Shown piece by piece: positions 1 through 64,000 of a DNA stretch of 64,000 nucleotides. Position 1 is the stretch's first letter. Each line of letters opens with the position of its first letter. Made by a program: the position numbers and the translations under genes. Origin of the DNA: Candidatus Nealsonbacteria bacterium (GTDB lineage: Bacteria; Patescibacteriota; Minisyncoccia; Minisyncoccales; JANBVM01); contig CP061210.1 of assembly GCA_026016225.1 (NCBI GenBank), forward strand, positions 130,000 to 193,999, written 5' to 3'. The notes beneath the pieces were generated by a model that saw only the letters and a list, made by a program, of their open reading frames with translations, was not told the DNA's origin and did not search any database.

Positions 1-1419
1 GGTACAATCTTAGATGTAATTGATGCCGCAGCCTCAGCTATTAAAAAAGAGGCGGAAAAGGAATCAGATATTGTAAGCACTTTCAAGAAAGCAATAGAAA
101 AAGCCGGTCAAGCTCTTCTAGCAACAAGAGAAAAAATGGAAATTTTTAAAAAAGCTAATGTGGTTGATGCCGGCGGTTTAGGTTTTTTAATTATTTTGGA
201 AAGTTTTTTGGGAGCTTTGGAAAAGCCTTCCATAGTTTTAGCTGCAGAGGACAGGGAAGAAATACCTTCAAAAAAAATTAAAAGGTTTATTCAGGTTCTT
301 GCTAACCGATATGAAGTTGTTTCTTTAATTGAGAATTCAAATTTTGACGAAGAGGAAGTTCAAGAAAAATTAAAAAAATTAGGGAACTGTCTGGATATCG
401 TTAAAGTTAAAAATAAAATGAAAATCCACATTCATACTGACTATCCAGATGAAGTAAAGAAAGTTATGGGGAGTTTAGGCCAAATCCAAAAATTAAGGGT
501 TGAAGATATGGCAAAGGAAGTAGTGGGAGAAGAATCTGTCAGAAAGATTTCCATCGGTATTATTACTGATGAAATAGCTGATTTAACCCCAAAAATTATT
601 GAACGTTATCAAATTGAAGTTATACCTTGTAAAGTTGATTGGCCTGAATCCAAACGCCTCAAAGGTAAGAATATTTATCAAAAAATGAGGAATGTGGAAA
701 AACAAAAAATTAAAAATTTACCAAAAACTTCTCAGCCTTCACCAAAAGAGTTTCTGGAAGCGTATAAAAGACAACTGAAAAATTTTGAAAAAGTTTTATG
801 CATTTCCCCTTCTTCAAAACTTTCCGGTGTTTACAACTTAGCTTGTCAGACAAGAGAAATGTTACCAGAAAAACAAAGAAAAAAAGTTTTTGTTTTAGAT
901 TCTTATAATGGTAGTTGCGGCCAAGCACTTTTGATTTTAAAGGCAATTGAGTTAATTCAGAGCCAAACAGAAATAGGGGAAATTATGCTTGAATTAAAAA
1001 AGGAAATTTCAAAAATTCAATTATACGCATTTTTAGCTGATCCAAAGTGGTTAGAGTGGGGAGGAAGAATTAACCGCTCCCAGGCTAACTGGATAAGACG
1101 GCTTCAGAAAATAGGAATAAAGCCTTTGTTAGGATTAAAAAAAGGGAAGATAGAGAAAATTGGTTTTCGGGCTAGAACAAAAGAATCTTCTGAAGCAATT
1201 TTTCGGGAGATAAAATCAAAAAGTAAAAAAATAAGAAAACAAAATAAAAAAATCAGGGTAATAATAACTCACTGCGATAATTCAAAAGAAACTAAAAAAT
1301 TAAAAAAGAAACTAAAAGAGATTAAAGCAGAAGTTTCCTTTATCAATTTAACGAGTTCAGTGGTTGGCGCTCATATAGGACCTGGGTCTTTACTTGCGGC
1401 CTGGATGACAATAGAATAA
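1..1419 (+). CDS. DAK2/FakA-like domain fused to a DegV (FakB-like) fatty-acid-binding domain; 5' end truncated by window edge
   Basis: The reading frame is open from base 1 (GTILDVIDAAAS...), so the start lies upstream. VVDAGGLGFLIILESF and KIHIHTDYPDEV resemble YloV/FakA-type DAK2 proteins. The C-terminal half has DegV hallmarks (ISIGIITDEIADL, TSQPSPKEF, SSKLSGVYN, VLDSYNGSCGQ). Confidence 0.7.
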   Translation, partial: GTILDVIDAAASAIKKEAEKESDIVSTFKKAIEKAGQALLATREKMEIFKKANVVDAGGLGFLIILESFLGALEKPSIVLAAEDREEIPSKKIKRFIQVLANRYEVVSLIENSNFDEEEVQEKLKKLGNCLDIVKVKNKMKIHIHTDYPDEVKKVMGSLGQIQKLRVEDMAKEVVGEESVRKISIGIITDEIADLTPKIIERYQIEVIPCKVDWPESKRLKGKNIYQKMRNVEKQKIKNLPKTSQPSPKEFLEAYKRQLKNFEKVLCISPSSKLSGVYNLACQTREMLPEKQRKKVFVLDSYNGSCGQALLILKAIELIQSQTEIGEIMLELKKEISKIQLYAFLADPKWLEWGGRINRSQANWIRRLQKIGIKPLLGLKKGKIEKIGFRARTKESSEAIFREIKSKSKKIRKQNKKIRVIITHCDNSKETKKLKKKLKEIKAEVSFINLTSSVVGAHIGPGSLLAAWMTIE

Positions 1420-1430
1420 TATCAAATACT

Positions 1431-2555
1431 ATGTATATTAAAGGCGTAGGAATGACAAAATTTGATTATTCTCAAAAGCCGTGGTGGCAAATGGTTTTTG
1501 AGTCTGCAATGGAAGCACTCAAGGATTCCTCAATGAAAATATCTGAAATTGATGCTATTGTTTTATCAACTGTTTCCAGCGCAGCTGGCGGAGAACACCA
1601 GACTCACAAAATATCTTTGCTTTCTGATTTATTTAAAACTCATATCCCCATTATTGAAACCCCATCTGTCTGTGCTGGAGGAGGGGTAGCTATATGGACG
1701 GCGAACCGCCTTAATTTTAATAATATTTTGGTAGTTAGCGGAGAAAAATTAGTAGATAATCGTAGTGAGATAACAGTGGACTGGATATTGTCTGCAGCAG
1801 AAAGAGTAATTGAACAAACAGAAGGATTACTTTTTCCAGTACAAAATGCTTTGGTCTGGCAGCAATATATGAAAACATACAAAGCGACAATGGATGATTT
1901 AGCTCTAATTGCCTTTAAGAATCATCAAAATGCTGCCTTGAACCCAAAGGCTTATTATTATAAACGTCCAGTTTCTCTGGAAAAAATCAAAAGTTCTCCC
2001 CTCGTCACTTCTCCTTTTCGGCTTATGGATTGTTCTTTATCAGTTAATGGGGGAGCTGCTGTAATTCTTTCAAAGGAAAAAACCGACATCGAAATTGTCG
2101 GCTCCGGGTTTGCTACAGATTATCTTTTAACTTTTGGGAGAGAAGAACTTCATCATTTTAAAGCGACGAGGATTGCAGTCAAACAGGCTTTTGAACAAGC
2201 AAAACTAACACCTAAAGATATTAAAATTGCTGAAGTTCATGACGCCTTTACCTCAGTGGAATTATTTTCTTATGAAGATTTGGGTTTTGCCGAAATTGGA
2301 AAGGGAGCAGAATTAATAAGGTCAGGTAAAGTAAATTTGGACGGAGAATTACCAATTAATACTTCGGGCGGCTTAAAAGCTAAAGGTCACCCTATTTCAG
2401 CCACAGGCATAGCTCAGATATATGAAATTGTCAATCAGCTACGAGGAAAATGCGGTCAAAGACAGGTAAACCCTATCCCTAAAATTGGTCTCTGCCACAA
2501 TATTGGCGGAACAGGCGGCAGCGTTACGGTTCACATTCTCAGGAAGAATGCTTGA
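1431..2555 (+). CDS. thiolase-fold enzyme (SCP-x/archaeal acetoacetyl-CoA thiolase-like)
   Basis: 374 aa. It has a PSVCAGGG nucleophile-Cys region and the C-terminal NTSGGLKAKGHPISATG and HNIGGTGG motifs typical of thiolases. Confidence 0.8.
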   Translation: MYIKGVGMTKFDYSQKPWWQMVFESAMEALKDSSMKISEIDAIVLSTVSSAAGGEHQTHKISLLSDLFKTHIPIIETPSVCAGGGVAIWTANRLNFNNILVVSGEKLVDNRSEITVDWILSAAERVIEQTEGLLFPVQNALVWQQYMKTYKATMDDLALIAFKNHQNAALNPKAYYYKRPVSLEKIKSSPLVTSPFRLMDCSLSVNGGAAVILSKEKTDIEIVGSGFATDYLLTFGREELHHFKATRIAVKQAFEQAKLTPKDIKIAEVHDAFTSVELFSYEDLGFAEIGKGAELIRSGKVNLDGELPINTSGGLKAKGHPISATGIAQIYEIVNQLRGKCGQRQVNPIPKIGLCHNIGGTGGSVTVHILRKNA

Positions 2556-3030
2556 ACTTTTTTAAAAGTTCTTTAAAAGTCTTTTTCGTCTTTTCAGAAA
2601 CTTCAATTAAGCAAATTCCCTTGTCAAAAAAACCATAGACCACGGCGCTGTGTTTTTCAGAAAGCAAAACAGCCGGTATTACCAAAAGGTCTTCTTCACC
2701 ATCTATAAATACATTTTTATTTTCTTTTATTGCTTTTTTAATTGTCATCCAAACTTTCTCTTGAATTGTACCGGGTGGATTTGAACAATTTAAAGAAAAG
2801 GGTAAAGATTTTTTAATCTTCTTTCTATTTATTTTCCCATCAAAGATTTTAATATCAGAAGAAAGACTTAAAGAACAAGAGTCGCCAATGGTAATTATTT
2901 TCTTAAACTTCCTTTCTTTAATAAGTTTTTTATACTTTTTTGCAATTTCTTTTTTCTTTCCAAAAATCGGTATTCCCCAAACCTTTCTCAGTTTAGGCCG
3001 AAGTTCGTCTGGTAGATAAAGTGTTTTCAT
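2539..3030 (-). CDS. DUF359 family protein (archaeal-type GTP-dependent dephospho-CoA kinase-like)
   Basis: 163 aa. IITIGDSCS and VFIDGEEDLLVIPAVLL match the conserved VGD / DGEEDL..PA blocks of DUF359. Its 3' end overlaps the convergent thiolase by 17 nt. Confidence 0.55.
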   Translation of the reverse strand: MKTLYLPDELRPKLRKVWGIPIFGKKKEIAKKYKKLIKERKFKKIITIGDSCSLSLSSDIKIFDGKINRKKIKKSLPFSLNCSNPPGTIQEKVWMTIKKAIKENKNVFIDGEEDLLVIPAVLLSEKHSAVVYGFFDKGICLIEVSEKTKKTFKELLKKFKHSS

Positions 3031-3081
3031 ACAATCTTAGTTTATCAAAATTAAATCATTTAATAAATTAATTCCAAAAAG

Positions 3082-4140
3082 ATGTTTTATCAATGTTTAA
3101 AATGTAAAAAAGTCTGGCAATATCCGATTAAAAAATGTCCAGAATGTTTTTCAGAATTAGAAAAAATTGTAAGTGAGAAAATTAAAGTAATTGGTGTTTC
3201 AAAAGTTAATATCCCTACCATCTTACACCCAAAAGTTCCTTATTTTGTCCTGCTCTTGGAAGATGAAAAGGGAAATCGCTGGACTCACAAATCAATAAAG
3301 GAATATAAAATCGGCGATAACTTTGTTTTAGAATCTATTCGAAAAAAAACAGCCGTAGCTGTCTGGCGGGTAAAATATGATATCTTAACAGCTGTTGAAA
3401 AAGCTATTGATTTGATAGGAGAGATAAAAATTAAGCAAAACTCCAAGATTTTAGTTTTACCTGCTCTTTTGTCTCCAAAACATCCCTATTTTTCTGAAAA
3501 TACCAGCCCCCAATTTTTAGAAGCTATAATTGAATATTTAATCCAAAAAGGTGTTAAAGATAAAAACATTAAAATAGCTTCTCAAAGTTTTAATGATTTT
3601 CCGATTGAAGCTTCAGCCCAAAAATCTCAGCTGCTACGTGTCTGTAGGGAAAACAAGGTTACTCTTTTGGATTTATCTAAAACAAACTTTGTAAAAAAAG
3701 AAAAAGATGGATTTTTGTTTGAAATCTCAGAAGAAGTGTTTAATAACGATTTAATAATTAATCTACCAATATTAAAAATTGACCCTAAGATAAAAGTTAA
3801 AGGAGCTGCAGAAAATGTTTTAAAATTTCTTAAAAAAGAGTCGTATCTTTCTTTAAAGTATCTTCACCCATATCAAGATTTGTTAAGAAAAATAGAAGAG
3901 ATTTTACCAAATTATCTAACTGTTGCAGAAGGAATCTCAATCCAAAAATCAACAAAGTATACCGCTCTCTTGGGTTTAGTTTTTGTCAGTTTTAATCCCT
4001 TTAATTTAGATAGGGTTTTTGCTGAAATTGCAATGATAAAAGATTTGCCAGAGTACCTCAAAAGTATTAAAATCGAAGATGTCCCGATTACGGGAAGACA
4101 GATTGAAGAATTGCAATATGATGTTGAAAAATTCTACTAA
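3082..4140 (+). CDS. DUF35 (zinc ribbon + OB fold) domain fused to a DUF362-like domain
   Basis: The N-terminus has YQCLKCKKVWQYPIKKCPEC (a 4-Cys ribbon) followed by an OB-like segment, as in thiolase-associated DUF35 proteins. The remainder (KILVLPALLSP...TSPQFLEAIIEYLIQKG) resembles DUF362. Confidence 0.55.
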   Translation: MFYQCLKCKKVWQYPIKKCPECFSELEKIVSEKIKVIGVSKVNIPTILHPKVPYFVLLLEDEKGNRWTHKSIKEYKIGDNFVLESIRKKTAVAVWRVKYDILTAVEKAIDLIGEIKIKQNSKILVLPALLSPKHPYFSENTSPQFLEAIIEYLIQKGVKDKNIKIASQSFNDFPIEASAQKSQLLRVCRENKVTLLDLSKTNFVKKEKDGFLFEISEEVFNNDLIINLPILKIDPKIKVKGAAENVLKFLKKESYLSLKYLHPYQDLLRKIEEILPNYLTVAEGISIQKSTKYTALLGLVFVSFNPFNLDRVFAEIAMIKDLPEYLKSIKIEDVPITGRQIEELQYDVEKFY

Positions 4141-4726
4141 AGGGAAAAACATAACTTTGATTACAGCTGTTTTGCCGCGAATTGAAAATAATTCTTTAGT
4201 AATAGTAAAAAATGTTATTTTAGTTTTAAGTTTTTCAATTTTAACCGCAATCTCCTCCAAGTTAAAAATCGAAATTGGCCCGATTCCTATAACTATGCAG
4301 ACATTGGTGGTTCTTTTAAGCGGAGCTTTATTAGGAAAAAAGAGAGGAACAGCGTCTCAGATTACTTATCTTTTTTTGGGTTTAATTGGTCTCCCCTGGT
4401 TTTCCAGAGGAGGAGGAATAGCTTATATCTTAAGCCCAACTTTTGGTTATATTTTAGGCTTTATATTAGCTGCTTATTTAGTCGGAGCTCTGTTCGAAAA
4501 GGGATGGGGTAAAAATATAATTTCGGCTTTTTTTGTAATGCTGATTGGAAATTATCTAATTTATATTCCCGGCCTTTTGTGGTTAGGAAACTTTATAGAA
4601 CCTTCAAGAATATTAATAATTGGTCTTTACCCTTTCATTTTCGGAGACCTTTTAAAAATATTTTTGGGAGGAATTATCTTATCTTTCAGCTGGAAAACTA
4701 TTAGCAAAAACAATAAAGTCGTATAA
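4118..4726 (+). CDS. bioY: biotin transporter BioY
   Basis: PIPITMQTLVVLLSGALLG and GYILGFILAAY are typical BioY blocks. The start was moved to the ATG at 4118, because the track start at 4079 overlaps the upstream gene. Confidence 0.8.
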   Translation: MMLKNSTKGKNITLITAVLPRIENNSLVIVKNVILVLSFSILTAISSKLKIEIGPIPITMQTLVVLLSGALLGKKRGTASQITYLFLGLIGLPWFSRGGGIAYILSPTFGYILGFILAAYLVGALFEKGWGKNIISAFFVMLIGNYLIYIPGLLWLGNFIEPSRILIIGLYPFIFGDLLKIFLGGIILSFSWKTISKNNKVV

Positions 4727-4762
4727 GCTGAATATAGTTAAAATTATTAATTTTAATTTATT

Positions 4763-5503
4763 ATGTTAGAAGAAAAAGTAGTTCTTATTACGGGTTCTGC
4801 CCAAGGAATCGGCAGGGCAATTGCTTTAAAGTTTGCTTCTTTGAAAACCAGAATTGCTTTAAACGACATTCAAACCCAGGAAGAAAATTTAAAAAAACTA
4901 AAAGAAGAAATCGAAAAAAAGAACACAAAAGCTCAATATTTTTTAGCCGATGTTTCAAGATTAGAAGAGGTTGAAGAAATGATTCAAAAAATAGAAGCAG
5001 AATTTGGAAGATTAGATATTTTGGTTAACAATGCCGGAATTTGTAAAGACAAAACTTTAGCAAAAATGACAAAAGAGGAATGGCAGAAAGTAATTGATAT
5101 AGACTTAACCGGTGTATTTAACTGCACCAAAGCCAGCTTACCATTAATTATCCAAAATCAAGGAAAGATTATTAATGTTTCTTCTGTGGTCGGACAAAGA
5201 GGAAATTTTGGTCAAACAAACTATGCAGCAGCTAAAGCAGGAATAATTGGCTTTACTAAATCTTTATCTAAAGAAATAGGAAGGTTCGGAGTAACCGTAA
5301 ATGCTATTGCTCCAGGTTTTATTGAAACTAAACTTAGTGAAAATTTGTCAGATGAACTAAAGGTGATGATTAAAAAGTTAACTTCTTTGGGTAGATTTGG
5401 TAAACCAGAAGAAGTAGCTGAATTAGTTGCTTTTTTAGCTTCAGAAAATTCAAATTTTATAACCGGAGCTGTTATTAATATTGATGGTGGATTATCAATA
5501 TGA
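4763..5503 (+). CDS. fabG: 3-oxoacyl reductase (SDR, FabG-like)
   Basis: TGSAQGIGRA cofactor motif, NNAG, and YAAAKAG catalytic YxxxK; 246 aa. Confidence 0.85.
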   Translation: MLEEKVVLITGSAQGIGRAIALKFASLKTRIALNDIQTQEENLKKLKEEIEKKNTKAQYFLADVSRLEEVEEMIQKIEAEFGRLDILVNNAGICKDKTLAKMTKEEWQKVIDIDLTGVFNCTKASLPLIIQNQGKIINVSSVVGQRGNFGQTNYAAAKAGIIGFTKSLSKEIGRFGVTVNAIAPGFIETKLSENLSDELKVMIKKLTSLGRFGKPEEVAELVAFLASENSNFITGAVINIDGGLSI

Positions 5504-6993
5504 TGCTAAATAAAGACCAAATTAAAGAAATTATCCCTTATACAGAGCCTTTTTTATGGGTAGATGAAATAGAGAGCATCGAGGGTAACCTCATAATTGG
5601 TTATAAATATACCTCTCTGAAAGACTCTTATTTTAAGGGGCATTTTGTTGACTTTCCTATAATGCCTGGCGTATTGGTTATAGAAGGAATTGCCCAAACA
5701 GCAACTATTCTCTTAAGAAAAAAAATTGGTAAAATTCATAAACAAAAACATCTTTTAGCCCATCAGGTTAGAAGTGCTTTTTTTTATAAACCAATTTTTC
5801 CCGGGGATAAAATAAGGTATGAAGTTGAGCTTTTGGGATTTTATGGATATAAGATTGCTAATTTTAAAGGAGAAGCTTTTGTCGGAGATGAAAAAAAATG
5901 TGAAGTAAGATTTACAATTGCTGTTATAGAAAAAAAAGGATTTAAAGAAAAATACCAACAAAAAAAACAAGAAAAATCCCTACCTCAAACCAAATTGCCT
6001 CCTTTAAGAATTGGAGGACTTTTTGCAAAAATTCCAATTATTCAAGGTGGTATGGCAGTAAGAGTCTCATTGCATAATTTAGCCGGTAATGTGGCCAAAC
6101 AGGGAGCCGTAGGCATTATTGCTGTTTCTGGAATGAATAATCCTAATGAAGTTAAATCAGAAATAAAAAAAGCCAGGAAAATTGCAGGACCTAAAGGAAT
6201 TATTGGAATTAATATTATGGGAGTAGTAAGTCACTTTATTGAATTGGTAAAAGCTGCTATGGAAGAAAAAATTAATTTAGTCATCCAGGGAGCAGGATTT
6301 AGAAAAGATATCTTTGACTTGGGAGGAAAATATAATATTCCCATATTTTCAATGGCTTCTTCTGTCAGGGTTGCCAAAAAAGGAGAAGCTATGGGGGCAG
6401 AGGCAATAGTTGTTGAAGGAATGGAGGCCGGCGGTCATCTTGGTTTTCCAGAAAGTCACCCTTTTAGAAAAACAATTGATATTGTAAGAGAAGTTGTAAA
6501 AGCAGTAAAAACTCCGGTGATTGCAGCTGGAGGCATATTCAATGGAAAAGACATTGTAGAAATGTTAAGAGCGGGGGCTAAGGGAGTCCAGATGGCAACA
6601 AGGTTTGTTTCTACAAAAGAATGTGATGTTCATCAAAATTTTAAAGAGGCGCACCTGAAAGCAAAAAAAGAAGACGTTGTAATTATTCACTCTCCCGTGG
6701 GGCTTCCCGGCAGAGCAATCAAAAATACTTTGGTTGAAAAAATCTTAAAAGGGAAAGCTCCAAAACCAGACTTGAGAAAATGTCGGGGTTGTATAGGAAT
6801 GATTTGCGATAAAAGCTACTGCATCTTGGAAGTTTTAGAAAAAGCCCGTAAGGGTGACGTAGAAAATGGATTAATCTTTGCAGGTTCTAATGTCTGGAGA
6901 GTTAATAAAATAGTTTCTGTGAAAGAACTAATCCAGGAGTTAGTAAGGGAGGCTAACGAGATTTTAAAACATAAACCCTTAATGGAGTATTAA
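5500..6993 (+). CDS. FabZ-like hotdog dehydratase fused to FabK/nitronate-monooxygenase-like enoyl reductase domain
   Basis: The N-terminal roughly 140 aa carry GHFVDFPIMPGVLVIEGIAQ (FabZ/FabA signature). The C-terminal part has IIQGGMA, VVEGMEAGGHLG and AAGGI motifs of the FMN TIM-barrel FabK/NMO family. Confidence 0.7.
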   Translation: MMLNKDQIKEIIPYTEPFLWVDEIESIEGNLIIGYKYTSLKDSYFKGHFVDFPIMPGVLVIEGIAQTATILLRKKIGKIHKQKHLLAHQVRSAFFYKPIFPGDKIRYEVELLGFYGYKIANFKGEAFVGDEKKCEVRFTIAVIEKKGFKEKYQQKKQEKSLPQTKLPPLRIGGLFAKIPIIQGGMAVRVSLHNLAGNVAKQGAVGIIAVSGMNNPNEVKSEIKKARKIAGPKGIIGINIMGVVSHFIELVKAAMEEKINLVIQGAGFRKDIFDLGGKYNIPIFSMASSVRVAKKGEAMGAEAIVVEGMEAGGHLGFPESHPFRKTIDIVREVVKAVKTPVIAAGGIFNGKDIVEMLRAGAKGVQMATRFVSTKECDVHQNFKEAHLKAKKEDVVIIHSPVGLPGRAIKNTLVEKILKGKAPKPDLRKCRGCIGMICDKSYCILEVLEKARKGDVENGLIFAGSNVWRVNKIVSVKELIQELVREANEILKHKPLMEY

Positions 6994-7013
6994 AAATTAT
7001 TTTTAGAATTTTT

Positions 7014-7952
7014 ATGATAGGAACCAAACTCACCAAACTCTTAAATATTAAATATCCCATAATCCAGGGGGGGATGGCTGGAATTTCAGATTCAATTTTA
7101 GTTTCTGCTGTTTCTAATGCCGGAGGATTAGGGGTAATTGGTTCTGGTTTTCTTCCTCCAAAATGGTTAGAGGAAGAAATTAAAAAAACCAAAGAATTAA
7201 CTGATAAACCTTTTGGAGTTAATCTTTTAATGAGAAACCCGAAAGTAGCAGAATTAGCAAAAATTGTAATTCGAGAAAAAATTCCTGTTATTTTTACCGG
7301 AGGAGGAAATCCCCTTCCTTTATTTCCTCATTTAAAAAAGGTTGGTATTAAAGTTATTCCTGTAGTCGCCTTATCAAGATTAGCTAAAAAAATGGAAGAT
7401 AGCTATGCTGATGCTGTAGTAGTGGAAGGTTTTGAATCCGGAGGCCATATTGGCAGAGTGACAACAATAGCTTTGGTCCCTCAGACAAAAAAATTAATAG
7501 AAAAAATTCCTTTAATTGCTGCAGGCGGCATCTATGATGCAAAAACTGCTTTAGCTTGCTTTATCCTGGGAGCTGACGGCATTCAGATGGGCACAAGATT
7601 CTTAGTAAGCAAGGAATGTCAGATTCATGAGAATTATAAAAAAGCTGTTCTGGAAGCAACAGATGAAAATATCATCGTAGCAGCAAGGTTCACTGGTTAT
7701 CCGGTAAGAGCGATAGAAAATGAATTAACAAAAAGGGTTCAGAAGCTGGAAGAAAAAAATCCTTTCCCGGAAGAGATAAGGGCAGATAGATTCTCCAGCT
7801 CAAAAATAGAAAGCGGAAATATAGAGCAAGCTCCTCTTCTTTGCGGGCTTTGTGCTGGAGGAATTTCAAAGATAAAAAGCTGTAAAGAAATAATAGAGGA
7901 AATTATGGAAGGTTCAAAGAAAATAATAAAAGAAGTAGATAAAGATTTATAA
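7014..7952 (+). CDS. fabK: enoyl reductase II (FabK / NMO family)
   Basis: IIQGGMAGIS, VVEGFESGGHIG and AAGGIYD motifs; 312 aa. Confidence 0.75.
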   Translation: MIGTKLTKLLNIKYPIIQGGMAGISDSILVSAVSNAGGLGVIGSGFLPPKWLEEEIKKTKELTDKPFGVNLLMRNPKVAELAKIVIREKIPVIFTGGGNPLPLFPHLKKVGIKVIPVVALSRLAKKMEDSYADAVVVEGFESGGHIGRVTTIALVPQTKKLIEKIPLIAAGGIYDAKTALACFILGADGIQMGTRFLVSKECQIHENYKKAVLEATDENIIVAARFTGYPVRAIENELTKRVQKLEEKNPFPEEIRADRFSSSKIESGNIEQAPLLCGLCAGGISKIKSCKEIIEEIMEGSKKIIKEVDKDL

Positions 7953-7962
7953 GCTAAAGAGT

Positions 7963-8625
7963 ATGAACAGAGCAGTCTCTTGGTTTTGTAAAATATTTCT
8001 TGCTCCCATTGTCAAAAAACTATTAATAAAAGAAGTGGAAGGATGGAAAAACATTCCTAAAGGAAATTTTATCTTAGCTACAAATCATCAAAGTCATTTA
8101 GATGAGTTAGCTACCGGCTATGTCTGTGTTCCAAGACGGTATCACTTCATTGGTCAAACAGATAGTTACACAGGTCCTACCAAATTTTTACTCTATATTT
8201 TATATTTTATTGCCGGGGTAATTCCTTTAAACAGGAAATGTGAAGAATCAAAAAAAAGAGCAGTAAAAAAAGCAATCGAAGTTTTGAAAAAGGGAGATAT
8301 TTTAATAATTTATCCTGAGGGCACAAGAACAAGAACGGGGAAAATAGGAAGGGGTAAGTGGGGAACAGCCAGGATTTTTTTAAAAACAGGTGTCCCGATA
8401 TTGCCGGCAGGTATTAAGGGAACCTTTGAACTTATGCCTCCTGGAAAAAAATTTAAAATAAAAAAAATAATTAAAATTAACATTGGAAAACCTCTTTATT
8501 TTAAAGAAGAATTTGAAAAAGCAAAAAACTTAAATAAAAACTCAAAAGAGTATAGGTTCTTGCTTCAGAAAATAACTAATAAGATAATGGGAGAAATATC
8601 TAATTTGCAAAAAAGCATAAAATAA
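7963..8625 (+). CDS. plsC: 1-acyl-sn-glycerol-3-phosphate acyltransferase
   Basis: NHQSHLDE (HX4D) and YPEGTRT acyltransferase motifs. Confidence 0.8.
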   Translation: MNRAVSWFCKIFLAPIVKKLLIKEVEGWKNIPKGNFILATNHQSHLDELATGYVCVPRRYHFIGQTDSYTGPTKFLLYILYFIAGVIPLNRKCEESKKRAVKKAIEVLKKGDILIIYPEGTRTRTGKIGRGKWGTARIFLKTGVPILPAGIKGTFELMPPGKKFKIKKIIKINIGKPLYFKEEFEKAKNLNKNSKEYRFLLQKITNKIMGEISNLQKSIK

Positions 8626-8626
8626 T

Positions 8627-10168
8627 ATGACAATTAAAAAAATTCTCATTGCAAACAGGGGGGAGATTGCTCTGCGAATAATTAGAACATGTCAAGAAAT
8701 GGAAATTAAAACCGTTGCCCTTTGTCCTTTGCCAGGACAAGAACAAAATTTCCTTGAGACAAGACTGGCCGACGAATACTATTTCTTAAATAAAGAGGGA
8801 GCTGAAGGTTATCTGGATAAAAAAAAGATTGTTGAAATTGCCAAAAAAGCCAAAGTTGATGCTATTCATCCTGGTTATGGATTCTTATCTGAGAATTGGA
8901 GATTTGCCAGGCTTTGTCAGAAAAACAAAATTTGGTTTATTGGTCCCCATTTCAAGATGTTAAAAAAATTAGAAGATAAAATTGAAGCTAAAAGAATTGC
9001 TCAAAAAGCCGGTATCCCCACGCTTCCTGCAAGTAAGGGTCCCATTAAAACAAAAAAAGACTTGGTAAAATGGGTTGGGCAAATTAAGCCTCCTTTTGTC
9101 TTAAAAGCACAAAAAGGAGGAGGAGGAATCGGTATTCGGGTGATAAATGGAAAAATTGATTTTGGTAATCTTTTTACAATTTCCAGCGGAATTCAGAGGC
9201 AAATAGCTACGGCTTTTTCTGAAACAGATTTTTTCCTTGAAAAACATCTCCCAAATGCAAGGCATATTGAAGTTCAGATATTAGGAGATAAAAAAAAGGT
9301 ACTCCATCTCGGAGAAAGAGAATGTACTATTCAAAGAAGATTTCAAAAACTGTTCGAAGAAGCGCCCTCTCCTTTTCTTGATGATAAAGAAAGAGAAAAA
9401 ATAAGAAATTTAGCGGTAAAATTTGGCAAAAGATTAAGATATCGAGGAGTGGGCACGATTGAGTTTTTAGTGGATGAAAATAAAAATTTTTATTTTTTAG
9501 AAACCAATCCTCGACTCCAGGTAGAACACCCTATTACGGAAGCAATAACAGGTATCGATATGGTGGAACAGCAAATTAGAATTGCTCAAGGACAAGAGAT
9601 TCCTTTTTCTCAAGACGATGTTTTCTTTAATGGCTGGGCAGTAGAAGCACGAATTAATGCCGAAGACCCAAAAAAGAACTTTCAACCTGCACCTGGCGTT
9701 ATCCAGAAATATCTCCCTCCCGGAGGACAGGGAATTTTCTTGCATACCTTTTTACACGAGGGACAAGAAATTTATCCTTACTTTGATTCACTTTTAGCAA
9801 AGATTATTGCCCATGGAAAAACGAGGAAAGAAGCTATTTCTCGTTTAAAGAGGGTTTTAGATGAGATTGCTATTGAGGGAGTTCCAACCACTATTCCTTT
9901 TTTCAAGCTCCTTTTAAAAGATGAAAATTTCCTGAAAGGAAACTTTACCACTAACTTTATTGAAAAAAGCAAGATTTTACAAAAGTTATCCCCTCAAATT
10001 TGTCCCAAAAGACCCTTAAAAACCAGGGAGATAGAAGAAAAAGAATTAGCCAATATCATTTTTCAAATTTACAAAACTTTGAAAAGTTCAGAAAGTATTT
10101 CTCCTGAAAAAAAAGTTTCTGCATCAAACTGGGTAATGGCTGAAAGATCAAAAATGCTTAACGAATAA
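8627..10168 (+). CDS. accC: biotin carboxylase subunit of acyl-CoA carboxylase
   Basis: KILIANRGEIALRI, the ATP-grasp glycine-rich loop KAQKGGGGIGIRV, and EFLVDENKNFYFLETNPRLQVEHP. Confidence 0.9.
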   Translation: MTIKKILIANRGEIALRIIRTCQEMEIKTVALCPLPGQEQNFLETRLADEYYFLNKEGAEGYLDKKKIVEIAKKAKVDAIHPGYGFLSENWRFARLCQKNKIWFIGPHFKMLKKLEDKIEAKRIAQKAGIPTLPASKGPIKTKKDLVKWVGQIKPPFVLKAQKGGGGIGIRVINGKIDFGNLFTISSGIQRQIATAFSETDFFLEKHLPNARHIEVQILGDKKKVLHLGERECTIQRRFQKLFEEAPSPFLDDKEREKIRNLAVKFGKRLRYRGVGTIEFLVDENKNFYFLETNPRLQVEHPITEAITGIDMVEQQIRIAQGQEIPFSQDDVFFNGWAVEARINAEDPKKNFQPAPGVIQKYLPPGGQGIFLHTFLHEGQEIYPYFDSLLAKIIAHGKTRKEAISRLKRVLDEIAIEGVPTTIPFFKLLLKDENFLKGNFTTNFIEKSKILQKLSPQICPKRPLKTREIEEKELANIIFQIYKTLKSSESISPEKKVSASNWVMAERSKMLNE

Positions 10169-10174
10169 ATTTTT

Positions 10175-10561
10175 ATGAACTTAAAAATAAACATTCAAGG
10201 TAAAGAATACGATGTAGAAATTAAAAGATTAAACAAAGATAAAGTGAAGATAAAGGTAGGAAAAGAAGAGTTTATTTTTGAAGAGAAAGAAAAAGAGAAA
10301 GAGAAAATTGTAGTTGCAAAAACCGCTTTGCCTAAAAGAAAATTTAAAACAAAAGAAATTAAAGCCCCTATTGCGGGGACAGTTTCAGAAGTTTTTGTTA
10401 AAGAAAACGAATTCATTAAAAAAGGGAGGAAAGTTGTTTTGTTATCTGCAATGAAAATGGAAAATGAAATAATTTCTGAATTTGAAGGAAGGGTAAAAAA
10501 AATTTTGGCAAAAAAAGAGCAGAAGGTTAAAGAAGGGAAGGTCTTAATTATTTTAGAATAA
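10175..10561 (+). CDS. accB: biotin carboxyl carrier protein
   Basis: C-terminal biotinyl domain with the SAMKMENEI (AMKM) biotinylation motif. Confidence 0.8.
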   Translation: MNLKINIQGKEYDVEIKRLNKDKVKIKVGKEEFIFEEKEKEKEKIVVAKTALPKRKFKTKEIKAPIAGTVSEVFVKENEFIKKGRKVVLLSAMKMENEIISEFEGRVKKILAKKEQKVKEGKVLIILE

Positions 10562-10574
10562 CGTTAAAGAAATT

Positions 10575-11093
10575 ATGAAATTTAAAAAATATAAGAGAAT
10601 TTCTTCGACTAACGCTCTGGCAAAAAAGGTAAAGCATGAACCATGGCTGGTCATCTGGGCAGAAGAACAAACTGCGGGATACGGAAGAAAAAAAGATTAC
10701 TGGTTTTCTCCAAAAGGCGGACTTTATTTTTCGGTTGTTTTGCCAAAAAGCACCATTGATGATTTGCAAACTCTAACTATTTTAGCAGCTTTTGTAGTAG
10801 CTAAAGTGATGAAAGAAAATTTTAATGTAGAACCCATGATTAAATTACCAAATGATGTTTATCTAAACCAAAAAAAGATAGCTGGCATTTTAACAGAAAC
10901 TGTTGTGGGAACTAATGTTAAATTTTCAATAATGGGATTCGGTTTAAATACAAATATTGATAAATTTCCAAAAGATTTGGAAAATATTGCTACATCCCTT
11001 AAAATAGAATTAGGTAAAAAAGTAGACAATGAAAAAATTCTAAAACAAATAATAGAAGAGATAAAAAATCAATTAAGGACAATAAGCGAATAG
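10575..11093 (+). CDS. birA: biotin--protein ligase (short, no DNA-binding domain)
   Basis: GYGRKKDYWFSPKGGLYFSVVL matches the GRGRxWxSxxGxL BirA motif, and KLPNDVYLNQKKIAGIL is also typical. Confidence 0.7.
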   Translation: MKFKKYKRISSTNALAKKVKHEPWLVIWAEEQTAGYGRKKDYWFSPKGGLYFSVVLPKSTIDDLQTLTILAAFVVAKVMKENFNVEPMIKLPNDVYLNQKKIAGILTETVVGTNVKFSIMGFGLNTNIDKFPKDLENIATSLKIELGKKVDNEKILKQIIEEIKNQLRTISE

Positions 11094-11105
11094 TTTAAAT
11101 CCTAT

Positions 11106-12656
11106 ATGGCTTTTGAAAAAGAAATTAAAAAATTAAACGAAAAAATGCAAAGTCTGGAAAATCCAGATTTAATTGAAAAACAACACCAGAAAGGAAAACT
11201 AACTGCCAGAGAAAGGATTAACCTACTTTTAGACGTGGGTAGTTTTGTTGAATTAGATGCACTTGTTGAAACCAGATTTAGTAATCTTGGTCTGGATAAA
11301 AAGAAGTTCCCGGGCGATGCAGTAATTACTGGTTTTGGAAAAGTAAGTAAGAGGCAGGTTTATGTTTACAGCCAAGATTTTTCAAAAATAGGAGGTTCCT
11401 CAGGTGAAATGCACAGCAAAAAAATCATCAAGATTATTAATCTTGCCAGAAAAACAGGTTGTCCCTCAATAGGAATAATTGACTCTGGAGGAGCTAGAAT
11501 CCAGGAAGGGATATCAAGTCTTGAAGGATATGCGGGTATTTTTAGTGAAATGATTAAGTCCTCGGGAGTAATTCCTCAAATATCTATAATTGTTGGGCCA
11601 TCGGCCGGAGGCGCATCATACGCTCCTGGTTTATCAGACTTTGTATTCATGGTTGAGAGAATATCTCAAATGTATATCACGGGACCTAAAGTAATTAAAA
11701 AAGTTACAGGAGAAACGGTTTCTTTTGAAGATTTAGGAGGAGCTGTTGTCCACAGCTCAAAAAGCGGTTGTGCTCATTTTTCTTTTGATTCTGAAAAAGA
11801 GTGCTTTTTGGCAGTAAAAAGACTTCTTTCTTATTTACCGCAAAATAATATGGAAGACCCTCCAAGAGAAAGAAGTTTTCTTGCTGAACTCTTCGAAAAA
11901 GAACAAAGCTATAGGTTATTAGAGATATTGCCAGAAAAAGAAGAAAAGAGTTATGATATGAAAGAAATAATTGAGGAGATTTTTGATAAAAATTCTTTTT
12001 TTGAAGTTCAATCAAACTTTGCCGTAAATTCAATAGTGGGCTTTGTTAAATTAGGAGGTTTAGTGGTCGGCATTGTTGCCAACCAAACAAAATTTATGGC
12101 AGGCACCCTTGATATCGATTCTTCGGACAAAATCGCCCGTTTTGTTAGATTCTGTGATGCATTTAACATTCCCTTGATTAACTTGGTAGATACTCCCGGC
12201 TATCTTCCGGGAAAGGAACAAGAAAAAAAAGGAATAATCCGGCATGGAGCTAAAATATTGTATGCCTTCTCAGAAGCTACTGTTCCCAAAATCAGTTTAA
12301 TTATAAGAAAGGCCTTTGGAGGAGCTTATATTGCTTTAGCCTCTCGCCAGCTGGGGTATGATAAGATAATTGCCTGGCCATCAGCACAGATTGCGGTAAT
12401 GGGTCCTGAACAGGCAGTAAAAATTATCTATAAAAAAGAGCTGACAAAGAGTAAAGACCCAAAGAAATTAGAGAAAGATAAAGTTCAAGAATTAAAAGAA
12501 CTGTTCTTAAATCCCTATCAGGCAGCTAAACTCGGTTATATTGATATGATAATTAATCCAAAAGACACCAGGGTCATCCTAATAAAGTGTATGGAATCGC
12601 TTTTGAATAAAAGAGAAAGTAAAGTTGCCAAAAAACACGGAAATATACCTTTATAA
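11106..12656 (+). CDS. acyl-CoA carboxylase carboxyltransferase subunit (PccB/AccD5-like)
   Basis: 516 aa fused alpha/beta carboxyltransferase. It has QHQKGKLTARERI, GGARIQEG and FGGAY motifs. Confidence 0.85.
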   Translation: MAFEKEIKKLNEKMQSLENPDLIEKQHQKGKLTARERINLLLDVGSFVELDALVETRFSNLGLDKKKFPGDAVITGFGKVSKRQVYVYSQDFSKIGGSSGEMHSKKIIKIINLARKTGCPSIGIIDSGGARIQEGISSLEGYAGIFSEMIKSSGVIPQISIIVGPSAGGASYAPGLSDFVFMVERISQMYITGPKVIKKVTGETVSFEDLGGAVVHSSKSGCAHFSFDSEKECFLAVKRLLSYLPQNNMEDPPRERSFLAELFEKEQSYRLLEILPEKEEKSYDMKEIIEEIFDKNSFFEVQSNFAVNSIVGFVKLGGLVVGIVANQTKFMAGTLDIDSSDKIARFVRFCDAFNIPLINLVDTPGYLPGKEQEKKGIIRHGAKILYAFSEATVPKISLIIRKAFGGAYIALASRQLGYDKIIAWPSAQIAVMGPEQAVKIIYKKELTKSKDPKKLEKDKVQELKELFLNPYQAAKLGYIDMIINPKDTRVILIKCMESLLNKRESKVAKKHGNIPL

Positions 12657-12679
12657 GAACGTTTGGTTAATTGGTTAAT

Positions 12680-13273
12680 ATGAGTAAATTTTTTTCACTA
12701 TCAATCTTTGCCTACTTTTTAGGCTCAATTGTTTTCGGACACATTGTTGCTAAAATAAAAAAAGTTGACCTTTCCAAAATTGGCAGCAAATCTTATACCT
12801 CTACAAACGTTTCTCGGGCTTTTGGGTGGAGGTGGGGAATTTTAACAGCATTATTAGATTTTTCAAAGGGAACAATTCCCACCCTTTTAGCTCTTAATTA
12901 TTTACAAAATGAATGGCAGATTGTCGTTGTAGCAATATTACCTACGCTGGGACACATCTTCCCCGTTCTCTTTAAATTTAAGGGGGGAAAAGGAGGAGCT
13001 ACTTTCCTTGGAACCTGTCTGGCTTTGGTGGGTTTAAAAACTTTTATTCCTGCATTTTTAGTCTGGCTTCTTATCTTTGCTCTAACCAGAATTACAGCCT
13101 TCACAAACTTAATTTTTCCCTGGCTTTTTTCATTATTTTTATATTATTGGAATTTTCCTTTTTATTATTTTATGATTGGGGTTTTAGACTCTACACTAAT
13201 AACTTTTGCTTTAAGAAGTAATATAAAAAGATTCTTTAAAGGCAAAGAGCCTAAAACTCCCTTAAAACTTTAA
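12680..13273 (+). CDS. plsY: acyl-phosphate:glycerol-3-phosphate acyltransferase PlsY (paralog 1)
   Basis: Polytopic membrane protein with the GHIFPVLFKFKGGKGGATFLG PlsY block. The ATG at 12680 is preferred over the TTG at 12671. Confidence 0.7.
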   Translation: MSKFFSLSIFAYFLGSIVFGHIVAKIKKVDLSKIGSKSYTSTNVSRAFGWRWGILTALLDFSKGTIPTLLALNYLQNEWQIVVVAILPTLGHIFPVLFKFKGGKGGATFLGTCLALVGLKTFIPAFLVWLLIFALTRITAFTNLIFPWLFSLFLYYWNFPFYYFMIGVLDSTLITFALRSNIKRFFKGKEPKTPLKL

Positions 13274-13283
13274 TAATACATCT

Positions 13284-13952
13284 ATGGAAAATATTAATCT
13301 TTTTTGGATAATTTTTTCTTACATCTTAGGTTCGATTCCTTTTGGATACATAATTACCAAATTTTCAACAAAAAAGAATATTTTAGAAATTGGCTGGAGA
13401 AAAACTTCCGGTTCGAATGTTTTTAAGAATATCGGCAAATGGCAAGGGGCATTAACTGGAGTTTTAGATTTAGGTAAAGGGTTCTTGGCTGTTAAATTGG
13501 CGCAATTTTTGGGATTGTCAACATTAACCCAGGTTTTGTCAGGAGTAGCTGCTGTAACCGGCCATAATTGGTCGTGCTTTTTAAATTTTGCAGGCGGCAG
13601 AGGAATCGGAACTTTTGTCGGGGCCGGCTTAGCTTTAATTCCAAGAACTTTAGGACTTTCTTTAATCTTTCCTATTATATTAGCTCTAATATGGAACGCT
13701 TCAATTGGTACAATTTTACTTTTAATAACAATTATATTTCTATCTTCTCACTTTAATCAGTTTGAAACAGGAGGATTATTCGGTTTAATATCTTTAATAC
13801 CAATTTTTATTAAAAGGTTAAGTCCGATAAAAGAAATTAAAGCAGCTAAAGATAAAGGTGTTTTGATAAAGAATCGTTTAATTTTTGACGATGATAAAGC
13901 TTATTCGGAATTCAGAATAAAAAGAATAATCAGGAAGTTGACAAAAAAATGA
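13284..13952 (+). CDS. PlsY-like acyltransferase (paralog 2, divergent)
   Basis: GHNWSCFLNFAGGRGIGTFVG aligns with the PlsY core block of the upstream paralog, and the topology is similar. Confidence 0.6.
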   Translation: MENINLFWIIFSYILGSIPFGYIITKFSTKKNILEIGWRKTSGSNVFKNIGKWQGALTGVLDLGKGFLAVKLAQFLGLSTLTQVLSGVAAVTGHNWSCFLNFAGGRGIGTFVGAGLALIPRTLGLSLIFPIILALIWNASIGTILLLITIIFLSSHFNQFETGGLFGLISLIPIFIKRLSPIKEIKAAKDKGVLIKNRLIFDDDKAYSEFRIKRIIRKLTKK

Positions 13953-13973
13953 ATTTCAGTAAAGTTAAAATTA

Positions 13974-14000
13974 GTCCGCCCAAAACGGACACTATTTTTT
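13974..14000 (+). terminator. putative intrinsic terminator after the lipid gene block
   Basis: Stem GTCCG / CGGAC with a 7-nt loop, followed by ACTATTTTTT. Confidence 0.5.
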
Positions 14001-14042
14001 AAAATAATTGAAACCCCATATCAGAGGGGGTCAAGTATCATC

Positions 14043-15272
14043 ATGGATATAAAAAATTTTACATCAGCTATCACTCAAATTGGCGAAGAAAAAGGTCTTG
14101 CTAAAGAAAAGATTGTTGAAACTATTGAACAAGCTTTAGCCGCTGCCTATAAAAAGGACTACGGAGAAAAAGGGCAAATTATTAAAGCTAAAATTAACCC
14201 AGAATCAGGGGATGTTAAATTTTGGCAGGTGAAATTGGTTGTAGATGAAAATATGATTTATTCTGAGGAAGAATTAAAAAAAATAAAAGAAAAAAAAGGA
14301 GAAATCAAAGAAGAATCCCTGTCTGCTAAAGAAAAAGTTCGATTCAATCCGGAAAGGCATATTATGGTGTCAGATGCTAAAAAAATAAAATCAAAAATTA
14401 AAGCGGGAGAAGAATTAATTATTCCTTTGAAAGCTCAAAAAGATTACGGCAGAATTGCAGCCCAAACAGCAAAGCAGGTAATAATGCAGCGAATCAGAGA
14501 AGCAGAGAAAGAGGCTATTTTCCAAGAGTATAAAACAAAAGAAAACCAGATTGTTTCTGGAATCATCCAAAGAATAGAAGGTAGAAATATTCTTTTAGAT
14601 ATCGGCAAAACATTAGGAATATTAGCAAAAGAAGAACAGGTGCCGGGAGAGTTTTATCGCCCCGGTCAAAGATTAAAAGTTTATGTCTTAAAAGTTGAAG
14701 AAACACCTAAGGGTCCGAAAGTCTTCTTATCTAGAGCTTATCCCAGATTAGTATCCAAATTATTTGAGTTAGAAGTCCCGGAGATATCTTCTGGAGCAGT
14801 GGTAATAAAGTCTATAACTAGAGAAGCCGGCTCGAGAACAAAGATTGCGGTTGCTTCAAGTGAGGAAAGTATTGATCCGATTGGAGCAGCTGTTGGACAG
14901 AGAGGAACAAGGGTTCAGGTAGTAATAAATGAATTAGGAGGAGAAAAAATAGATATTATTGAATATTCAGAAGACCCCAAACAATATATAAGCAACTCTT
15001 TAAGTCCGGCTAAAGTATTAGAGGTAAAAATCCTACCCAAAAATAAAGCTTTAGCCATTGTTCCCGAAAACCAGTTATCTTTAGCTATTGGTAAAAATGG
15101 ACAAAATGTCAGATTAGCGGCAAAGCTAACCGGTTGGAAAATAGATGTTAGAGGTCCCGAATCTCAAAAAGAGGAAAAGCAAGAAGAAACAAAAGAAGAA
15201 TCCGCCTCTGTCAAGGCTTCAGCGGACAAAAAGAAAAAGAAAGAAAAAAAGAGTAAAGAACCTCTTTCTTAA
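14043..15272 (+). CDS. nusA: transcription termination/antitermination factor NusA
   Basis: N-terminal domain, then S1 and two KH regions (GAAVGQRGTRV, AIGKNGQNVRLAAKLTGWKIDV). Confidence 0.9.
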   Translation: MDIKNFTSAITQIGEEKGLAKEKIVETIEQALAAAYKKDYGEKGQIIKAKINPESGDVKFWQVKLVVDENMIYSEEELKKIKEKKGEIKEESLSAKEKVRFNPERHIMVSDAKKIKSKIKAGEELIIPLKAQKDYGRIAAQTAKQVIMQRIREAEKEAIFQEYKTKENQIVSGIIQRIEGRNILLDIGKTLGILAKEEQVPGEFYRPGQRLKVYVLKVEETPKGPKVFLSRAYPRLVSKLFELEVPEISSGAVVIKSITREAGSRTKIAVASSEESIDPIGAAVGQRGTRVQVVINELGGEKIDIIEYSEDPKQYISNSLSPAKVLEVKILPKNKALAIVPENQLSLAIGKNGQNVRLAAKLTGWKIDVRGPESQKEEKQEETKEESASVKASADKKKKKEKKSKEPLS

Positions 15273-15321
15273 TTTCTAATTTTATGTTAAAATAATCTAA
15301 GAGTTTTAATTTATTCAAACT

Positions 15322-15915
15322 ATGAATTTAATCCCCACTGTTATAGAAAAAACAAAATACGGAGCAAGAGCTTATGATATTTATTCAAGACTTTTAAAGG
15401 AAAGAATTATTTTTTTAGGAGGGCCAATTGTTGATCCTGTAGCAAATTCTGTTATTGCTCAAATGCTTTTCTTAACCTCCAAAGACCCTAAAAAAGATAT
15501 CCAGTTGTACATAAATTCCCCGGGTGGAATCCTTACCTCAGCCTTAGCCATCTATGACACAATGCAGTATGTGAAGTGCCCTATTTCTACTGTGTGTGTT
15601 GGCTCTGCTGCTTCTGGGGCTGCTGTTTTATTGGCAGCTGGAGCAAAAGGAAAAAGGTTTTCTCTGCCCAATGCTCAGATTTTACTACATCAGGTAGCTG
15701 TAAGCGGAGTAGGAGGAGCTGCAGTAGAAATTGAAATAACGGCTAAACACATCATTAATCTTAAACAAAGGGTAAATGAAATTTTAGCTAAGCACACGGG
15801 ACAAAAATTGAAAAGAATTGAAAAAGATACTGACCGAGATTTTTATCTTTCAGCTAAAGAAGCTAAAAACTACGGCCTCATTGATAAGGTAATAGAAACG
15901 AAAAAGCAAGTTTAA
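15322..15915 (+). CDS. clpP: ATP-dependent Clp protease proteolytic subunit
   Basis: [25 protein letters not shown], and [14 protein letters not shown] (catalytic Ser region). Confidence 0.9.
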
Positions 15916-15970
15916 AGAAAAATTTTTTATAACCGAAAAATTATGACTAACTCTTTAACCCTTTTAAATT

Positions 15971-17500
15971 ATGAATCAGTTAACTCCATTAATCGTGGGA
16001 ATATTTTCCCTTTCCTTAGGAATAATCTTAGGTTATTATTCTCGTCAATCAATTGCCAAAAGGGACTGGAAAACAATCGAAGCAAAACTCCAAAAGAGAA
16101 TTCAAAAAACAGTAAAAGATGCTGAAGGAATTTTATCTAAGGCAAAAGAAAAAGCCTCTTTAGTTTTAGAAGAAACAAAAAGAGAAAGGGAAGTTAGAAG
16201 AAGAAGGCTTTTTAAAACCGAACAACTACTCTCAAGAAGAGAAAATATCTTAGATAAAAAGATAGCTAATTTTGAATTGAAACAAAAAGAATTTCAAGAA
16301 AAAGTTGAAAAATTGAAAGAAATTAAATCGGCATTGGAAGAGTTAAAAAATAAAACCCTTAAAGATTTAGAAAGAACTTCAAGATTAAGTCAAAAAGAAG
16401 CAAAAGCAGAGCTATTTAAAAATTTGGAAGCAGAATATAAGATGGATATTTTAGAGAGAATAAAAAAAATAGAATCTGAGGGATACGAAAAATTTGAAAA
16501 AAAAGCTAAGGAAATCCTGACAACAGCCATTCAAAAATATGCTCTTTCTCAAGCCCAAGAGATTACTACCACCACTGTCTCTCTGCCAAATGAAGATATA
16601 AAGGGGAGAATAATCGGTAAGGAAGGAAGAAATATCAGGACATTGGAGAGATTAACCGGGGTAGAAATTATTATTGATGAAACCCCGGAAACAGTAGTGA
16701 TTTCAGGATTTGACCCTATCAGGAGACAGATAGCTAAGATTGCTTTAGAAAAATTGATTTTAGACGGAAGAATTCAACCTGTTAGAATTGAAGAAAAAGT
16801 ACAAGAGGCAACTAAAGAAATAAATACTCAAATTAAAAAAGCAGGGGAAACGGCAGTTTATGAATTAGGCCTTATTGGTTTAAACCCAAAATTAGTTCAA
16901 TTATTGGGGAGATTGAAATTCAGAACAAGTTATGGTCAAAATGTTTTGCTTCACTCAATTGAAGTAGCTTATTTAGCTTCATTTTTAGCTGAAGAGATTG
17001 GGGCTAATCCTTTAATTTGCAAAAAAGCTGGTTTGTTTCACGATATTGGAAAAGCAGTTGACCATCAGATTGAAGGATCTCATGTTGATATTGGAATAAA
17101 AATCTTAGAAAAGTTTGGTGTGGAAAAAGAGGTAATTAATGCTATGAAGTCTCATCATGAAGAATATCCATATGAAACTATTGAGTCGATTATTGTCCAG
17201 GTTGCTGATCAAATCTCAGGCTCAAGACCGGGAGCAAGAAAAGATACTTTAGAAAATTACTTAAAAAGGTTATCTTCTTTAGAAGAAATTGCCACTTCCT
17301 TTCCCGGAGTAAAAAGGGCTTGGGCTTTACAGGCTGGAAAAGAAATTAGAATTTTTGTAAATCCTGAAGAAGTTGACGATTTTGAGGCGAAAAAAATAGC
17401 TAGAAAAATCGCTAAAAGAATTCAAGAAGAGTTAAGGTATCCTGGAGAAATCAAAGTAACTGTTATCAGAGAAAAAAGAGTAATAGAATACGCAAAGTAA
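15971..17500 (+). CDS. rny: ribonuclease Y
   Basis: N-terminal TM helix, coiled coil, KH motif (GRIIGKEGRNIRTLE) and HD domain (LFHDIGKA). Confidence 0.9.
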   Translation: MNQLTPLIVGIFSLSLGIILGYYSRQSIAKRDWKTIEAKLQKRIQKTVKDAEGILSKAKEKASLVLEETKREREVRRRRLFKTEQLLSRRENILDKKIANFELKQKEFQEKVEKLKEIKSALEELKNKTLKDLERTSRLSQKEAKAELFKNLEAEYKMDILERIKKIESEGYEKFEKKAKEILTTAIQKYALSQAQEITTTTVSLPNEDIKGRIIGKEGRNIRTLERLTGVEIIIDETPETVVISGFDPIRRQIAKIALEKLILDGRIQPVRIEEKVQEATKEINTQIKKAGETAVYELGLIGLNPKLVQLLGRLKFRTSYGQNVLLHSIEVAYLASFLAEEIGANPLICKKAGLFHDIGKAVDHQIEGSHVDIGIKILEKFGVEKEVINAMKSHHEEYPYETIESIIVQVADQISGSRPGARKDTLENYLKRLSSLEEIATSFPGVKRAWALQAGKEIRIFVNPEEVDDFEAKKIARKIAKRIQEELRYPGEIKVTVIREKRVIEYAK

Positions 17501-17520
17501 TTTAATTGCTCTCTAATTAA

Positions 17521-17551
17521 AAGAACAGCTCTAATAAGCTGTTCTTTTTTT
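17521..17551 (+). terminator. intrinsic terminator downstream of rny
   Basis: 10-bp stem AAGAACAGCT / AGCTGTTCTT with a 6-nt loop, followed by a T-run. Confidence 0.8.
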
Positions 17552-17555
17552 AAAA

Positions 17556-17627
17556 AGCGGGCGAAGGGAATCGAACCCTCATCATGGCCTTGGAAGGGCC
17601 AGATAATAGCCGTTATACGACGCCCGC
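17556..17627 (-). tRNA. tRNA-Gly (anticodon UCC)
   Basis: The reverse complement folds as a cloverleaf. Acceptor is GCGGGCG/CGCCCGC, anticodon stem TGGCC/GGCCA with loop CTTCCAA, and T-arm GAGGG-TTCGATT-CCCTT. No encoded CCA. Confidence 0.85.
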
Positions 17628-17668
17628 AAATTCAGCGAAGGTGAATAGTTTTGCAAAGCAAAACTTAA

Positions 17669-17739
17669 TCGGGGCACCCAGATTTGAACTGGGATTAAAG
17701 CCTCCCAAAGGCCTCGTGCTACCATTACACCATGCCCCG
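17669..17739 (-). tRNA. tRNA-Pro (anticodon UGG)
   Basis: Reverse complement: acceptor CGGGGCA/TGCCCCG, anticodon stem AGGCC/GGCTT with loop TTTGGGA, and T-arm CCCAG-TTCAAAT-CTGGG. Confidence 0.85.
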
Positions 17740-17911
17740 ATAAAAATTCTAATTCAATTCCGAATTTTATCACTTTGTTCTTCTTGCGTCAATGAAAGGA
17801 AAAACAGCTAATTGCCTTTATAAATTATCTTTGTTTTCTTTACACTTTATTTTTGGCTGGTTTAATGTTATATTGGGCAGAGGGCGGTAAACGTAATACA
17901 GGTGAAAGTAT

Positions 17912-17985
17912 GCCCTCGTAGCTTAATTGGAAAAAGCAGGACCCTTCTAAGGTCAAGAGTGCAGGTTCGATTCCTGCCGAGGGCA
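17912..17985 (+). tRNA. tRNA-Arg (anticodon UCU)
   Basis: Acceptor GCCCTCG/CGAGGGC, D-arm GCTT-AATTGGAAA-AAGC, anticodon loop CTTCTAA, and T-arm GCAGG-TTCGATT-CCTGC. Confidence 0.85.
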
Positions 17986-18041
17986 CACAAAATGAAAATA
18001 AATTAATAGATGCAAGAAAGATATCTGCTTTTACAAAAACT

Positions 18042-18308
18042 ATGTTAAGTCAAAAAGAGAAAGAAGCAATCATCAAAAAATATAAAATACATACTTCTGA
18101 TACTGGCTCTCCCGAGGTTCAAATATCTTTATTAACAGAAGAAATCAGAAGTGTTTTGTTACATTTAAAAAAACATCCCAAAGACCTCCACTCAAAGAGA
18201 GGATTGTTAAAAATGGTATCGAAAAGAAGAAATTTTTTAAAATATTTACAAGAAAAAAACTCAAAAAGATACAATGCCATTATCAAAAAAATTGGTCTTA
18301 AAAAATGA
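18042..18308 (+). CDS. rpsO: 30S ribosomal protein S15
   Basis: 88 aa. SDTGSPEVQISLLTEEI and HLKKHPKDLHSKRGLLKMVSKRR are classic S15 blocks. Confidence 0.9.
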   Translation: MLSQKEKEAIIKKYKIHTSDTGSPEVQISLLTEEIRSVLLHLKKHPKDLHSKRGLLKMVSKRRNFLKYLQEKNSKRYNAIIKKIGLKK

Positions 18309-18309
18309 T

Positions 18310-18813
18310 ATGGAAATAAAACACTTAGGACAAAGAGTAGCAGTTTTAATTGATGTCCAAAACCTCTATCACTCTGCTAAGAATTTGTATGGAGCAAGGG
18401 TGAATTTTGGAGAGGTTTTGAAGTTAGCGGTTAGTCAAAGAGTTCTAATTAGAGCATTTGCCTATGTGGTTAAAACAAAAACCGGTGAAGAAAAAGCGTT
18501 TTTCGGAGCGCTAAAAAAAATAGGAATTGAAATCCGGGTAAGAGATTTACAAGAATTCTATGACGGTATGAAAAAAGCTGACTGGGATGTAGGAATTGCC
18601 GTTGATGCTATAAGAATCTCTCCAAGCGTCGATACAATTGTTTTAGCATCGGGAGATGGCGATTTTTTACAGTTAATTGAATATTTGAAAAACCAGGGCA
18701 AAAGAGTAGAAGTTATTGCTTTTAGTAAATCAGCTTCTTTAAAGTTAAAGAGGTCGGCCGATGAGTTTATTGAACTTGAAAAGAACTTAGAAAAATATCT
18801 CTTAAGAAAATAA
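18310..18813 (+). CDS. NYN/LabA-like domain protein (predicted RNase fold)
   Basis: VAVLIDVQNLYHS and LASGDGDF motifs of NYN/LabA domains. The ATG at 18310 lies 1 nt after the rpsO stop. Confidence 0.65.
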   Translation: MEIKHLGQRVAVLIDVQNLYHSAKNLYGARVNFGEVLKLAVSQRVLIRAFAYVVKTKTGEEKAFFGALKKIGIEIRVRDLQEFYDGMKKADWDVGIAVDAIRISPSVDTIVLASGDGDFLQLIEYLKNQGKRVEVIAFSKSASLKLKRSADEFIELEKNLEKYLLRK

Positions 18814-18833
18814 TATTAATTAAGTATTTTATT

Positions 18834-20954
18834 GTGAGCAAAAAATTCAAATTAGAAATTGGTAAAAGAGAATTGGTAGCTGATATTAAAAATCTGGCAG
18901 AACAAAGTAATGGTTCTGTTTTTCTTCAGTATGGAGATACGTTAGTCTTAGCTACTGCCGTGATGTCTGATTACGAAAAAGAAGAACTCAGTTTTTTCCC
19001 TTTAACTGTTAATTATGAGGAAAGATTCTATGCTGCAGGTAAAATCAAAGGGCCGAGATATATAAAGAGAGAAACAAGACCCTCTGACGAAGCCATTTGT
19101 AATGCCAGACTAATCGATAGGTCTATTAGGCCGCTATTTCCCAAAAATCTAAACAGGGAAGTCCAGGTAGTAATAACCGTTCTTTCCTGGGACGGTCAAA
19201 ACGAACCCGATATTTTAGGTTTATTAGCGTCTTCTTTAGCTCTTGGAATCTCAGATATACCCTGGAAAGGACCTTTAGCTACCGTGAGAGTGGGACAAAT
19301 TGAAGATAAGTTTATTTTAAATCCAACCTATGAAGAAAGAGAAAAAAGTAAAATTGACATTGTTTTTACCTGTATCGAAAAAGAGGATGTTTTGATTAAT
19401 ATGATTGAGGGAAACTTCGATGAGATAAATGAAAAATTAATCTTAAAGGCATATCAATTCTCAAAACCATATTTAAAAAAGCTCATTAATTTTGAAAAAG
19501 AAATTTTTGAAAAAATCGGCAAAGAAAAAATTCCTCTAACTATCCCTGAAACAGAGCCGGAATTAGAAAAAGACATAAAAGATTTTATAAAAGATAAATT
19601 GGAAAACGCCGTCTACCAAAAGAAAGGGGGGAAAAACGGTATGGCTCAATTAAAAGAGGAGTTAAGTGTTTTTTGCCAAGAAAATTATCCTGAGAAAATA
19701 AGCTATGCCGGGAAATTTTTTGAAAAAGAAATAGAGAAAATAATACATAAAAACATACTCTATAACGAAAAAAGGCCCGATGGGAGAAAATTAGATGAAA
19801 TAAGAGAACTTCACTGTGAAGTAGGAATTATTCCAAGAACTCACGGCTCGGGTCTTTTCTGTCGAGGACAAACAAAATCTCTATCAATTTTAACTTTAGG
19901 TGCTCCCGGAGATGTTCAATTATTAGAAGGAATGGAAATTGTAGGAAAAAAACGCTTTATGCATCACTATAATTTCCCACCCTATTCGGTTGGAGAAACA
20001 AGACCAATAAGAGGACCCGGTAGAAGAGAAATCGGTCATGGAATGTTGGCAGAAAAAGCTATTTTACCCGTTATTCCTTCTTTCGACCAATTCCCCTATA
20101 CAACCCGTATTGTTTCTGAAATTTTATCTTCAAATGGTTCAACCAGTATGGCTTCAATATCCAGCTCTTCTTTAGCTTTAATGGATGCGGGAGTACCAAT
20201 AAAATCTCCTGTAGCCGGAATTGCTTTAGGTTTGATATCTGATAATAAAGGCAATTACAAATTATTAACCGACATCCAGGGTCCCGAAGACCACTATGGC
20301 AATATGGATTTCAAAATAGCAGGAACAAAAAAAGGTGTAACTGTAATTCAAATGGATGTTAAAATTGATGGAATTTCAGAAGAAATTTTTAAAAAGTCTT
20401 TGGAAAAAGGAAGGATAACCCGATTAGAAATTTTAGAGAATATGGCGAAAGTTTTAGAAAAACCAAGACCAAAACTCTCTCCTTTTGCTCCAAGAATTTT
20501 AATTATTCAAATTAATCCAGAAAAAATCAGAAAGGTAATCGGTCCCGGGGGAAAAATCATTAATGAAATAATTGAAGAATGTGGGGTCTCCATTGATATT
20601 GAAGAAACTGGTAGGGTTTTTATTACGGCTGAAAAAGAAGAGGCTGGTAAAAAGGCACTTGCCTGGATAAAGAATATTACCAGAGAAGTAAGGGTGGGAG
20701 AAGTTTTTCAGGGAAAGGTGAAAAGGATTTTAAATTTTGGAGCTTTTATAGAAATTGTACCGGGGCAAGAAGGTTTATTACATATTTCTCGGTTGGCTCC
20801 CCACAGAGTAAAAAGGGTAGAAGATGTTGTTAAAATTGGAGATATTGTTCCTGTCAAAGTAATCTCTATTGACGAACAAGGAAGAATAGATTTATCATTA
20901 AATAATAAAAAACACTATAGGGAAAGAAAAAAATCATATGCCAGAAGAAAATAA
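18834..20954 (+). CDS. pnp: polyribonucleotide nucleotidyltransferase (PNPase)
   Basis: Two RNase PH-like domains, a KH domain (IGPGGKIINEI) and an S1 domain (GEVFQGKVKRILNFGAFIEI). GTG start. Confidence 0.9.
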   Translation: MSKKFKLEIGKRELVADIKNLAEQSNGSVFLQYGDTLVLATAVMSDYEKEELSFFPLTVNYEERFYAAGKIKGPRYIKRETRPSDEAICNARLIDRSIRPLFPKNLNREVQVVITVLSWDGQNEPDILGLLASSLALGISDIPWKGPLATVRVGQIEDKFILNPTYEEREKSKIDIVFTCIEKEDVLINMIEGNFDEINEKLILKAYQFSKPYLKKLINFEKEIFEKIGKEKIPLTIPETEPELEKDIKDFIKDKLENAVYQKKGGKNGMAQLKEELSVFCQENYPEKISYAGKFFEKEIEKIIHKNILYNEKRPDGRKLDEIRELHCEVGIIPRTHGSGLFCRGQTKSLSILTLGAPGDVQLLEGMEIVGKKRFMHHYNFPPYSVGETRPIRGPGRREIGHGMLAEKAILPVIPSFDQFPYTTRIVSEILSSNGSTSMASISSSSLALMDAGVPIKSPVAGIALGLISDNKGNYKLLTDIQGPEDHYGNMDFKIAGTKKGVTVIQMDVKIDGISEEIFKKSLEKGRITRLEILENMAKVLEKPRPKLSPFAPRILIIQINPEKIRKVIGPGGKIINEIIEECGVSIDIEETGRVFITAEKEEAGKKALAWIKNITREVRVGEVFQGKVKRILNFGAFIEIVPGQEGLLHISRLAPHRVKRVEDVVKIGDIVPVKVISIDEQGRIDLSLNNKKHYRERKKSYARRK

Positions 20955-22986
20955 AAAAGAAGAACTACAGTCTCTTAAAGACAAGTTAAAAGAAGAGATG
21001 CCCGGGGAAAAAGAGGAAAGGTTAGAGTTTTTAAAAAGAGAAGAAATAAGAACAATGAAAAAAGATATTGAAAAACTTCGTGAGGTTGAAGCTGAAAAAG
21101 AAAAAGAAAGAATTACTACTTTAGAGTCTGGGAAAGAAATAAAGAAAGAAGAAGTTGAAAAAGAAGAAGTTAAGGAAGAAGAAGAAGTTAAAGGAGAAGT
21201 AAAAAAGCCGGAACCAGAATACGAACCTCAACCTCAAGGAACACTTATTCCCACCCCTCCTAAAAAAGCTTCTTCTTTAAAAAAGGTTTTGGTTAGAATT
21301 GGTTTTGTTCTAATCTTTATTTTTATTCTGGGATTTATTTATTGGTTTTTTGCTCCTGAAATAACAATCTTTAAAGATATCTTTCCCCGTAAAGAAGAAC
21401 CTGTTACGGAAGAGGAAGAACCTGTTACAGAAGAAGTTGAAGAAGAAGAGGAAGAAGTTGAAATTTCTGTTCCCTCTCCTTTGCTTTCGGTTGAGAAAGT
21501 TCTCACTTTTGAAATCTCTGAAAACGAAGAAATCCCTTCAATTATAGAACAATTAATAATTGAAGAATTGCCCCAGAATAGCTTCACTCAAATTGTAATT
21601 AAAAATGAAAAAGAAAATCAGCTGGCAGATTTAGAAGATATTGCTCAAGCTTTTCAGATTGAGATGGTCCCTGAGGTGATACAAAAATTAGATGTAAAAG
21701 ACTTTAACTTACTAATCTACCCCCAAGAAGAAGGCAGAAAAGAAGTTTTTATAATTAAAATTAAAGAGGAGGAAAATTTGCCGGAGGCTCTAAAAATTTG
21801 GGAGACAAAAATAACCCAAGAAGGACTATTTATCTCAAACAATAAAATTTCAACCATATCCTTTTCTTTCAAAACTTTTATATTTAAAGAAGATAAATTT
21901 TCTATTCGATATCTGACTATTTCTAAAAATGATTCAGGGGTATGTTATACTTTATTTGAAAATTACCTTATTTTATCTTCTTCATTTAAGAGCATGCAAA
22001 AAGCTGTTAGAGAACTAAGAGTCTCAATAGCTTCTAAATTGCAAGAAAAAATTGGTCAGTTGTTTATTGTTGGTTTTGAAGGAAAAACAGTAACTCCGCA
22101 ATTGGAAGATTTTTTCAAAAAATACAAACCGGGAGGAGTCTTATTGCTTTCTAAAAATATTGAAAACGAACAACAGTTAAAAAGTCTAATTAAAGACCTC
22201 CAAGACCTTTCTAAAAAAGAAACTGGTCTTTCACTTTTTGTTGCCGTTGACCAAGAGGGAGGACCAATATCCCGAATCGCATTTTTAGAAGAAAAAACTG
22301 TTCAATCAGAAATTGAGGATACGTATAGTTCTTATGAAATCGGGCTGAAAAGAGGTGAAGAACTTAAAGAATTGGGAGTAAATGTCAATTTAGCGCCACT
22401 TTTAGACTATATGAAAGAAGAGGATTTTTGGTTTAATCGTTCTTTTCAAAAATCACCCCAATTATCCGGAGAGTTAGCAAAATCTTTAATTTTAGGACAG
22501 AAAGAAGCTGGAATTTTAACAGCTATTAAACACTTCCCCGGATATGTAAATATTCCTTTTAATCCGGAGGTAAAACTGGCAACGGTTTTGACTCCAGAAA
22601 TATCACAATTCAAAAAAGCAATGGAGGCTAAACCTGAACTAATAATGGTTTCAAATACAGTATACACAGATATTGATTCTCTTCTGCCCTTTACGTTTTC
22701 CCAAAAAGGAATTCAATATCTAAAAACTAATTTAGATTCCGAAGCTTTAGTAGTTTCGGACGATTTAGCACAGAACTCTTTGTTGGAAAAGTTCTCTATA
22801 AAAGAAATAGTAACCAAACCAATCAAAGCCGGAGTAGATATGCTTATTTTTTCTGGTTGGGGGGCTCCGGTTAATCAAGCTTTAGATAGTTTCTTGACAG
22901 CTGTAATAAACAAAGAAATCTCTGAAATAAAAATTGATATAGCTGTTTCAAAAATTATTCAATTAAAAGAAACATTATTAAAATAA
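20938..22986 (+). CDS. glycoside hydrolase family 3 (NagZ-like beta-N-acetylhexosaminidase) with Glu-rich N-terminal region and TM anchor
   Basis: The C-terminal half has GQLFIVGFEG, AVDQEGG, KHFPGY and SDDL motifs of GH3/NagZ. The N-terminus is a K/E-rich coiled region plus one TM helix. Confidence 0.75.
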   Translation: MPEENKKEELQSLKDKLKEEMPGEKEERLEFLKREEIRTMKKDIEKLREVEAEKEKERITTLESGKEIKKEEVEKEEVKEEEEVKGEVKKPEPEYEPQPQGTLIPTPPKKASSLKKVLVRIGFVLIFIFILGFIYWFFAPEITIFKDIFPRKEEPVTEEEEPVTEEVEEEEEEVEISVPSPLLSVEKVLTFEISENEEIPSIIEQLIIEELPQNSFTQIVIKNEKENQLADLEDIAQAFQIEMVPEVIQKLDVKDFNLLIYPQEEGRKEVFIIKIKEEENLPEALKIWETKITQEGLFISNNKISTISFSFKTFIFKEDKFSIRYLTISKNDSGVCYTLFENYLILSSSFKSMQKAVRELRVSIASKLQEKIGQLFIVGFEGKTVTPQLEDFFKKYKPGGVLLLSKNIENEQQLKSLIKDLQDLSKKETGLSLFVAVDQEGGPISRIAFLEEKTVQSEIEDTYSSYEIGLKRGEELKELGVNVNLAPLLDYMKEEDFWFNRSFQKSPQLSGELAKSLILGQKEAGILTAIKHFPGYVNIPFNPEVKLATVLTPEISQFKKAMEAKPELIMVSNTVYTDIDSLLPFTFSQKGIQYLKTNLDSEALVVSDDLAQNSLLEKFSIKEIVTKPIKAGVDMLIFSGWGAPVNQALDSFLTAVINKEISEIKIDIAVSKIIQLKETLLK

Positions 22987-22991
22987 CCCCT

Positions 22992-23357
22992 GTGAACCAA
23001 AAAGCACTTAAGAAAATAAAAGAAAAATTAAAAAGAGAAAAACTACAAATTGAAAAAGAACTTGAGAGTTTCGCTAAAAGAGATAAGAAAGTAGAAGGAG
23101 ATTGGGATGCTCGTTTCCCCAAGTGGAATGGAGGAGGAAGCAGTTCTAATATGGAAATTGCTGCTGATGAGGTTGAAGAATACAGTAAACTTTTATCTTT
23201 AGAATATGTTTTGGAGATACGTCTTAAAAATATCAATTTAGCTTTAGAAAAGATTAAAAAGAAAAAGTATGGAGTTTGTGAAAAATGCGGCAAAAAAATT
23301 CCTAATAATCGTTTGGAAGTATATCCTGAAGCAAGATATTGTTTAAAATGTAAATAA
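22992..23357 (+). CDS. DksA/TraR-family C4 zinc-finger protein
   Basis: C-terminal CEKCGKKI...ARYCLKC four-Cys finger preceded by a coiled coil. GTG start. Confidence 0.65.
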   Translation: MNQKALKKIKEKLKREKLQIEKELESFAKRDKKVEGDWDARFPKWNGGGSSSNMEIAADEVEEYSKLLSLEYVLEIRLKNINLALEKIKKKKYGVCEKCGKKIPNNRLEVYPEARYCLKCK

Positions 23358-23495
23358 TATTAATAAAGCTGTTCTTTCTCCTCTCGCTCTTTTTTTTGTT
23401 TCCTCTCTTCTCGTTTTCTTACTATTTCTCGCCAATCCATTACATATCATCTTCTTTAATTTACTGCTTTACAAATAAAATATCTTTGAGCTTTT

Positions 23496-23540
23496 GTCAA
23501 AGTTTAAAACCTTTGACTTTTTGTTTTTGGAATAAAAAAA
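23496..23540. repeat. terminator-like hairpin module, inverted copy of 29943-29988
   Basis: GTCAAAG-8 nt-CTTTGAC followed by TTTTTGTTTTT. Its reverse complement aligns with 29943-29988 over about 45 nt with few mismatches. Confidence 0.75.
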
Positions 23541-23586
23541 GATGTGTTTCTTGTACCTCTTTGATTGAAAAAATAAAGGACAATAA

Positions 23587-24327
23587 TTATTTCTCGGCTG
23601 TCACTTCTTTTGTTTCTTCGATTCTCTCTTCTACTTTTATTCCACAGAAAGGACAAAACGAGACTATTGATGTTAATTGTACTCCACAAGAGGGACAATA
23701 GAATTCACTTGCCTTTTCCTTAACTTGTGCAACCTTCGCGAGCTTCTCTCTTAATTTCTCAATTGTTTTTTTAGCTTTCTCTTCTACCTCTCTTTTAGCT
23801 TGTTCAATTTTTACTAGTTTCTTTTTTAACTCCCTAATTGTTTTTTTTGTTTTTCTTTCCGCTTTTTCCTCAGACTTCTTTTTAGATTTCTTTTCATGCA
23901 TTTCTTTAGGTTTTTCCTTCACTTCAGGCTCATTTTCATCTTTGATATTTCTTTGGACTACAGTGACTTTAATACTTTTCTGTTTAAGACTTAAGTGAGT
24001 AGGATATCTTTTAAGTGTATCTACAAAAAGAGCTTTCTTAGTTATTTTCCTTCTTTTGCCATCAAACGAAGTTTTCATAACCGTATCCAATACTGCACTT
24101 CCTTCCTTTAAATCTACCCACACATGGCTATTACATCTTTCACAGAATAATGGCAGAAATTTACTGTTGTAGTGGTAGTATCCCTTATAATCTTTAATTT
24201 CTGCTTCAGTAATTTCTTTAACTTCTATTTTACCCTGACACTCTTTATGGTATATAATATCTCCAACATTAACTTCTTTACCCTCAATTGTTTCTTCAAC
24301 CGCAATAGTAAAAGTTCTTTTTGTCAT
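23587..24327 (-). CDS. hypothetical protein with Lys/Glu-rich coiled coil and C-terminal zinc ribbon
   Basis: 246 aa. It has a C-terminal YCPSCG...FCPFCG ribbon and an internal CERC. A strong promoter/RBS module lies upstream. Confidence 0.6.
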   Translation of the reverse strand: MTKRTFTIAVEETIEGKEVNVGDIIYHKECQGKIEVKEITEAEIKDYKGYYHYNSKFLPLFCERCNSHVWVDLKEGSAVLDTVMKTSFDGKRRKITKKALFVDTLKRYPTHLSLKQKSIKVTVVQRNIKDENEPEVKEKPKEMHEKKSKKKSEEKAERKTKKTIRELKKKLVKIEQAKREVEEKAKKTIEKLREKLAKVAQVKEKASEFYCPSCGVQLTSIVSFCPFCGIKVEERIEETKEVTAEK

Positions 24328-24412
24328 TTTACATCACCTTTTAATTCTGATTTTATTTAATTATAAATTTACCATTTTTATCTTACCTCATCTTTCAATT
24401 TTTGTCAAATGG
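24328..24412 (-). promoter_or_regulatory. promoter/RBS module (TTGACA-17-TAAGAT, downstream TATAAT, AAAGGTGAT RBS); inverted copy of 29645-29725
   Basis: The reverse complement reads TTTGACAAAAATTGAAAGATGAGGTAAGAT...TATAATTAAA...AATTAAAAGGTGATGTAAAATG. It aligns block by block with the region upstream of 29726. Confidence 0.7.
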
Positions 24413-24450
24413 TTTTGTTTTGGGAATTGGAAAATTCTGCTATATTAAAG

Positions 24451-24553
24451 CAATATGCCCTCTAAAGTCTTCTCAATAGCCATTGTGGGCTTGTCAACTC
24501 AAATCATTGAAATAAAAATAAATGCCTCATACGGATTGAGGCATTTTGAAATT
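24451..24553 (+). repeat. 103-bp direct repeat, copy A (comM 5' end)
   Basis: It aligns without gaps to 27964-28066 with 6 mismatches by my count. Confidence 0.9.
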
Positions 24554-24583
24554 AAGGGGTTTCTCTCGGATTTTTGTTTTTAA
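24455..24583 (+). pseudogene. orphan 5' fragment of comM/yifB (first 33 codons, then divergent tail and stop)
   Basis: It encodes MPSKVFSIAIVGLSTQIIEIKINASYGLRHFEI. The intact gene at 27968 begins MPSKVFSTAIVGLSAQIIEIETDASYGLRHFEI. Similarity ends at 24553 and a stop follows at 24581. Confidence 0.8.
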
Positions 24584-24638
24584 GTTATTTTTGATAAAAT
24601 AGTAATAAGAGGGAGGTTATAAAGAAATTCAAAAAAAT

Positions 24639-25031
24639 ATGAAAATTAATCCCAAAAAAGAAAGAAAAGAACTACCACCAGAAAAGGTTAAAGAAACACC
24701 TGAAAAATTGTATATAGAAAGAGAAACAAAAATAGAAAAAGAAAAACCTTTAACCGAAGAAGAAAGAAGAAGAATTAAAGAAAAGTATGAAGAGGAATTT
24801 AGAAAAATGAAGCTGAGTCCTGATATGGAAGAAGAAGCAAAAGAGGAAGCAAAACAGATTAAAACGCTTGAAAAAGAAGGAAAAATTAATCGATTATTAA
24901 ATATTGCTAAAGAGAAAGGAGTATATTTTGCAGTAAAAGTAGCAGAAAATATGAACGACCCTTATACCTTAGACATCCTTCATGATATTTTGGCTAAAGA
25001 TGCATTTTATAAAAGGTTTTTAAAACAATAA
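24639..25031 (+). CDS. hypothetical Lys/Glu-rich protein
   Basis: 130-aa ORF immediately upstream of, and co-oriented with, the coupling-protein gene. No recognisable motif. Confidence 0.45.
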   Translation: MKINPKKERKELPPEKVKETPEKLYIERETKIEKEKPLTEEERRRIKEKYEEEFRKMKLSPDMEEEAKEEAKQIKTLEKEGKINRLLNIAKEKGVYFAVKVAENMNDPYTLDILHDILAKDAFYKRFLKQ

Positions 25032-25034
25032 ATT

Positions 25035-27488
25035 ATGGAGATTTTATATTGGATAGTTCTCATTTTGATTTCAGTAATAGGGGGAGTGCTGATTTTTCTC
25101 TTTTTAAAGAAAAAAGAAAAGGGACAAGTTTTAGGGAGCTTAGATATGTCCCTTTTTTTAGTGAGTATGCCAAAGCACAGATTAAAAAAAGAAGAAATGA
25201 CAGGAAAAGAAGAAAAAACCTTAATTGGCCAGATGGAACAGGTTTTAAGTAGTTTTCTTTATCTAAAAAAGCCAGGCTTTTTTGAAAGAATTATTTTTGG
25301 TTCTCCGAGGGTAGTCCTTGAGATTGCTTCTCAGATCGGTGGAACCGATATTTCTTTTTATGTAGCTGTACCTAAATTTTTGGAAACTGCTCTTGAAAAG
25401 TATATCCAGGGGGTTTATCCTCGAGCTTTGGTAGAAAAAATTCCCCAAGATTACACTATTTTTGAACCGGGTGGTTTTACTGCAGGCTGTTATTTAAAAT
25501 TAAAAGAACCTCTTCTTTTTCCAATTAATACATACAAAAACTTAGAAAAAGACCCTTTAGCTACTATAACCAATACCTTAAGTAAAATTGCCCCAGATGA
25601 AGGAGCAGCAGTTCAAATAATTATTAAACCCTCACCATTGAATTTAAAAAAAATAGGCGACAAAGCTTTAGCGAAAATCAGAGAAGGCAAAACCGTGAAA
25701 AATGCGATTTCTGAAGCATGTAGGTCTCCTGCTCTTAGTTTTTTAATAGAGCTATTTAAGGTTTTTTCAGCCCAACCTGGCAAAAAGCCAGATGAAAGAA
25801 GAATGGAAGAATTCAGGAGGACCGGCTCTAAGATTGATGAAAGCACTATTCAATCTATTCAAACTAAAATCCAAAAACCAATTTTCGAAACCAATATTAG
25901 ATTGCTAACTTCAGCTCCAACTTTAGAAAGAGCAAAAGAAATCTTGAGCCATCTTCAAGGAGCTTTCAGTCAATTTTCACTTTTTGTTTCCAATAGTTTC
26001 TATATGGTTGAATTGAAGAAAAAACGCCTTAAAAAACTTGTTTATGATTTTAGTTTTAGAAACTTTAACCCAAATCAAAGGGTTATTTTAAACATTGAAG
26101 AACTAACCAGTATTTACCATTTTCCCACTTATTATACTGAAACTCCTTATATTAAAGCTGCCAAAAGCGGGGTAGCAGCTCCTCCTGCTGAACTTCCAGA
26201 AAAGGGATTAAATTTAATTGGCAAAGTTCTTTTCCGGGGAGAAGAAAAAAGAGTTTCTTTTGCTACCAGAGAAGACAGAAGAAGGCATTTTTACATTATA
26301 GGTCAAACCGGAACCGGAAAAAGCAGCTTATTGCGAGAAATGATCCGCCAGGATATTCAAAATGGCGAAGGAGTAGCAGTTATAGATCCCCACGGCGATT
26401 TAATTGAGGACACCTTGGCTAATATCCCAAAAGAAAGAATAAAAGATGTAGTTTTATTCGAACCTTTTGATATCAGCCGACCTATAGGCTTAAACATGCT
26501 TGAATATGAAAGCCCCAGCCAAAAAGATTTTGCCGTCCAGGAAATGATAGCTATTTTCCATAAACTTTTCCCGCCAGAGATTATAGGTCCAATGTTTGAG
26601 CATTATATGAGAAATGCTATGTTAGCCATAATGGCAAACAAAGAAGACCCAGGTACTTTGGTTGAAATCCCCAGAATGTTTACTGATGAAGAGTTTATGT
26701 CTCATAAACTGAAAAGTGTTACAGACCCTATAGTTAAAAGCTTCTGGCTAAAAGAGTGGAAACAAACAACAGGTGCTACCAGGTCTGATATGTTAGGATA
26801 TGTTGTTTCCAAAATTGGTCGTTTTATTGGAAATGAAATGATGAGAAATATTATTGGTCAACCTCATTGTGGTTTTGATTCAGGAAAAATAATGGAGGAA
26901 GGTAAGATTTTCTTAGCCAATCTTTCCAAAGGATTAACAGGCGAAGTAAATTCTTCTTTGTTGGGCTTAATTTTGGTTTCAAAAATGCAAATGGCAGCAA
27001 TGAGAAGAGCCAAGGTTCCAGAAGAAAAAAGAAAAGATTTTTATTTATACATTGATGAGTTTCAAAATTTCACCACCAACAGTATCGCCACAATTCTTTC
27101 TGAAGCCAGAAAATACCGCTTAAATTTGATTTTAGCTCACCAATATATTCCTCAACTTGTTCCTGAAATCAGAAATGCTGTTTTGGGTAATGTGGGAACA
27201 ATTGGAGCCTTCAGAATTGGAGCCGACGATGCTGAATTTTTGGAAAAACAATTTGAGCCAGAATTCTCTCGGTTTGATTTGGTTAATCTTGACAATTTCA
27301 ATTTAGTGGTAAAGATGATGATTAAAAATAATATCTCAGAAGCTTTTAGAATTCAAACATTTCCTCCTAAAAAAGGAAATCTAAAAATTATTGAATTAAT
27401 CAAAAAAATCTCAAAACAAAAATACGGCCGGCCAAAAGCGTTGGTTGAGACTGAAATCTTAAAAAGGTCAAGGTTAATCAGTCTTTAA
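25035..27488 (+). CDS. VirD4/TraD-like type IV coupling protein (membrane-anchored P-loop ATPase)
   Basis: N-terminal TM helix, Walker A GQTGTGKSS, Walker B LYIDEFQNF, and EARKYRLNLILAHQYIPQL, which is typical of T4CP/TraD-like ATPases. Confidence 0.75.
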   Translation: MEILYWIVLILISVIGGVLIFLFLKKKEKGQVLGSLDMSLFLVSMPKHRLKKEEMTGKEEKTLIGQMEQVLSSFLYLKKPGFFERIIFGSPRVVLEIASQIGGTDISFYVAVPKFLETALEKYIQGVYPRALVEKIPQDYTIFEPGGFTAGCYLKLKEPLLFPINTYKNLEKDPLATITNTLSKIAPDEGAAVQIIIKPSPLNLKKIGDKALAKIREGKTVKNAISEACRSPALSFLIELFKVFSAQPGKKPDERRMEEFRRTGSKIDESTIQSIQTKIQKPIFETNIRLLTSAPTLERAKEILSHLQGAFSQFSLFVSNSFYMVELKKKRLKKLVYDFSFRNFNPNQRVILNIEELTSIYHFPTYYTETPYIKAAKSGVAAPPAELPEKGLNLIGKVLFRGEEKRVSFATREDRRRHFYIIGQTGTGKSSLLREMIRQDIQNGEGVAVIDPHGDLIEDTLANIPKERIKDVVLFEPFDISRPIGLNMLEYESPSQKDFAVQEMIAIFHKLFPPEIIGPMFEHYMRNAMLAIMANKEDPGTLVEIPRMFTDEEFMSHKLKSVTDPIVKSFWLKEWKQTTGATRSDMLGYVVSKIGRFIGNEMMRNIIGQPHCGFDSGKIMEEGKIFLANLSKGLTGEVNSSLLGLILVSKMQMAAMRRAKVPEEKRKDFYLYIDEFQNFTTNSIATILSEARKYRLNLILAHQYIPQLVPEIRNAVLGNVGTIGAFRIGADDAEFLEKQFEPEFSRFDLVNLDNFNLVVKMMIKNNISEAFRIQTFPPKKGNLKIIELIKKISKQKYGRPKALVETEILKRSRLISL

Positions 27489-27539
27489 TTAAAATCTGCC
27501 TGAAAAAGGGGAAAACAGATATTTCCTTAAATCATCCGC

Positions 27540-27569
27540 TTGACAATGGTTTTATTCAAAAGCTAAAAT
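27540..27569 (+). promoter_or_regulatory. putative sigma70-type promoter (TTGACA-18-TAAAAT)
   Basis: TTGACA at 27540-27545 and TAAAAT at 27564-27569, 24 nt upstream of the ATG at 27593. Confidence 0.5.
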
Positions 27570-27592
27570 AAGACAGATAAAGAGAATAAATT

Positions 27593-27862
27593 ATGCCGAA
27601 GAAAAAAAGCAAACAATCGACCTCTTTGAAAGAAATAGAAAAGTTGCTATCTCAACAGACTGTTGTTATTCTTTCGGCTGTAGATGAAAGATTAAAGAAA
27701 ACAGAACTTCGAATTAATAAAAAGATTGATAAACTCACAACAACCCTTGATAGATTCTTAAAAGGACTAAAAGATATTGAAGACGAATTTCAGGCAATGA
27801 AACTCGATATTAATCGAATGAAAAAAGTAATTAAAGAAAAACTTGACGTAGATTTGTTTTAG
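27593..27862 (+). CDS. hypothetical coiled-coil protein
   Basis: 89-aa ORF with its own promoter-like and terminator-like signals. Confidence 0.5.
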   Translation: MPKKKSKQSTSLKEIEKLLSQQTVVILSAVDERLKKTELRINKKIDKLTTTLDRFLKGLKDIEDEFQAMKLDINRMKKVIKEKLDVDLF

Positions 27863-27907
27863 AATTAACCTTTTTCAGGTTACATTTTCACTGTAAATCT
27901 TAAGACT

Positions 27908-27926
27908 GCCCGGAAACGGGCTTTTT
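27908..27926 (+). terminator. intrinsic terminator
   Basis: GCCCG-GAAA-CGGGC followed by TTTTT. Confidence 0.7.
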
Positions 27927-27963
27927 ATTCTGGATTATGCTTTAAGATTTTGTTAAACTTAAA

Positions 27964-28066
27964 CAATATGCCCTCCAAAGTCTTCTCAACAGCCATTGTG
28001 GGCTTGTCAGCTCAAATCATTGAAATAGAAACAGATGCCTCATACGGATTGAGGCATTTTGAAATT
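27964..28066 (+). repeat. 103-bp direct repeat, copy B (5' end of intact comM)
   Basis: Partner of 24451-24553. Confidence 0.9.
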
Positions 28067-29488
28067 GTGGGACTCCCTGACAAAGCAGTGCAGGAATCAA
28101 GGGAGAGAGTAGGGGCTGCGATTGAAAGCTCAGGATTTAAATCTCCTCATCGTCAGCCTGTCAGGGTTCTGGTCTCTTTAGCACCGGCTGACCTTAAAAA
28201 ACAAGGTTCATTGTACGATTTGCCAATCGCCTTAGGTTATCTTTTAGCTGACAAAAAAATTAATTTTAATCCCGGAGGAAAAATAATCTTGGGTGAATTA
28301 GCTTTAGACGGCAGATTAAGACCCGTAAAAGGTGTGATATCTTTTGCTATAGCTTGCAAAGAAAAAGGTTTTTCTGAACTAATCTTGCCAAAGGAAAATG
28401 CTAACGAAGCGAGCTTAATAAAAGGGGTAAAAGTAATTGGCATAGAAAATTTAAGAGAAACTGTTGATTATTTAGAAGGAAAAAAGGAAATTAAACCTCG
28501 AGAAATAGAAATTAAGGATTTTCTCCAACATCCTGAGTATTCAATTGATTTAGGATATATTAAAGGACAAGAGTTAAGTAAAAGAGCCCTGGAAATTGTA
28601 GCTGCCGGCGGCCATAATCTTTTAATGATAGGACCGCCCGGGGCTGGAAAAACTCTTTTAGCAAAAGCTATTCCTTCAATCCTGCCTCCTCTTTCTTTTA
28701 AAGAATCATTAGAAGTAACAAAGATTTACAGTGTAGCTGGATTATTAGCTAAAAACAAACCTTTGATTTCGCAGAGACAATTCCGCTCACCGCATCACAG
28801 TTCCTCTGAAACAGCTTTAATTGGCGGTGGAATCCCTCCGAGACCTGGCGAAATAACTTTGGCTCATCGGGGAGTTTTATTTTTAGACGAATTTCCAGAA
28901 TTCCATCGCGATGTTTTAGAATCTTTGCGTCAACCAATCGAAGAAGGTAAAATAACAATTTCAAGAGCAAGATATTCCCTGACCCTGCCTGCGCGTTTCA
29001 CCTTAGTGACTGCCTCAAACCCTTGTCCCTGCGGTTATTACAAAGACCCTGAAAGAAACTGTACCTGCACTAATTCTCAAATCCAAAAATACAAAAGAAA
29101 ACTTTCAGGTCCCTTAATGGATAGAGTTGACCTTTTTATAACTGTTCCTCAATTAAAATATGATAAATTAACGGCAGCCGATGAGGAAAATTCAAGTCTA
29201 AAAATAAGAGAAAGGGTTGCCAAAACTCGTCAAATCCAACGAGAAAGATTTAAAGCAGAAAAAACCAACTCAGAAATAAAGATTCCCCAGATAAAAAAAT
29301 ACTGCCAGGTTGATCTTGCGAGTCAAAGTCTTTTAAGAAAATATGTTGATTCTGGAAAATTATCAGCCAGGGGTTATCATCGGGTTTTAAGGGTAGCACG
29401 CACTATTGCTGATTTGGAAAACTCAGAAAAAATCAGCTATCCGCACATTTCAGAAGCCCTAATGTATAGAATAAGAGAAGATGTTTAA
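27968..29488 (+). CDS. comM: YifB/ComM-family Mg-chelatase-like AAA+ ATPase
   Basis: Lon-like N-domain (LAPADLKKQGSLYDLPIALG), Walker A GPPGAGKT, Walker B FLDEFPEF, and the C-terminal ARGYHRVLRVARTIADL block. The ATG at 27968 is preferred over the TTG at 27950. Confidence 0.9.
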   Translation: MPSKVFSTAIVGLSAQIIEIETDASYGLRHFEIVGLPDKAVQESRERVGAAIESSGFKSPHRQPVRVLVSLAPADLKKQGSLYDLPIALGYLLADKKINFNPGGKIILGELALDGRLRPVKGVISFAIACKEKGFSELILPKENANEASLIKGVKVIGIENLRETVDYLEGKKEIKPREIEIKDFLQHPEYSIDLGYIKGQELSKRALEIVAAGGHNLLMIGPPGAGKTLLAKAIPSILPPLSFKESLEVTKIYSVAGLLAKNKPLISQRQFRSPHHSSSETALIGGGIPPRPGEITLAHRGVLFLDEFPEFHRDVLESLRQPIEEGKITISRARYSLTLPARFTLVTASNPCPCGYYKDPERNCTCTNSQIQKYKRKLSGPLMDRVDLFITVPQLKYDKLTAADEENSSLKIRERVAKTRQIQRERFKAEKTNSEIKIPQIKKYCQVDLASQSLLRKYVDSGKLSARGYHRVLRVARTIADLENSEKISYPHISEALMYRIREDV

Positions 29489-29512
29489 GATTTAGTTGAA
29501 AAAAGAAGCTTG

Positions 29513-29537
29513 AAAAAAGGAGCTTAGCTCCTTTTTT
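29513..29537 (+). terminator. intrinsic terminator after comM
   Basis: 11-bp stem AAAAAAGGAGC / GCTCCTTTTTT around a TTA loop. Confidence 0.75.
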
Positions 29538-29540
29538 CAC

Positions 29541-29651
29541 TTCCACAACTTCCATAGACCTCATCAGTCTCTAGGTTATATTCCACCTATTAATTTTCAG
29601 ACAAAATACCTAAAAGTGTTACCTATGTACCCTTCTAGTACATCTGTTTGA
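29541..29651 (+). pseudogene. C-terminal remnant of a DDE (rve-type, IS3/IS481-like) transposase
   Basis: It translates to FHNFHRPHQSLGYIPPINFQTKYLKVLPMYPSSTSV*, which matches the conserved YNxxRPHxSLGYxxP tail of rve integrase-core transposases. No upstream coding part remains. Confidence 0.65.
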
Positions 29652-29725
29652 CAAAAACTAAAAGATGAGGTAAAAATAGGTAGATTAAAATTATAATTAA
29701 AAATTACAAATTAAAGGTGATGTTT
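29645..29725 (+). promoter_or_regulatory. promoter/RBS module (TTGACA 29648-29653, TATAAT 29692-29697, AAAGGTGAT RBS); inverted copy of 24328-24412
   Basis: It shares the blocks TTTGACAAAAA.T.AAAGATGAGGTAA, TATAATTAAA and AATTAAAGGTGATGT with the reverse complement of 24328-24412. Confidence 0.7.
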
Positions 29726-29914
29726 ATGGTTTATGGAGAGCAATGGGAATATAAGGTTATAGAATTGGATTGGGAGCCCAAAAAACGAGAAAAGCAATTG
29801 AATCATCTTGGATTTCAAGGATGGGAATTAGCAGCTGTAACAGCATATGAAGCATATAAAGGGTGGTCAGGTACTCCAATGAGATATGCATACCTTAAAC
29901 GAAAGAAAGTTTAA
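29726..29914 (+). CDS. small DUF4177-like protein
   Basis: WEYKVIELD...QLNHLGFQGWELAAV resembles the DUF4177 pattern (YEYKV...LN.lG.eGWELV). The ATG at 29726 sits 5 nt after the GGTGA RBS. Confidence 0.5.
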   Translation: MVYGEQWEYKVIELDWEPKKREKQLNHLGFQGWELAAVTAYEAYKGWSGTPMRYAYLKRKKV

Positions 29915-29927
29915 TCTATTCAACATT

Positions 29928-29951
29928 TGGTGCTTAGCACCATTTTTTTTT
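29928..29951 (+). terminator. intrinsic terminator
   Basis: TGGTGC-TTA-GCACCA followed by nine T. Confidence 0.8.
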
Positions 29952-29988
29952 ATTTCAAAACAAAAAGTCAAAGGTTTTATACTTTGGC
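29943..29988. repeat. terminator-like hairpin module, inverted copy of 23496-23540 (serves the minus-strand M23 gene)
   Basis: GTCAAAG-8 nt-CTTTGGC. On the minus strand it is followed by TTTTTGTTTTG. It aligns to the reverse complement of 23496-23540. Confidence 0.75.
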
Positions 29989-30023
29989 TTTTAAGGTTAA
30001 AATAGAGTTAGAGTGTTTAGGGA

Positions 30024-31070
30024 TTAGTAGGCGAAAGGATTTCTGGCTCCGCTGACTCCAAAATGTACATGGCAACCTGTAGACATTCCTGCTCCCGGTG
30101 TTCCGGACTGTCCGCCCATTAAAGCTATTATTTGCCCCTGATAAACTTGATCGCCAGGATTAACAAAACTGCTCAAAATATGTCCGTACATTGTTACTAC
30201 TCCATTTGGGTGTAAAATTGTTAAATGATTCCCGGCGCCTCCAAAAGCCCAGCGGGAAGTAGAATTGGTTAATTTAACTTTCAGCACCGTGCCGCCGGCA
30301 GCAGCATATATTGACTCTCCGCATTTGCCGTGACTAAAATCAATCGCATTATACCAGTGAAGACCTTGAGTAATTCGACAGGGTAAAGATATTGGACAGA
30401 TAAAATAACTTTTACCTAACGGAACCCAGGTGGAAGCAGTTTGTACGGTAGGAGAAGGCATTACTCCGTTTGGAACAACTAAAATATCTCCAATAAAAAT
30501 ATCAGCCTCGCCTGAAAGCTGATTGAAAGAAACTATTTCTTCTGTTTTAGCTTTATAGTTTTTTGCAATAGCGCTAACAGTATCTCCTGATTTAACGTGG
30601 TGGATTATACCGGACACGGGCGGAATAATTAGTTTTTGTCCGGGTTGAATTGTTGTTTTTTGCAAATCATTAGCCCAGAGAATGCTATTTACAGAAACAT
30701 CAAATTTAGCAGCGATTGACCACAAACTATCTCCTTGTTCAACAATATACTCAACAATTGTTTTTTGAACGTCTTTAAAATCAAAACCTTCAAACAAAGC
30801 CCCCAAAACTTTTGGGGTAATGGTAAAAGGTGGACAGATTGCCCGAAAGCTATTCCTTTGCTCTAAAATAAATTCTGGTAGTTCTGGTTGTGATTTTTGA
30901 GACAAGCTCGCAAAAACATTCTGGGAATTGACAACACTTGCTGAAAATAAATCTAAAACCAAAACCTTCTCAGTGTTTCTTAAAGAACAGACGTAAACAA
31001 AGGTGATTAAAATAAGCGCTCCAAAAAGCGGTTTTAAAATTTCTTTCACTTTGTTATAAGAATCAGACAT
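30024..31070 (-). CDS. LysM-domain M23 family peptidoglycan metallopeptidase
   Basis: N-terminal TM helix, two LysM repeats (GDSLWSIAAKF..., GDTVSAIAKNY...), and M23 motifs HWYNAIDF and GCHVHFG. Confidence 0.85.
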   Translation of the reverse strand: MSDSYNKVKEILKPLFGALILITFVYVCSLRNTEKVLVLDLFSASVVNSQNVFASLSQKSQPELPEFILEQRNSFRAICPPFTITPKVLGALFEGFDFKDVQKTIVEYIVEQGDSLWSIAAKFDVSVNSILWANDLQKTTIQPGQKLIIPPVSGIIHHVKSGDTVSAIAKNYKAKTEEIVSFNQLSGEADIFIGDILVVPNGVMPSPTVQTASTWVPLGKSYFICPISLPCRITQGLHWYNAIDFSHGKCGESIYAAAGGTVLKVKLTNSTSRWAFGGAGNHLTILHPNGVVTMYGHILSSFVNPGDQVYQGQIIALMGGQSGTPGAGMSTGCHVHFGVSGARNPFAY

Positions 31071-31131
31071 TTTTTTCTATATCTTTCTATACTTCTATTT
31101 TCTAATATCATACATAAATGTCAAGTTTTAT

Positions 31132-31962
31132 ATGGACATCAAAACTGTAAAAAACTTGTTAAAAAAATACTGCATCAGACCTTTAAAAGGTTTAGGACAG
31201 AATTTTTTAATTAACAAAAGAGTTCTCAAAAAAATAATTAAAACAGCTAACCTTTCCCAAAATGACACTGTCTTAGAAATAGGACCTGGAATTGGAAATT
31301 TAACTTTGGAATTAGCAAAAAAGGCAAAAAAGGTTATTGCAATAGAAAAAGACAAAAAAATGTGTAAAGTTTTGAAAGAAGTGTTGGATTGTCAGAATAT
31401 TGGAAATGTTGAAATTATAAAAGGAGATGTTTTAAAGATTAAAAATGGTTCAATGGTTAAATGGCTAAATAGCTACAAAGTAGTTGCCAACCTACCATAT
31501 TACATAACCTCTCCTGTTATCAGAAAGTTTTTAGAAATAGAAAATCAGCCAAAAGAAATTGTTTTAATGGTTCAAAAAGAAGTTGCCAGAAGAATCTGTT
31601 CCCAGCCCCCGAAAATGAGTATATTAGCAGTTTCAGTCCAGTTTTATGCAAAACCTGAAATTATCTCTTTTGTCTCAAAAAAATCCTTTTGGCCCCAACC
31701 TAATGTGGACTCAGCCATCATCAAAATAACTCCAAAAAAAATCTCAACGAGAACAGTTCTCGTTGATTCGTTCTTTAAAATTGTTAAAGCTGGATTTTCT
31801 CATCCGAGAAAACAGCTAATAAATAATTTCTCTAAAGAATTAAAAATGAATAAAGAAAAAGTAAAAAATTGGCTTTTAAAAAACGGGATTCAGCCCAGCC
31901 AAAGAGCAGAAACTTTGTCTGTTAAAGATTGGTTAAAATTAGTTAAAGGTTATAACAATTAA
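31132..31962 (+). CDS. rsmA: 16S rRNA (adenine1518/1519-N6)-dimethyltransferase
   Basis: GQNFL, the VLEIGPGIGNLT SAM motif, and NLPYYITSP. Confidence 0.9.
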   Translation: MDIKTVKNLLKKYCIRPLKGLGQNFLINKRVLKKIIKTANLSQNDTVLEIGPGIGNLTLELAKKAKKVIAIEKDKKMCKVLKEVLDCQNIGNVEIIKGDVLKIKNGSMVKWLNSYKVVANLPYYITSPVIRKFLEIENQPKEIVLMVQKEVARRICSQPPKMSILAVSVQFYAKPEIISFVSKKSFWPQPNVDSAIIKITPKKISTRTVLVDSFFKIVKAGFSHPRKQLINNFSKELKMNKEKVKNWLLKNGIQPSQRAETLSVKDWLKLVKGYNN

Positions 31963-31998
31963 GTTGATATATCAAAGGAGTCATTATAAAATAAATTA

Positions 31999-32646
31999 AT
32001 GAAAGATTATAAAACTCTCATTTTAATAATTCTTTTTATTCTTCTTTTGAGCTTCATTACCTGGAAACGATTTGAAACTCTACAAGAGCCCTTTTCTTTA
32101 TATGAAACTAACTTTCCTAAATTTGAAATGCCAAAATTTGAATCTTTCTTTTCCCAAGAAGACAAGGGTTCTGAAGAATTTGTAAGCCCGGATGGAAAGT
32201 TGAAATTAAAATACTCTTCTAACTGGATAAAAATGGAAGAGGAAAGCTTAGAAACATTTAATAAAGAAATAGCAAGAGAAGGAGCGAAAAATTTATTTTT
32301 TGCCCAGAAGTCTAAAATTGAAGAAAATGCTCTCGCTATTCTAATCGTTCAGGAGCTAACTTTGGAAAAAGAAATAAGTTTAGAAGAAATTATTGAAGAA
32401 ATGAAAGAAAAAACAAAAGAAAAAGATGGGGAAATGGAAATTGAAAAATCGGAATTTGATGATAAAATAGCTTACCTTGAAGTAAAATATAAGCGAGATG
32501 AAACTCCTATTTTCTATTCAAAGGAAAAAATAATCCTTGAAGAAGATAAAGCTTATCTAATTATTTTCTTAAATTCCAATAATAATTGGTCGGGATTTGA
32601 AGAAGAAATAAATGAAATTTTTAATTCTATTCAAATTATTGATTAA
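31999..32646 (+). CDS. hypothetical membrane-anchored acidic protein
   Basis: 215-aa ORF with an N-terminal TM helix and a Glu-rich body. No recognisable motif. Confidence 0.4.
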   Translation: MKDYKTLILIILFILLLSFITWKRFETLQEPFSLYETNFPKFEMPKFESFFSQEDKGSEEFVSPDGKLKLKYSSNWIKMEEESLETFNKEIAREGAKNLFFAQKSKIEENALAILIVQELTLEKEISLEEIIEEMKEKTKEKDGEMEIEKSEFDDKIAYLEVKYKRDETPIFYSKEKIILEEDKAYLIIFLNSNNNWSGFEEEINEIFNSIQIID

Positions 32647-32685
32647 TTTGTGGTATAATTTAAATATAAGTATTATAATTAGAAT

Positions 32686-33948
32686 ATGAAGAAATTTATT
32701 AGGAATAAAAAAATTCTCCTTTTATTTGTACTTTTGGGATTTTTTTTCATTGTTTCAAAAACATTTGCTTTAGAAATAGACTGGCCAAAGTCTCCCGTAA
32801 GCGATACTCAATTAAATGATGACAGCGTGCTCGGAGATATGGTTAAGTATTTTTATGAGTGGGGAATTACTATGGGTGGATTAGTAACGTTTTTTTCTTT
32901 ATTAATTGGTGGATTCAAATATTTAACTTCAATAGGAAGTCCAACAGTAATGAAGGAAGCAACTGACCAAATAACCTCAGCTTTTTTAGGTCTCATTTTA
33001 CTTTTATCGTCCTGGTTGATTCTAAACACAATCAGCCCTCAATTTACAACTTTTCAAGCAAATCCTTTTAAGAAAAATCCCTATGGGGGAGAGTGGGGTG
33101 ATTTTTCATTCAAACAACAACCTTCTTGTGATTACGCCATTTTATATGACAATAGTGGAAACGAAATAGAAATTGAGGGAACCACGGAAACTGAATTAAC
33201 TGAAGACTTAGGGATAGTCCATTTAAAATCATCTCCTGTCTCTATTAGAGCCTTCCGCAAAGAAGAAGAGAAAGATAAAGAGTGTGGCCCAGAGGCATGT
33301 TTATGCTATGTAAAATTATATGCAGATGTCGATGAGGGAAGCTGTAATTTTATGGTAGCAGAGCATTTTGCATATCATAATGATCTTCCTAGCTTAATAG
33401 ATCCAGAATACAAACCTATAAAGTGTATACAATTAAAAGCGGGAGGAGCTTGTCGTCCCTGTTATAAGCCCGATGAAAGCGGTAAATGTATTTGGGTTGG
33501 AGACACTAATTGGGGAGAAGGCTTAGCTGAATGTTATGGAGATAACAAACGCTGTTTTGATAAAAAATGTAGAACTTGCGAGGGCTGGTGGGACAATGAC
33601 GGACTGGGTGGAAAGGGCTGCTGGTATAAAGAGAAAGGAGGAGAAGCTGGTCATAGTTGTAATAATGAAATTTGTAAAGACCATGGTGGATGTGTAGATG
33701 CAAATTGGAATGATGATGAGAATTGCACTATCTGCAGGCACTTTTTTGGTTCTGATGCTGGCTGTATTGACGATGCTCATCACCACGCCCCTTTTTGGGG
33801 AAACTCATGGCTCAAATATCCAACTCCCTACTGCTATTATAGGACGGGCGAGCAAGGCAGTTATGACCAGGATTGCGATTCAGGCATTCCAAAGCACTCT
33901 GCATCTTGGGAGAATTGGGAGTGGCGTATATGCGTGTGTGAGTATTAA
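32686..33948 (+). CDS. VirB2/TrbC-like T4SS pilin domain fused to a large cysteine-rich C-terminal domain
   Basis: A signal/TM segment is followed by two hydrophobic helices (GITMGGLVTFFSLLIGGFKYL, AFLGLILLLSSWLILNTI), arranged as in T4SS pilins. The C-terminal roughly 290 aa contain about two dozen Cys plus many Trp, Gly and Asp. Confidence 0.5.
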   Translation: MKKFIRNKKILLLFVLLGFFFIVSKTFALEIDWPKSPVSDTQLNDDSVLGDMVKYFYEWGITMGGLVTFFSLLIGGFKYLTSIGSPTVMKEATDQITSAFLGLILLLSSWLILNTISPQFTTFQANPFKKNPYGGEWGDFSFKQQPSCDYAILYDNSGNEIEIEGTTETELTEDLGIVHLKSSPVSIRAFRKEEEKDKECGPEACLCYVKLYADVDEGSCNFMVAEHFAYHNDLPSLIDPEYKPIKCIQLKAGGACRPCYKPDESGKCIWVGDTNWGEGLAECYGDNKRCFDKKCRTCEGWWDNDGLGGKGCWYKEKGGEAGHSCNNEICKDHGGCVDANWNDDENCTICRHFFGSDAGCIDDAHHHAPFWGNSWLKYPTPYCYYRTGEQGSYDQDCDSGIPKHSASWENWEWRICVCEY

Positions 33949-34007
33949 AATTTGTATTTATATAGAAAGCATTAAAAAATCACTTATCGATTTTTATAAC
34001 TAATAAT

Positions 34008-36533
34008 ATGAATGTGAGAAACAAACTCAAATATCTATTTTTAATAATTACAATAGGCAGTTTGCTTCTTCCTAAACCAACCTTAGCTTTCATTGGAACC
34101 GGAGTTTTTGACTTTTTCAGCACCGCCCTAGGAGGAATAGAAGAAATTTCAGGTCCTGTAGCTAAAATGCTCTTCATTGTTTTAATGGCTTATATTATTG
34201 GCATTGTATGTCTTTATACTTCTGCTTCTCTTTTAGAGCTTGTAATTGAAAATCCTGGATGGCTTTCTTTATCTGGAAACACGATGGTGAAAAGTGGTTG
34301 GGACATAATTTCTGGTCTATCCAATATGTTTTTCATCTTAGTCTTTATAATTATTACTTTGGCTATTATTTTAAAAATTGAAAGCTCCGAGGCAAAAAAG
34401 CTTTTACCAAAATTATTAATTGTTGCTCTTTTAGTTAATTTCAGCTTAGTTTTTATTGGAATATTGGTTGATATTTCAACTATTTTCTATAATACTATTT
34501 TAACAGAAGAAAACGAAGGTCTTCCCACCAAAGCAATTAATATCCTTGGAGTAGACGGACAAAATATCGTAGAGCAAATAATTACTCAAATTATAGCTCT
34601 TGCTGTAGCTTTTGTAGTACCTATTTTTGGTCCTTTCGCTCAACTTGGACTAGTTCTCGGAATAATAACTCTTGGTTATATTTCAAATATTATAATTTGG
34701 ATAGTCCAAAGTATTTGTTTTTTTATGATGAGTGGAATATTCTTTACTTATGCTTTCTTATTTGCCGCCAGGATATATATTATTCAATTATTAGCAATGT
34801 TAGCTCCTTTGGCTTTCCTGTGTTCTGTCTTGCCTCAGACTAAGAAATATTGGGATGAATGGCTTAAAACGATTGTGGAGTGGATTTTTTTAGGAATAAT
34901 CCTTTTCTTATTTTTGGTTTTAGGATTAAGGGCTGCAGATTCTTTACTTCCATCTGAAGGTATAACTTCTATTCCCCTTTTAGCCTGGGGAAATCTACCT
35001 GCCTATTTTCCTTATTATTTCTTCTTGTTTGTTTATTTAACAACTACTCTCTGGCTCAGCAAAAAATATATGCCAGAGCTTGCTGGCGCTATGATTGAGC
35101 AAGGCAAAGCCTGGGGTGGAATGGTATGGTCAAGAGGACTAAAACCACTCGGTAGAGCTGCACAACCAGCTGCAGAAAAAGTAGGGGAGGCAGTTGGAAA
35201 GAGGGTCGGAGGAAGACTTGCAGGATGGGGAGAAAAACAGAGAATAACTGGGGTTGAGAAGTCTAAAAAACTAGAGGAGAAAAAAGGTGCTAAGGCATGG
35301 TTCAGTAGAAGGGGTAGAGGTTGGCAACGAAGAATCGGAACGGGGGCAGAAATAACTGGCAGGGGAATAGCGGCTGGGATAGAAGAATCTAAGATTAGAA
35401 GAATCGAAGAACTAAAAGAGAAAACAAAAGGAAAAACAGAACAGACACAATTTTTTGAACTTCAAAAGGCACTAACTCAAAAACTCCCCGAAGAAGCACT
35501 TGGGATTACGGAAGCCATGATTGAAGACAATACTTTGGAAAAGGCTGAAAAAGCTGGTATTTTTGGGGATAAAGAACATAAAGAGTTAGTAAGGCGTAGT
35601 AAAGAATTGGGTAGAAAGACTATTTATAATTATAAACCAGACATAGCGGCTCCGATAGTAGAAAAAGAAAAGTGGGAAAGGGCAGAAAGTCTAATAAAAA
35701 AAGGAGGAATGCTTAAAGAAGAAGGTTCAGATGAAGAAGGAAATAAACTTATCAAAGAAGGAGAAGAATCCAAAAAAGAAATTTTGTCTGACATGCTTAA
35801 GGGAATTAAACCTTCACAAGTAGCTCAAATATCAGAAGAATCACTTAAAAATAACAAAATAAAAGAAGCTATAATAGATAGCTTTACTGGTAGTCAAATG
35901 GCTGAAATCGGTAGAAATTTTGAAGTAGATACCGTGGAAGGTATCCAAAGAAAAATTGATAAGATAGAAGATTTTGAAGAGTTTGCAGAGAAAAATCCTT
36001 CTCTTACTCTTTGGCTTCATGGAAATGCAGCTCAAAATTTAGGCTTTAGATCACCTACTTCTATTGTTGGTCTTCCTCGAGATGACTTAAGAAAAAGAGT
36101 TGCTGATACCCGGGTATCAGCGGAAAAAACTCGTTCCGACAAGAAAGAGAAGATTAAAATAAAATATTTTCCAGGAAAAGAAGTAATGATGTTTAAAGAT
36201 TATTATCGAAAAGACACTCTAAACACGACTAAATCCTTTATTAAAGAAATTGTGGCTAAAAAAGGAAAAACTATTCCTCTGGAGACTGAAGTTAAAAGAA
36301 GAATTGGAAAGTTTGAAAAAGAATACGATAAACTAAATAAAGAATGGTGGAAAACTTGGAAAAACTTCAAAGAAATAAGGGATGAATATCAGTCGGCGGA
36401 TAGCCCAACTGACGAGCAAGAGCAAGCTTTCCAAAAAGCTAAATCAGATATTGAGAAAAAGAAAACTAAAATCGATGAAACTCAAGCAAAGCTGATAGAA
36501 TCCGAACAAAACGCCTTAAAAGATCTCTGGTAA
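34008..36533 (+). CDS. polytopic membrane protein (VirB6/TrbL-like) with long Lys/Glu-rich coiled-coil C-terminal half
   Basis: A signal peptide and many hydrophobic helices occupy the first roughly 370 aa, and it sits immediately after the pilin-like gene. The C-terminal roughly 470 aa are charged and coiled. Confidence 0.45.
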   Translation: MNVRNKLKYLFLIITIGSLLLPKPTLAFIGTGVFDFFSTALGGIEEISGPVAKMLFIVLMAYIIGIVCLYTSASLLELVIENPGWLSLSGNTMVKSGWDIISGLSNMFFILVFIIITLAIILKIESSEAKKLLPKLLIVALLVNFSLVFIGILVDISTIFYNTILTEENEGLPTKAINILGVDGQNIVEQIITQIIALAVAFVVPIFGPFAQLGLVLGIITLGYISNIIIWIVQSICFFMMSGIFFTYAFLFAARIYIIQLLAMLAPLAFLCSVLPQTKKYWDEWLKTIVEWIFLGIILFLFLVLGLRAADSLLPSEGITSIPLLAWGNLPAYFPYYFFLFVYLTTTLWLSKKYMPELAGAMIEQGKAWGGMVWSRGLKPLGRAAQPAAEKVGEAVGKRVGGRLAGWGEKQRITGVEKSKKLEEKKGAKAWFSRRGRGWQRRIGTGAEITGRGIAAGIEESKIRRIEELKEKTKGKTEQTQFFELQKALTQKLPEEALGITEAMIEDNTLEKAEKAGIFGDKEHKELVRRSKELGRKTIYNYKPDIAAPIVEKEKWERAESLIKKGGMLKEEGSDEEGNKLIKEGEESKKEILSDMLKGIKPSQVAQISEESLKNNKIKEAIIDSFTGSQMAEIGRNFEVDTVEGIQRKIDKIEDFEEFAEKNPSLTLWLHGNAAQNLGFRSPTSIVGLPRDDLRKRVADTRVSAEKTRSDKKEKIKIKYFPGKEVMMFKDYYRKDTLNTTKSFIKEIVAKKGKTIPLETEVKRRIGKFEKEYDKLNKEWWKTWKNFKEIRDEYQSADSPTDEQEQAFQKAKSDIEKKKTKIDETQAKLIESEQNALKDLW

Positions 36534-36674
36534 AGAAAAAAGGGGAATAAGTAGATAATAAAAATAGTTCAGATTTATATTAAAGAAGTAAAAAGAGAAC
36601 TTTTAAAAAGTAAAAAAAAAGCAGTTTAACGACATGCCGGTCTAATTTAGGTATTTAGGACAAAAAAGAGCTAT

Positions 36675-37208
36675 TTAATCTCTTTGATAATTGTTTAGCT
36701 GATCTTGAAACTCTGTAATCAATGCATTTTTTTCATCTTCTGTTAATCTCTCGTCATCTCCTATTCTTTTTAATAGACGTGTCAAACTAGCTCTATGACG
36801 ACTAGTAGTTCCTGGCTGAGTTTGATGAGCTTGATGTAAGGCTTGATGCAATGGTGCTTGTGATGGTTGAACTTGTGGGGATTGAGAAGTATCGGTGCTA
36901 TCTTGACGATTTTCACGAACTATATCTTCCACTTGTCTCCTCACTCCTCTACTTTGATCATTTATATTTCCTGAATCGCTAACCGCTTGATTTTTCTTGG
37001 TAATTCTACTAATCACCTTGTTCCATTCCTTCATTTTTTTCCCCGACTTTTTAATTTCTTTCCGAAGTCTAATTGCCTCCTTGATTGCCCTTTTGCCCTC
37101 TTTTTTTAATTCTTTATCCGACAACTGTTGCTGATTTTGTTGCTGCTGCTGTTGCTGATTTTGTTGCCGAAGACTCTCTTCTTTATCGTCTAAATTGGAC
37201 AATATCAT
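36675..37208 (-). CDS. hypothetical Gln-rich protein
   Basis: 177-aa ORF with a QQNQQQQQQQNQQQ tract. A near-consensus promoter and a GGAGG lie upstream. Confidence 0.5.
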   Translation of the reverse strand: MILSNLDDKEESLRQQNQQQQQQQNQQQLSDKELKKEGKRAIKEAIRLRKEIKKSGKKMKEWNKVISRITKKNQAVSDSGNINDQSRGVRRQVEDIVRENRQDSTDTSQSPQVQPSQAPLHQALHQAHQTQPGTTSRHRASLTRLLKRIGDDERLTEDEKNALITEFQDQLNNYQRD

Positions 37209-37291
37209 TTTTAATTATAACCTCCAATATTTAATTTTTATTTTTCCCCTTAGTTTTATTATATGATTTATACTAAAGAGATTCTATTTAA

Positions 37292-37319
37292 ATTATATCA
37301 TATAATAAAATTTTGTCAA
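37292..37319 (-). promoter_or_regulatory. sigma70-type promoter TTGACA-16-TATAAT for the Gln-rich gene
   Basis: The minus strand reads ACCCTTGACAAAATTTTATTATATGATATAAT, with both hexamers perfect. Confidence 0.7.
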
Positions 37320-37329
37320 GGGTTAACAT

Positions 37330-37755
37330 ATGATTAAAGAATTAACACAAAAAGAATACTGGGAACTTTTTCAAAAACTTCCTGACGAATTAAAAACTCA
37401 AACCTTATCTGAAGAAACAGCTAAGAATATTTTTGATATTTGTCAAAGAAATGACGTAAATGTAGAAGAAATATCAAAAGTAGCCAGTTATGTCGGTCAA
37501 GTTCTACTTGGAATACTTCCACCAGATGAATTTCAAGAAGCGATAGAAAAAGAAGTAAAGTTAGAAAAAGAAATTGCAAAAAAGGTTGCGCAGGAAATTT
37601 ATCGTTTTGTTTTTTATCCGGTAAAATCGAGTTTAGAAGAACTCTATAAAATAGAAATTGCACCTTTAGCCAAAATGAAGATTACCCCGCCTCCGCAAGA
37701 AAAACCACCCACTCCGCCCAAGAAAGAGGATGTATATAGAGAACCGGTTAAGTAA
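37330..37755 (+). CDS. hypothetical protein with Pro-rich C-terminus
   Basis: 141-aa ORF inside the T4SS-like locus. No motif recognised. Confidence 0.45.
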   Translation: MIKELTQKEYWELFQKLPDELKTQTLSEETAKNIFDICQRNDVNVEEISKVASYVGQVLLGILPPDEFQEAIEKEVKLEKEIAKKVAQEIYRFVFYPVKSSLEELYKIEIAPLAKMKITPPPQEKPPTPPKKEDVYREPVK

Positions 37756-37770
37756 TTTGTATCTACTAAT

Positions 37771-38184
37771 ATGCGTTTTACAATTCCTCAATTTATTGAA
37801 CACGAAGCAAAAATAATAGGTCCCTTAACCTTCAAACAGTTTATTTTTGTGGGCATTGCAGGAGCTATTTGTTTTGTGCTTTATTTTACTGTTTCTTTCA
37901 CTATATTTTTACTCTCCTGTATTGTTTTGGGAGGAATAGCTTTAGCGTTTGCTTTTTTAAAGATAAATAATATGCCTCTTCCCGGTTTTATTGCCAATTT
38001 TCTAAAATATAATCTTTCGCCAAAAATGTACCTTTGGGAGAAAAAAGGGATTAAAGAAAGGGAATTTGAAGAACAAATAATTATAAAAAAAGAAGAAATC
38101 GCGGAAGATGAACTTCCTTTAAAAATTGGAGGAAAGAGTCGTTTAAAAAAGATGAAAACACAAATTGAAACAAGAGGTAAATAA
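37771..38184 (+). CDS. PrgI-like (VirB3-analogous) small membrane protein
   Basis: MRFTIPQFIEHEAKIIGPLTFKQFIFVG followed by two TM helices, the pattern of PrgI-family proteins that precede VirB4 in Gram-positive T4SS. Confidence 0.6.
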   Translation: MRFTIPQFIEHEAKIIGPLTFKQFIFVGIAGAICFVLYFTVSFTIFLLSCIVLGGIALAFAFLKINNMPLPGFIANFLKYNLSPKMYLWEKKGIKEREFEEQIIIKKEEIAEDELPLKIGGKSRLKKMKTQIETRGK

Positions 38185-38228
38185 TAATTCACATTACATA
38201 TAAATAATAAAAAATTATAGATTCTTTA

Positions 38229-38873
38229 TTGTCTATGCCTAAATCTGCTACCCAACAACTTTTAGAAGTAGATAAAATTAAAGAGGGAGTAGTTGTTTTG
38301 AAAAATAAGGCTTTAAGGGGAATACTAATGGTCTCTTCACTTAATTTTGCTTTAAAATCTGAAGAAGAACAAAAAGCTATTATCTATCAATTCCAGAGTT
38401 TTTTAAACTCTCTTGATTTTTCTTTAGAGATAATTATCCAATCAAGAAAATTAAATATCACCGGCTATCTGGATAAATTAAAAGAGTTGGGAATTAAAGA
38501 AAAAAACGAACTTTTAAAACTACAAATTGGAGAGTATGAAAAATTTATCGAAGAGTTAATTGCGGGCGGAGCAATTATGTCAAAGAATTTTTTTGTGGTT
38601 GTGCCCTTTATCCTTGCCGAACTTCCAAGATTAATAAAAAGCGAAGACGATGCAAAAAAGACAAAAAAAACCCTTACGGAAGAAAGGTTTCAAAGAGCTA
38701 AAATACAGCTCTGGCAAAGAATGGAATTTGTCGCTTTAGGTCTAAGGAGGTGCGGTCTTCAGGGCATACCTTTAAATACTATTGAATTAATTGAGCTTTT
38801 CTGGAGTTTATACCACCCTGAACAAGCAGAGGTCGGATATTATCCAGAAATCCCTCCTGAGTTATCACAATAA
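38229..38873 (+). CDS. hypothetical T4SS-locus protein resembling the non-ATPase N-terminal region of VirB4-type proteins
   Basis: 214 aa. LEVDKIKEGVVVLKNKALRGILMVSSLNFALKSEEEQKAIIYQFQSFLNSL follows the pattern seen at VirB4/TraE N-termini. The stop lies 1 nt before the VirB4-like start. Confidence 0.35.
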   Translation: MSMPKSATQQLLEVDKIKEGVVVLKNKALRGILMVSSLNFALKSEEEQKAIIYQFQSFLNSLDFSLEIIIQSRKLNITGYLDKLKELGIKEKNELLKLQIGEYEKFIEELIAGGAIMSKNFFVVVPFILAELPRLIKSEDDAKKTKKTLTEERFQRAKIQLWQRMEFVALGLRRCGLQGIPLNTIELIELFWSLYHPEQAEVGYYPEIPPELSQ

Positions 38874-38874
38874 G

Positions 38875-41800
38875 ATGAAATTTCCATTTTTTAAAAAAAG
38901 AAAAGAGCTTCCAAAACAAATCTTTGAAGCTACAACAATAGGGATAAAAGATATTATTGCTCCTTCAGCCCTCACCTCATTAAAACCAGACTATTTAAAA
39001 TTGGGTAAAAGATTAGCCAAGTCTTTTTTTATCTTTTCTTATCCAAGATATATAACTACCGGATGGTTTTCTCCCATTGTTAATCTGGACACACCAATGA
39101 ACATTGCTGTTCACATCAATCCTATCGACACTGGAACCATTTTAAAAGAGTTAAGAAAGAAGGTGACAGAGGTTACGGCTGAAATTATGGAAAGACAGGA
39201 AAAGGGGCTTATCAGAGACCCTGCTTTAGAAATTGCATATAGAGACCTTGAAGATTTAAGGGATAAATTACAAACTGCCCAAGAAAGGATGTTTAAACTT
39301 GGCGTTTATTTAACCGTTCTCGGAGATAACACTCAGCAATTAAAAGAGGTGGAAACAACCTTAAGGTCGATGTTGGAGTCAAGATTAATTTATATTAAAC
39401 CTGCTCTTTACCAACAGCTGGAGGGTTTTAATTCTACAGCTCCTTATGGTTTAGACCAACTTCGAGTCTACACCTCAATGAACACCGCTCCCCTTTCATC
39501 AACCTTCCCCTTTGTTTCTTTTGACCTGAGTTCCAGTGAAGGAATTTTATACGGTATTAACAGACACAACAATTCTTTAATTTTATTTGACCGCTTTAGT
39601 CTGGAAAATGCTAATGAAGTTTTATTTGGTAAGGCGGGCTCAGGAAAGTCAATCCTCGGTTCTGAACCAGTTTTAATAAAAAATAAAGATAAAGTTCAAT
39701 TAATAAAAATAGGGCCTTTAGTGAAAAAGTTAATTAAAAAACACGGGATAACTCAAATTGATGAAGAATTAGAAGGAGTAATTAATCCTGAAATTAGAGT
39801 TTATAGTTTTGATAAAAACTTAAAAGGAAAGTGGTCAAAGGTTACGGTAGCCGCCAGAAAAAAAGCGCCAAAAATTTTCTATAAATTCACTACTAAGAGT
39901 GGTAGAAAAATTACTACAACTGGCGATCATAATATGTTGATTCTAAAAAATGGGAAAATAGTGGCCGCTAAAAGCTCTGAAATAAGAGAGGGTGAATTTG
40001 TTCCTTTACCCCGGGAGGTCTCTGAAACTGACTCTCCTTTAAAATCTTTAAATCTTTTAGAATTACTTAGATATTCAAAAGGGATTTATGTAACAGGTGG
40101 AGAACATTTAATTAGAGAAAATTATAAGAAATTAAAGAGGGCTAATTTAGATAAAAGCTTTAATCGCTATCTTTACAATTATAAATCTGGCCGTCGTGTT
40201 CCTCTTCAATATCTCTGGAAAATATTGGATTACCTTAAAATTAAACCTAATAGCCTAAAACTTAAAAACTTAAAAGTTATTTCAAAAAACGGGAAAAAGC
40301 AATATTCTTTAGATGTTAATTTTCAAATCACGTCAGAGTTTTTAAAGCTAGCTGGTTTCATTGCAGCTGAAGGAACAATTGGAGCCGATTTCATAATGAT
40401 TAGTAATAAAGATAGAGAAGTTCTTAGGGAAATAGATTGCTCTCTTTCGAAATTGAAAGTTCCTTTTTATTATGGAAACCGAGGTATAGTCATTGCTTCT
40501 CGAGTATTTATAGAAATAGTAAAAGCTTTAGGGGGGCAAGGAAAATCAAAACAAAAGAAAATTTTACCGGTTATATTTAATTTAAAAAAAGAAAAAATTG
40601 CTAAATATTTATCAGCTTATTTTGAAGGAGATGGAGGAGTAGAAAATAATGTTTATATTTCAGCAGTCTCAAAATCTAAAAGATTAATTTCAGAAATCAG
40701 CTATCTTCTATATTATTTTGGAATTATTGGGAGAATATCAAAGGCAAAAAAGAAAGCTCCTAATTGGAAGTATAAGAAGGTTTACTGGAAGATTACTATT
40801 TCAGGACAAAAAAACCTCCGGAAGTTTGCCGAGAATATTAATTTTATTTCGGAAAGAAAAAGGAAACAACTTTCTGAAACTATTAAAAAAGAGGGGAACA
40901 CCAATGTCGATATCATTCCAAGATTAGAACCCATCTTTAAAGAGATTTACGAGCTCTTCTCTCCTCATCTTTATGGAATAACAGAAATATCTGAATGGAA
41001 AAGAGGGGTTCGTCATCCTTCTCCTCATCATTTACTAAAAGTAATCAATAAAATTGAAGAAAGAATTAAGCATTTTAAAGATTTAGCTTCTACTTTTAGA
41101 ATCTTAAGCGAGCTCCCAGAATTAGTTACAATAGTTAATTTAGGGAAGAATAATAAAAAATTAAATAGGGCTTTATGGCAAGCTTTGGGTCAGAACTGGC
41201 GAGTAGTAAAAAATGAAGGAGTTAAACCCTTTTGCCGTAATGCTTTTAAAATAATTGAAACAGTAAATGATCAATTTTATTCTTTAAAAAATCTTAAAAA
41301 AACAATCCATTTAGGCTTTCAAGAAATGGGTCTTCCTGTGAAATATTACGATCCCTCTTTACAATCAGCTCTAGTGACAAGACCTGAAAGTAATACAAAT
41401 TACGAAACAATTCAAAAAGCCGCTCAGTTTATTTGGCAAAATTATCAAGAGACTTTAGTAAATAAAATTCCTCAGGTTGAGGAAAAATTGGCTCAACTGA
41501 AAATTTTAGCCGATTCTGATCTTTTCTGGGACCCAATTGTTAAAATTAAGAGAATTAAAAACAAAAAAGAGAAATATGTTTATGACTTAACTGTTGATAA
41601 TGAAGTGTTTTTGGCTGGTGCTGAAGGGATGTTTGTTCATAACTCTTACGCTGTTAAAGTAGATATTATAAGGTCTTTAATGTTAGGGGTTGATGTAATG
41701 GTCCTTGACCCCGAAAACGAGTATAAACACTTAGCTGAGGCAGTAGGAGGCTCTTTTTTCAATATTTCTTTAGCTTCACCAAATCATATCAATCCTTTTG

Positions 41801-42657
41801 ATTTACCTACTCCAAGAGAAGATGAAAAACCAGAAGATGTTTTGAGGTCAAATATTATCAATTTAGTAGGACTCTTGAGAATTATGTTGGGAGGGCTTAC
41901 ACCCGAAGAAGATGCAATTATAGACCAGGCTTTAGCTGAAACCTATGCTGCAAAAGATATTACACCTGAAAGCAACCCATCCACCTGGCAGGAAAGGATA
42001 CCCCTAATGAAGGATTTTGAAGCTGTTTTAGAGGGAATGGAAGGAGCTGAGTCACTGGTAAGAAGAGTAAGGAAATTTACCAAAGGAACCTTTTCTCAGT
42101 TTTTCAACCAACCAACAAACATCACTATGGATAAACCTTTTGTTTCTTTTGGAATAAGGGATATGGAAGATGAATTAAGACCGATAGCAATGTTTATCAT
42201 TATGCGCTATATCTGGAATAAAGTCAGGTCAGAACTAAAAAAGAGAGTTTTAGTTGTTGATGAGGCTTGGTGGATAATGCAAAACGAAGATGGAGCTTCT
42301 TTCCTTTATGGAATCTGTAAGAGGGGTAGAAAATATTGGTTAGGGGTAACCACTATATCGCAAGACCTTAATGATTTTATGAAGTCTGCCTACGGACAAC
42401 CAATTATTACCAACTCTTCCTTGCAGATTTTAATGAAACAATCACCAGCCACTATTGATGCTGTAAAAAAAGCTTTTAACTTAACCGAGGAGGAAAAATA
42501 CATCTTATTGGAAGCTGAGGTAGGGGAAGGAATATTTTTTGCAGGACAAAAGCATGTGGCTATGAAAGTGGTAGCTTCTTACACCGAAGACCAAATAGTT
42601 ACCACCAGCCCTGAAGAGGTTTTAAGGATAAAAAAAGCTAAAGAAGGAACTCTTTAG
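38875..42657 (+). CDS. VirB4-like T4SS ATPase interrupted by an intein
   Basis: Walker A FGKAGSGK|S is split by the insert, Walker B is VLVVDEAWWIM, and GVTTISQDLNDF is also present. The ATG at 38875 is preferred over the track start at 38791. Exteins sum to about 595 aa. Confidence 0.85.
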   Translation: MKFPFFKKRKELPKQIFEATTIGIKDIIAPSALTSLKPDYLKLGKRLAKSFFIFSYPRYITTGWFSPIVNLDTPMNIAVHINPIDTGTILKELRKKVTEVTAEIMERQEKGLIRDPALEIAYRDLEDLRDKLQTAQERMFKLGVYLTVLGDNTQQLKEVETTLRSMLESRLIYIKPALYQQLEGFNSTAPYGLDQLRVYTSMNTAPLSSTFPFVSFDLSSSEGILYGINRHNNSLILFDRFSLENANEVLFGKAGSGKSILGSEPVLIKNKDKVQLIKIGPLVKKLIKKHGITQIDEELEGVINPEIRVYSFDKNLKGKWSKVTVAARKKAPKIFYKFTTKSGRKITTTGDHNMLILKNGKIVAAKSSEIREGEFVPLPREVSETDSPLKSLNLLELLRYSKGIYVTGGEHLIRENYKKLKRANLDKSFNRYLYNYKSGRRVPLQYLWKILDYLKIKPNSLKLKNLKVISKNGKKQYSLDVNFQITSEFLKLAGFIAAEGTIGADFIMISNKDREVLREIDCSLSKLKVPFYYGNRGIVIASRVFIEIVKALGGQGKSKQKKILPVIFNLKKEKIAKYLSAYFEGDGGVENNVYISAVSKSKRLISEISYLLYYFGIIGRISKAKKKAPNWKYKKVYWKITISGQKNLRKFAENINFISERKRKQLSETIKKEGNTNVDIIPRLEPIFKEIYELFSPHLYGITEISEWKRGVRHPSPHHLLKVINKIEERIKHFKDLASTFRILSELPELVTIVNLGKNNKKLNRALWQALGQNWRVVKNEGVKPFCRNAFKIIETVNDQFYSLKNLKKTIHLGFQEMGLPVKYYDPSLQSALVTRPESNTNYETIQKAAQFIWQNYQETLVNKIPQVEEKLAQLKILADSDLFWDPIVKIKRIKNKKEKYVYDLTVDNEVFLAGAEGMFVHNSYAVKVDIIRSLMLGVDVMVLDPENEYKHLAEAVGGSFFNISLASPNHINPFDLPTPREDEKPEDVLRSNIINLVGLLRIMLGGLTPEEDAIIDQALAETYAAKDITPESNPSTWQERIPLMKDFEAVLEGMEGAESLVRRVRKFTKGTFSQFFNQPTNITMDKPFVSFGIRDMEDELRPIAMFIIMRYIWNKVRSELKKRVLVVDEAWWIMQNEDGASFLYGICKRGRKYWLGVTTISQDLNDFMKSAYGQPIITNSSLQILMKQSPATIDAVKKAFNLTEEEKYILLEAEVGEGIFFAGQKHVAMKVVASYTEDQIVTTSPEEVLRIKKAKEGTL
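39649..41643 (+). mobile_element. 665-aa intein with LAGLIDADG homing-endonuclease domain, inserted in the VirB4 P-loop
   Basis: It starts SILGSEPVLIK (Ser1, block A-like). Block B is TTTGDHNML. The LAGLIDADG motifs are LKLAGFIAAEGTIG and LSAYFEGDGGVE. The C-terminus is VYDLTVDNEVFLAGAEGMFVHN, followed by +1 Ser (SYAVK). Confidence 0.8.
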
Positions 42658-42725
42658 TAAATCTTTTATGCTCGCACTAATAAAAAAAGAGGGGTTAAAT
42701 AAAACTCCCTCGTTTTAAAATTTGA

Positions 42726-43916
42726 TTATAGAAGCCATTCAGCGTAGTAACCTTGAGTAAGTTCAGTTTTAGCCGTAGCATCAGACCTTATAGTGTAAAT
42801 GTAACTGTCTTCATAAGACGGACCGACCGCATAAACAAGCCATTGTCCATCAGGCGACCAGGAAGGAGATTCTACTTCTACATATACTCTACCCAATTCT
42901 ATTTTACCAGTCCCGTCAGTGTTTATAATATAATAGATATTTCCCGCAGTAAAATTACTATAGTAGAGAATCTTTGTTCCGTCGGGCGACCAAATTAAAC
43001 AACTATCCCACTTGTCTACCTCAGAATCTACCTTAGTTTTACCTGTTCCATCAGGATTTATAAAACAGAGAGTTGAATTTTGTTCAATTACGTAGGCAAT
43101 TTTTTCTCCATTAGGTGACCATCTAATGCGGCTGCCTCCTATTTTTTCATCATCTATCTTAGTTTTTCCCGTTCCGTCAACGTTTATGATACAAAGGTAT
43201 CCAGAATCATCTCCGTAAACAATTTTTTCTCCATTAGGAGACCAAGAAGGTAGGTGTCCACCACAGCTATCAAGTTGAATTTTTCCGGTTCCGTCAACAT
43301 TAATGACATATAAAGAGCCATCCCAGCCAAGGCAGAGAATCTTTGTTCCATCAGGTGACCAGAAAGCAGTGAAGGGGTTATCAAGTAGTTGAATTTTTCC
43401 GGTTCCGTCAACGTTAATGACATGTATAGACATATTCCAACGGCAGAGAAGCTTTGTTCCATCAGGTGACCATTCAGCAACACTACATCCCTCATCAAGC
43501 ACAGTTTTACCTGTGCCATCAGTGTTTATAACATATAAGGTAGAGGATATAGTATAGGCAATCTTTTCCCCATCAGGTGATAAATGGGGAAAAAAGATAG
43601 AATGGGAAAAAATTCCTGTATCAATCTCTATCTTGTCTGTTCCGTCAGCATTAATAATGGATATATTGCAAAATGTCTCTCCCGTTGATGTTTTTCCTTG
43701 TGAAATAAAAAGGATTTTTCTTTCAGGTAGAATTTCTTCTGGTTCTTCGTCTGGTTCTTCGTCTATTATTTCTTCATCCTCATCTTCTCCTGGAACTCCA
43801 TCTTCTATTTCATTTTCTGACATCTGCATAAGATAGCAAGCAAGTCCTATCCCTCCAGATATCATAATAGCAATCAACACCACAGCAACAATAGCTATTT
43901 TAATCTTCTTTTTCAT
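42726..43916 (-). CDS. membrane-anchored beta-propeller repeat protein (PD40/TolB-like repeats)
   Basis: An N-terminal TM helix and an acidic linker are followed by about 8 repeats of the I/VINxDGTGK...WSPDG(T/E)KI pattern. Confidence 0.7.
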   Translation of the reverse strand: MKKKIKIAIVAVVLIAIMISGGIGLACYLMQMSENEIEDGVPGEDEDEEIIDEEPDEEPEEILPERKILFISQGKTSTGETFCNISIINADGTDKIEIDTGIFSHSIFFPHLSPDGEKIAYTISSTLYVINTDGTGKTVLDEGCSVAEWSPDGTKLLCRWNMSIHVINVDGTGKIQLLDNPFTAFWSPDGTKILCLGWDGSLYVINVDGTGKIQLDSCGGHLPSWSPNGEKIVYGDDSGYLCIINVDGTGKTKIDDEKIGGSRIRWSPNGEKIAYVIEQNSTLCFINPDGTGKTKVDSEVDKWDSCLIWSPDGTKILYYSNFTAGNIYYIINTDGTGKIELGRVYVEVESPSWSPDGQWLVYAVGPSYEDSYIYTIRSDATAKTELTQGYYAEWLL

Positions 43917-43968
43917 TCTATTATCACCACTTTTTAATATATTTTTATTTAAATGTTCTATTATTTAT

Positions 43969-43996
43969 ATAATATATACTTTTAAAATTTTGTCAA
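43969..43996 (-). promoter_or_regulatory. putative promoter TTGACA-16-TATTAT for the propeller gene
   Basis: The minus strand reads ACCCTTGACAAAATTTT..., sharing a 17-mer with the promoter at 37292-37319. It overlaps the jag stop codon. Confidence 0.45.
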
Positions 43997-44454
43997 GGGT
44001 AGGGTCTTATTATTACTCTTCTTTCAGGTTCTTTGCCAATACTCTCTGTAGCTATATTGCTTCTCTCTGCTAATTCCATATGAATAACTCTTCTTTCATA
44101 AGCTGGCATAGGGGGAAGATTTTTTTCTTCTTTCATTAAAGAAACTTCATCTGCAACCGACCTGGCTAATTCTTTTAAATACTCAACTTTTTTCTTTTTG
44201 TAGCCGTTAATATCTAAATCAATATAGAAGTTTTCTTGAATTTTTCTTTTTAAAATTGCTTTTAATAAGCGCTGTATATCAACTAAGGTCTGCCCTTTTT
44301 CCCCGATTAAAATCTGGGGCTCTTCTGTTTCTAAGTTTATGGGCAGGGTAATGTCTTTTTGAGGTAAAAACTCAATTTCTACATCAAAAGTAGTTTTTTT
44401 AAAAAATTCTTTTGTAATTTGTTTAATTTCTTCTAAATTACTTGGGCTTATCAT
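43993..44454 (-). CDS. jag: Jag/SpoIIIJ-associated RNA-binding protein (KH + R3H)
   Basis: GEKGQTLVDIQRLL (KH-like) and PMPAYERRVIHMELAE (R3H). It lies downstream of yidC. Confidence 0.8.
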   Translation of the reverse strand: MISPSNLEEIKQITKEFFKKTTFDVEIEFLPQKDITLPINLETEEPQILIGEKGQTLVDIQRLLKAILKRKIQENFYIDLDINGYKKKKVEYLKELARSVADEVSLMKEEKNLPPMPAYERRVIHMELAERSNIATESIGKEPERRVIIRPYP

Positions 44455-45166
44455 GATTTCTTAAGATATATTGCTGCCCCATTGAAAACAAAGAAGTGGT
44501 TATCCAATATAGTCCGAGAGCTGCTGGTAGTTTGGTAAGAAAAACAAAAGTAAAAACAGAAAGGAAATAAGGCGTTTGTTTTTGAGTCATTTCTGAAAAC
44601 CGCGAAATACTGTCTTTTTTCTTTGTTTTTTTAGATTTTATCTTTGGGCTTGCTGTTTTTAATTGAAAGAATTGAACAACAGCGGTCAAAACTGCCAATA
44701 ATATGTTGGGTTCAGGGAGACTTATTAAACCCAAAAAAAGATAGTTAATTTCTCCGGGGTGGGAAATAAAACCGTAAAGATTATTCATTGACTCTGGCTG
44801 CAGGCCGCTCCTGAACACCTGAAAAAGAGCAATTAAAAGAGGTAATTGAATTAATAATGGTAAAAACACGCTAAAAGGACTTATTTTCTTTTCTTTATAA
44901 ACGTTTATTATTTCTTTTGCCTGTTGTTCTTGATTATTCTTATATTTTTTTTGAATTTCCTGAATTTTGGGCTGGATTTCACTCACGGTCTGTTGATATC
45001 TTATACTCTGTGTCATTAACGGATAAAGAATTAATCTCAGTAAAAAAGTTAAAACAATTACCGCCAAACCAAAATCATTACCGGGTAAATATTTATATAA
45101 TAAAATCAAGACGTTAAACAACGGTCGATACAATAAGGTGTGAAAAGTTTCTGTGAGTAAATTCAT
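44438..45166 (-). CDS. yidC: membrane protein insertase YidC
   Basis: GLAVIVLTFLLRLILYPL, the PLLIQLPLLIALF helix, and position in the rnpA-yidC-jag order. Confidence 0.85.
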   Translation of the reverse strand: MNLLTETFHTLLYRPLFNVLILLYKYLPGNDFGLAVIVLTFLLRLILYPLMTQSIRYQQTVSEIQPKIQEIQKKYKNNQEQQAKEIINVYKEKKISPFSVFLPLLIQLPLLIALFQVFRSGLQPESMNNLYGFISHPGEINYLFLGLISLPEPNILLAVLTAVVQFFQLKTASPKIKSKKTKKKDSISRFSEMTQKQTPYFLSVFTFVFLTKLPAALGLYWITTSLFSMGQQYILRNHDKPK

Positions 45167-45188
45167 AAATTTCTTGATTACGAAGTAA

Positions 45189-45533
45189 TCAAAAGTTCAA
45201 AATTTCTGCCCTTTTAAATAGCTTTTCTATTGTTTTTTTGATTGTCTGAAAATCTTTTGTCTCCAAACCTGGAAGGGCTATTAATACAATGTCTGCCTTT
45301 TTACTTATATTTTTTGCTATTTCTTTAATTGCTTCGCGAAGTCTTCTTTTAACTTTATTTCTGACAACAGCTTTTTTGGAAACCTTCTGAGAAACTATAA
45401 ATCCAAAACGAAGTTCTTTTATTTTATTTTTTTTAATTTTCAAAATTAAAAAATCTTCCTTAAAACCCTTACCATTTTTAAAAACCTTTTCAAAGTCCTT
45501 TTTTTTTCTCAATCGATTCTTCTTTGGCAACAT
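45189..45533 (-). CDS. rnpA: ribonuclease P protein component
   Basis: 114 aa, basic. RFGFIVSQKVSKKAVVRNKVKRRLRE is the RnpA core. It follows rpmH. Confidence 0.85.
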   Translation of the reverse strand: MLPKKNRLRKKKDFEKVFKNGKGFKEDFLILKIKKNKIKELRFGFIVSQKVSKKAVVRNKVKRRLREAIKEIAKNISKKADIVLIALPGLETKDFQTIKKTIEKLFKRAEILNF

Positions 45534-45537
45534 TGAG

Positions 45538-45672
45538 TTATACTGTTAGTCTTTTCCGACCTTTTCTCCTTCTTCTTTTTAAAACTCTTCTTCCTGTCTT
45601 GGTTTTTTTTCTTTTTAAAAAACCGTGTGTTTTCTTTCTTTTTCTTTTTTTAGGATGATAAGTAATAGACAT
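45538..45672 (-). CDS. rpmH: 50S ribosomal protein L34 (below the ORF-track length cutoff)
   Basis: The reverse complement encodes [44 protein letters not shown], a typical L34. Confidence 0.9.
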
Positions 45673-45980
45673 ATTATTTATTTTAAGCACAAAAATAAAC
45701 TAAGTCAATTTTTACAAATAAAAAAGGAACTAAGTTCCTTTAACACGTTTAAGTTGGAATTTTTATTTAAAAGTTAGGAACACTAATGCACAACTTTTAC
45801 CCAGTTTATCAACAAAACAGGGATCTTTACCCTAATTTTACATTCTCTTGACTTGTAGTATAATTATAGAAGAACAAAAGAATAAAAGAATTAACCCCGG
45901 ACTTATTTTACAAAAAAAAGCATTCTTTCTTAAAATTAAAAATCCGCATAATTACTGCGGAATTTATCGCCTAATTCTTT

Positions 45981-47327
45981 ATGAACCAAGAAGAGCTCTG
46001 GCAGGCAGTTTTAGCCCAAATTCAATTACAAATTTCCTCCGCAAATTTTGCAACCTGGTTTAAAAATACCCAGATTGTCTCCCAGAGAGATGGGCTTGTC
46101 TTTGTTTCCGTTCCTAACTCATTCGCTAAAGAATGGCTTGAACAAAAATATAATAAAACTATTTTTAAGGTCTTACATAATTTAGATAAACAAATTAAGG
46201 GGGTAAGGTATGAAACGGGAAAAACAGGTTTAAAAACTCTAAAAAAGATAACCTTCTTTCCGAAAACCGAGCAATTAGAGTTTCAAGAATTTGAAGTTGA
46301 AAGAGAAACAAATCTTAACCCAAGATATACTTTTAACAATTTTGTCGTGGGACCCTTCAATGAATTGGCTCACGCAGCAGGATGGGCAATAACGCAAAAC
46401 CCTGGCAAGGTTTATAACCCTCTCTTTGTTTATGGAGGGGTTGGCTTGGGAAAAACTCATCTTTTACAAGCTATTGGTAATAAAATAATAAAGAATTTCC
46501 ACCAAAAAAAAGTCAAGTACATCCCAACGGAAAAATTTGTCTCAGAGGTTATATCTGCAATTAGAAATCGTCAAATTGAAAAACTTAAATTAGAATATCA
46601 AAAAAATGATGTTTTAATTATAGATGATGTTCAATTCTTAGCCGGCAAGGAAAAAACGCAAGAAGAATTCTTTTATACTTTTAATAGTTTATATGAAAAA
46701 AACAAACAAATAGTTCTTTCTTCTGACCACTCGCCAAAAGCTATTCCATCCTTAACGGAAAGATTAAGGTCCCGCTTTGAGGGGGGGATGATGGCTGACA
46801 TATCTCTTCCCGACCTGGAAACAAGAATAGCTATTTTAAAATCTAAATGCCAGGAAAGAAAGACTGAACTCCCCGAAGATATTTTAAACTATATCGCCTC
46901 TATTATTAAACGAAACATTAGAGAGTTAGAGGGGGCCCTAAATATATTAATCGCCTATCAAAAATTAAATGGTTCTCAGCCCGATTTAAAAACAACAAAA
47001 TCTCTATTAAAAAATTTAATTTCTTCTCAAAATAAAATTGTTAATGCAAAGAGAATAATTCACACAGTAGCTAATTTTTATGATTTAAGGGAAAAAGATT
47101 TAATCTCTGTATCAAGAAAAAGAGAAATTGTCCTCCCAAGGCAGATAGCAATGTATTTATTAAGAAAGGAACTAAAAGCATCCTTTCCCTTTATCGGTAG
47201 AAAGCTTGGCGGTAAAGACCACACTACGGCTATTCATGCCTGTGAAAAAATCAATAGAGAAATAGAAAAAGATGAAGGTTTAAACCAGGAAATCGGGTTA
47301 ATAAGACAGAGAATTTTATATGGATAA
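45981..47327 (+). CDS. dnaA: chromosomal replication initiator DnaA
   Basis: WQAVLAQIQLQIS N-terminus, Walker A GGVGLGKTHLL, DDVQFL, and the C-terminal DNA-binding block GRKLGGKDHTTAIHA. Confidence 0.95.
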   Translation: MNQEELWQAVLAQIQLQISSANFATWFKNTQIVSQRDGLVFVSVPNSFAKEWLEQKYNKTIFKVLHNLDKQIKGVRYETGKTGLKTLKKITFFPKTEQLEFQEFEVERETNLNPRYTFNNFVVGPFNELAHAAGWAITQNPGKVYNPLFVYGGVGLGKTHLLQAIGNKIIKNFHQKKVKYIPTEKFVSEVISAIRNRQIEKLKLEYQKNDVLIIDDVQFLAGKEKTQEEFFYTFNSLYEKNKQIVLSSDHSPKAIPSLTERLRSRFEGGMMADISLPDLETRIAILKSKCQERKTELPEDILNYIASIIKRNIRELEGALNILIAYQKLNGSQPDLKTTKSLLKNLISSQNKIVNAKRIIHTVANFYDLREKDLISVSRKREIVLPRQIAMYLLRKELKASFPFIGRKLGGKDHTTAIHACEKINREIEKDEGLNQEIGLIRQRILYG

Positions 47328-47387
47328 ATATGGGGAAAAAATTAAGAAAACTAAAGGCCGAAAATATACAATTTAAAAAATAACAAT

Positions 47388-47396
47388 TTATCCACA
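47388..47396 (+). promoter_or_regulatory. perfect DnaA box TTATCCACA in the dnaA-dnaN spacer
   Basis: Exact 9-mer match to the consensus. A one-mismatch box, TTATCAACA, lies at 45806-45814 in the rpmH-dnaA spacer. Confidence 0.6.
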
Positions 47397-47480
47397 ATAA
47401 ATCCCGAAAAAATCCCCAAATATTACCCAATTCATTTCCTCTAAAAAACCAAAGAATAAACAATAACAACAACAATAACA

Positions 47481-48605
47481 ATGAAATTAATTATATTAAA
47501 AGAAAAATTAAAAGAGGGTATAAATATAGTTGAAAAAATTTCACAAAAATCCTTAACCCTACCTATTTTACAGAATACGTTTTTAAAGGCGGAAAAAAAT
47601 TTTTTAAAACTCTCAACAACTAATTTAGAGTCGGGTATAAGTTGGCAGAACTTAGCTAAGATAGAAAAAGAAGGAAAAATATGTATTCCAACCCGATTTT
47701 TATCCACCCTTCTTAATTTTTTACCCGACAAACCCATAAGCTTAGAACTAAAAGATTTTACCCTATCTTTGGAGTGTGAAAATTATACTACTAAAATAAA
47801 GGGATTGAATCCGGAAGACTTCCCAATTATTCCTCAACCAAAAGAAGGAGAGAGTGTTAGTATTTCTAATTCTAAGTTTTGCCAGGCTTTAAATCAAATT
47901 GTTAATATTCCCTCCCCATCTACAACAAGGCCCGAAATTTCAGGAATTTTTTTAATTCTTCAAAAAGATTTAATTAAAATGGTAGCAACCGATAGTTTTA
48001 GATTGGCCGAGAGAAAAATCTTCATTAAAACAAATCTTTCTAAGGAGTATTCTTTAATCCTTCCTCACTCAGCAGCAAAAGAAATTATTAGTATTTTTGG
48101 CGAAAAAGAAGGTGATTTAAAAATCTACCTTTCACCCAATCAAATTTTATTTGAATATATAACAGGTGAAATTTCTCAACCTCAAATTCAATTTACGTCA
48201 CGGCTTATTGAAGGAGAATACCCAAATTATGAAGAAATAATACCTAAAAAATATGAAACCCAAATTCAGGTTCAAAAGAAAGATTTTCTAAATCAGATTA
48301 AAACGGCCAGTCTTTTCAGTGGTAAAATAAACGAAGTTAAATTAAGTATTGATTCAAAAAAAGGAAAAATTAATGTTTTTAGTCAGAGCCCTGATTTGGG
48401 GGAGTATAAAGGGTTTTCAAAAGGAAATATTAAGGGAAAAGATATTGTGATTTCTTTTAATCACCGCTTTTTAATTGATGGTATTTCAGAAGTAAAAGGA
48501 AAAGAATTGAATTTTGAACTAACAAACGAAGATGGACCGGCTGCCTTAAAACCCCTGGGCAGCCAGGACTATCTTTATATAATAATGCCCATTAAGGCTA
48601 GTTAA
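47481..48605 (+). CDS. dnaN: DNA polymerase III beta sliding clamp
   Basis: 374 aa immediately after dnaA, with a three-domain clamp pattern (ATDSFRLAE, SRLIEGEYPNYE). Confidence 0.9.
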   Translation: MKLIILKEKLKEGINIVEKISQKSLTLPILQNTFLKAEKNFLKLSTTNLESGISWQNLAKIEKEGKICIPTRFLSTLLNFLPDKPISLELKDFTLSLECENYTTKIKGLNPEDFPIIPQPKEGESVSISNSKFCQALNQIVNIPSPSTTRPEISGIFLILQKDLIKMVATDSFRLAERKIFIKTNLSKEYSLILPHSAAKEIISIFGEKEGDLKIYLSPNQILFEYITGEISQPQIQFTSRLIEGEYPNYEEIIPKKYETQIQVQKKDFLNQIKTASLFSGKINEVKLSIDSKKGKINVFSQSPDLGEYKGFSKGNIKGKDIVISFNHRFLIDGISEVKGKELNFELTNEDGPAALKPLGSQDYLYIIMPIKAS

Positions 48606-48701
48606 TCCAACAAAAAAACACTTTTTTAAAGTGAAATAATTCATAGAAGGAACCAGTCGCTCCGCTCCCTGTAATTACTTCGTAATTGAGAAAGCATTAT
48701 T

Positions 48702-50672
48702 TTATGGAGTTATATTGGGTTCTTGTTCAGGGGGTTTAAATTCTTCTTTTTGGAATTCTGGCAATACCTGTTCCATAAAATTATGGAAAATAGGTCCTGC
48801 TAAAACAACTCCTGGTTTTTCCGACATAGCTTCATTATTATTATTGCCCACCCAAACCCCAACAACTATCGAAGGGGAATATCCAATTGTCCAGGCATCT
48901 CTAGAGTTTTGAGTTGTTCCGGTCTTAGCTGCTACTTGATAATCTTTAAAATATAAATTTGATGAAGGGCCGAACATGGGAGTTCGAGCCTCATTGTCTG
49001 ATAAAATATTATTTATTAAACGTGCTGTTTCATTATTTAAAACTCTCATTGGGGTTTTTTTGTTTTCTTCAATAATACTTCCAGATGAATCTTCTATTTT
49101 TAAAATAGAAACAGGGGGGATTCTTAGACCATCATTAGCAAAAACCCCATAAGCAGAAGTAATTTCTAATAGTTTTACTTCCCAGCTGCCCAGAACAATG
49201 GCGGGTCCGTAAGGAGGATTTAACGTGGTGATACCTAAATCTTTGGCTGTTTTTATACTTTCTGGTAAACCCGCCAAATTAAGGAGAACTTTTACTGAAG
49301 GAACATTAAGAGATTGAGCTAAGGCAGTTCTTAAAGTTACTTCTCCCCGGAAAATACCATCATAATTCTTGGGGATATAATCTTCTCCTCCCCAAGGTCC
49401 AAAATTAGTAAGTTTGTCTATAACAGTGTTTTTGTCATTATATCCTTTTTGAAAAGCGGTAGCATAGACAAAAGGCTTAAACGCCGAACCGGGCTGACGG
49501 CCAGGATTAGTTTCCGTTCCAACCACCACGTTAAATTGAGGATCAAATAAACAAGTTTGACCCTCAATACAGTTTTCTGGAAAAGGTTGAGCATAATAAT
49601 TCCCCGTTCCCACTGTCATAGCTAAAATTTCACCGTTTTTTGGATTAATTGCTACCAAACCCGCATTATGAGCGTTGTATATTTTATTTTCCTTAACTCT
49701 TTCCCTTACTATCCCTTCAGCCATTTGTTGGATTTCCCAATTTAAAGAAGTATATATTTTTAACCCCTTTTTCCTTAAAAACTCTTCACTATATTTTTTT
49801 TCTAACTGTTGTTTTACCCATAAGGTGAAATAAGGAGCTTTAATTTGAACTGATTTTTCAATAAAGCTTATCTCTTCTTTTTTAGATTCATCAGCTTTTT
49901 CTTTAGATAAAAAACCTTCTTTCACCATTCTATCTAAAACATAATCTTTTCTAACTAAAAGATTATCCTTATTCTCTCCATAGGGAGAAAGACGGTAGGG
50001 AGCTTGAATTAAGGCAGCCAAAACAGCTGATTCAGAAACTGAAATTTCAGATACAGATTTATTAAAATAGGTTTGACTTGCTGCCTCCGCCCCATAGGCG
50101 TTTTGACCAAACGGAACCTGGTTTAAATACCATTCAAGAATTTCATTTTTAGAGTAGCGACGATCCAATTCGAGAGATAAAATAATTTCACGGAATTTTC
50201 TCTCGGGCGTTTTTTCTAACGATAGAAAGGTGGACCTAATCAACTGTTGGGGGATTGTGGAACCTCCATAAACAAGCCTTCCGATTTTTAAATCAGCTAA
50301 AACAGCTCTAATAATTCCTTTCAAATCAACTCCAAAATGATTATAAAAATTCGCATCTTCAGCTGAAATTACAGCCTGTTTTAAATAGTAGGGTATGGAG
50401 TCTAAAGAAACCCAGGTCCTCTTTTCCTCACCGTAAATCTCATATAAGAGGATTTGGCCCGTTTTATCATAAATTTTAGTAGATTGAGCAAGTTGTCTTT
50501 CGGTAAATATTTCAGGTCTTGGGAAGTCTTTGGCATAATAGATAAACAGGAAGAGAAAACAAAAAGCAGAAAACAGAAAACAGAAAAAAATAAGTTTAAT
50601 GATTAAATTTATACCCCTCTTTTTCTTTTTGGTTTTTTTATAGGTTTTTCTATAATATTTTCTTTTTGGCAT
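48702..50672 (-). CDS. class A penicillin-binding protein (glycosyltransferase + transpeptidase)
   Basis: GT51 motifs EDANFYNHFGVD and GGSTIPQQL. Transpeptidase motifs SAFKPF (SxxK), SLN (SxN) and KTGTT. Confidence 0.9.
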   Translation of the reverse strand: MPKRKYYRKTYKKTKKKKRGINLIIKLIFFCFLFSAFCFLFLFIYYAKDFPRPEIFTERQLAQSTKIYDKTGQILLYEIYGEEKRTWVSLDSIPYYLKQAVISAEDANFYNHFGVDLKGIIRAVLADLKIGRLVYGGSTIPQQLIRSTFLSLEKTPERKFREIILSLELDRRYSKNEILEWYLNQVPFGQNAYGAEAASQTYFNKSVSEISVSESAVLAALIQAPYRLSPYGENKDNLLVRKDYVLDRMVKEGFLSKEKADESKKEEISFIEKSVQIKAPYFTLWVKQQLEKKYSEEFLRKKGLKIYTSLNWEIQQMAEGIVRERVKENKIYNAHNAGLVAINPKNGEILAMTVGTGNYYAQPFPENCIEGQTCLFDPQFNVVVGTETNPGRQPGSAFKPFVYATAFQKGYNDKNTVIDKLTNFGPWGGEDYIPKNYDGIFRGEVTLRTALAQSLNVPSVKVLLNLAGLPESIKTAKDLGITTLNPPYGPAIVLGSWEVKLLEITSAYGVFANDGLRIPPVSILKIEDSSGSIIEENKKTPMRVLNNETARLINNILSDNEARTPMFGPSSNLYFKDYQVAAKTGTTQNSRDAWTIGYSPSIVVGVWVGNNNNEAMSEKPGVVLAGPIFHNFMEQVLPEFQKEEFKPPEQEPNITP

Positions 50673-50753
50673 ATTATCTAATCATTATAATTACTTTTTA
50701 TTTTTTTTCAAAAAGAGAGTTGAAATTTTTAAATTTTAATTTATGATAAAAAT

Positions 50754-51947
50754 ATGATTAACAGCAACCCTAAAAAAATAGAAGAAGTTTTAAGTAAAGG
50801 AGTAAGCCAGATTTTGCCAGGCAAAAAAGGATTAAAGAGCTTGATGAGAAAACGCAAAATTAAGCTTTATCTTGGGATTGATCCGACATCTCCTAACATT
50901 CATCTTGGGAATGCTGTTTGTTTAAGAAAATTAAAAGAATTTCAAAACCTTGGGCATGAAATAATTTTTCTTATTGGAAGTTTTACTGCCCAGGTTGGTG
51001 ACCCTTCAGAAAGAGATAAAAAAAGGAAACCTTTAACCTTGACTCAGATAAAAGAAAACATGACTGCTTACAAAAAACAGGTAGCAAAAATACTTGATAT
51101 TTCTAAAGTTAAAGTTAAATACAACTCTAATTGGTTAACAAAACTTAAATTTAAAGATTTAATAGCCTTAGCTTCTCATTTTACCACCTCCCGTTTATTA
51201 GAAAGAGATATGTTTCAAAAAAGATTAAAACAAGGAAGAGAGGTATGGTTAAGTGAATTATTATATCCTTTAATGCAAGGTTATGATTCGGTAGCAATGA
51301 ACGTTGATTTGGAGATAGGTGGCACCGATCAAACTTTTAATATGTTGGTAGGGAGGAAATTACAAAGGATTTATAATAAGAAAGAAAAGTTTATTTTAAC
51401 AGTTCCTTTGCTAACCGGTTTAGATGGTAGGAAAATGAGTAAAACCTATAATAATGTTGTTAATTTAACCGATAAACCAAACGAGATGTATGGAAAAATT
51501 ATGTCTTTGAAAGATAATTTAATTACTCATTATTTTGAGTTATGTGTTGGAAGTCCTTTAGCCGAGATTAAAAAAATGGAAAAAATGTTGAAATTAAAGA
51601 AAGTTAACCCAAGAGATTTAAAAGCTAAATTAGCCAAAGAAATTGTTAGAATTTATTATGGGACAAGAGCAGCAAAAAAAGCTGAACAAGACTTTAATAG
51701 AGTTTTTAAGGAAAAGAAACTGCCATTAAAAATCGAGGAAATAAAGATAAAAGAAAAAGAACTTAATATCTTGGTTCTTTTATTAAAAACAAAAAAAGTT
51801 GCTTCAAAATCTGAGGCAAAAAGATTAATTTTACAAAGAGCAATTAAAATTGATAAGGTTTTAAAGGAAAATTGGCGAGAGGTGGTTAAAATAAAAAAAG
51901 GTTCTGTAATTAAAATCGGTAAAAAAAAGTTTATAAAAATAATTTAA
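50754..51947 (+). CDS. tyrS: tyrosine--tRNA ligase
   Basis: The HIGH-type motif PNIHLGN, KMSKT, and a C-terminal S4-like domain. Confidence 0.85.
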   Translation: MINSNPKKIEEVLSKGVSQILPGKKGLKSLMRKRKIKLYLGIDPTSPNIHLGNAVCLRKLKEFQNLGHEIIFLIGSFTAQVGDPSERDKKRKPLTLTQIKENMTAYKKQVAKILDISKVKVKYNSNWLTKLKFKDLIALASHFTTSRLLERDMFQKRLKQGREVWLSELLYPLMQGYDSVAMNVDLEIGGTDQTFNMLVGRKLQRIYNKKEKFILTVPLLTGLDGRKMSKTYNNVVNLTDKPNEMYGKIMSLKDNLITHYFELCVGSPLAEIKKMEKMLKLKKVNPRDLKAKLAKEIVRIYYGTRAAKKAEQDFNRVFKEKKLPLKIEEIKIKEKELNILVLLLKTKKVASKSEAKRLILQRAIKIDKVLKENWREVVKIKKGSVIKIGKKKFIKII

Positions 51948-51962
51948 GAATAGAAGTTTGTT

Positions 51963-52430
51963 TTAAGCCTCCTTTAGAAGATAAGTGATGGCAATTGCCA
52001 GGGCGTCAGCAGCATGGCTTGGTTTTGGAACCTCTTTTAGTTTAAGCATTTTCTTTATTTTTTTCTGAACTTCTTTTTTGTCCGCCCGCCCGTTCCCGGT
52101 AATTGCTAACTTTACCTGAAGAGGGCTAAATTCATAGACCGGAACTTTTTTTTTCGCTGCCGTCAAAAGAATTGAACCTTTAGCTTGCGAGACAGGAATG
52201 GCTGTTTTTAAATTTTTAAAAAAATAAACGTTTTCTATTGCTAAAACGTCAGGTTTATACTCTTTTATTATTTTAGAGAGCTTGTTGTTTATTATTCTTA
52301 AGCGTTCCCCTGGATTTGAATTAGGAACAGTATGAATTACATTATAGTTTAAACACTTTAAAGTTTTGGCTTTCTTAACAATCCCATAACCCGTATTAGC
52401 CGTACCGGGATCAATACCTAAGACAATCAT
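51963..52430 (-). CDS. ruvC: crossover junction endodeoxyribonuclease RuvC
   Basis: IVLGIDPG and AIENVYF at the N-terminus, and a C-terminal HAADALAIA. Confidence 0.9.
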   Translation of the reverse strand: MIVLGIDPGTANTGYGIVKKAKTLKCLNYNVIHTVPNSNPGERLRIINNKLSKIIKEYKPDVLAIENVYFFKNLKTAIPVSQAKGSILLTAAKKKVPVYEFSPLQVKLAITGNGRADKKEVQKKIKKMLKLKEVPKPSHAADALAIAITYLLKEA

Positions 52431-53161
52431 AGTTCCACATTAGAGTATATGTCTTGTACGTCATCGTTTTCATCTAAGGCTTCAAAAAGTTTTAAACAAG
52501 AAGCTTTTTCTTTTTCTTTTAAATTAATTGTTTCTTTAGGTTTCCAATCTAAGGAGCTTGATTCAATTTTAACTTCTTTTTCTTCTAATATTTTTTTTGC
52601 TTCTTCCAAACTTTCAGTACTAACATAGATGTCTAAATTACCGTTGCGCCAGCCAACATCTTCGGCCCCGGCTTCAATAGCTATTAATTCCAGGTTTTCT
52701 TTATTTTGTAACTCTTCTTTTTGTTCTTTTATATTTATAGTAATACACCCCTTCCTTTCAAACATCCATCTTACAGCTCCCTCTTTTACTAATTTTCCGT
52801 TATACTGGTTTAATGTTTTTTTAACCTCTCCGAGAGCTCTATTTTTGTTATCGGTGATTCCTTCAATAAGGAGAGCTGTTCCTGCTGGACCATAAGCCTC
52901 AAAAAGAATTTCTTCAAGTTTTTCTCCGGTAAGTTCTCCGCTGCTCCTTTTTATAGCTCTCTCTATATTGTCATTGGGCATATTATAAGAGCGAGCCGTT
53001 TCAATAGCTATTCGTAATTTAGTATTAATTTCAGGATTAGGTCCCCCTTCTTTTACTGCAACGGAAATTAATCTGGCCATTTTCGAAAAAATCTTGCCTC
53101 TTTTTTTAGCATCCAGGTCTTTTTTATGTTTTACGGTTCTGGCATGAGAATGTCCTGACAT
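52427..53161 (-). CDS. yebC: YebC/PmpR family DNA-binding regulator
   Basis: MSGHSHARTVKHKKDLDAKKRGKIFSK is the canonical YebC N-terminus. Confidence 0.9.
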   Translation of the reverse strand: MSGHSHARTVKHKKDLDAKKRGKIFSKMARLISVAVKEGGPNPEINTKLRIAIETARSYNMPNDNIERAIKRSSGELTGEKLEEILFEAYGPAGTALLIEGITDNKNRALGEVKKTLNQYNGKLVKEGAVRWMFERKGCITINIKEQKEELQNKENLELIAIEAGAEDVGWRNGNLDIYVSTESLEEAKKILEEKEVKIESSSLDWKPKETINLKEKEKASCLKLFEALDENDDVQDIYSNVEL

Positions 53162-53220
53162 AAAAATAAGTGAATTAGTAAATAAATTAGTGAGTTAATA
53201 AGTATTTTTCTAAATTAACC

Positions 53221-54021
53221 TTATCTTATTTTTGGTAATAAATCAAATTTTTTTATTTTCTTTTTTAAAAATAAGATTGTTATAGCGGAGAATACAGCTA
53301 AGGCCAGGGCAATTAAAAAAACATCAGAAGAATCAGGCTTCTCTTCAAAAACCTGTTTACCGACAGCAGCTAATCCCTCTTTTTCAGCTTCTTCCTCTTT
53401 TTTATCTTTCGGCTGTTCGGTTTCTTTCACAATTTCCAGAAACCCTGCTTCTATGGATTTTAAGCTGTTTTTTGTTTTTGGTGTACCGCCAGAATTTTGG
53501 GAGATTTGCCAATTTTTAGAATTATTTCCAGTAAGCTGGGGGCTTTTTCTTTCCATTGTTTGTTTGGTAGAGTTGTCGCCCGCAAACCAGTCATTAGTAC
53601 AACTTACCTCGTCAATTAGATTATTTTGTTTATCAAGAAGCTTTAGATACTCTCCTTTATTATTTAAAGCCCCGGTATATATTTGGTCAGCCACTATATC
53701 AGGAAGAGTAGTATCATCAGTTCTTTCTAATAAGTAAAAACCCTTACCGGGGATTATTCCTGTAAGGTTAATTTCTGGAGTGCCGTCAGCGGCTTTTAGC
53801 GACCATCCATCAAGATTTATTGATAAATCGGTATTATTATATAGCTCAATCCATTCGTCACTATATGAAGTTTTAGTACCCATCCATGCTATTTCGTTAA
53901 CAACAATATCAAAGGGACTAGCTGCTTTAACAGGAAGTGTAATAAAAATTAAAAGCAGTATTATACCTGCTTTTAATATAGAAGATAAAAAGGTAGTGGG
54001 AGGGGTTGACAAATTTTCCAT
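53221..54021 (-). CDS. lamin-tail-domain (LTD) surface protein with N-terminal signal and C-terminal TM anchor
   Basis: IVVNEIAWMGT...DEWIELYNNTDLSINLDGWSL matches the LTD pattern. Hydrophobic segments are present at both ends. Confidence 0.65.
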   Translation of the reverse strand: MENLSTPPTTFLSSILKAGIILLLIFITLPVKAASPFDIVVNEIAWMGTKTSYSDEWIELYNNTDLSINLDGWSLKAADGTPEINLTGIIPGKGFYLLERTDDTTLPDIVADQIYTGALNNKGEYLKLLDKQNNLIDEVSCTNDWFAGDNSTKQTMERKSPQLTGNNSKNWQISQNSGGTPKTKNSLKSIEAGFLEIVKETEQPKDKKEEEAEKEGLAAVGKQVFEEKPDSSDVFLIALALAVFSAITILFLKKKIKKFDLLPKIR

Positions 54022-54048
54022 AATATATTAAAATAAAGAATATAAATA

Positions 54049-54172
54049 GAGCCCCAAGGCTGGGGGTTGGGAGTTTTTCTTAGTCGGATAACTTGGCTCA
54101 GGCTGAGTTACTCCTCGGAAAAATTCTAAGCTTTGCGTTCCTAATACCTAGTGACCCCCAGCCTTGGGGCTT
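54049..54172. other. GC-rich structured element closed by a 16-bp perfect stem (candidate ncRNA or miniature inverted-repeat element)
   Basis: GCCCCAAGGCTGGGGG (54051-54066) pairs perfectly with CCCCCAGCCTTGGGGC (54155-54170) around an 88-nt core that contains further pairing (CTTAG/CTAAG, GGATAAC/GTTACTCC). The surrounding intergenic DNA is AT-rich. Confidence 0.5.
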
Positions 54173-54173
54173 T

Positions 54174-55511
54174 TTACTCTTCGCCTGTTACCCGTTCTAC
54201 TTCTTCAATAGTGGTTATTTTTTCTAAAACCTTTGTCATTCCGTCTTGATACATAGTAATCATTCCTTTTTTTATCGCTTTTTCTCTTAAAGCAGCGATG
54301 GAAGGAAAAGTTAAAATAAGTTTTTCTAATTCATCATCAATTAAGAAAGCTTCATATAATCCGGTTCTTTCTCGATAACCGGTAAAATTACAATCTTTAC
54401 AACCTACGGCTTTAGGAATTTTTATCTCAGGTTTTATTTTCCAACCTTTATTTATTTTTGGAATATCCTTTAAGGCTTTTTTAAGCTTTTTTAAATCAGA
54501 AGGCGAAATTTTTTCAAGTTTAAAACAGCTTTTACAGACCTTTCTGACAAGCCTTTGAGCAATAGCTATATTTATAGCCGGAGCTATATTAATCGGTTTT
54601 TCTCCTAAGGCCTGCAGTCTGGCGATTGTACCGGCTGCATCATTTGTGTGTAAAGTGGTAAAAACCAGATGTCCGGTTAAAGCAGCTTGAAGAGCGATAC
54701 TGGCTGTCTCCAAATCCCTGATTTCTCCTACTAAAACAACGTCAGGGTCCTGACGCATAATAGACCTTAGACCATTAGCAAAATCATAACCTTTAGCAGG
54801 ATTTACCTGGGTCTGAGAGATGCCTTTTAAGTGATACTCAATCGGGTCTTCGATAGTAATGATTTTGTTTTCTGGCTTTTGAACTTTTTTTAAAAAAGCA
54901 TATAAAGTAGTAGTTTTACCAGACCCCGTAGGGCCTGTAACTATCACCATGCCGTTAGGTTTTTTTATTTCTTTATTAACGAGTTTCAATAAATCTTCTC
55001 TTAATCCTAAAGTTTCCAGGTCAATTAAACTTTTAGGGTTTAAGATTCTCAGGACTATTGTTTCTCCATACTCTGTTGGAAGGGTGGAGGTTCTAATCTC
55101 TATCATATAAGATTTTGTTATAGCTTTTGTCACATCTTCTGGTATTAAAACAGAAAATCGGCCGTCCTGAGGCCGATCATCAATATTTAACTTAAGCCCT
55201 GAAACAAGCTTAATTCTTGAAACAAGTTTTTGATATATTTTTTTGTCGATAGAAAAAACATCCTGTAAAAGACCGTCAATCCTAACTCGGATTTTTACCT
55301 CTTTTTCTTTAGGTTCAATATGAATATCAGAAGCGCCTAAATTAATCGTTCCCCCTAAAATAATCTCCAAGAGTTCAGTCAGTCTTCCCTTTAAAGAATC
55401 TTCAATTTTATCTTTAAAAGAGGGAAGGTTTTTTATTTCTTTTTGGATTTCAGTTAGAATCTCAGTAGGGATTATTACTTGCCCCGTAATCTTTTTTGAA
55501 ATTTCAGGCAT
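54174..55511 (-). CDS. GspE/PilB-family type II/IV secretion (type IV pilus) ATPase
   Basis: Walker A GPTGSGKTT, the Asp box, Walker B VVLVGEIRD, the His box, and a C-terminal Cys cluster (CKSC...CKDC). Confidence 0.85.
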   Translation of the reverse strand: MPEISKKITGQVIIPTEILTEIQKEIKNLPSFKDKIEDSLKGRLTELLEIILGGTINLGASDIHIEPKEKEVKIRVRIDGLLQDVFSIDKKIYQKLVSRIKLVSGLKLNIDDRPQDGRFSVLIPEDVTKAITKSYMIEIRTSTLPTEYGETIVLRILNPKSLIDLETLGLREDLLKLVNKEIKKPNGMVIVTGPTGSGKTTTLYAFLKKVQKPENKIITIEDPIEYHLKGISQTQVNPAKGYDFANGLRSIMRQDPDVVLVGEIRDLETASIALQAALTGHLVFTTLHTNDAAGTIARLQALGEKPINIAPAINIAIAQRLVRKVCKSCFKLEKISPSDLKKLKKALKDIPKINKGWKIKPEIKIPKAVGCKDCNFTGYRERTGLYEAFLIDDELEKLILTFPSIAALREKAIKKGMITMYQDGMTKVLEKITTIEEVERVTGEE

Positions 55512-55627
55512 AAGAGTTTAAAATGAAAATAATCTAAAGGTTAATTAATTGAATTTATCTCATTCTTTTTAAAAAGTCAATCTTGAGGAGAGATTATAAT
55601 CTCCCTTAAAAATTTTTAGACAAGTAA

Positions 55628-56179
55628 ATGGTATTAAAATATATAACTAATAATTCTTCTCAGACAAAGAAAATAGGAGAGTGTTTGGCAAAAAGAATTC
55701 TTAATAAAAAAAGAAGAGGCAGAAAAGCTCAGGTTTTGGCTTTGCAGGGAGAGTTAGGGGGAGGAAAAACAACTTTTTTACAAGGGTTTGCCAGAGGGTT
55801 GGGAATCAAAGAAAAAGTTTTAAGCCCTACTTTTGTAATTCTTAAAAAGTTCAAGATTTCTAATGAGAACTTTAATTTTTTCTATCATATTGATTGTTAT
55901 CGAATTAAAAAACCAAAAGAGGTTTTAAGTTTGGGTTTTAAAAAAATTACTTCTGACCCTCGAAATATTGTCGCTGTTGAGTGGGCTGACCATATACAAA
56001 AAGTTTTGCCCCCAAAAACAATTCTGATTACTTTTGAATTTTATAATGCAAAGCATTTCAAGGTTCTGAAACGCAAAGCGTTTCATGGTTCTTATAATGC
56101 AAAGCATTTCAAGGTTCTGGCAAAGCCAGGTTCTTATAATAAAAATAAAAGAAAAATCACCGTCAAAATTTCATCTTGA
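55628..56179 (+). CDS. tsaE: tRNA t6A37 biosynthesis ATPase TsaE with repeat-derived C-terminal extension
   Basis: LQGELGGGKTTFLQG P-loop, SPTFVI, HIDCYR and VEWAD motifs. The last roughly 45 codons are encoded by the hairpin repeat array. Confidence 0.8.
   Translation: MVLKYITNNSSQTKKIGECLAKRILNKKRRGRKAQVLALQGELGGGKTTFLQGFARGLGIKEKVLSPTFVILKKFKISNENFNFFYHIDCYRIKKPKEVLSLGFKKITSDPRNIVAVEWADHIQKVLPPKTILITFEFYNAKHFKVLKRKAFHGSYNAKHFKVLAKPGSYNKNKRKITVKISS
56041..56140 (+). repeat. tandem array of short hairpin units with GC-AAA-GC apex separated by GGTTCT
   Basis: The perfect 28-mer TTATAATGCAAAGCATTTCAAGGTTCTG occurs at 56041 and again at 56092. The interleaved units are AAACGCAAAGCGTTTCATGGTTC and GCAAAGCCAGGTTC. 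Confidence 0.85.
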
Positions 56180-56195
56180 CTAATCCTTGATTAAA

Positions 56196-57146
56196 ATGGA
56201 GCAACAAAAAAAACGATTAATCATCATTGATAGTAATTCTATTATACATAGAGCTTTTCATGCCCTGCCGCCCTTAACTACTAAAAAAGGAGAGTTGGTT
56301 AATGCTGTTTACGGATTTTTGTTAGTTTTTTTTAAAGCAATTAAGGAGTTTCAGCCAGATTTTATTGCAGCCTGTTTTGATTTTCCCGCCCCCACTTTTC
56401 GTCATAAAAAGTTTAAAGATTATAAAGCAAAAAGACCGCCAACTCCGAAAGAGCTTTATGAGCAAATTCCCAGAATAAAAAAGATTTTACAAATTTTTAA
56501 TGTTTCCATTTTTGAAAAACAAGGTTTTGAAGCAGACGATATCATAGGTACAATCAGCAAAAAATTTCCTGAGAAACAAATTTTTCCAGAAGTGGAAACA
56601 ATTATTTTAAGCGGAGACTTAGATACCCTTCAATTAGTTGACAGACATACAAAGGTATACCTTTTAAAAAAGGGAGTAAAAAATACAATTTTATATGACG
56701 AGAAATTAGTCAATGAGAGGTATTCGGGATTAAATCCTAATCAACTGGTTGATTTTAGAGCATTAAAAGGAGACCCTTCAGATAATATCCCGGGTGTGAT
56801 TGGTATTGGAGAAAAAACAGCAATTAATCTGCTAAAAGAATTTAGAACGCTTGAGAATATTTATAAACAATTAAAACAAAAAAATAAAAAGTTTAATAAC
56901 GTAAAACCTAAAATAAAGAAAGCATTACTTCAACAAAAAGAACAAGCCTTTTTTAGCAAAGATTTAGCTGAAATTGAAAAAAATGTTCCAATTAGTTTTA
57001 CTCCCAAGAAGATTCAGTGGGGTAAATACGATAAAGAAAAGATTATTCAGATACTCGAAAAACTGGAGTTTTATAGTTTAATTAAAAGATTGCCTAAAAA
57101 TAAAGAAAAAACAATAGCAGACAGGAAAAATTTAAAGCTATGGTAA
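56196..57146 (+). CDS. 5'-3' exonuclease / flap endonuclease (Pol I N-terminal domain homolog)
   Basis: LIIIDSNSIIHRAFHALP, GFEADDIIGT and GDPSDNIPGV motifs. There is no polymerase domain. Confidence 0.85.
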   Translation: MEQQKKRLIIIDSNSIIHRAFHALPPLTTKKGELVNAVYGFLLVFFKAIKEFQPDFIAACFDFPAPTFRHKKFKDYKAKRPPTPKELYEQIPRIKKILQIFNVSIFEKQGFEADDIIGTISKKFPEKQIFPEVETIILSGDLDTLQLVDRHTKVYLLKKGVKNTILYDEKLVNERYSGLNPNQLVDFRALKGDPSDNIPGVIGIGEKTAINLLKEFRTLENIYKQLKQKNKKFNNVKPKIKKALLQQKEQAFFSKDLAEIEKNVPISFTPKKIQWGKYDKEKIIQILEKLEFYSLIKRLPKNKEKTIADRKNLKLW

Positions 57147-57215
57147 AATAAAAAAAGAAAGTGACAATTTTCTCTTTCACTGTTCCAATTCATGGCGGGT
57201 AACCATTTTAAAATA

Positions 57216-57329
57216 ATGCCTGAATTACCAGAAGTAGAAACAACAGTCAGGGGTTTAACGGCAAAAGCTATCAACAAGACCTTTTTTAATATTAAACTAG
57301 TTTTATCTTTTAATGCATATTATAAATAA
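57216..57329 (+). pseudogene. N-terminal remnant of formamidopyrimidine-DNA glycosylase (mutM/fpg)
   Basis: It encodes MPELPEVETTVRGLTAKAINKTF, the signature Fpg N-terminus, then an unrelated tail and a stop after 37 codons. Confidence 0.6.
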
Positions 57330-57375
57330 GTTGAAATAAAGGTCAGAAAATATCTAAAATTTAACAAAAAAGAAT

Positions 57376-57591
57376 ATGGATAAATATTATTTCAATCTTA
57401 TTATAAATGAGATGAAGAAATTCAAAAAATTACAGAAACAATGGGATTATGAGAATTTAGATGATTTAATTGCTCACTATATTGAGGAAAACGTAATTTC
57501 TTCGAAAGAAGAACTGGGAAAAGTATTAAAAATTTTAGAGACGAAATTGGGAATTAAAACTAAAGTGCAAACTTTTAATAGTTGGTGGTAA
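57376..57591 (+). CDS. hypothetical small protein
   Basis: 71-aa ORF between the mutM remnant and nth. No motif recognised. Confidence 0.35.
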   Translation: MDKYYFNLIINEMKKFKKLQKQWDYENLDDLIAHYIEENVISSKEELGKVLKILETKLGIKTKVQTFNSWW

Positions 57592-57653
57592 TCCACCACT
57601 GTGATAATAGTAATGTTCATTTTTTTAAAGATGAATTTCTAATAATTAATAAT

Positions 57654-58289
57654 ATGATTCAAAAAACTGAAATACTTATTAAATTATTAAGGAAAGAATA
57701 CCCTTCTGTTAAACTTGCCTTGAATTTTAGTAATCCATTGGAACTTTTGATAGCAACCATTCTCTCTGCACAGTGTACCGATGAAAGAATAAACAGAGTA
57801 ACAAAAAATCTGTTTAAGAAATATAGAAATGTAAGAGATTACGCAAAGGCTGATTTGAAGATTTTTGGAGAAGACATAAAAGCTACAGGTTTTTATAAAA
57901 ATAAAGCAAAGAATATAATCGCTGCTTGCCAAAAAATAATAGAGAAATTTAAAGGAAAAGTACCACGAAAAATGGAAGAGATAACAATCCTACCAGGAGT
58001 TGGAAGAAAAACAGCAAATATCGTTCTTACTTTTGCCTTTAAGAGAATAGAAGGAATTGCTGTTGATACTCACGTTAGGAGATTATCAAAACGGTTAGGA
58101 TTATCAAAAAATGATGATCCAAATAAAATTGAACAAGATTTAATAAAAATAATTCCAAAAAAAGACTGGGGAAATTTTAGTTGCCTTTTAATAGAACATG
58201 GAAGGAATGTTTGTTTAGCGAAGAAACCACTTTGTAGAGAATGTATACTTAAAAACATTTGTCCATCTTTTAACTATTTTATAAAATAA
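57654..58289 (+). CDS. nth: endonuclease III
   Basis: LIATILSAQCTD, the helix-hairpin-helix LPGVGRKTANIVL, the catalytic-Asp region VDTHV, and the 4Fe-4S cluster C-x6-C-xx-C-x5-C. The ATG at 57654 is preferred. Confidence 0.85.
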   Translation: MIQKTEILIKLLRKEYPSVKLALNFSNPLELLIATILSAQCTDERINRVTKNLFKKYRNVRDYAKADLKIFGEDIKATGFYKNKAKNIIAACQKIIEKFKGKVPRKMEEITILPGVGRKTANIVLTFAFKRIEGIAVDTHVRRLSKRLGLSKNDDPNKIEQDLIKIIPKKDWGNFSCLLIEHGRNVCLAKKPLCRECILKNICPSFNYFIK

Positions 58290-58320
58290 TTTTTTTAGAT
58301 TTTTAAGAATATTTTTATTT

Positions 58321-58923
58321 ATGGTTAGGTATAAAAATGCTAGTGAGTATAGGAGGATTATAGGAATTAGAACAATTCGGGATATTATTTTTTATCAATA
58401 TGCTAAAATTATTACAAAAAGTGCTTTCAAGGTTCAAGATGGAAGAAAAGCAAAGAAAAAACACTTCGGTTTCATAAAGAAAACATTTCTGGAGTTTAAA
58501 AATGGTAGCAAGTCCTGGTCTGACATAACTCGAGAAGATTGGCAATTTGTCGAAGCTAAGAAGGAATGTATATATTGTGGTACTAAAAATAATCTTCATA
58601 AGGAGCATATTGTACCAAAATCACTACTCATTAAGCAGGAGTGTAAAACCTGTAGCACAATACAAAGTATTCACAATCAAATATGGGCATGTAGACAATG
58701 TAACTCCGTTAAAGGTACAAAGGGTCTTTATGAGTTTTTTAAATTAAAATATTCCAACAAGAAAAAATTCTATGACTTTATTCCACTATTATTAGAGAAG
58801 AAATATTTAAAGACAATTTATAATTGTCATAAATGTGCTAAAACATTAGAGAAAGAGGATTTAGATGGCGATGGAAAAATAACTGTACTCGATATTGATT
58901 TTATAATTCATCGCTCGGTTTAA
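58321..58923 (+). CDS. HNH endonuclease-domain protein with C-terminal DxDxDG calcium-binding-like motif
   Basis: CIYCGTKNNLHKEHIVPKS ... IWACRQCNSVKG forms the HNH core. The C-terminus has DLDGDGKITVLDIDFII. Confidence 0.6.
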   Translation: MVRYKNASEYRRIIGIRTIRDIIFYQYAKIITKSAFKVQDGRKAKKKHFGFIKKTFLEFKNGSKSWSDITREDWQFVEAKKECIYCGTKNNLHKEHIVPKSLLIKQECKTCSTIQSIHNQIWACRQCNSVKGTKGLYEFFKLKYSNKKKFYDFIPLLLEKKYLKTIYNCHKCAKTLEKEDLDGDGKITVLDIDFIIHRSV

Positions 58924-58940
58924 TAAATTGAGATTACACT

Positions 58941-59867
58941 ATGATTATTTTTCTTTACGGTCCTGATACATATAGGTCTCGCCAGAAATTAAGTGAGATA
59001 ATTAAGCGATATAATAAGCTTCATAAAAGCGGCTTGAATTTAAAGTATTTTGATTGCAGTAAGTTAAATTTTCAAGACTTTTATGACAATACAAGACAAT
59101 CCTCGATGTTTAAAGAGAAAAAAATGATAATTTTAACCAATTCTTTTTCAAGCACTGAGTTTAAAGAAAAATTTATGGAAAAAGAAAAATTTTTTGTTGA
59201 CTCTAAAAACATAATAGTATTTTATGTAGAAAATCAAATTTCAAAAAAAGACCCCTTGTTTACTTTTTTAAAAAAACATGCCGAAGCTCAAGAATTTAAG
59301 TTTTTGCAAGGCATTAACTTAAAGAACTGGGCGAAAAAGGAATTTGAGAAATTGGAAGCTAAGATTGAAGATAGGGCACTGGATAAGCTTATTTTTTTTG
59401 TTGATAACAATCTTTGGCAAATGGCAAATGAGATTAAAAAACTATCCACTTTTAAAACAGGTGAAGAGATTAAAGCAGGAGATGTTGAGCTTTTGGTAAA
59501 GCCAAAGATTGAATCAGATATTTTTAAAACAATTGATGCTATAGCTTCAAAAGATAAAAAGAAAGCTTTGAATTTATTAAAAGCTCATTTAGAAAAAGGT
59601 GATAGTCCTTTTTATCTTTTTTCAATGATTAACTTTCAGTTTCGTAACCTTCTTATTATTAAAGACCTTATTATAAAAAATCTTTCCCCCTTTACTTTAA
59701 CTGATTTACACCCTTTTGTTGTTAAAAAAAGTTATCTTTTAGCGAAAAAATTTGAAATTTCAGAACTAAAAAAAATCTACCAGAAAATTTTTGAAGTAGA
59801 TTTAGCCGTAAAAACAGGTAAGATAGGGCCGGAGGCAGCATTGGAATTACTTATTGCAGAAATATAA
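58941..59867 (+). CDS. holA: DNA polymerase III delta subunit
   Basis: 308 aa with the IIFLYGPDTY N-terminus and an overall pattern typical of HolA. The motif support is modest. Confidence 0.6.
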   Translation: MIIFLYGPDTYRSRQKLSEIIKRYNKLHKSGLNLKYFDCSKLNFQDFYDNTRQSSMFKEKKMIILTNSFSSTEFKEKFMEKEKFFVDSKNIIVFYVENQISKKDPLFTFLKKHAEAQEFKFLQGINLKNWAKKEFEKLEAKIEDRALDKLIFFVDNNLWQMANEIKKLSTFKTGEEIKAGDVELLVKPKIESDIFKTIDAIASKDKKKALNLLKAHLEKGDSPFYLFSMINFQFRNLLIIKDLIIKNLSPFTLTDLHPFVVKKSYLLAKKFEISELKKIYQKIFEVDLAVKTGKIGPEAALELLIAEI

Positions 59868-59904
59868 CAATCGCCGTGGACGTGCGATGTCTAAATTGGA
59901 TTGT

Positions 59905-60186
59905 TTATTTGATGTTTGGTGTTTGAGATTTAGTATTTATTAATTTTGTTATTCTTGATTTTTTTCTTCTTGCAGTACCTTTTTTGATTAGTCCGATTTT
60001 AGATACTTTATCTAAAGTCTTATATACCTCGGGTAAGATTTTTTTTGCCTCTCCTATTTTCTTTTGAGCAACCAAAGTTTTAACCTTCTTTAAAAGGTTT
60101 TTTAATTTTTTCTTTTTTTTGAGATTTTCTTTTTTTCTCTTTTTGCTCTGGCGCAATGCTTTTTTGGCAGATTTAGTGATAGGCAT
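59905..60186 (-). CDS. rpsT: 30S ribosomal protein S20
   Basis: MPITKSAKKALRQSKKRKKEN N-terminus; a 93-aa basic protein. Confidence 0.85.
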   Translation of the reverse strand: MPITKSAKKALRQSKKRKKENLKKKKKLKNLLKKVKTLVAQKKIGEAKKILPEVYKTLDKVSKIGLIKKGTARRKKSRITKLINTKSQTPNIK

Positions 60187-60331
60187 AGTAGTGCTACAAA
60201 TATTCTAAACTATTTTGATTTTTTAATCAAATCCCTGATGGTCGGGTTTCGTAATAAATAATTTCGTAAATTAAACACTGAATTTTGATAGATTCGTGAT
60301 ATAATTATTTTAGAGCTATTGAGGTTGTAAT

Positions 60332-61627
60332 ATGAAAATTTTTAATAAATTAAAAAATTTAATCAGGAAGATTCTACCTCCTTTTTTAATAAGCTGGTAC
60401 CATTTTTTATTAGCGCTTTTGGCAGCTATTATTTATTGTTTTCCCTCTTATCAAAAAAAATTGAAGGTAATTGGAATAACAGGAACGAACGGAAAATCAA
60501 CCGTGGTTAAAATGGCTTCTAAGATTTTAGAGGAAGCAGGTTTCTCGGTTGCCTATTCCTCGTCAATAAAATTTAAAATTGGAAAAAAGGAAACAGAGAA
60601 TGTTTTAAGAATGACAATGCCGGGTCGTTTTAAGATGCAAAGATTTTTAAGACAAGCTTTAAACAATAATTGTCAGTATGCTGTCTTGGAGGTAACCTCA
60701 GAAGGAATAAAGCAACATAGACATAGATTTATTGATTTTGATGTAGTTTTGTTTACTAATTTGACACCAGAACATATTGAAGCTCACGGCTCTTTTGAAA
60801 AGTATCGTGAAGCTAAAGGAAAACTTTTTAAAACTACTGGAAATATCCATATTCTAAACTTAGACGACAAAAACATTGAATATTTTTTAAAGTTTCCAGC
60901 TGAAAAGAAGTATGGATATACAATAAATTCAGAGTTAAAGATTAAAGATGAAAAAATAAAAGTAGTCAAAGCAAAGAATTGCTTAATATTAGATAAAGGG
61001 ATAAAATTTTCTGTTAACAATAGCGAAATTAATTTGAGATTACTGGGTAACTTTAATATTTATAATGCCTTAGCTTCAATTTGTGTTGGTTTGTCTCAAG
61101 GAATCGATTTAAGAACCTGTAAGTCAGCCTTAGAGAAAATAGAGGGAATTCCAGGCAGAATGGAAATAGTAATTTCAAAGCCATTTAAAGTTTTGGTTGA
61201 TTATGCTTTTACTCCTGACGCTTTAGAAAAGGTTTACCAGACAATTAAAAACAATTTTGGTTCTCAAAAAATGATATGTGTTTTAGGTGCTGCTGGCGGA
61301 GGCAGGGATAAGTGGAAAAGACCTGTTTTAGGAAAAATCGCAGCAAAGTATTGTGATAATATTATTATTACCAATGAAGATCCTTATAATGAAGACCCAA
61401 TGGAAATTATAAATCAAGTTGCAGAAGGAGCGGGATTAAAAGCAAAAAAGATATTAGATAGAAGAAAAGCAATTAGACAATCCCTAAAAGAAGCTAAGAA
61501 AGGAGACATAGTAGTCATTACAGGTAAAGGTTCTGAACCTTGTATATGTATAGCCGGAGGCAAGAAAATACCATGGGATGATAGAAAAGTAGCGAGAGAG
61601 GAATTTAAGAGATTAAAGCGATCCTAA
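60332..61627 (+). CDS. murE: Mur ligase family enzyme (MurE-like UDP-MurNAc-tripeptide synthetase)
   Basis: GITGTNGKST P-loop, the central Mur ligase domain, and C-terminal ITNEDPYNEDP. Substrate specificity cannot be inferred. Confidence 0.7.
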   Translation: MKIFNKLKNLIRKILPPFLISWYHFLLALLAAIIYCFPSYQKKLKVIGITGTNGKSTVVKMASKILEEAGFSVAYSSSIKFKIGKKETENVLRMTMPGRFKMQRFLRQALNNNCQYAVLEVTSEGIKQHRHRFIDFDVVLFTNLTPEHIEAHGSFEKYREAKGKLFKTTGNIHILNLDDKNIEYFLKFPAEKKYGYTINSELKIKDEKIKVVKAKNCLILDKGIKFSVNNSEINLRLLGNFNIYNALASICVGLSQGIDLRTCKSALEKIEGIPGRMEIVISKPFKVLVDYAFTPDALEKVYQTIKNNFGSQKMICVLGAAGGGRDKWKRPVLGKIAAKYCDNIIITNEDPYNEDPMEIINQVAEGAGLKAKKILDRRKAIRQSLKEAKKGDIVVITGKGSEPCICIAGGKKIPWDDRKVAREEFKRLKRS

Positions 61628-61748
61628 CCTACAGCATCCGAACAGCGCAACCCTCGACCTTCGGTTTCGGGGTATCCGAAAGCGCCCATCCGAAAAAAAA
61701 CACATATAATCTATTCGGAGAATTCGGATCGCTTTAAGATTTTAGAAT

Positions 61749-61817
61749 ATAGAGCTGATTAACACTACTACCTTGCCGGGTATTGTGAAATATACCTTAG
61801 CTATGCCTGACAATCAT
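61749..61817 (+). pseudogene. decayed 5' fragment of an rtcB-like gene
   Basis: It encodes IELINTTTLPGIVKYTLAMPDNH; intact RtcB at 62449 reads LEQLVNIAFLPGIVKYSLAMPDIH. Roughly four-fifths of the nucleotides match over the core (my by-eye count). A weaker, frameshifted resemblance may extend upstream to about 61670. Confidence 0.6.
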
Positions 61818-61869
61818 CATTTCTTTGTATTACCGTTTGTGTTATAATTATAGTATAATCTATGATTAT

Positions 61870-62376
61870 ATGAAAAATTCACCGGAAACATTAAGAAAAA
61901 GAAATAAATTAAAAAGAATGTGGAAGAGAAAAATAGATATAAATTCTTTTCCACATGAAATAAGGAGAAAATGTAAAGAATGCGGAAAGATAAAATTATG
62001 CCAATGGCAGCATTCTTTTACGCAAACAGGCAAGCCAGAATATAGGGCGAGGTGTAGGAATTGTCAAAAGATTTATTTGAAGAGGATTAGGAGTCAAGAG
62101 AAATATAAAAATTATAGAAATAAAAGGAGAAAAGAAATTCAAATTGAAAGAAAAAAATATGCAGTAGATAAATTGGGTGGTAAATGCGAATTGTGTGGAT
62201 ATAATAAATCTTTATCAGTACTAACGTTTCATCATAGAAACCCAAAGGGAAAAGAAAAAACCGTTGGACAAATGTTAGATTATTCACTAAAGAAACTTGA
62301 TAGAGAATTAAAAAAGTGCCAATTACTATGTTTCAATTGTCATATGGAACTACATGAAAAATTAAATGAAACATAG
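61870..62376 (+). CDS. free-standing HNH endonuclease
   Basis: CELCGYNKSLSVLTFHHRNP ... LLCFNCHMELH forms the HNH core, with additional CxxC pairs. Two TATAAT hexamers lie at 61843 and 61854. The ATG at 61870 is preferred over the TTG at 61825. Confidence 0.7.
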   Translation: MKNSPETLRKRNKLKRMWKRKIDINSFPHEIRRKCKECGKIKLCQWQHSFTQTGKPEYRARCRNCQKIYLKRIRSQEKYKNYRNKRRKEIQIERKKYAVDKLGGKCELCGYNKSLSVLTFHHRNPKGKEKTVGQMLDYSLKKLDRELKKCQLLCFNCHMELHEKLNET

Positions 62377-62448
62377 GAATACATACAAAGTTCAACTTTC
62401 AACAATTTCTCAGATAAAAAGTTGAAACAAAGATAAGTTTTTCGTTAA

Positions 62449-63888
62449 ATGATTTCTAAGAATAACTTTAAAAAAGTAAAAAATTATTTATGGGAGATTC
62501 CTAAGAGTTTTCGAGTTGGCATGAGAGTTCCAGCGCGTATTTATATTTCTGAAAAGATATGGGAACAGGTTGAAAGCAAAGCATTGGAGCAACTGGTAAA
62601 TATTGCTTTTTTGCCTGGAATTGTAAAATATTCTTTAGCTATGCCAGATATTCATACCGGCTACGGCTTTGTTATTGGTGGAGTGGCAGCCACTAAATTC
62701 CCAAATGGAGTAATTTCCCCCGGCGGAATAGGATTCGATCAGAATTGTGGGGTTAGATTGTTGAAATCAGAATATACTGAAAAAGACGTTAAATCCCATT
62801 TAGATAGATTAGCTACTGAGATACAAAAAGAAGTTCCTTCTGGTTTAGGGAGAGGCAGGAAAATAAAATTAAGCATTGAACAGATTAATAAGATTTTAGA
62901 GGGTGGAGTTTCTTATCTTGTAAAACAGGGCTATGGAGAAAAAGAAGATATTGAAAACTGTGAAGAAAGAGGAAGATTGGAACAAGCAGAGGCTTCAGTT
63001 GTTTCTGATCGAGCTAAAAACAGAGGGAGAAATCAAGTTGGGACTCTCGGATCAGGGAATCATTTTTGTGAAGTTCAAAAAGTAGACGAGATTTTTAACG
63101 AAGAAGTAGCAGAAGCATTTGGGTTATTTAAAAACCAAGTAGTGATAATGATACATACTGGTTCAAGGGGCTTGGGTCATCAAAACTGTACAGATTATTT
63201 GAGGGTAATGGCGCGAGTTATGCCCAAATACAGTATAAAATTACCAGACAGAGAACTAGCCTGTGTTCCTTTCAACTCGCCAGAAGGGCAAATATTTTTT
63301 AAAGCAATGTGCGCTGGAGCAAACTACGCCTGGGCTAATCGTCATATGATAGCTCACCATGTAAGGAAAGCTTGGAAAAAGATATTAGGAGAAAAAGAAG
63401 AACTTAGTTTGCTTTATGATGTTGCCCATAATATCGCTAAAATTGAGGAGCATGAAGTTAACGGAGAGAGAGTGAAATTAATTGTACATCGAAAGGGAGC
63501 GACAAGAGCTTTTCCTCCTCATCATCCTGAAATCCCGGAAAGATACCAAGCAGTTGGGCAGCCAGTTTTAATTCCGGGCTCAATGGGAACAGCTTCTTAT
63601 ATTTTGGCAGGGACAGAACAATCTAAGGAAACATGGCATTCTGTTTGCCATGGCGCAGGACGAATAATGTCCCGACGTCAGGCTACAAGGACAATTTCTG
63701 GGCAAGAAGTGGTGAAAGATTTAGAGCAAAAAGGGATTATTATTAAATGCCAGAGTTTGAGAGGAATTGCCGAGGAAGCCCCAATGGCCTATAAAGATAT
63801 TGATAATATTGTCCAGATAGTCCATAATGCTGGATTGTCTAAAAGAGTGGCAAAATTAAGACCACTAGCTGTTATTAAGGGAGAATAA
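62449..63888 (+). CDS. rtcB: RNA-splicing ligase RtcB
   Basis: MPDIHTGYGF, GFDQNCGVR, GSGNHF, HTGSRGLGH and HGAGR motifs; 479 aa. Confidence 0.9.
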   Translation: MISKNNFKKVKNYLWEIPKSFRVGMRVPARIYISEKIWEQVESKALEQLVNIAFLPGIVKYSLAMPDIHTGYGFVIGGVAATKFPNGVISPGGIGFDQNCGVRLLKSEYTEKDVKSHLDRLATEIQKEVPSGLGRGRKIKLSIEQINKILEGGVSYLVKQGYGEKEDIENCEERGRLEQAEASVVSDRAKNRGRNQVGTLGSGNHFCEVQKVDEIFNEEVAEAFGLFKNQVVIMIHTGSRGLGHQNCTDYLRVMARVMPKYSIKLPDRELACVPFNSPEGQIFFKAMCAGANYAWANRHMIAHHVRKAWKKILGEKEELSLLYDVAHNIAKIEEHEVNGERVKLIVHRKGATRAFPPHHPEIPERYQAVGQPVLIPGSMGTASYILAGTEQSKETWHSVCHGAGRIMSRRQATRTISGQEVVKDLEQKGIIIKCQSLRGIAEEAPMAYKDIDNIVQIVHNAGLSKRVAKLRPLAVIKGE

Positions 63889-64000
63889 CAAAAAATGTAA
63901 AATTCAAATTGCAAAATGCAGAACGAAAATTTAAAATTCAAAATTTCTAAGAAATTTTATTATTTAAATGAAAGAGAAAAGGATGCCAAAATCATTACGG

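Follow-up and report, generated by a model that had tools for sequence, protein, structure and literature searches.

Homing endonuclease genes are usually said to persist inside genes only by means of introns or inteins. The locus described here lies in a 64,000-nt stretch of DNA from a Candidatus Nealsonbacteria bacterium (hereafter the window) and raises the question of how a predicted HNH endonuclease gene came to stand between an intact rtcB gene and a second, short copy of the rtcB 5' end (Table 1). Judging from the sequence, it is likely that positions 61818-62655 form a free-standing, rtcB-specific homing cassette, which would comprise a promoter, a Zn-ribbon/HNH gene, a spacer and rtcB codons 1-69.

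Table 1 Features of the murE-rtcB region, with positions given in the window
Feature	Position	Strand	Basis
murE (context gene)	60332-61627	+	Pfam Mur_ligase_M and Mur_ligase_C
Low-diversity tract among conspecific strains	61601-64000	.	Strain mismatches
GC-rich hairpin-closed element	61604-61746	+	Inverted repeat, MFE, GC
psi-rtcB, displaced native 5' fragment, codons 48-69	61752-61817	+	tblastn, HMM, direct repeat
Cassette left end, promoter-like	61818-61869	+	Read from sequence
Free-standing HNH endonuclease gene (predicted), 168 aa	61870-62376	+	Homologs, invariant residues, AF2, Foldseek
Spacer from HNH stop codon to new rtcB start, with small hairpin at 62397-62427	62377-62448	+	Sequence, inverted repeat
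Intact rtcB	62449-63888	+	PF01139, E=3.5e-175, 583.8 bits (cut-off 27), profile positions 1-426 of 426
Replacement rtcB 5' segment, codons 1-69, in-frame fusion to gene body	62449-62655	+	Identity drop vs L008
Probable co-conversion tract beyond insertion point	62656-62718	+	Change points vs four relatives
rtcB body	62719-63888	+	Anomalous closeness to L008 clade

The rtcB fragment and the HNH gene

Translation of 61749-61817 yields IELINTTTLPGIVKYTLAMPDNH. When the RtcB of the window was compared with the whole window by tblastn, the sole significant second match was psi-rtcB, which aligns with aa 48-69 at 15 of 22 identical residues (E=5.6e-5). A profile HMM that covers residues 1-69 of RtcB and rests on 116 relatives, with the window's own protein left out, matched only the real gene and psi-rtcB, the latter with 26.2 bits at profile positions 48-69. 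The initial annotation had called 61749-61817 RtcB-like, and both searches, of which the HMM is independent of the window protein, bear this out. Moreover, a repeat search revealed a direct repeat of 63 nt (61755-61817 and 62593-62655; 75% identity, spacing 838 nt), both copies of which finish at the His codon of the PDxH motif. These bounds agree with the earlier statement that the similarity ends at this codon, at 61817 and 62655, respectively. A further RtcB resemblance had been proposed upstream in another frame (YPKAPIRKK...IIYSEN). There, the RtcB profile matched nothing in any frame of 61628-61751, although matches were admitted up to E<=100 and the filters were switched off. When 61611-61751 was aligned locally, as DNA, with seven rtcB 5' ends, the scores lay mostly within the range of shuffled sequences, marginally exceeded by L008 (z=2.5; 15/500 shuffles) and L012 (z=1.8; 32/500). 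Since neither the profile nor the DNA alignment was significant, we dropped this second similarity. The shortness of psi-rtcB (22 codons) and the adjoining sequence without RtcB character might be taken to indicate a chance match or a conserved regulatory element instead of a gene fragment. However, its similarity is significant in two tests (tblastn and HMM), the relatives lack it and have a different conserved spacer in its place, and other loci have equivalent and longer fragments, with lengths of up to 46-65 aa. The chance or regulatory reading is thus effectively refuted and its probability negligible.

Upstream of psi-rtcB, the final ~25 nt of murE form the left arm of a GC-rich element closed by a hairpin. 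Its inverted repeat (61606-61627 / 61723-61744) is 82% complementary with a perfect core of 12 nt, the minimum free energy is -38.6 kcal/mol (z=-3.6; 0 of 200 shuffles equally stable), and GC reaches 0.49 compared with ~0.3 in the neighbourhood. We observed no counterpart of the element in L008, L142, L143 or L145 and no Rfam match to it. The element stands in place of the murE-rtcB spacer and of the initial ~140 nt of the former rtcB 5' end. At a permissive threshold (E<=10), Rfam returned nothing above noise for 61000-64000, that is, no intron, riboswitch or known sRNA. The suggestion that the ancestral rtcB began just after murE is not supported for the nearest clade, whose rtcB start lies 140-186 nt beyond murE; the two genes overlap only in the more distant L011 and L012.

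The cassette left end contains the sequence TGtTATAAT at 61840-61848 (hexamer at 61843-61848) and a second TATAAT at 61854-61859; a simple promoter scan flagged no plus-strand site in 61818-61869. Both hexamers, the 168-aa open reading frame and the new rtcB ATG at 62449 are present as first annotated. The encoded protein joins an N-terminal CxxC...CxxC zinc ribbon to a C-terminal HNH domain. None of its 102 homologs carries a Pfam domain over the matching part, and they are mostly unnamed, with 'McrA' as the name of one in its source. In 44 homologs C35, C38, C62, C65, C106, C109, F120, H122, C154, N156, C157 and H158 are invariant and H121 nearly so; the HNH motif residues and the flanking CxxC zinc ligands are hence conserved in the family. 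In a PDB sequence profile search the motif CDLLCFNCHxELH aligned with CxALCPNCHRELH of McrA as a marginal match. A Pfam search gave no match for the window protein, and the Pfam HNH model matches just 13 of the 44 family members (best E=0.0027). The AF2 model has a mean pLDDT of 95.6, and its top Foldseek matches are all HNH nucleases (Cap5, Gme HNH, T4 EndoVII and Cas9), with weak scores (best E 0.026). Residues 97-167 show 51% identity to phage genes (tblastn, E=7e-15), and one of the top phage matches is annotated as an HNH endonuclease. Taken together, sequence and predicted structure support the assignment of the 168-aa protein as an HNH nuclease, with scores that are weak in both apart from the phage HNH match.

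Mosaic rtcB, cassette-free relatives and strain diversity

RtcB of the window is colinear with its profile, containing neither an in-frame insertion nor an intein, and no intron was found in 61000-64000. Its two parts differ strongly in their relatives. The replacement segment is 71% (aa) and 78% (nt) identical to L008, compared with 93% downstream of the segment. Aa 1-90 reach at most 80% identity to any of the 116 relatives, whereas aa 91-479 have four relatives at 92.5-94.6%. The maximum-likelihood change points for these four fall at rtcB nt 270 (L008), 288 (L142), 279 (L143) and 228 (L145), with log-likelihood gains of 24-56, and thus lie 21-81 nt beyond the His codon. Between nt 208 and 270 there are 16 mismatches to L008, 14 of them at third codon positions. 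The first ~230-290 nt of rtcB diverge from the nearest clade to the same extent as the rest of the genome. Third-position identity to L008 is 0.90 for aa 91-479 and 0.61 for aa 1-90, the latter being in the range of murE (0.59), holA (0.68) and nif3 (0.66). The control genome pairs L008-L143 and L011-L012 show no such contrast, by which slow evolution of RtcB is ruled out as the source of the closeness to L008. The high identity to L008 stops near the rtcB stop codon. The anomalously high similarity of the rtcB body to the L008 clade points to horizontal acquisition from a relative of L008. By these sequence comparisons, the replacement codons 1-69 and codons 91-479 have different histories. 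The putative co-conversion tract between them is a candidate place for nuclease recognition and for polymorphisms conferring resistance. The replacement segment retains the canonical AMPDIH and, in the vicinity of the His codon, hardly differs on its 5' side from cassette-free alleles, which counts against a homing cassette with a resistant copy.

We then asked where the displaced fragment belongs. Among 117 sequences, the psi-rtcB peptide shares 19 of 22 residues with P0106 and P0107, both members of the clade of the gene body, and its best peptide matches take in two of the four clade members. It is therefore nearer to P0106 and P0107 than to the functional copy of the window (15/22 residues); at the DNA level the gap is small, with 51 matches over 66 nt to the relatives and 48 to the functional copy. 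The DNA identity of psi-rtcB to the gene-body clade is 73-77% for three of the four members and 64% for L145, a divergence at the genome background level. One might also suppose that the first 270 nt of rtcB are vertically inherited and that the body alone is foreign. For the 5' copy this retains some probability, but the background divergence of the remnant and the recurrence of the architecture (see below) favour a cassette.

Comparison of the murE-rtcB junction with relatives lacking the HNH gene, as suggested in the initial annotation, revealed empty sites. The HNH gene is absent between murE and rtcB in the nearest relatives L008, L011, L012, L142 and L143, and the range L008-L012 is cassette-free throughout; it is present in the window and in L001-L007. 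The HNH protein is identical in seven contigs from different samples. Among conspecific strains, mismatches cease at 61600 within the murE end, which marks the left edge of a low-diversity tract: relative to L001, L002 or L004, the window shows only 3 mismatches after this position and 1.6-2.7% upstream. The tract continues beyond the window and ends ~230 nt after the rtcB stop codon in L001 and L002, which have 0 mismatches to each other over ~2.5 kb and 12-13 mismatches per 250 nt in the flanks. This ~2.5-kb tract thus spans the fragment, the HNH gene and rtcB with near-zero diversity, compared with 1.5-5% in the flanks. A selective sweep in which the nuclease had no part could also have produced such low diversity. 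An exact look-up of the window RtcB gave no match. No cassette-free conspecific strain was found, as the look-up of MurE returned the identical contig only, and no cassette-bearing, L008-like donor was found either.

Recurrence of the HNH-rtcB pairing across lineages

The HNH homologs were grouped into clusters at >=90% identity. In 26 of the 30 clusters with at least 400 nt of downstream DNA, rtcB lies directly downstream of the HNH gene on the same strand. Two further clusters have a downstream rtcB with in-frame TGA codons (L138) or, in L014, a truncated rtcB 5' fragment without the gene body; one HNH homolog resides in a phage-like context without rtcB. A contig scan with the full HNH alignment picked up mostly unrelated HNH C-terminal domains through the generic CxxLLCFNC pattern, so that L013-L015 alone were informative. 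An upstream rtcB 5' fragment is kept in 13 of the 34 clusters with upstream DNA, from different lineages. Most of these fragments finish at the same His codon, 20-74 nt ahead of the HNH ATG; those of L015, L094 and L137 are decayed at this point. The intervening 20-74 nt start directly after the His codon and contain motifs resembling TTGACA and TGnTATAAT. MPDxH is kept in the displaced fragments of 11 of the 13 clusters, and ~19 of the 26 linked functional rtcB genes have SPD, LPD, MSD, MAD, MGD, NAD or CPD in place of MPD, at most an indirect hint of site-specific cutting and of resistance to it. The remnants of L094, L109, L110 and L132 are chimeric, in that native aa 1-30 are followed by a PFAF...MPDTH piece of foreign type, and are not fully explained by a simple cassette model.

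According to the initial annotation, an HNH cassette with its own rtcB 5' segment had invaded rtcB at the PDxH His codon, after which the former 5' end decayed. The empty sites, the rtcB mosaic, the closeness of the remnant to the gene-body clade and the recurrence in 13 clusters all speak for this view. An in situ tandem duplication of the rtcB 5' region, with an unrelated HNH gene landing later between the copies and a cassette devoid of any rtcB segment, would likewise give direct repeats in the same orientation, and the very similar pair of L104 (91% identity), a young duplicate that is also counted in favour of a homing cassette, fits it. However, the functional 5' copy in the window is not the sister of the remnant, while the body has relatives at 93-95% which the remnant resembles. 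The divergent tract also runs on past the repeat end by the 21-81 nt given above, L014 combines the HNH gene with a 5' fragment and no body, and in five clusters remnant and functional copy are clearly of different sequence types. We therefore regard a tandem duplication as very improbable.

The HNH proteins are 45-70% identical between loci in Cytophagales, Blastocatellia, Actinomycetota and CPR whose RtcBs share only ~30% identity; full-length homologs occur in the first three of these groups. The window HNH protein is 70% identical to that of L096 (RtcBs ~37%) and 67% identical to that of L094 (RtcBs 76%). Judging from these identities, the phylogeny of the HNH element is discordant with that of its hosts and target. 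This bears on the idea of a conserved two-gene operon in which the HNH protein acts as a functional partner of RtcB or regulates it, with the fragments as scars of horizontal operon replacement and no site-specific cleavage. The adjacency of HNH gene and rtcB is indeed strict across phyla and RtcB subfamilies, no remnant was detected in 21 of the 34 clusters, and all conspecific contigs share the same intact HNH reading frame. Yet close relatives do without the HNH gene at the same locus, and random recombination scars would not mostly finish at one His codon across lineages. In addition, HNH similarity is independent of RtcB type, one homolog occurs in the phage-like context, and the C-terminal domain is closest to free-standing phage HNH genes. 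An operon thus appears unlikely. Where no remnant was detected, stable inheritance of the HNH-rtcB pair is conceivable, and the host might even benefit from it.

The initial annotation had also drawn a parallel to comM in the same window. The parallel holds only in part: a comM 5' duplicate does exist, but the 3.4-kb insert that it flanks encodes a TraG/VirD4-like ATPase, and the search revealed no nuclease in it. Gene-end replacement is typical of site-specific integration, and the comM case raises the thought that an integrase-type island restored the end of rtcB via an attachment site, with the HNH gene as cargo. Against this, the rtcB insert measures just 838 nt, and its one open reading frame besides the rtcB segment does not encode a recombinase. 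At 75% identity, the repeats are unlike the identical cores of attachment sites, and the constant feature across loci is the HNH gene itself. We hold such an island to be slightly less probable still than a tandem duplication.

A proposed homing mechanism and its known counterparts

For the preferred homing cassette we propose the following course of events. The nuclease would cut a cassette-free rtcB near the PDxH/GYGF codons, and a cassette-bearing copy would serve as the template for repair of the break. The right end would pair with the rtcB body and the left end with the rtcB fragment upstream of the donor's cassette, so that the cassette would be copied in directly after the His codon. 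The recipient's own 5' end would thereby be shifted upstream as a new pseudogene fragment (psi-rtcB), and rtcB would now be read from the cassette promoter and the cassette 5' segment. This replacement segment and ~20-80 nt of co-converted flank presumably confer resistance to cutting. The rtcB body may have come from the L008 relative, most simply as a long co-conversion tract, and the whole ~2.5-kb unit would have spread very recently among the strains. Later, the distal portion of the former 5' end would have given way to the GC-rich hairpin element.

Beyond this locus, there is about an even chance, on the sequences compared, that the cassettes represent bacterial homing elements of a widespread class, not described so far, which swap the 5' end and promoter of a gene with an essential motif, without introns or inteins. 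If so, the stranded fragment would be a working part of the element, namely its left homology arm, and resistance would reside in the recoded M-P-D codons or in the next ~20 codons. Each homing event might then take a complete rtcB along from one lineage to another, and this would account both for the foreign gene body and for a unit that hardly varies among strains. In the literature searched, we found no description of an HNH gene with rtcB or of bacterial homing elements that replace gene ends. The strategy of gene-end replacement has been shown for the yeast WHO elements (PMC7282813) and in fungal mitochondria (PMC3630166). A bacterial HNH version acting on the 5' end with its own promoter would mean that the strategy arose independently in prokaryotes. 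It would also assign a function to a protein family that has about 100 known members and lacks annotation, and provide a natural site-specific nuclease of very small size (168 aa), with the RtcB PDxH/GYGF codons as candidate target. Moreover, it would offer a concrete path for the exchange of housekeeping genes between CPR lineages, and an exchange of rtcB would bear on how gene trees are read in reduced genomes.

The closest known systems are the WHO elements and the gene-end replacements by mitochondrial mORFs. WHO elements of Torulaspora and Lachancea lie beside their target gene, outside introns and inteins (Coughlan et al. 2020, eLife; PMC7282813). Their integration swaps one end of FBA1 for a resistant copy that the element brings along, the displaced end persists as a non-coding fragment that acts as a homology arm, and the target gene becomes a chimera of two parts with discordant histories (PMC7282813). 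These anatomical features are all seen at the rtcB locus. The two differ in that WHO elements are nuclear and eukaryotic and encode an intein-derived LAGLIDADG/zinc-finger protein, whereas the rtcB cassette is bacterial with a small Zn-ribbon/HNH protein. WHO elements replace the 3' end and the rtcB cassette the 5' end, and the latter must therefore bring a promoter and start codon as well. Furthermore, WHO elements home in meiosis and their cleavage has been demonstrated experimentally, whereas transfer of the rtcB cassette, known here from sequence, must use horizontal DNA exchange.

The mORFs replace gene C-termini, as in atp6 of Allomyces macrogynus and atp6, atp9, cox2 and nad3 of Glomus; the endonuclease reading frame enters along with a copy of that gene end of foreign origin, and the displaced native end is closer to near relatives than the inserted copy (PMC3630166). 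The rtcB remnant follows the same logic. However, mORFs are organellar, encode LAGLIDADG or GIY-YIG proteins, act at the 3' end and are often fused in frame, whereas the reading frame of the rtcB cassette is separate and upstream. Free-standing HNH and GIY-YIG genes of T4-like phages (mobE, segs) are intergenic and cut a neighbouring conserved gene in genomes lacking the endonuclease gene, with co-conversion of the flanks. The C-terminal domain of the cassette HNH protein shares its 51% identity with phage HNH genes. To our knowledge, the T4-like elements lie between intact genes and have neither a duplicate gene end nor a truncated fragment of the target gene. Intron- and intein-encoded homing endonucleases target a codon of a conserved catalytic motif in a housekeeping gene. 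The rtcB cassette resembles them in this choice of target and in that the gene stays functional after insertion; they achieve this with a splicing element, whereas the cassette has none and would keep gene function by duplicating the gene end. In our best reading of these sequences, the rtcB cassette is a bacterial counterpart of the yeast WHO elements, in an arrangement that recurs in several bacterial phyla.

Layout of the locus, its remnant and its predicted nuclease

The source genome of the window is Candidatus Nealsonbacteria, a CPR lineage, and the window is ~98-99% identical to CP179892.1. Between murE and an intact rtcB it contains a GC-rich stretch, a short RtcB-like reading frame (the remnant) and an HNH ORF.

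Features of the murE-rtcB locus in locus order
Feature	Position	Strand	Remark
murE	60332-61627	+	first gene in locus order
GC-rich stretch	61604-61746	+	overlaps murE end, precedes remnant
Short RtcB-like reading frame (remnant)	61752-61817	+	ends at 61817
HNH ORF, 168 aa	61870-62376	+	between remnant and rtcB
rtcB, intact	62449-63888	+	PF01139, E=3.5e-175

The initial annotation had proposed an RtcB-like remnant upstream of the HNH gene, and this was borne out in three ways. By tblastn, the remnant corresponds to RtcB aa 48-69 (15/22 identical, E=5.6e-5), being the sole significant RtcB match in the whole window besides rtcB itself. With a profile of the first 69 RtcB residues, derived from 116 relatives, it scores 26.2 bits at profile positions 48-69. 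Furthermore, the remnant forms a 63-nt direct repeat with 62593-62655 (75% identical, 838 nt apart), and both copies end at the PDxH His codon. A second, weaker RtcB resemblance claimed farther upstream in another frame did not hold up: upstream of the remnant the profile gives no match, and local DNA alignments lie mostly within shuffles, with a marginal excess for only two relatives, L008 and L012. An intron or intein as the nature of the rtcB insert was ruled out by an Rfam search and the RtcB domain match.

The 143-nt GC-rich stretch reaches a GC content of up to 49% in a region of ~30% GC and folds into a hairpin (MFE -38.6 kcal/mol, z=-3.6), the closing stem of which is formed by the final 22 nt of murE together with their inverted copy at 61723-61744. 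Both the murE-rtcB spacer and the initial ~140 nt of the former rtcB 5′ end are replaced by this element, which also alters the last codons of murE. The element has no counterpart in the relatives compared, no Rfam match and no further copy within the window; it could be break-repair filler, a MITE-like insertion or an RNA element.

About 100 proteins of 165-200 aa are homologous to the HNH ORF product; most are unnamed, and in none of them does a Pfam domain cover this part of the sequence. In the family alignment, a CxxC...CxxC zinc ribbon is apparent at the N-terminus and an F-H-H ... CxxC ... C-x-N-C-H motif at the C-terminus, and the Pfam HNH model matched only 13 of 44 members, and these weakly. 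An AlphaFold model was confident (mean pLDDT 95.6), and its best PDB matches were all HNH nucleases, albeit with weak E-values. The C-terminal 70 residues are 51% identical to phage genes (E=7e-15), one of the top matches being annotated as an HNH endonuclease. We accept the 168-aa protein as a predicted HNH nuclease.

Empty sites, a mosaic rtcB and a recent spread or sweep

The HNH ORF is missing from two groups of related contigs, and the murE-rtcB locus is therefore polymorphic for the insert. In L011 and L012 (RtcB 77% identical), murE overlaps the rtcB start by 17 nt; in L008-L010, L142 and L143, which are the closest lineage in RtcB (89-90%) as well as MurE (73-76%) identity, murE is followed by a conserved AT-rich spacer of 140-186 nt and then rtcB. 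The earlier assumption that rtcB began just after murE thus fits the more distant pair, but not the nearest lineage. Neither a cassette-free conspecific strain nor an L008-like donor bearing the cassette was found. The gene order beside the locus is locally rearranged: L008 (2472-4430), the nearest HNH-less relative, has uvrB between rpsT and murE, while in the window and in L011/L012 murE comes directly after rpsT.

Comparison with L008 reveals 62 mismatches in rtcB nt 1-270 (77% identity), but only 71 in the remaining 1170 nt (94%), with a maximum-likelihood change point at nt 270. Change points against L142, L143 and L145 are located at nt 288, 279 and 228, i.e. 21-81 nt past the end of the His codon at nt 207. 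At third codon positions, the identity to L008 amounts to 0.61 in RtcB aa 1-90 and 0.90 in aa 91-479, compared to 0.59, 0.68 and 0.66 in the flanking genes murE, holA and nif3; two control pairs (L008-L143 and L011-L012) give similar values for rtcB and murE. The high-identity tract stops near the rtcB stop codon. Of the 116 RtcB relatives, a clade of four reaches 92.5-94.6% identity over aa 91-479, but no more than 69-76% over aa 1-90, a segment with at most 80% identity to every relative. The remnant peptide is closest (19/22) to P0202 and to P0106 and P0107, which belong to this four-member clade. Its DNA identity to three of the four members is 73-77% (L145, 64%), which corresponds to the genome background and not to the 94% of the gene body. 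We infer that the remnant is the native rtcB 5′ end, that the functional 5′ end plus ~20-80 nt arrived with the cassette from a source not found among the relatives, and that an L008-like donor contributed the rtcB body, most simply in one long co-conversion tract.

The window differs from the conspecific contigs L001, L002 and L004 by 1.6-2.7% upstream of 61600, but at just 3 positions from 61601 to the window end. L001 and L002 are identical over ~2.5 kb, from the murE end to ~230 nt past the rtcB stop (L001 9751-12250), with 12-13 mismatches per 250 nt on both flanks. Across strains from different samples, this tract shows zero to three differences and its flanks 1.5-5%. Due to this near-zero diversity, we conclude that the whole unit, from the hairpin through the remnant and the HNH gene to rtcB, underwent a very recent spread or sweep. 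A strain-variable segment lies at 57253-58934, where the window and the identical L003 have an HhH-GPD glycosylase gene and a 200-aa ORF; in L001 and L002 this place is taken by an Fpg/Nei glycosylase gene (~6157-7059), apparently an exchange of one DNA glycosylase for another.

Recurrence of the HNH-rtcB pair

Public genomes and metagenomes were scanned with the family alignment and with the specific N-terminal domain, yielding 37 clusters at ≥90% HNH identity. In 26 of the 30 clusters having at least 400 nt downstream, rtcB follows immediately on the same strand. Hosts of the pair include Cytophagales, Blastocatellia, Actinomycetota and CPR, and the linked RtcBs fall into two subfamilies only ~30% identical, with HNH proteins 45-70% identical throughout. 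In L138 (5001-6714), rtcB also lies downstream of the HNH homolog and both genes have in-frame TGA codons at conserved positions, e.g. PD*HL*IG. This suggests that the host uses genetic code 25 or 4, in which case the family reaches recoded lineages. The Actinomycetota MAG contig L014 (6001-6751) encodes a full-length HNH homolog followed by a truncated rtcB 5′ fragment, which breaks off nine codons short of the PDxH His, with no rtcB body within 6 kb; it represents either a cassette without target or a deletion. Another family member (57% identical), in L131 (4189-6542), is not near an rtcB gene but belongs to a gene set of phage or plasmid type, and may point to a phage reservoir.

Upstream DNA is available for 34 clusters, 13 of which have an rtcB 5′ fragment before the HNH gene. 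Most of these fragments end at the identical His codon, 20-74 nt ahead of the HNH ATG, and the left end that comes after them contains TTGACA/TGnTATAAT-like motifs. Fragment and functional copy form a young pair in L104 (91% identical) and are of clearly different sequence types in L098, L102, L106, L127 and L128. The fragments of L094 (26-177), L109 (1914-2044), L110 (876-1040) and L132 (350-501) are chimeric: codons 1-30 are of the host RtcB type, codons ~31-48 are missing, and what follows is a PFAF...IMPDTH segment characteristic of the other RtcB subfamily. This fits, but does not prove, a donor fragment carried along with the cassette.

The canonical MPDxH is retained by the fragments in 11 of 13 clusters, whereas about 19 of 26 linked functional genes have SPD, LPD, MSD, MAD, MGD, NAD or CPD instead of MPD. 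Although the clusters are not independent samples, this contrast in motifs hints at target-site resistance. Because the replacement copy in the window still has the canonical AMPDIH, resistance, if any, would probably lie among the 21 recoded codons that follow the His.

Proposed mechanism and known gene-end-replacing elements

The empty sites, the mosaic rtcB and the recurrent architecture support the core of the initial annotation, an HNH cassette with its own rtcB 5′ segment in rtcB. Judging from these sequence comparisons, a homing cassette that replaces the rtcB 5′ end is the main explanation and a highly probable one. From the observed anatomy of the locus, the following steps can be proposed. 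The nuclease would cut a cassette-free rtcB near the PDxH/GYGF codons, and the cassette would be copied from the donor during repair, with the rtcB body as right and the donor’s stranded fragment as left homology arm. The recipient’s own 5′ end would become the new fragment, and rtcB would then be expressed from the cassette’s promoter and 5′ segment.

A 5′ duplicate of comM is found at 24437-24562 (42 codons, 76% aa identity, one in-frame stop), 3.4 kb upstream of the intact comM (27950-29488). The insert between the copies encodes a 130-aa ORF with no Pfam match and an 817-aa TraG/VirD4/HerA-like ATPase; neither a nuclease nor a recombinase was detected in it. In outline, this locus is a gene-end replacement, probably by a different kind of element.

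The rtcB element belongs to a known type of selfish element, as a variant not described in the literature searched, where neither an HNH-rtcB element nor a bacterial element of such type was found; as coverage was incomplete, we do not assert priority. WHO elements of Torulaspora and Lachancea home into FBA1 and exchange its 3′ end for a resistant version, the displaced fragment being retained as a recombination arm (PMC7282813), and mitochondrial mORFs replace gene C-termini (PMC3630166). The rtcB element shares with both the logic of gene-end replacement, and with WHO elements also the retained fragment, here as a proposed arm. Unlike these, it has a bacterial host and a small predicted Zn-ribbon/HNH nuclease, must spread by horizontal DNA exchange, and replaces the 5′ end, so that promoter and start codon must be supplied.
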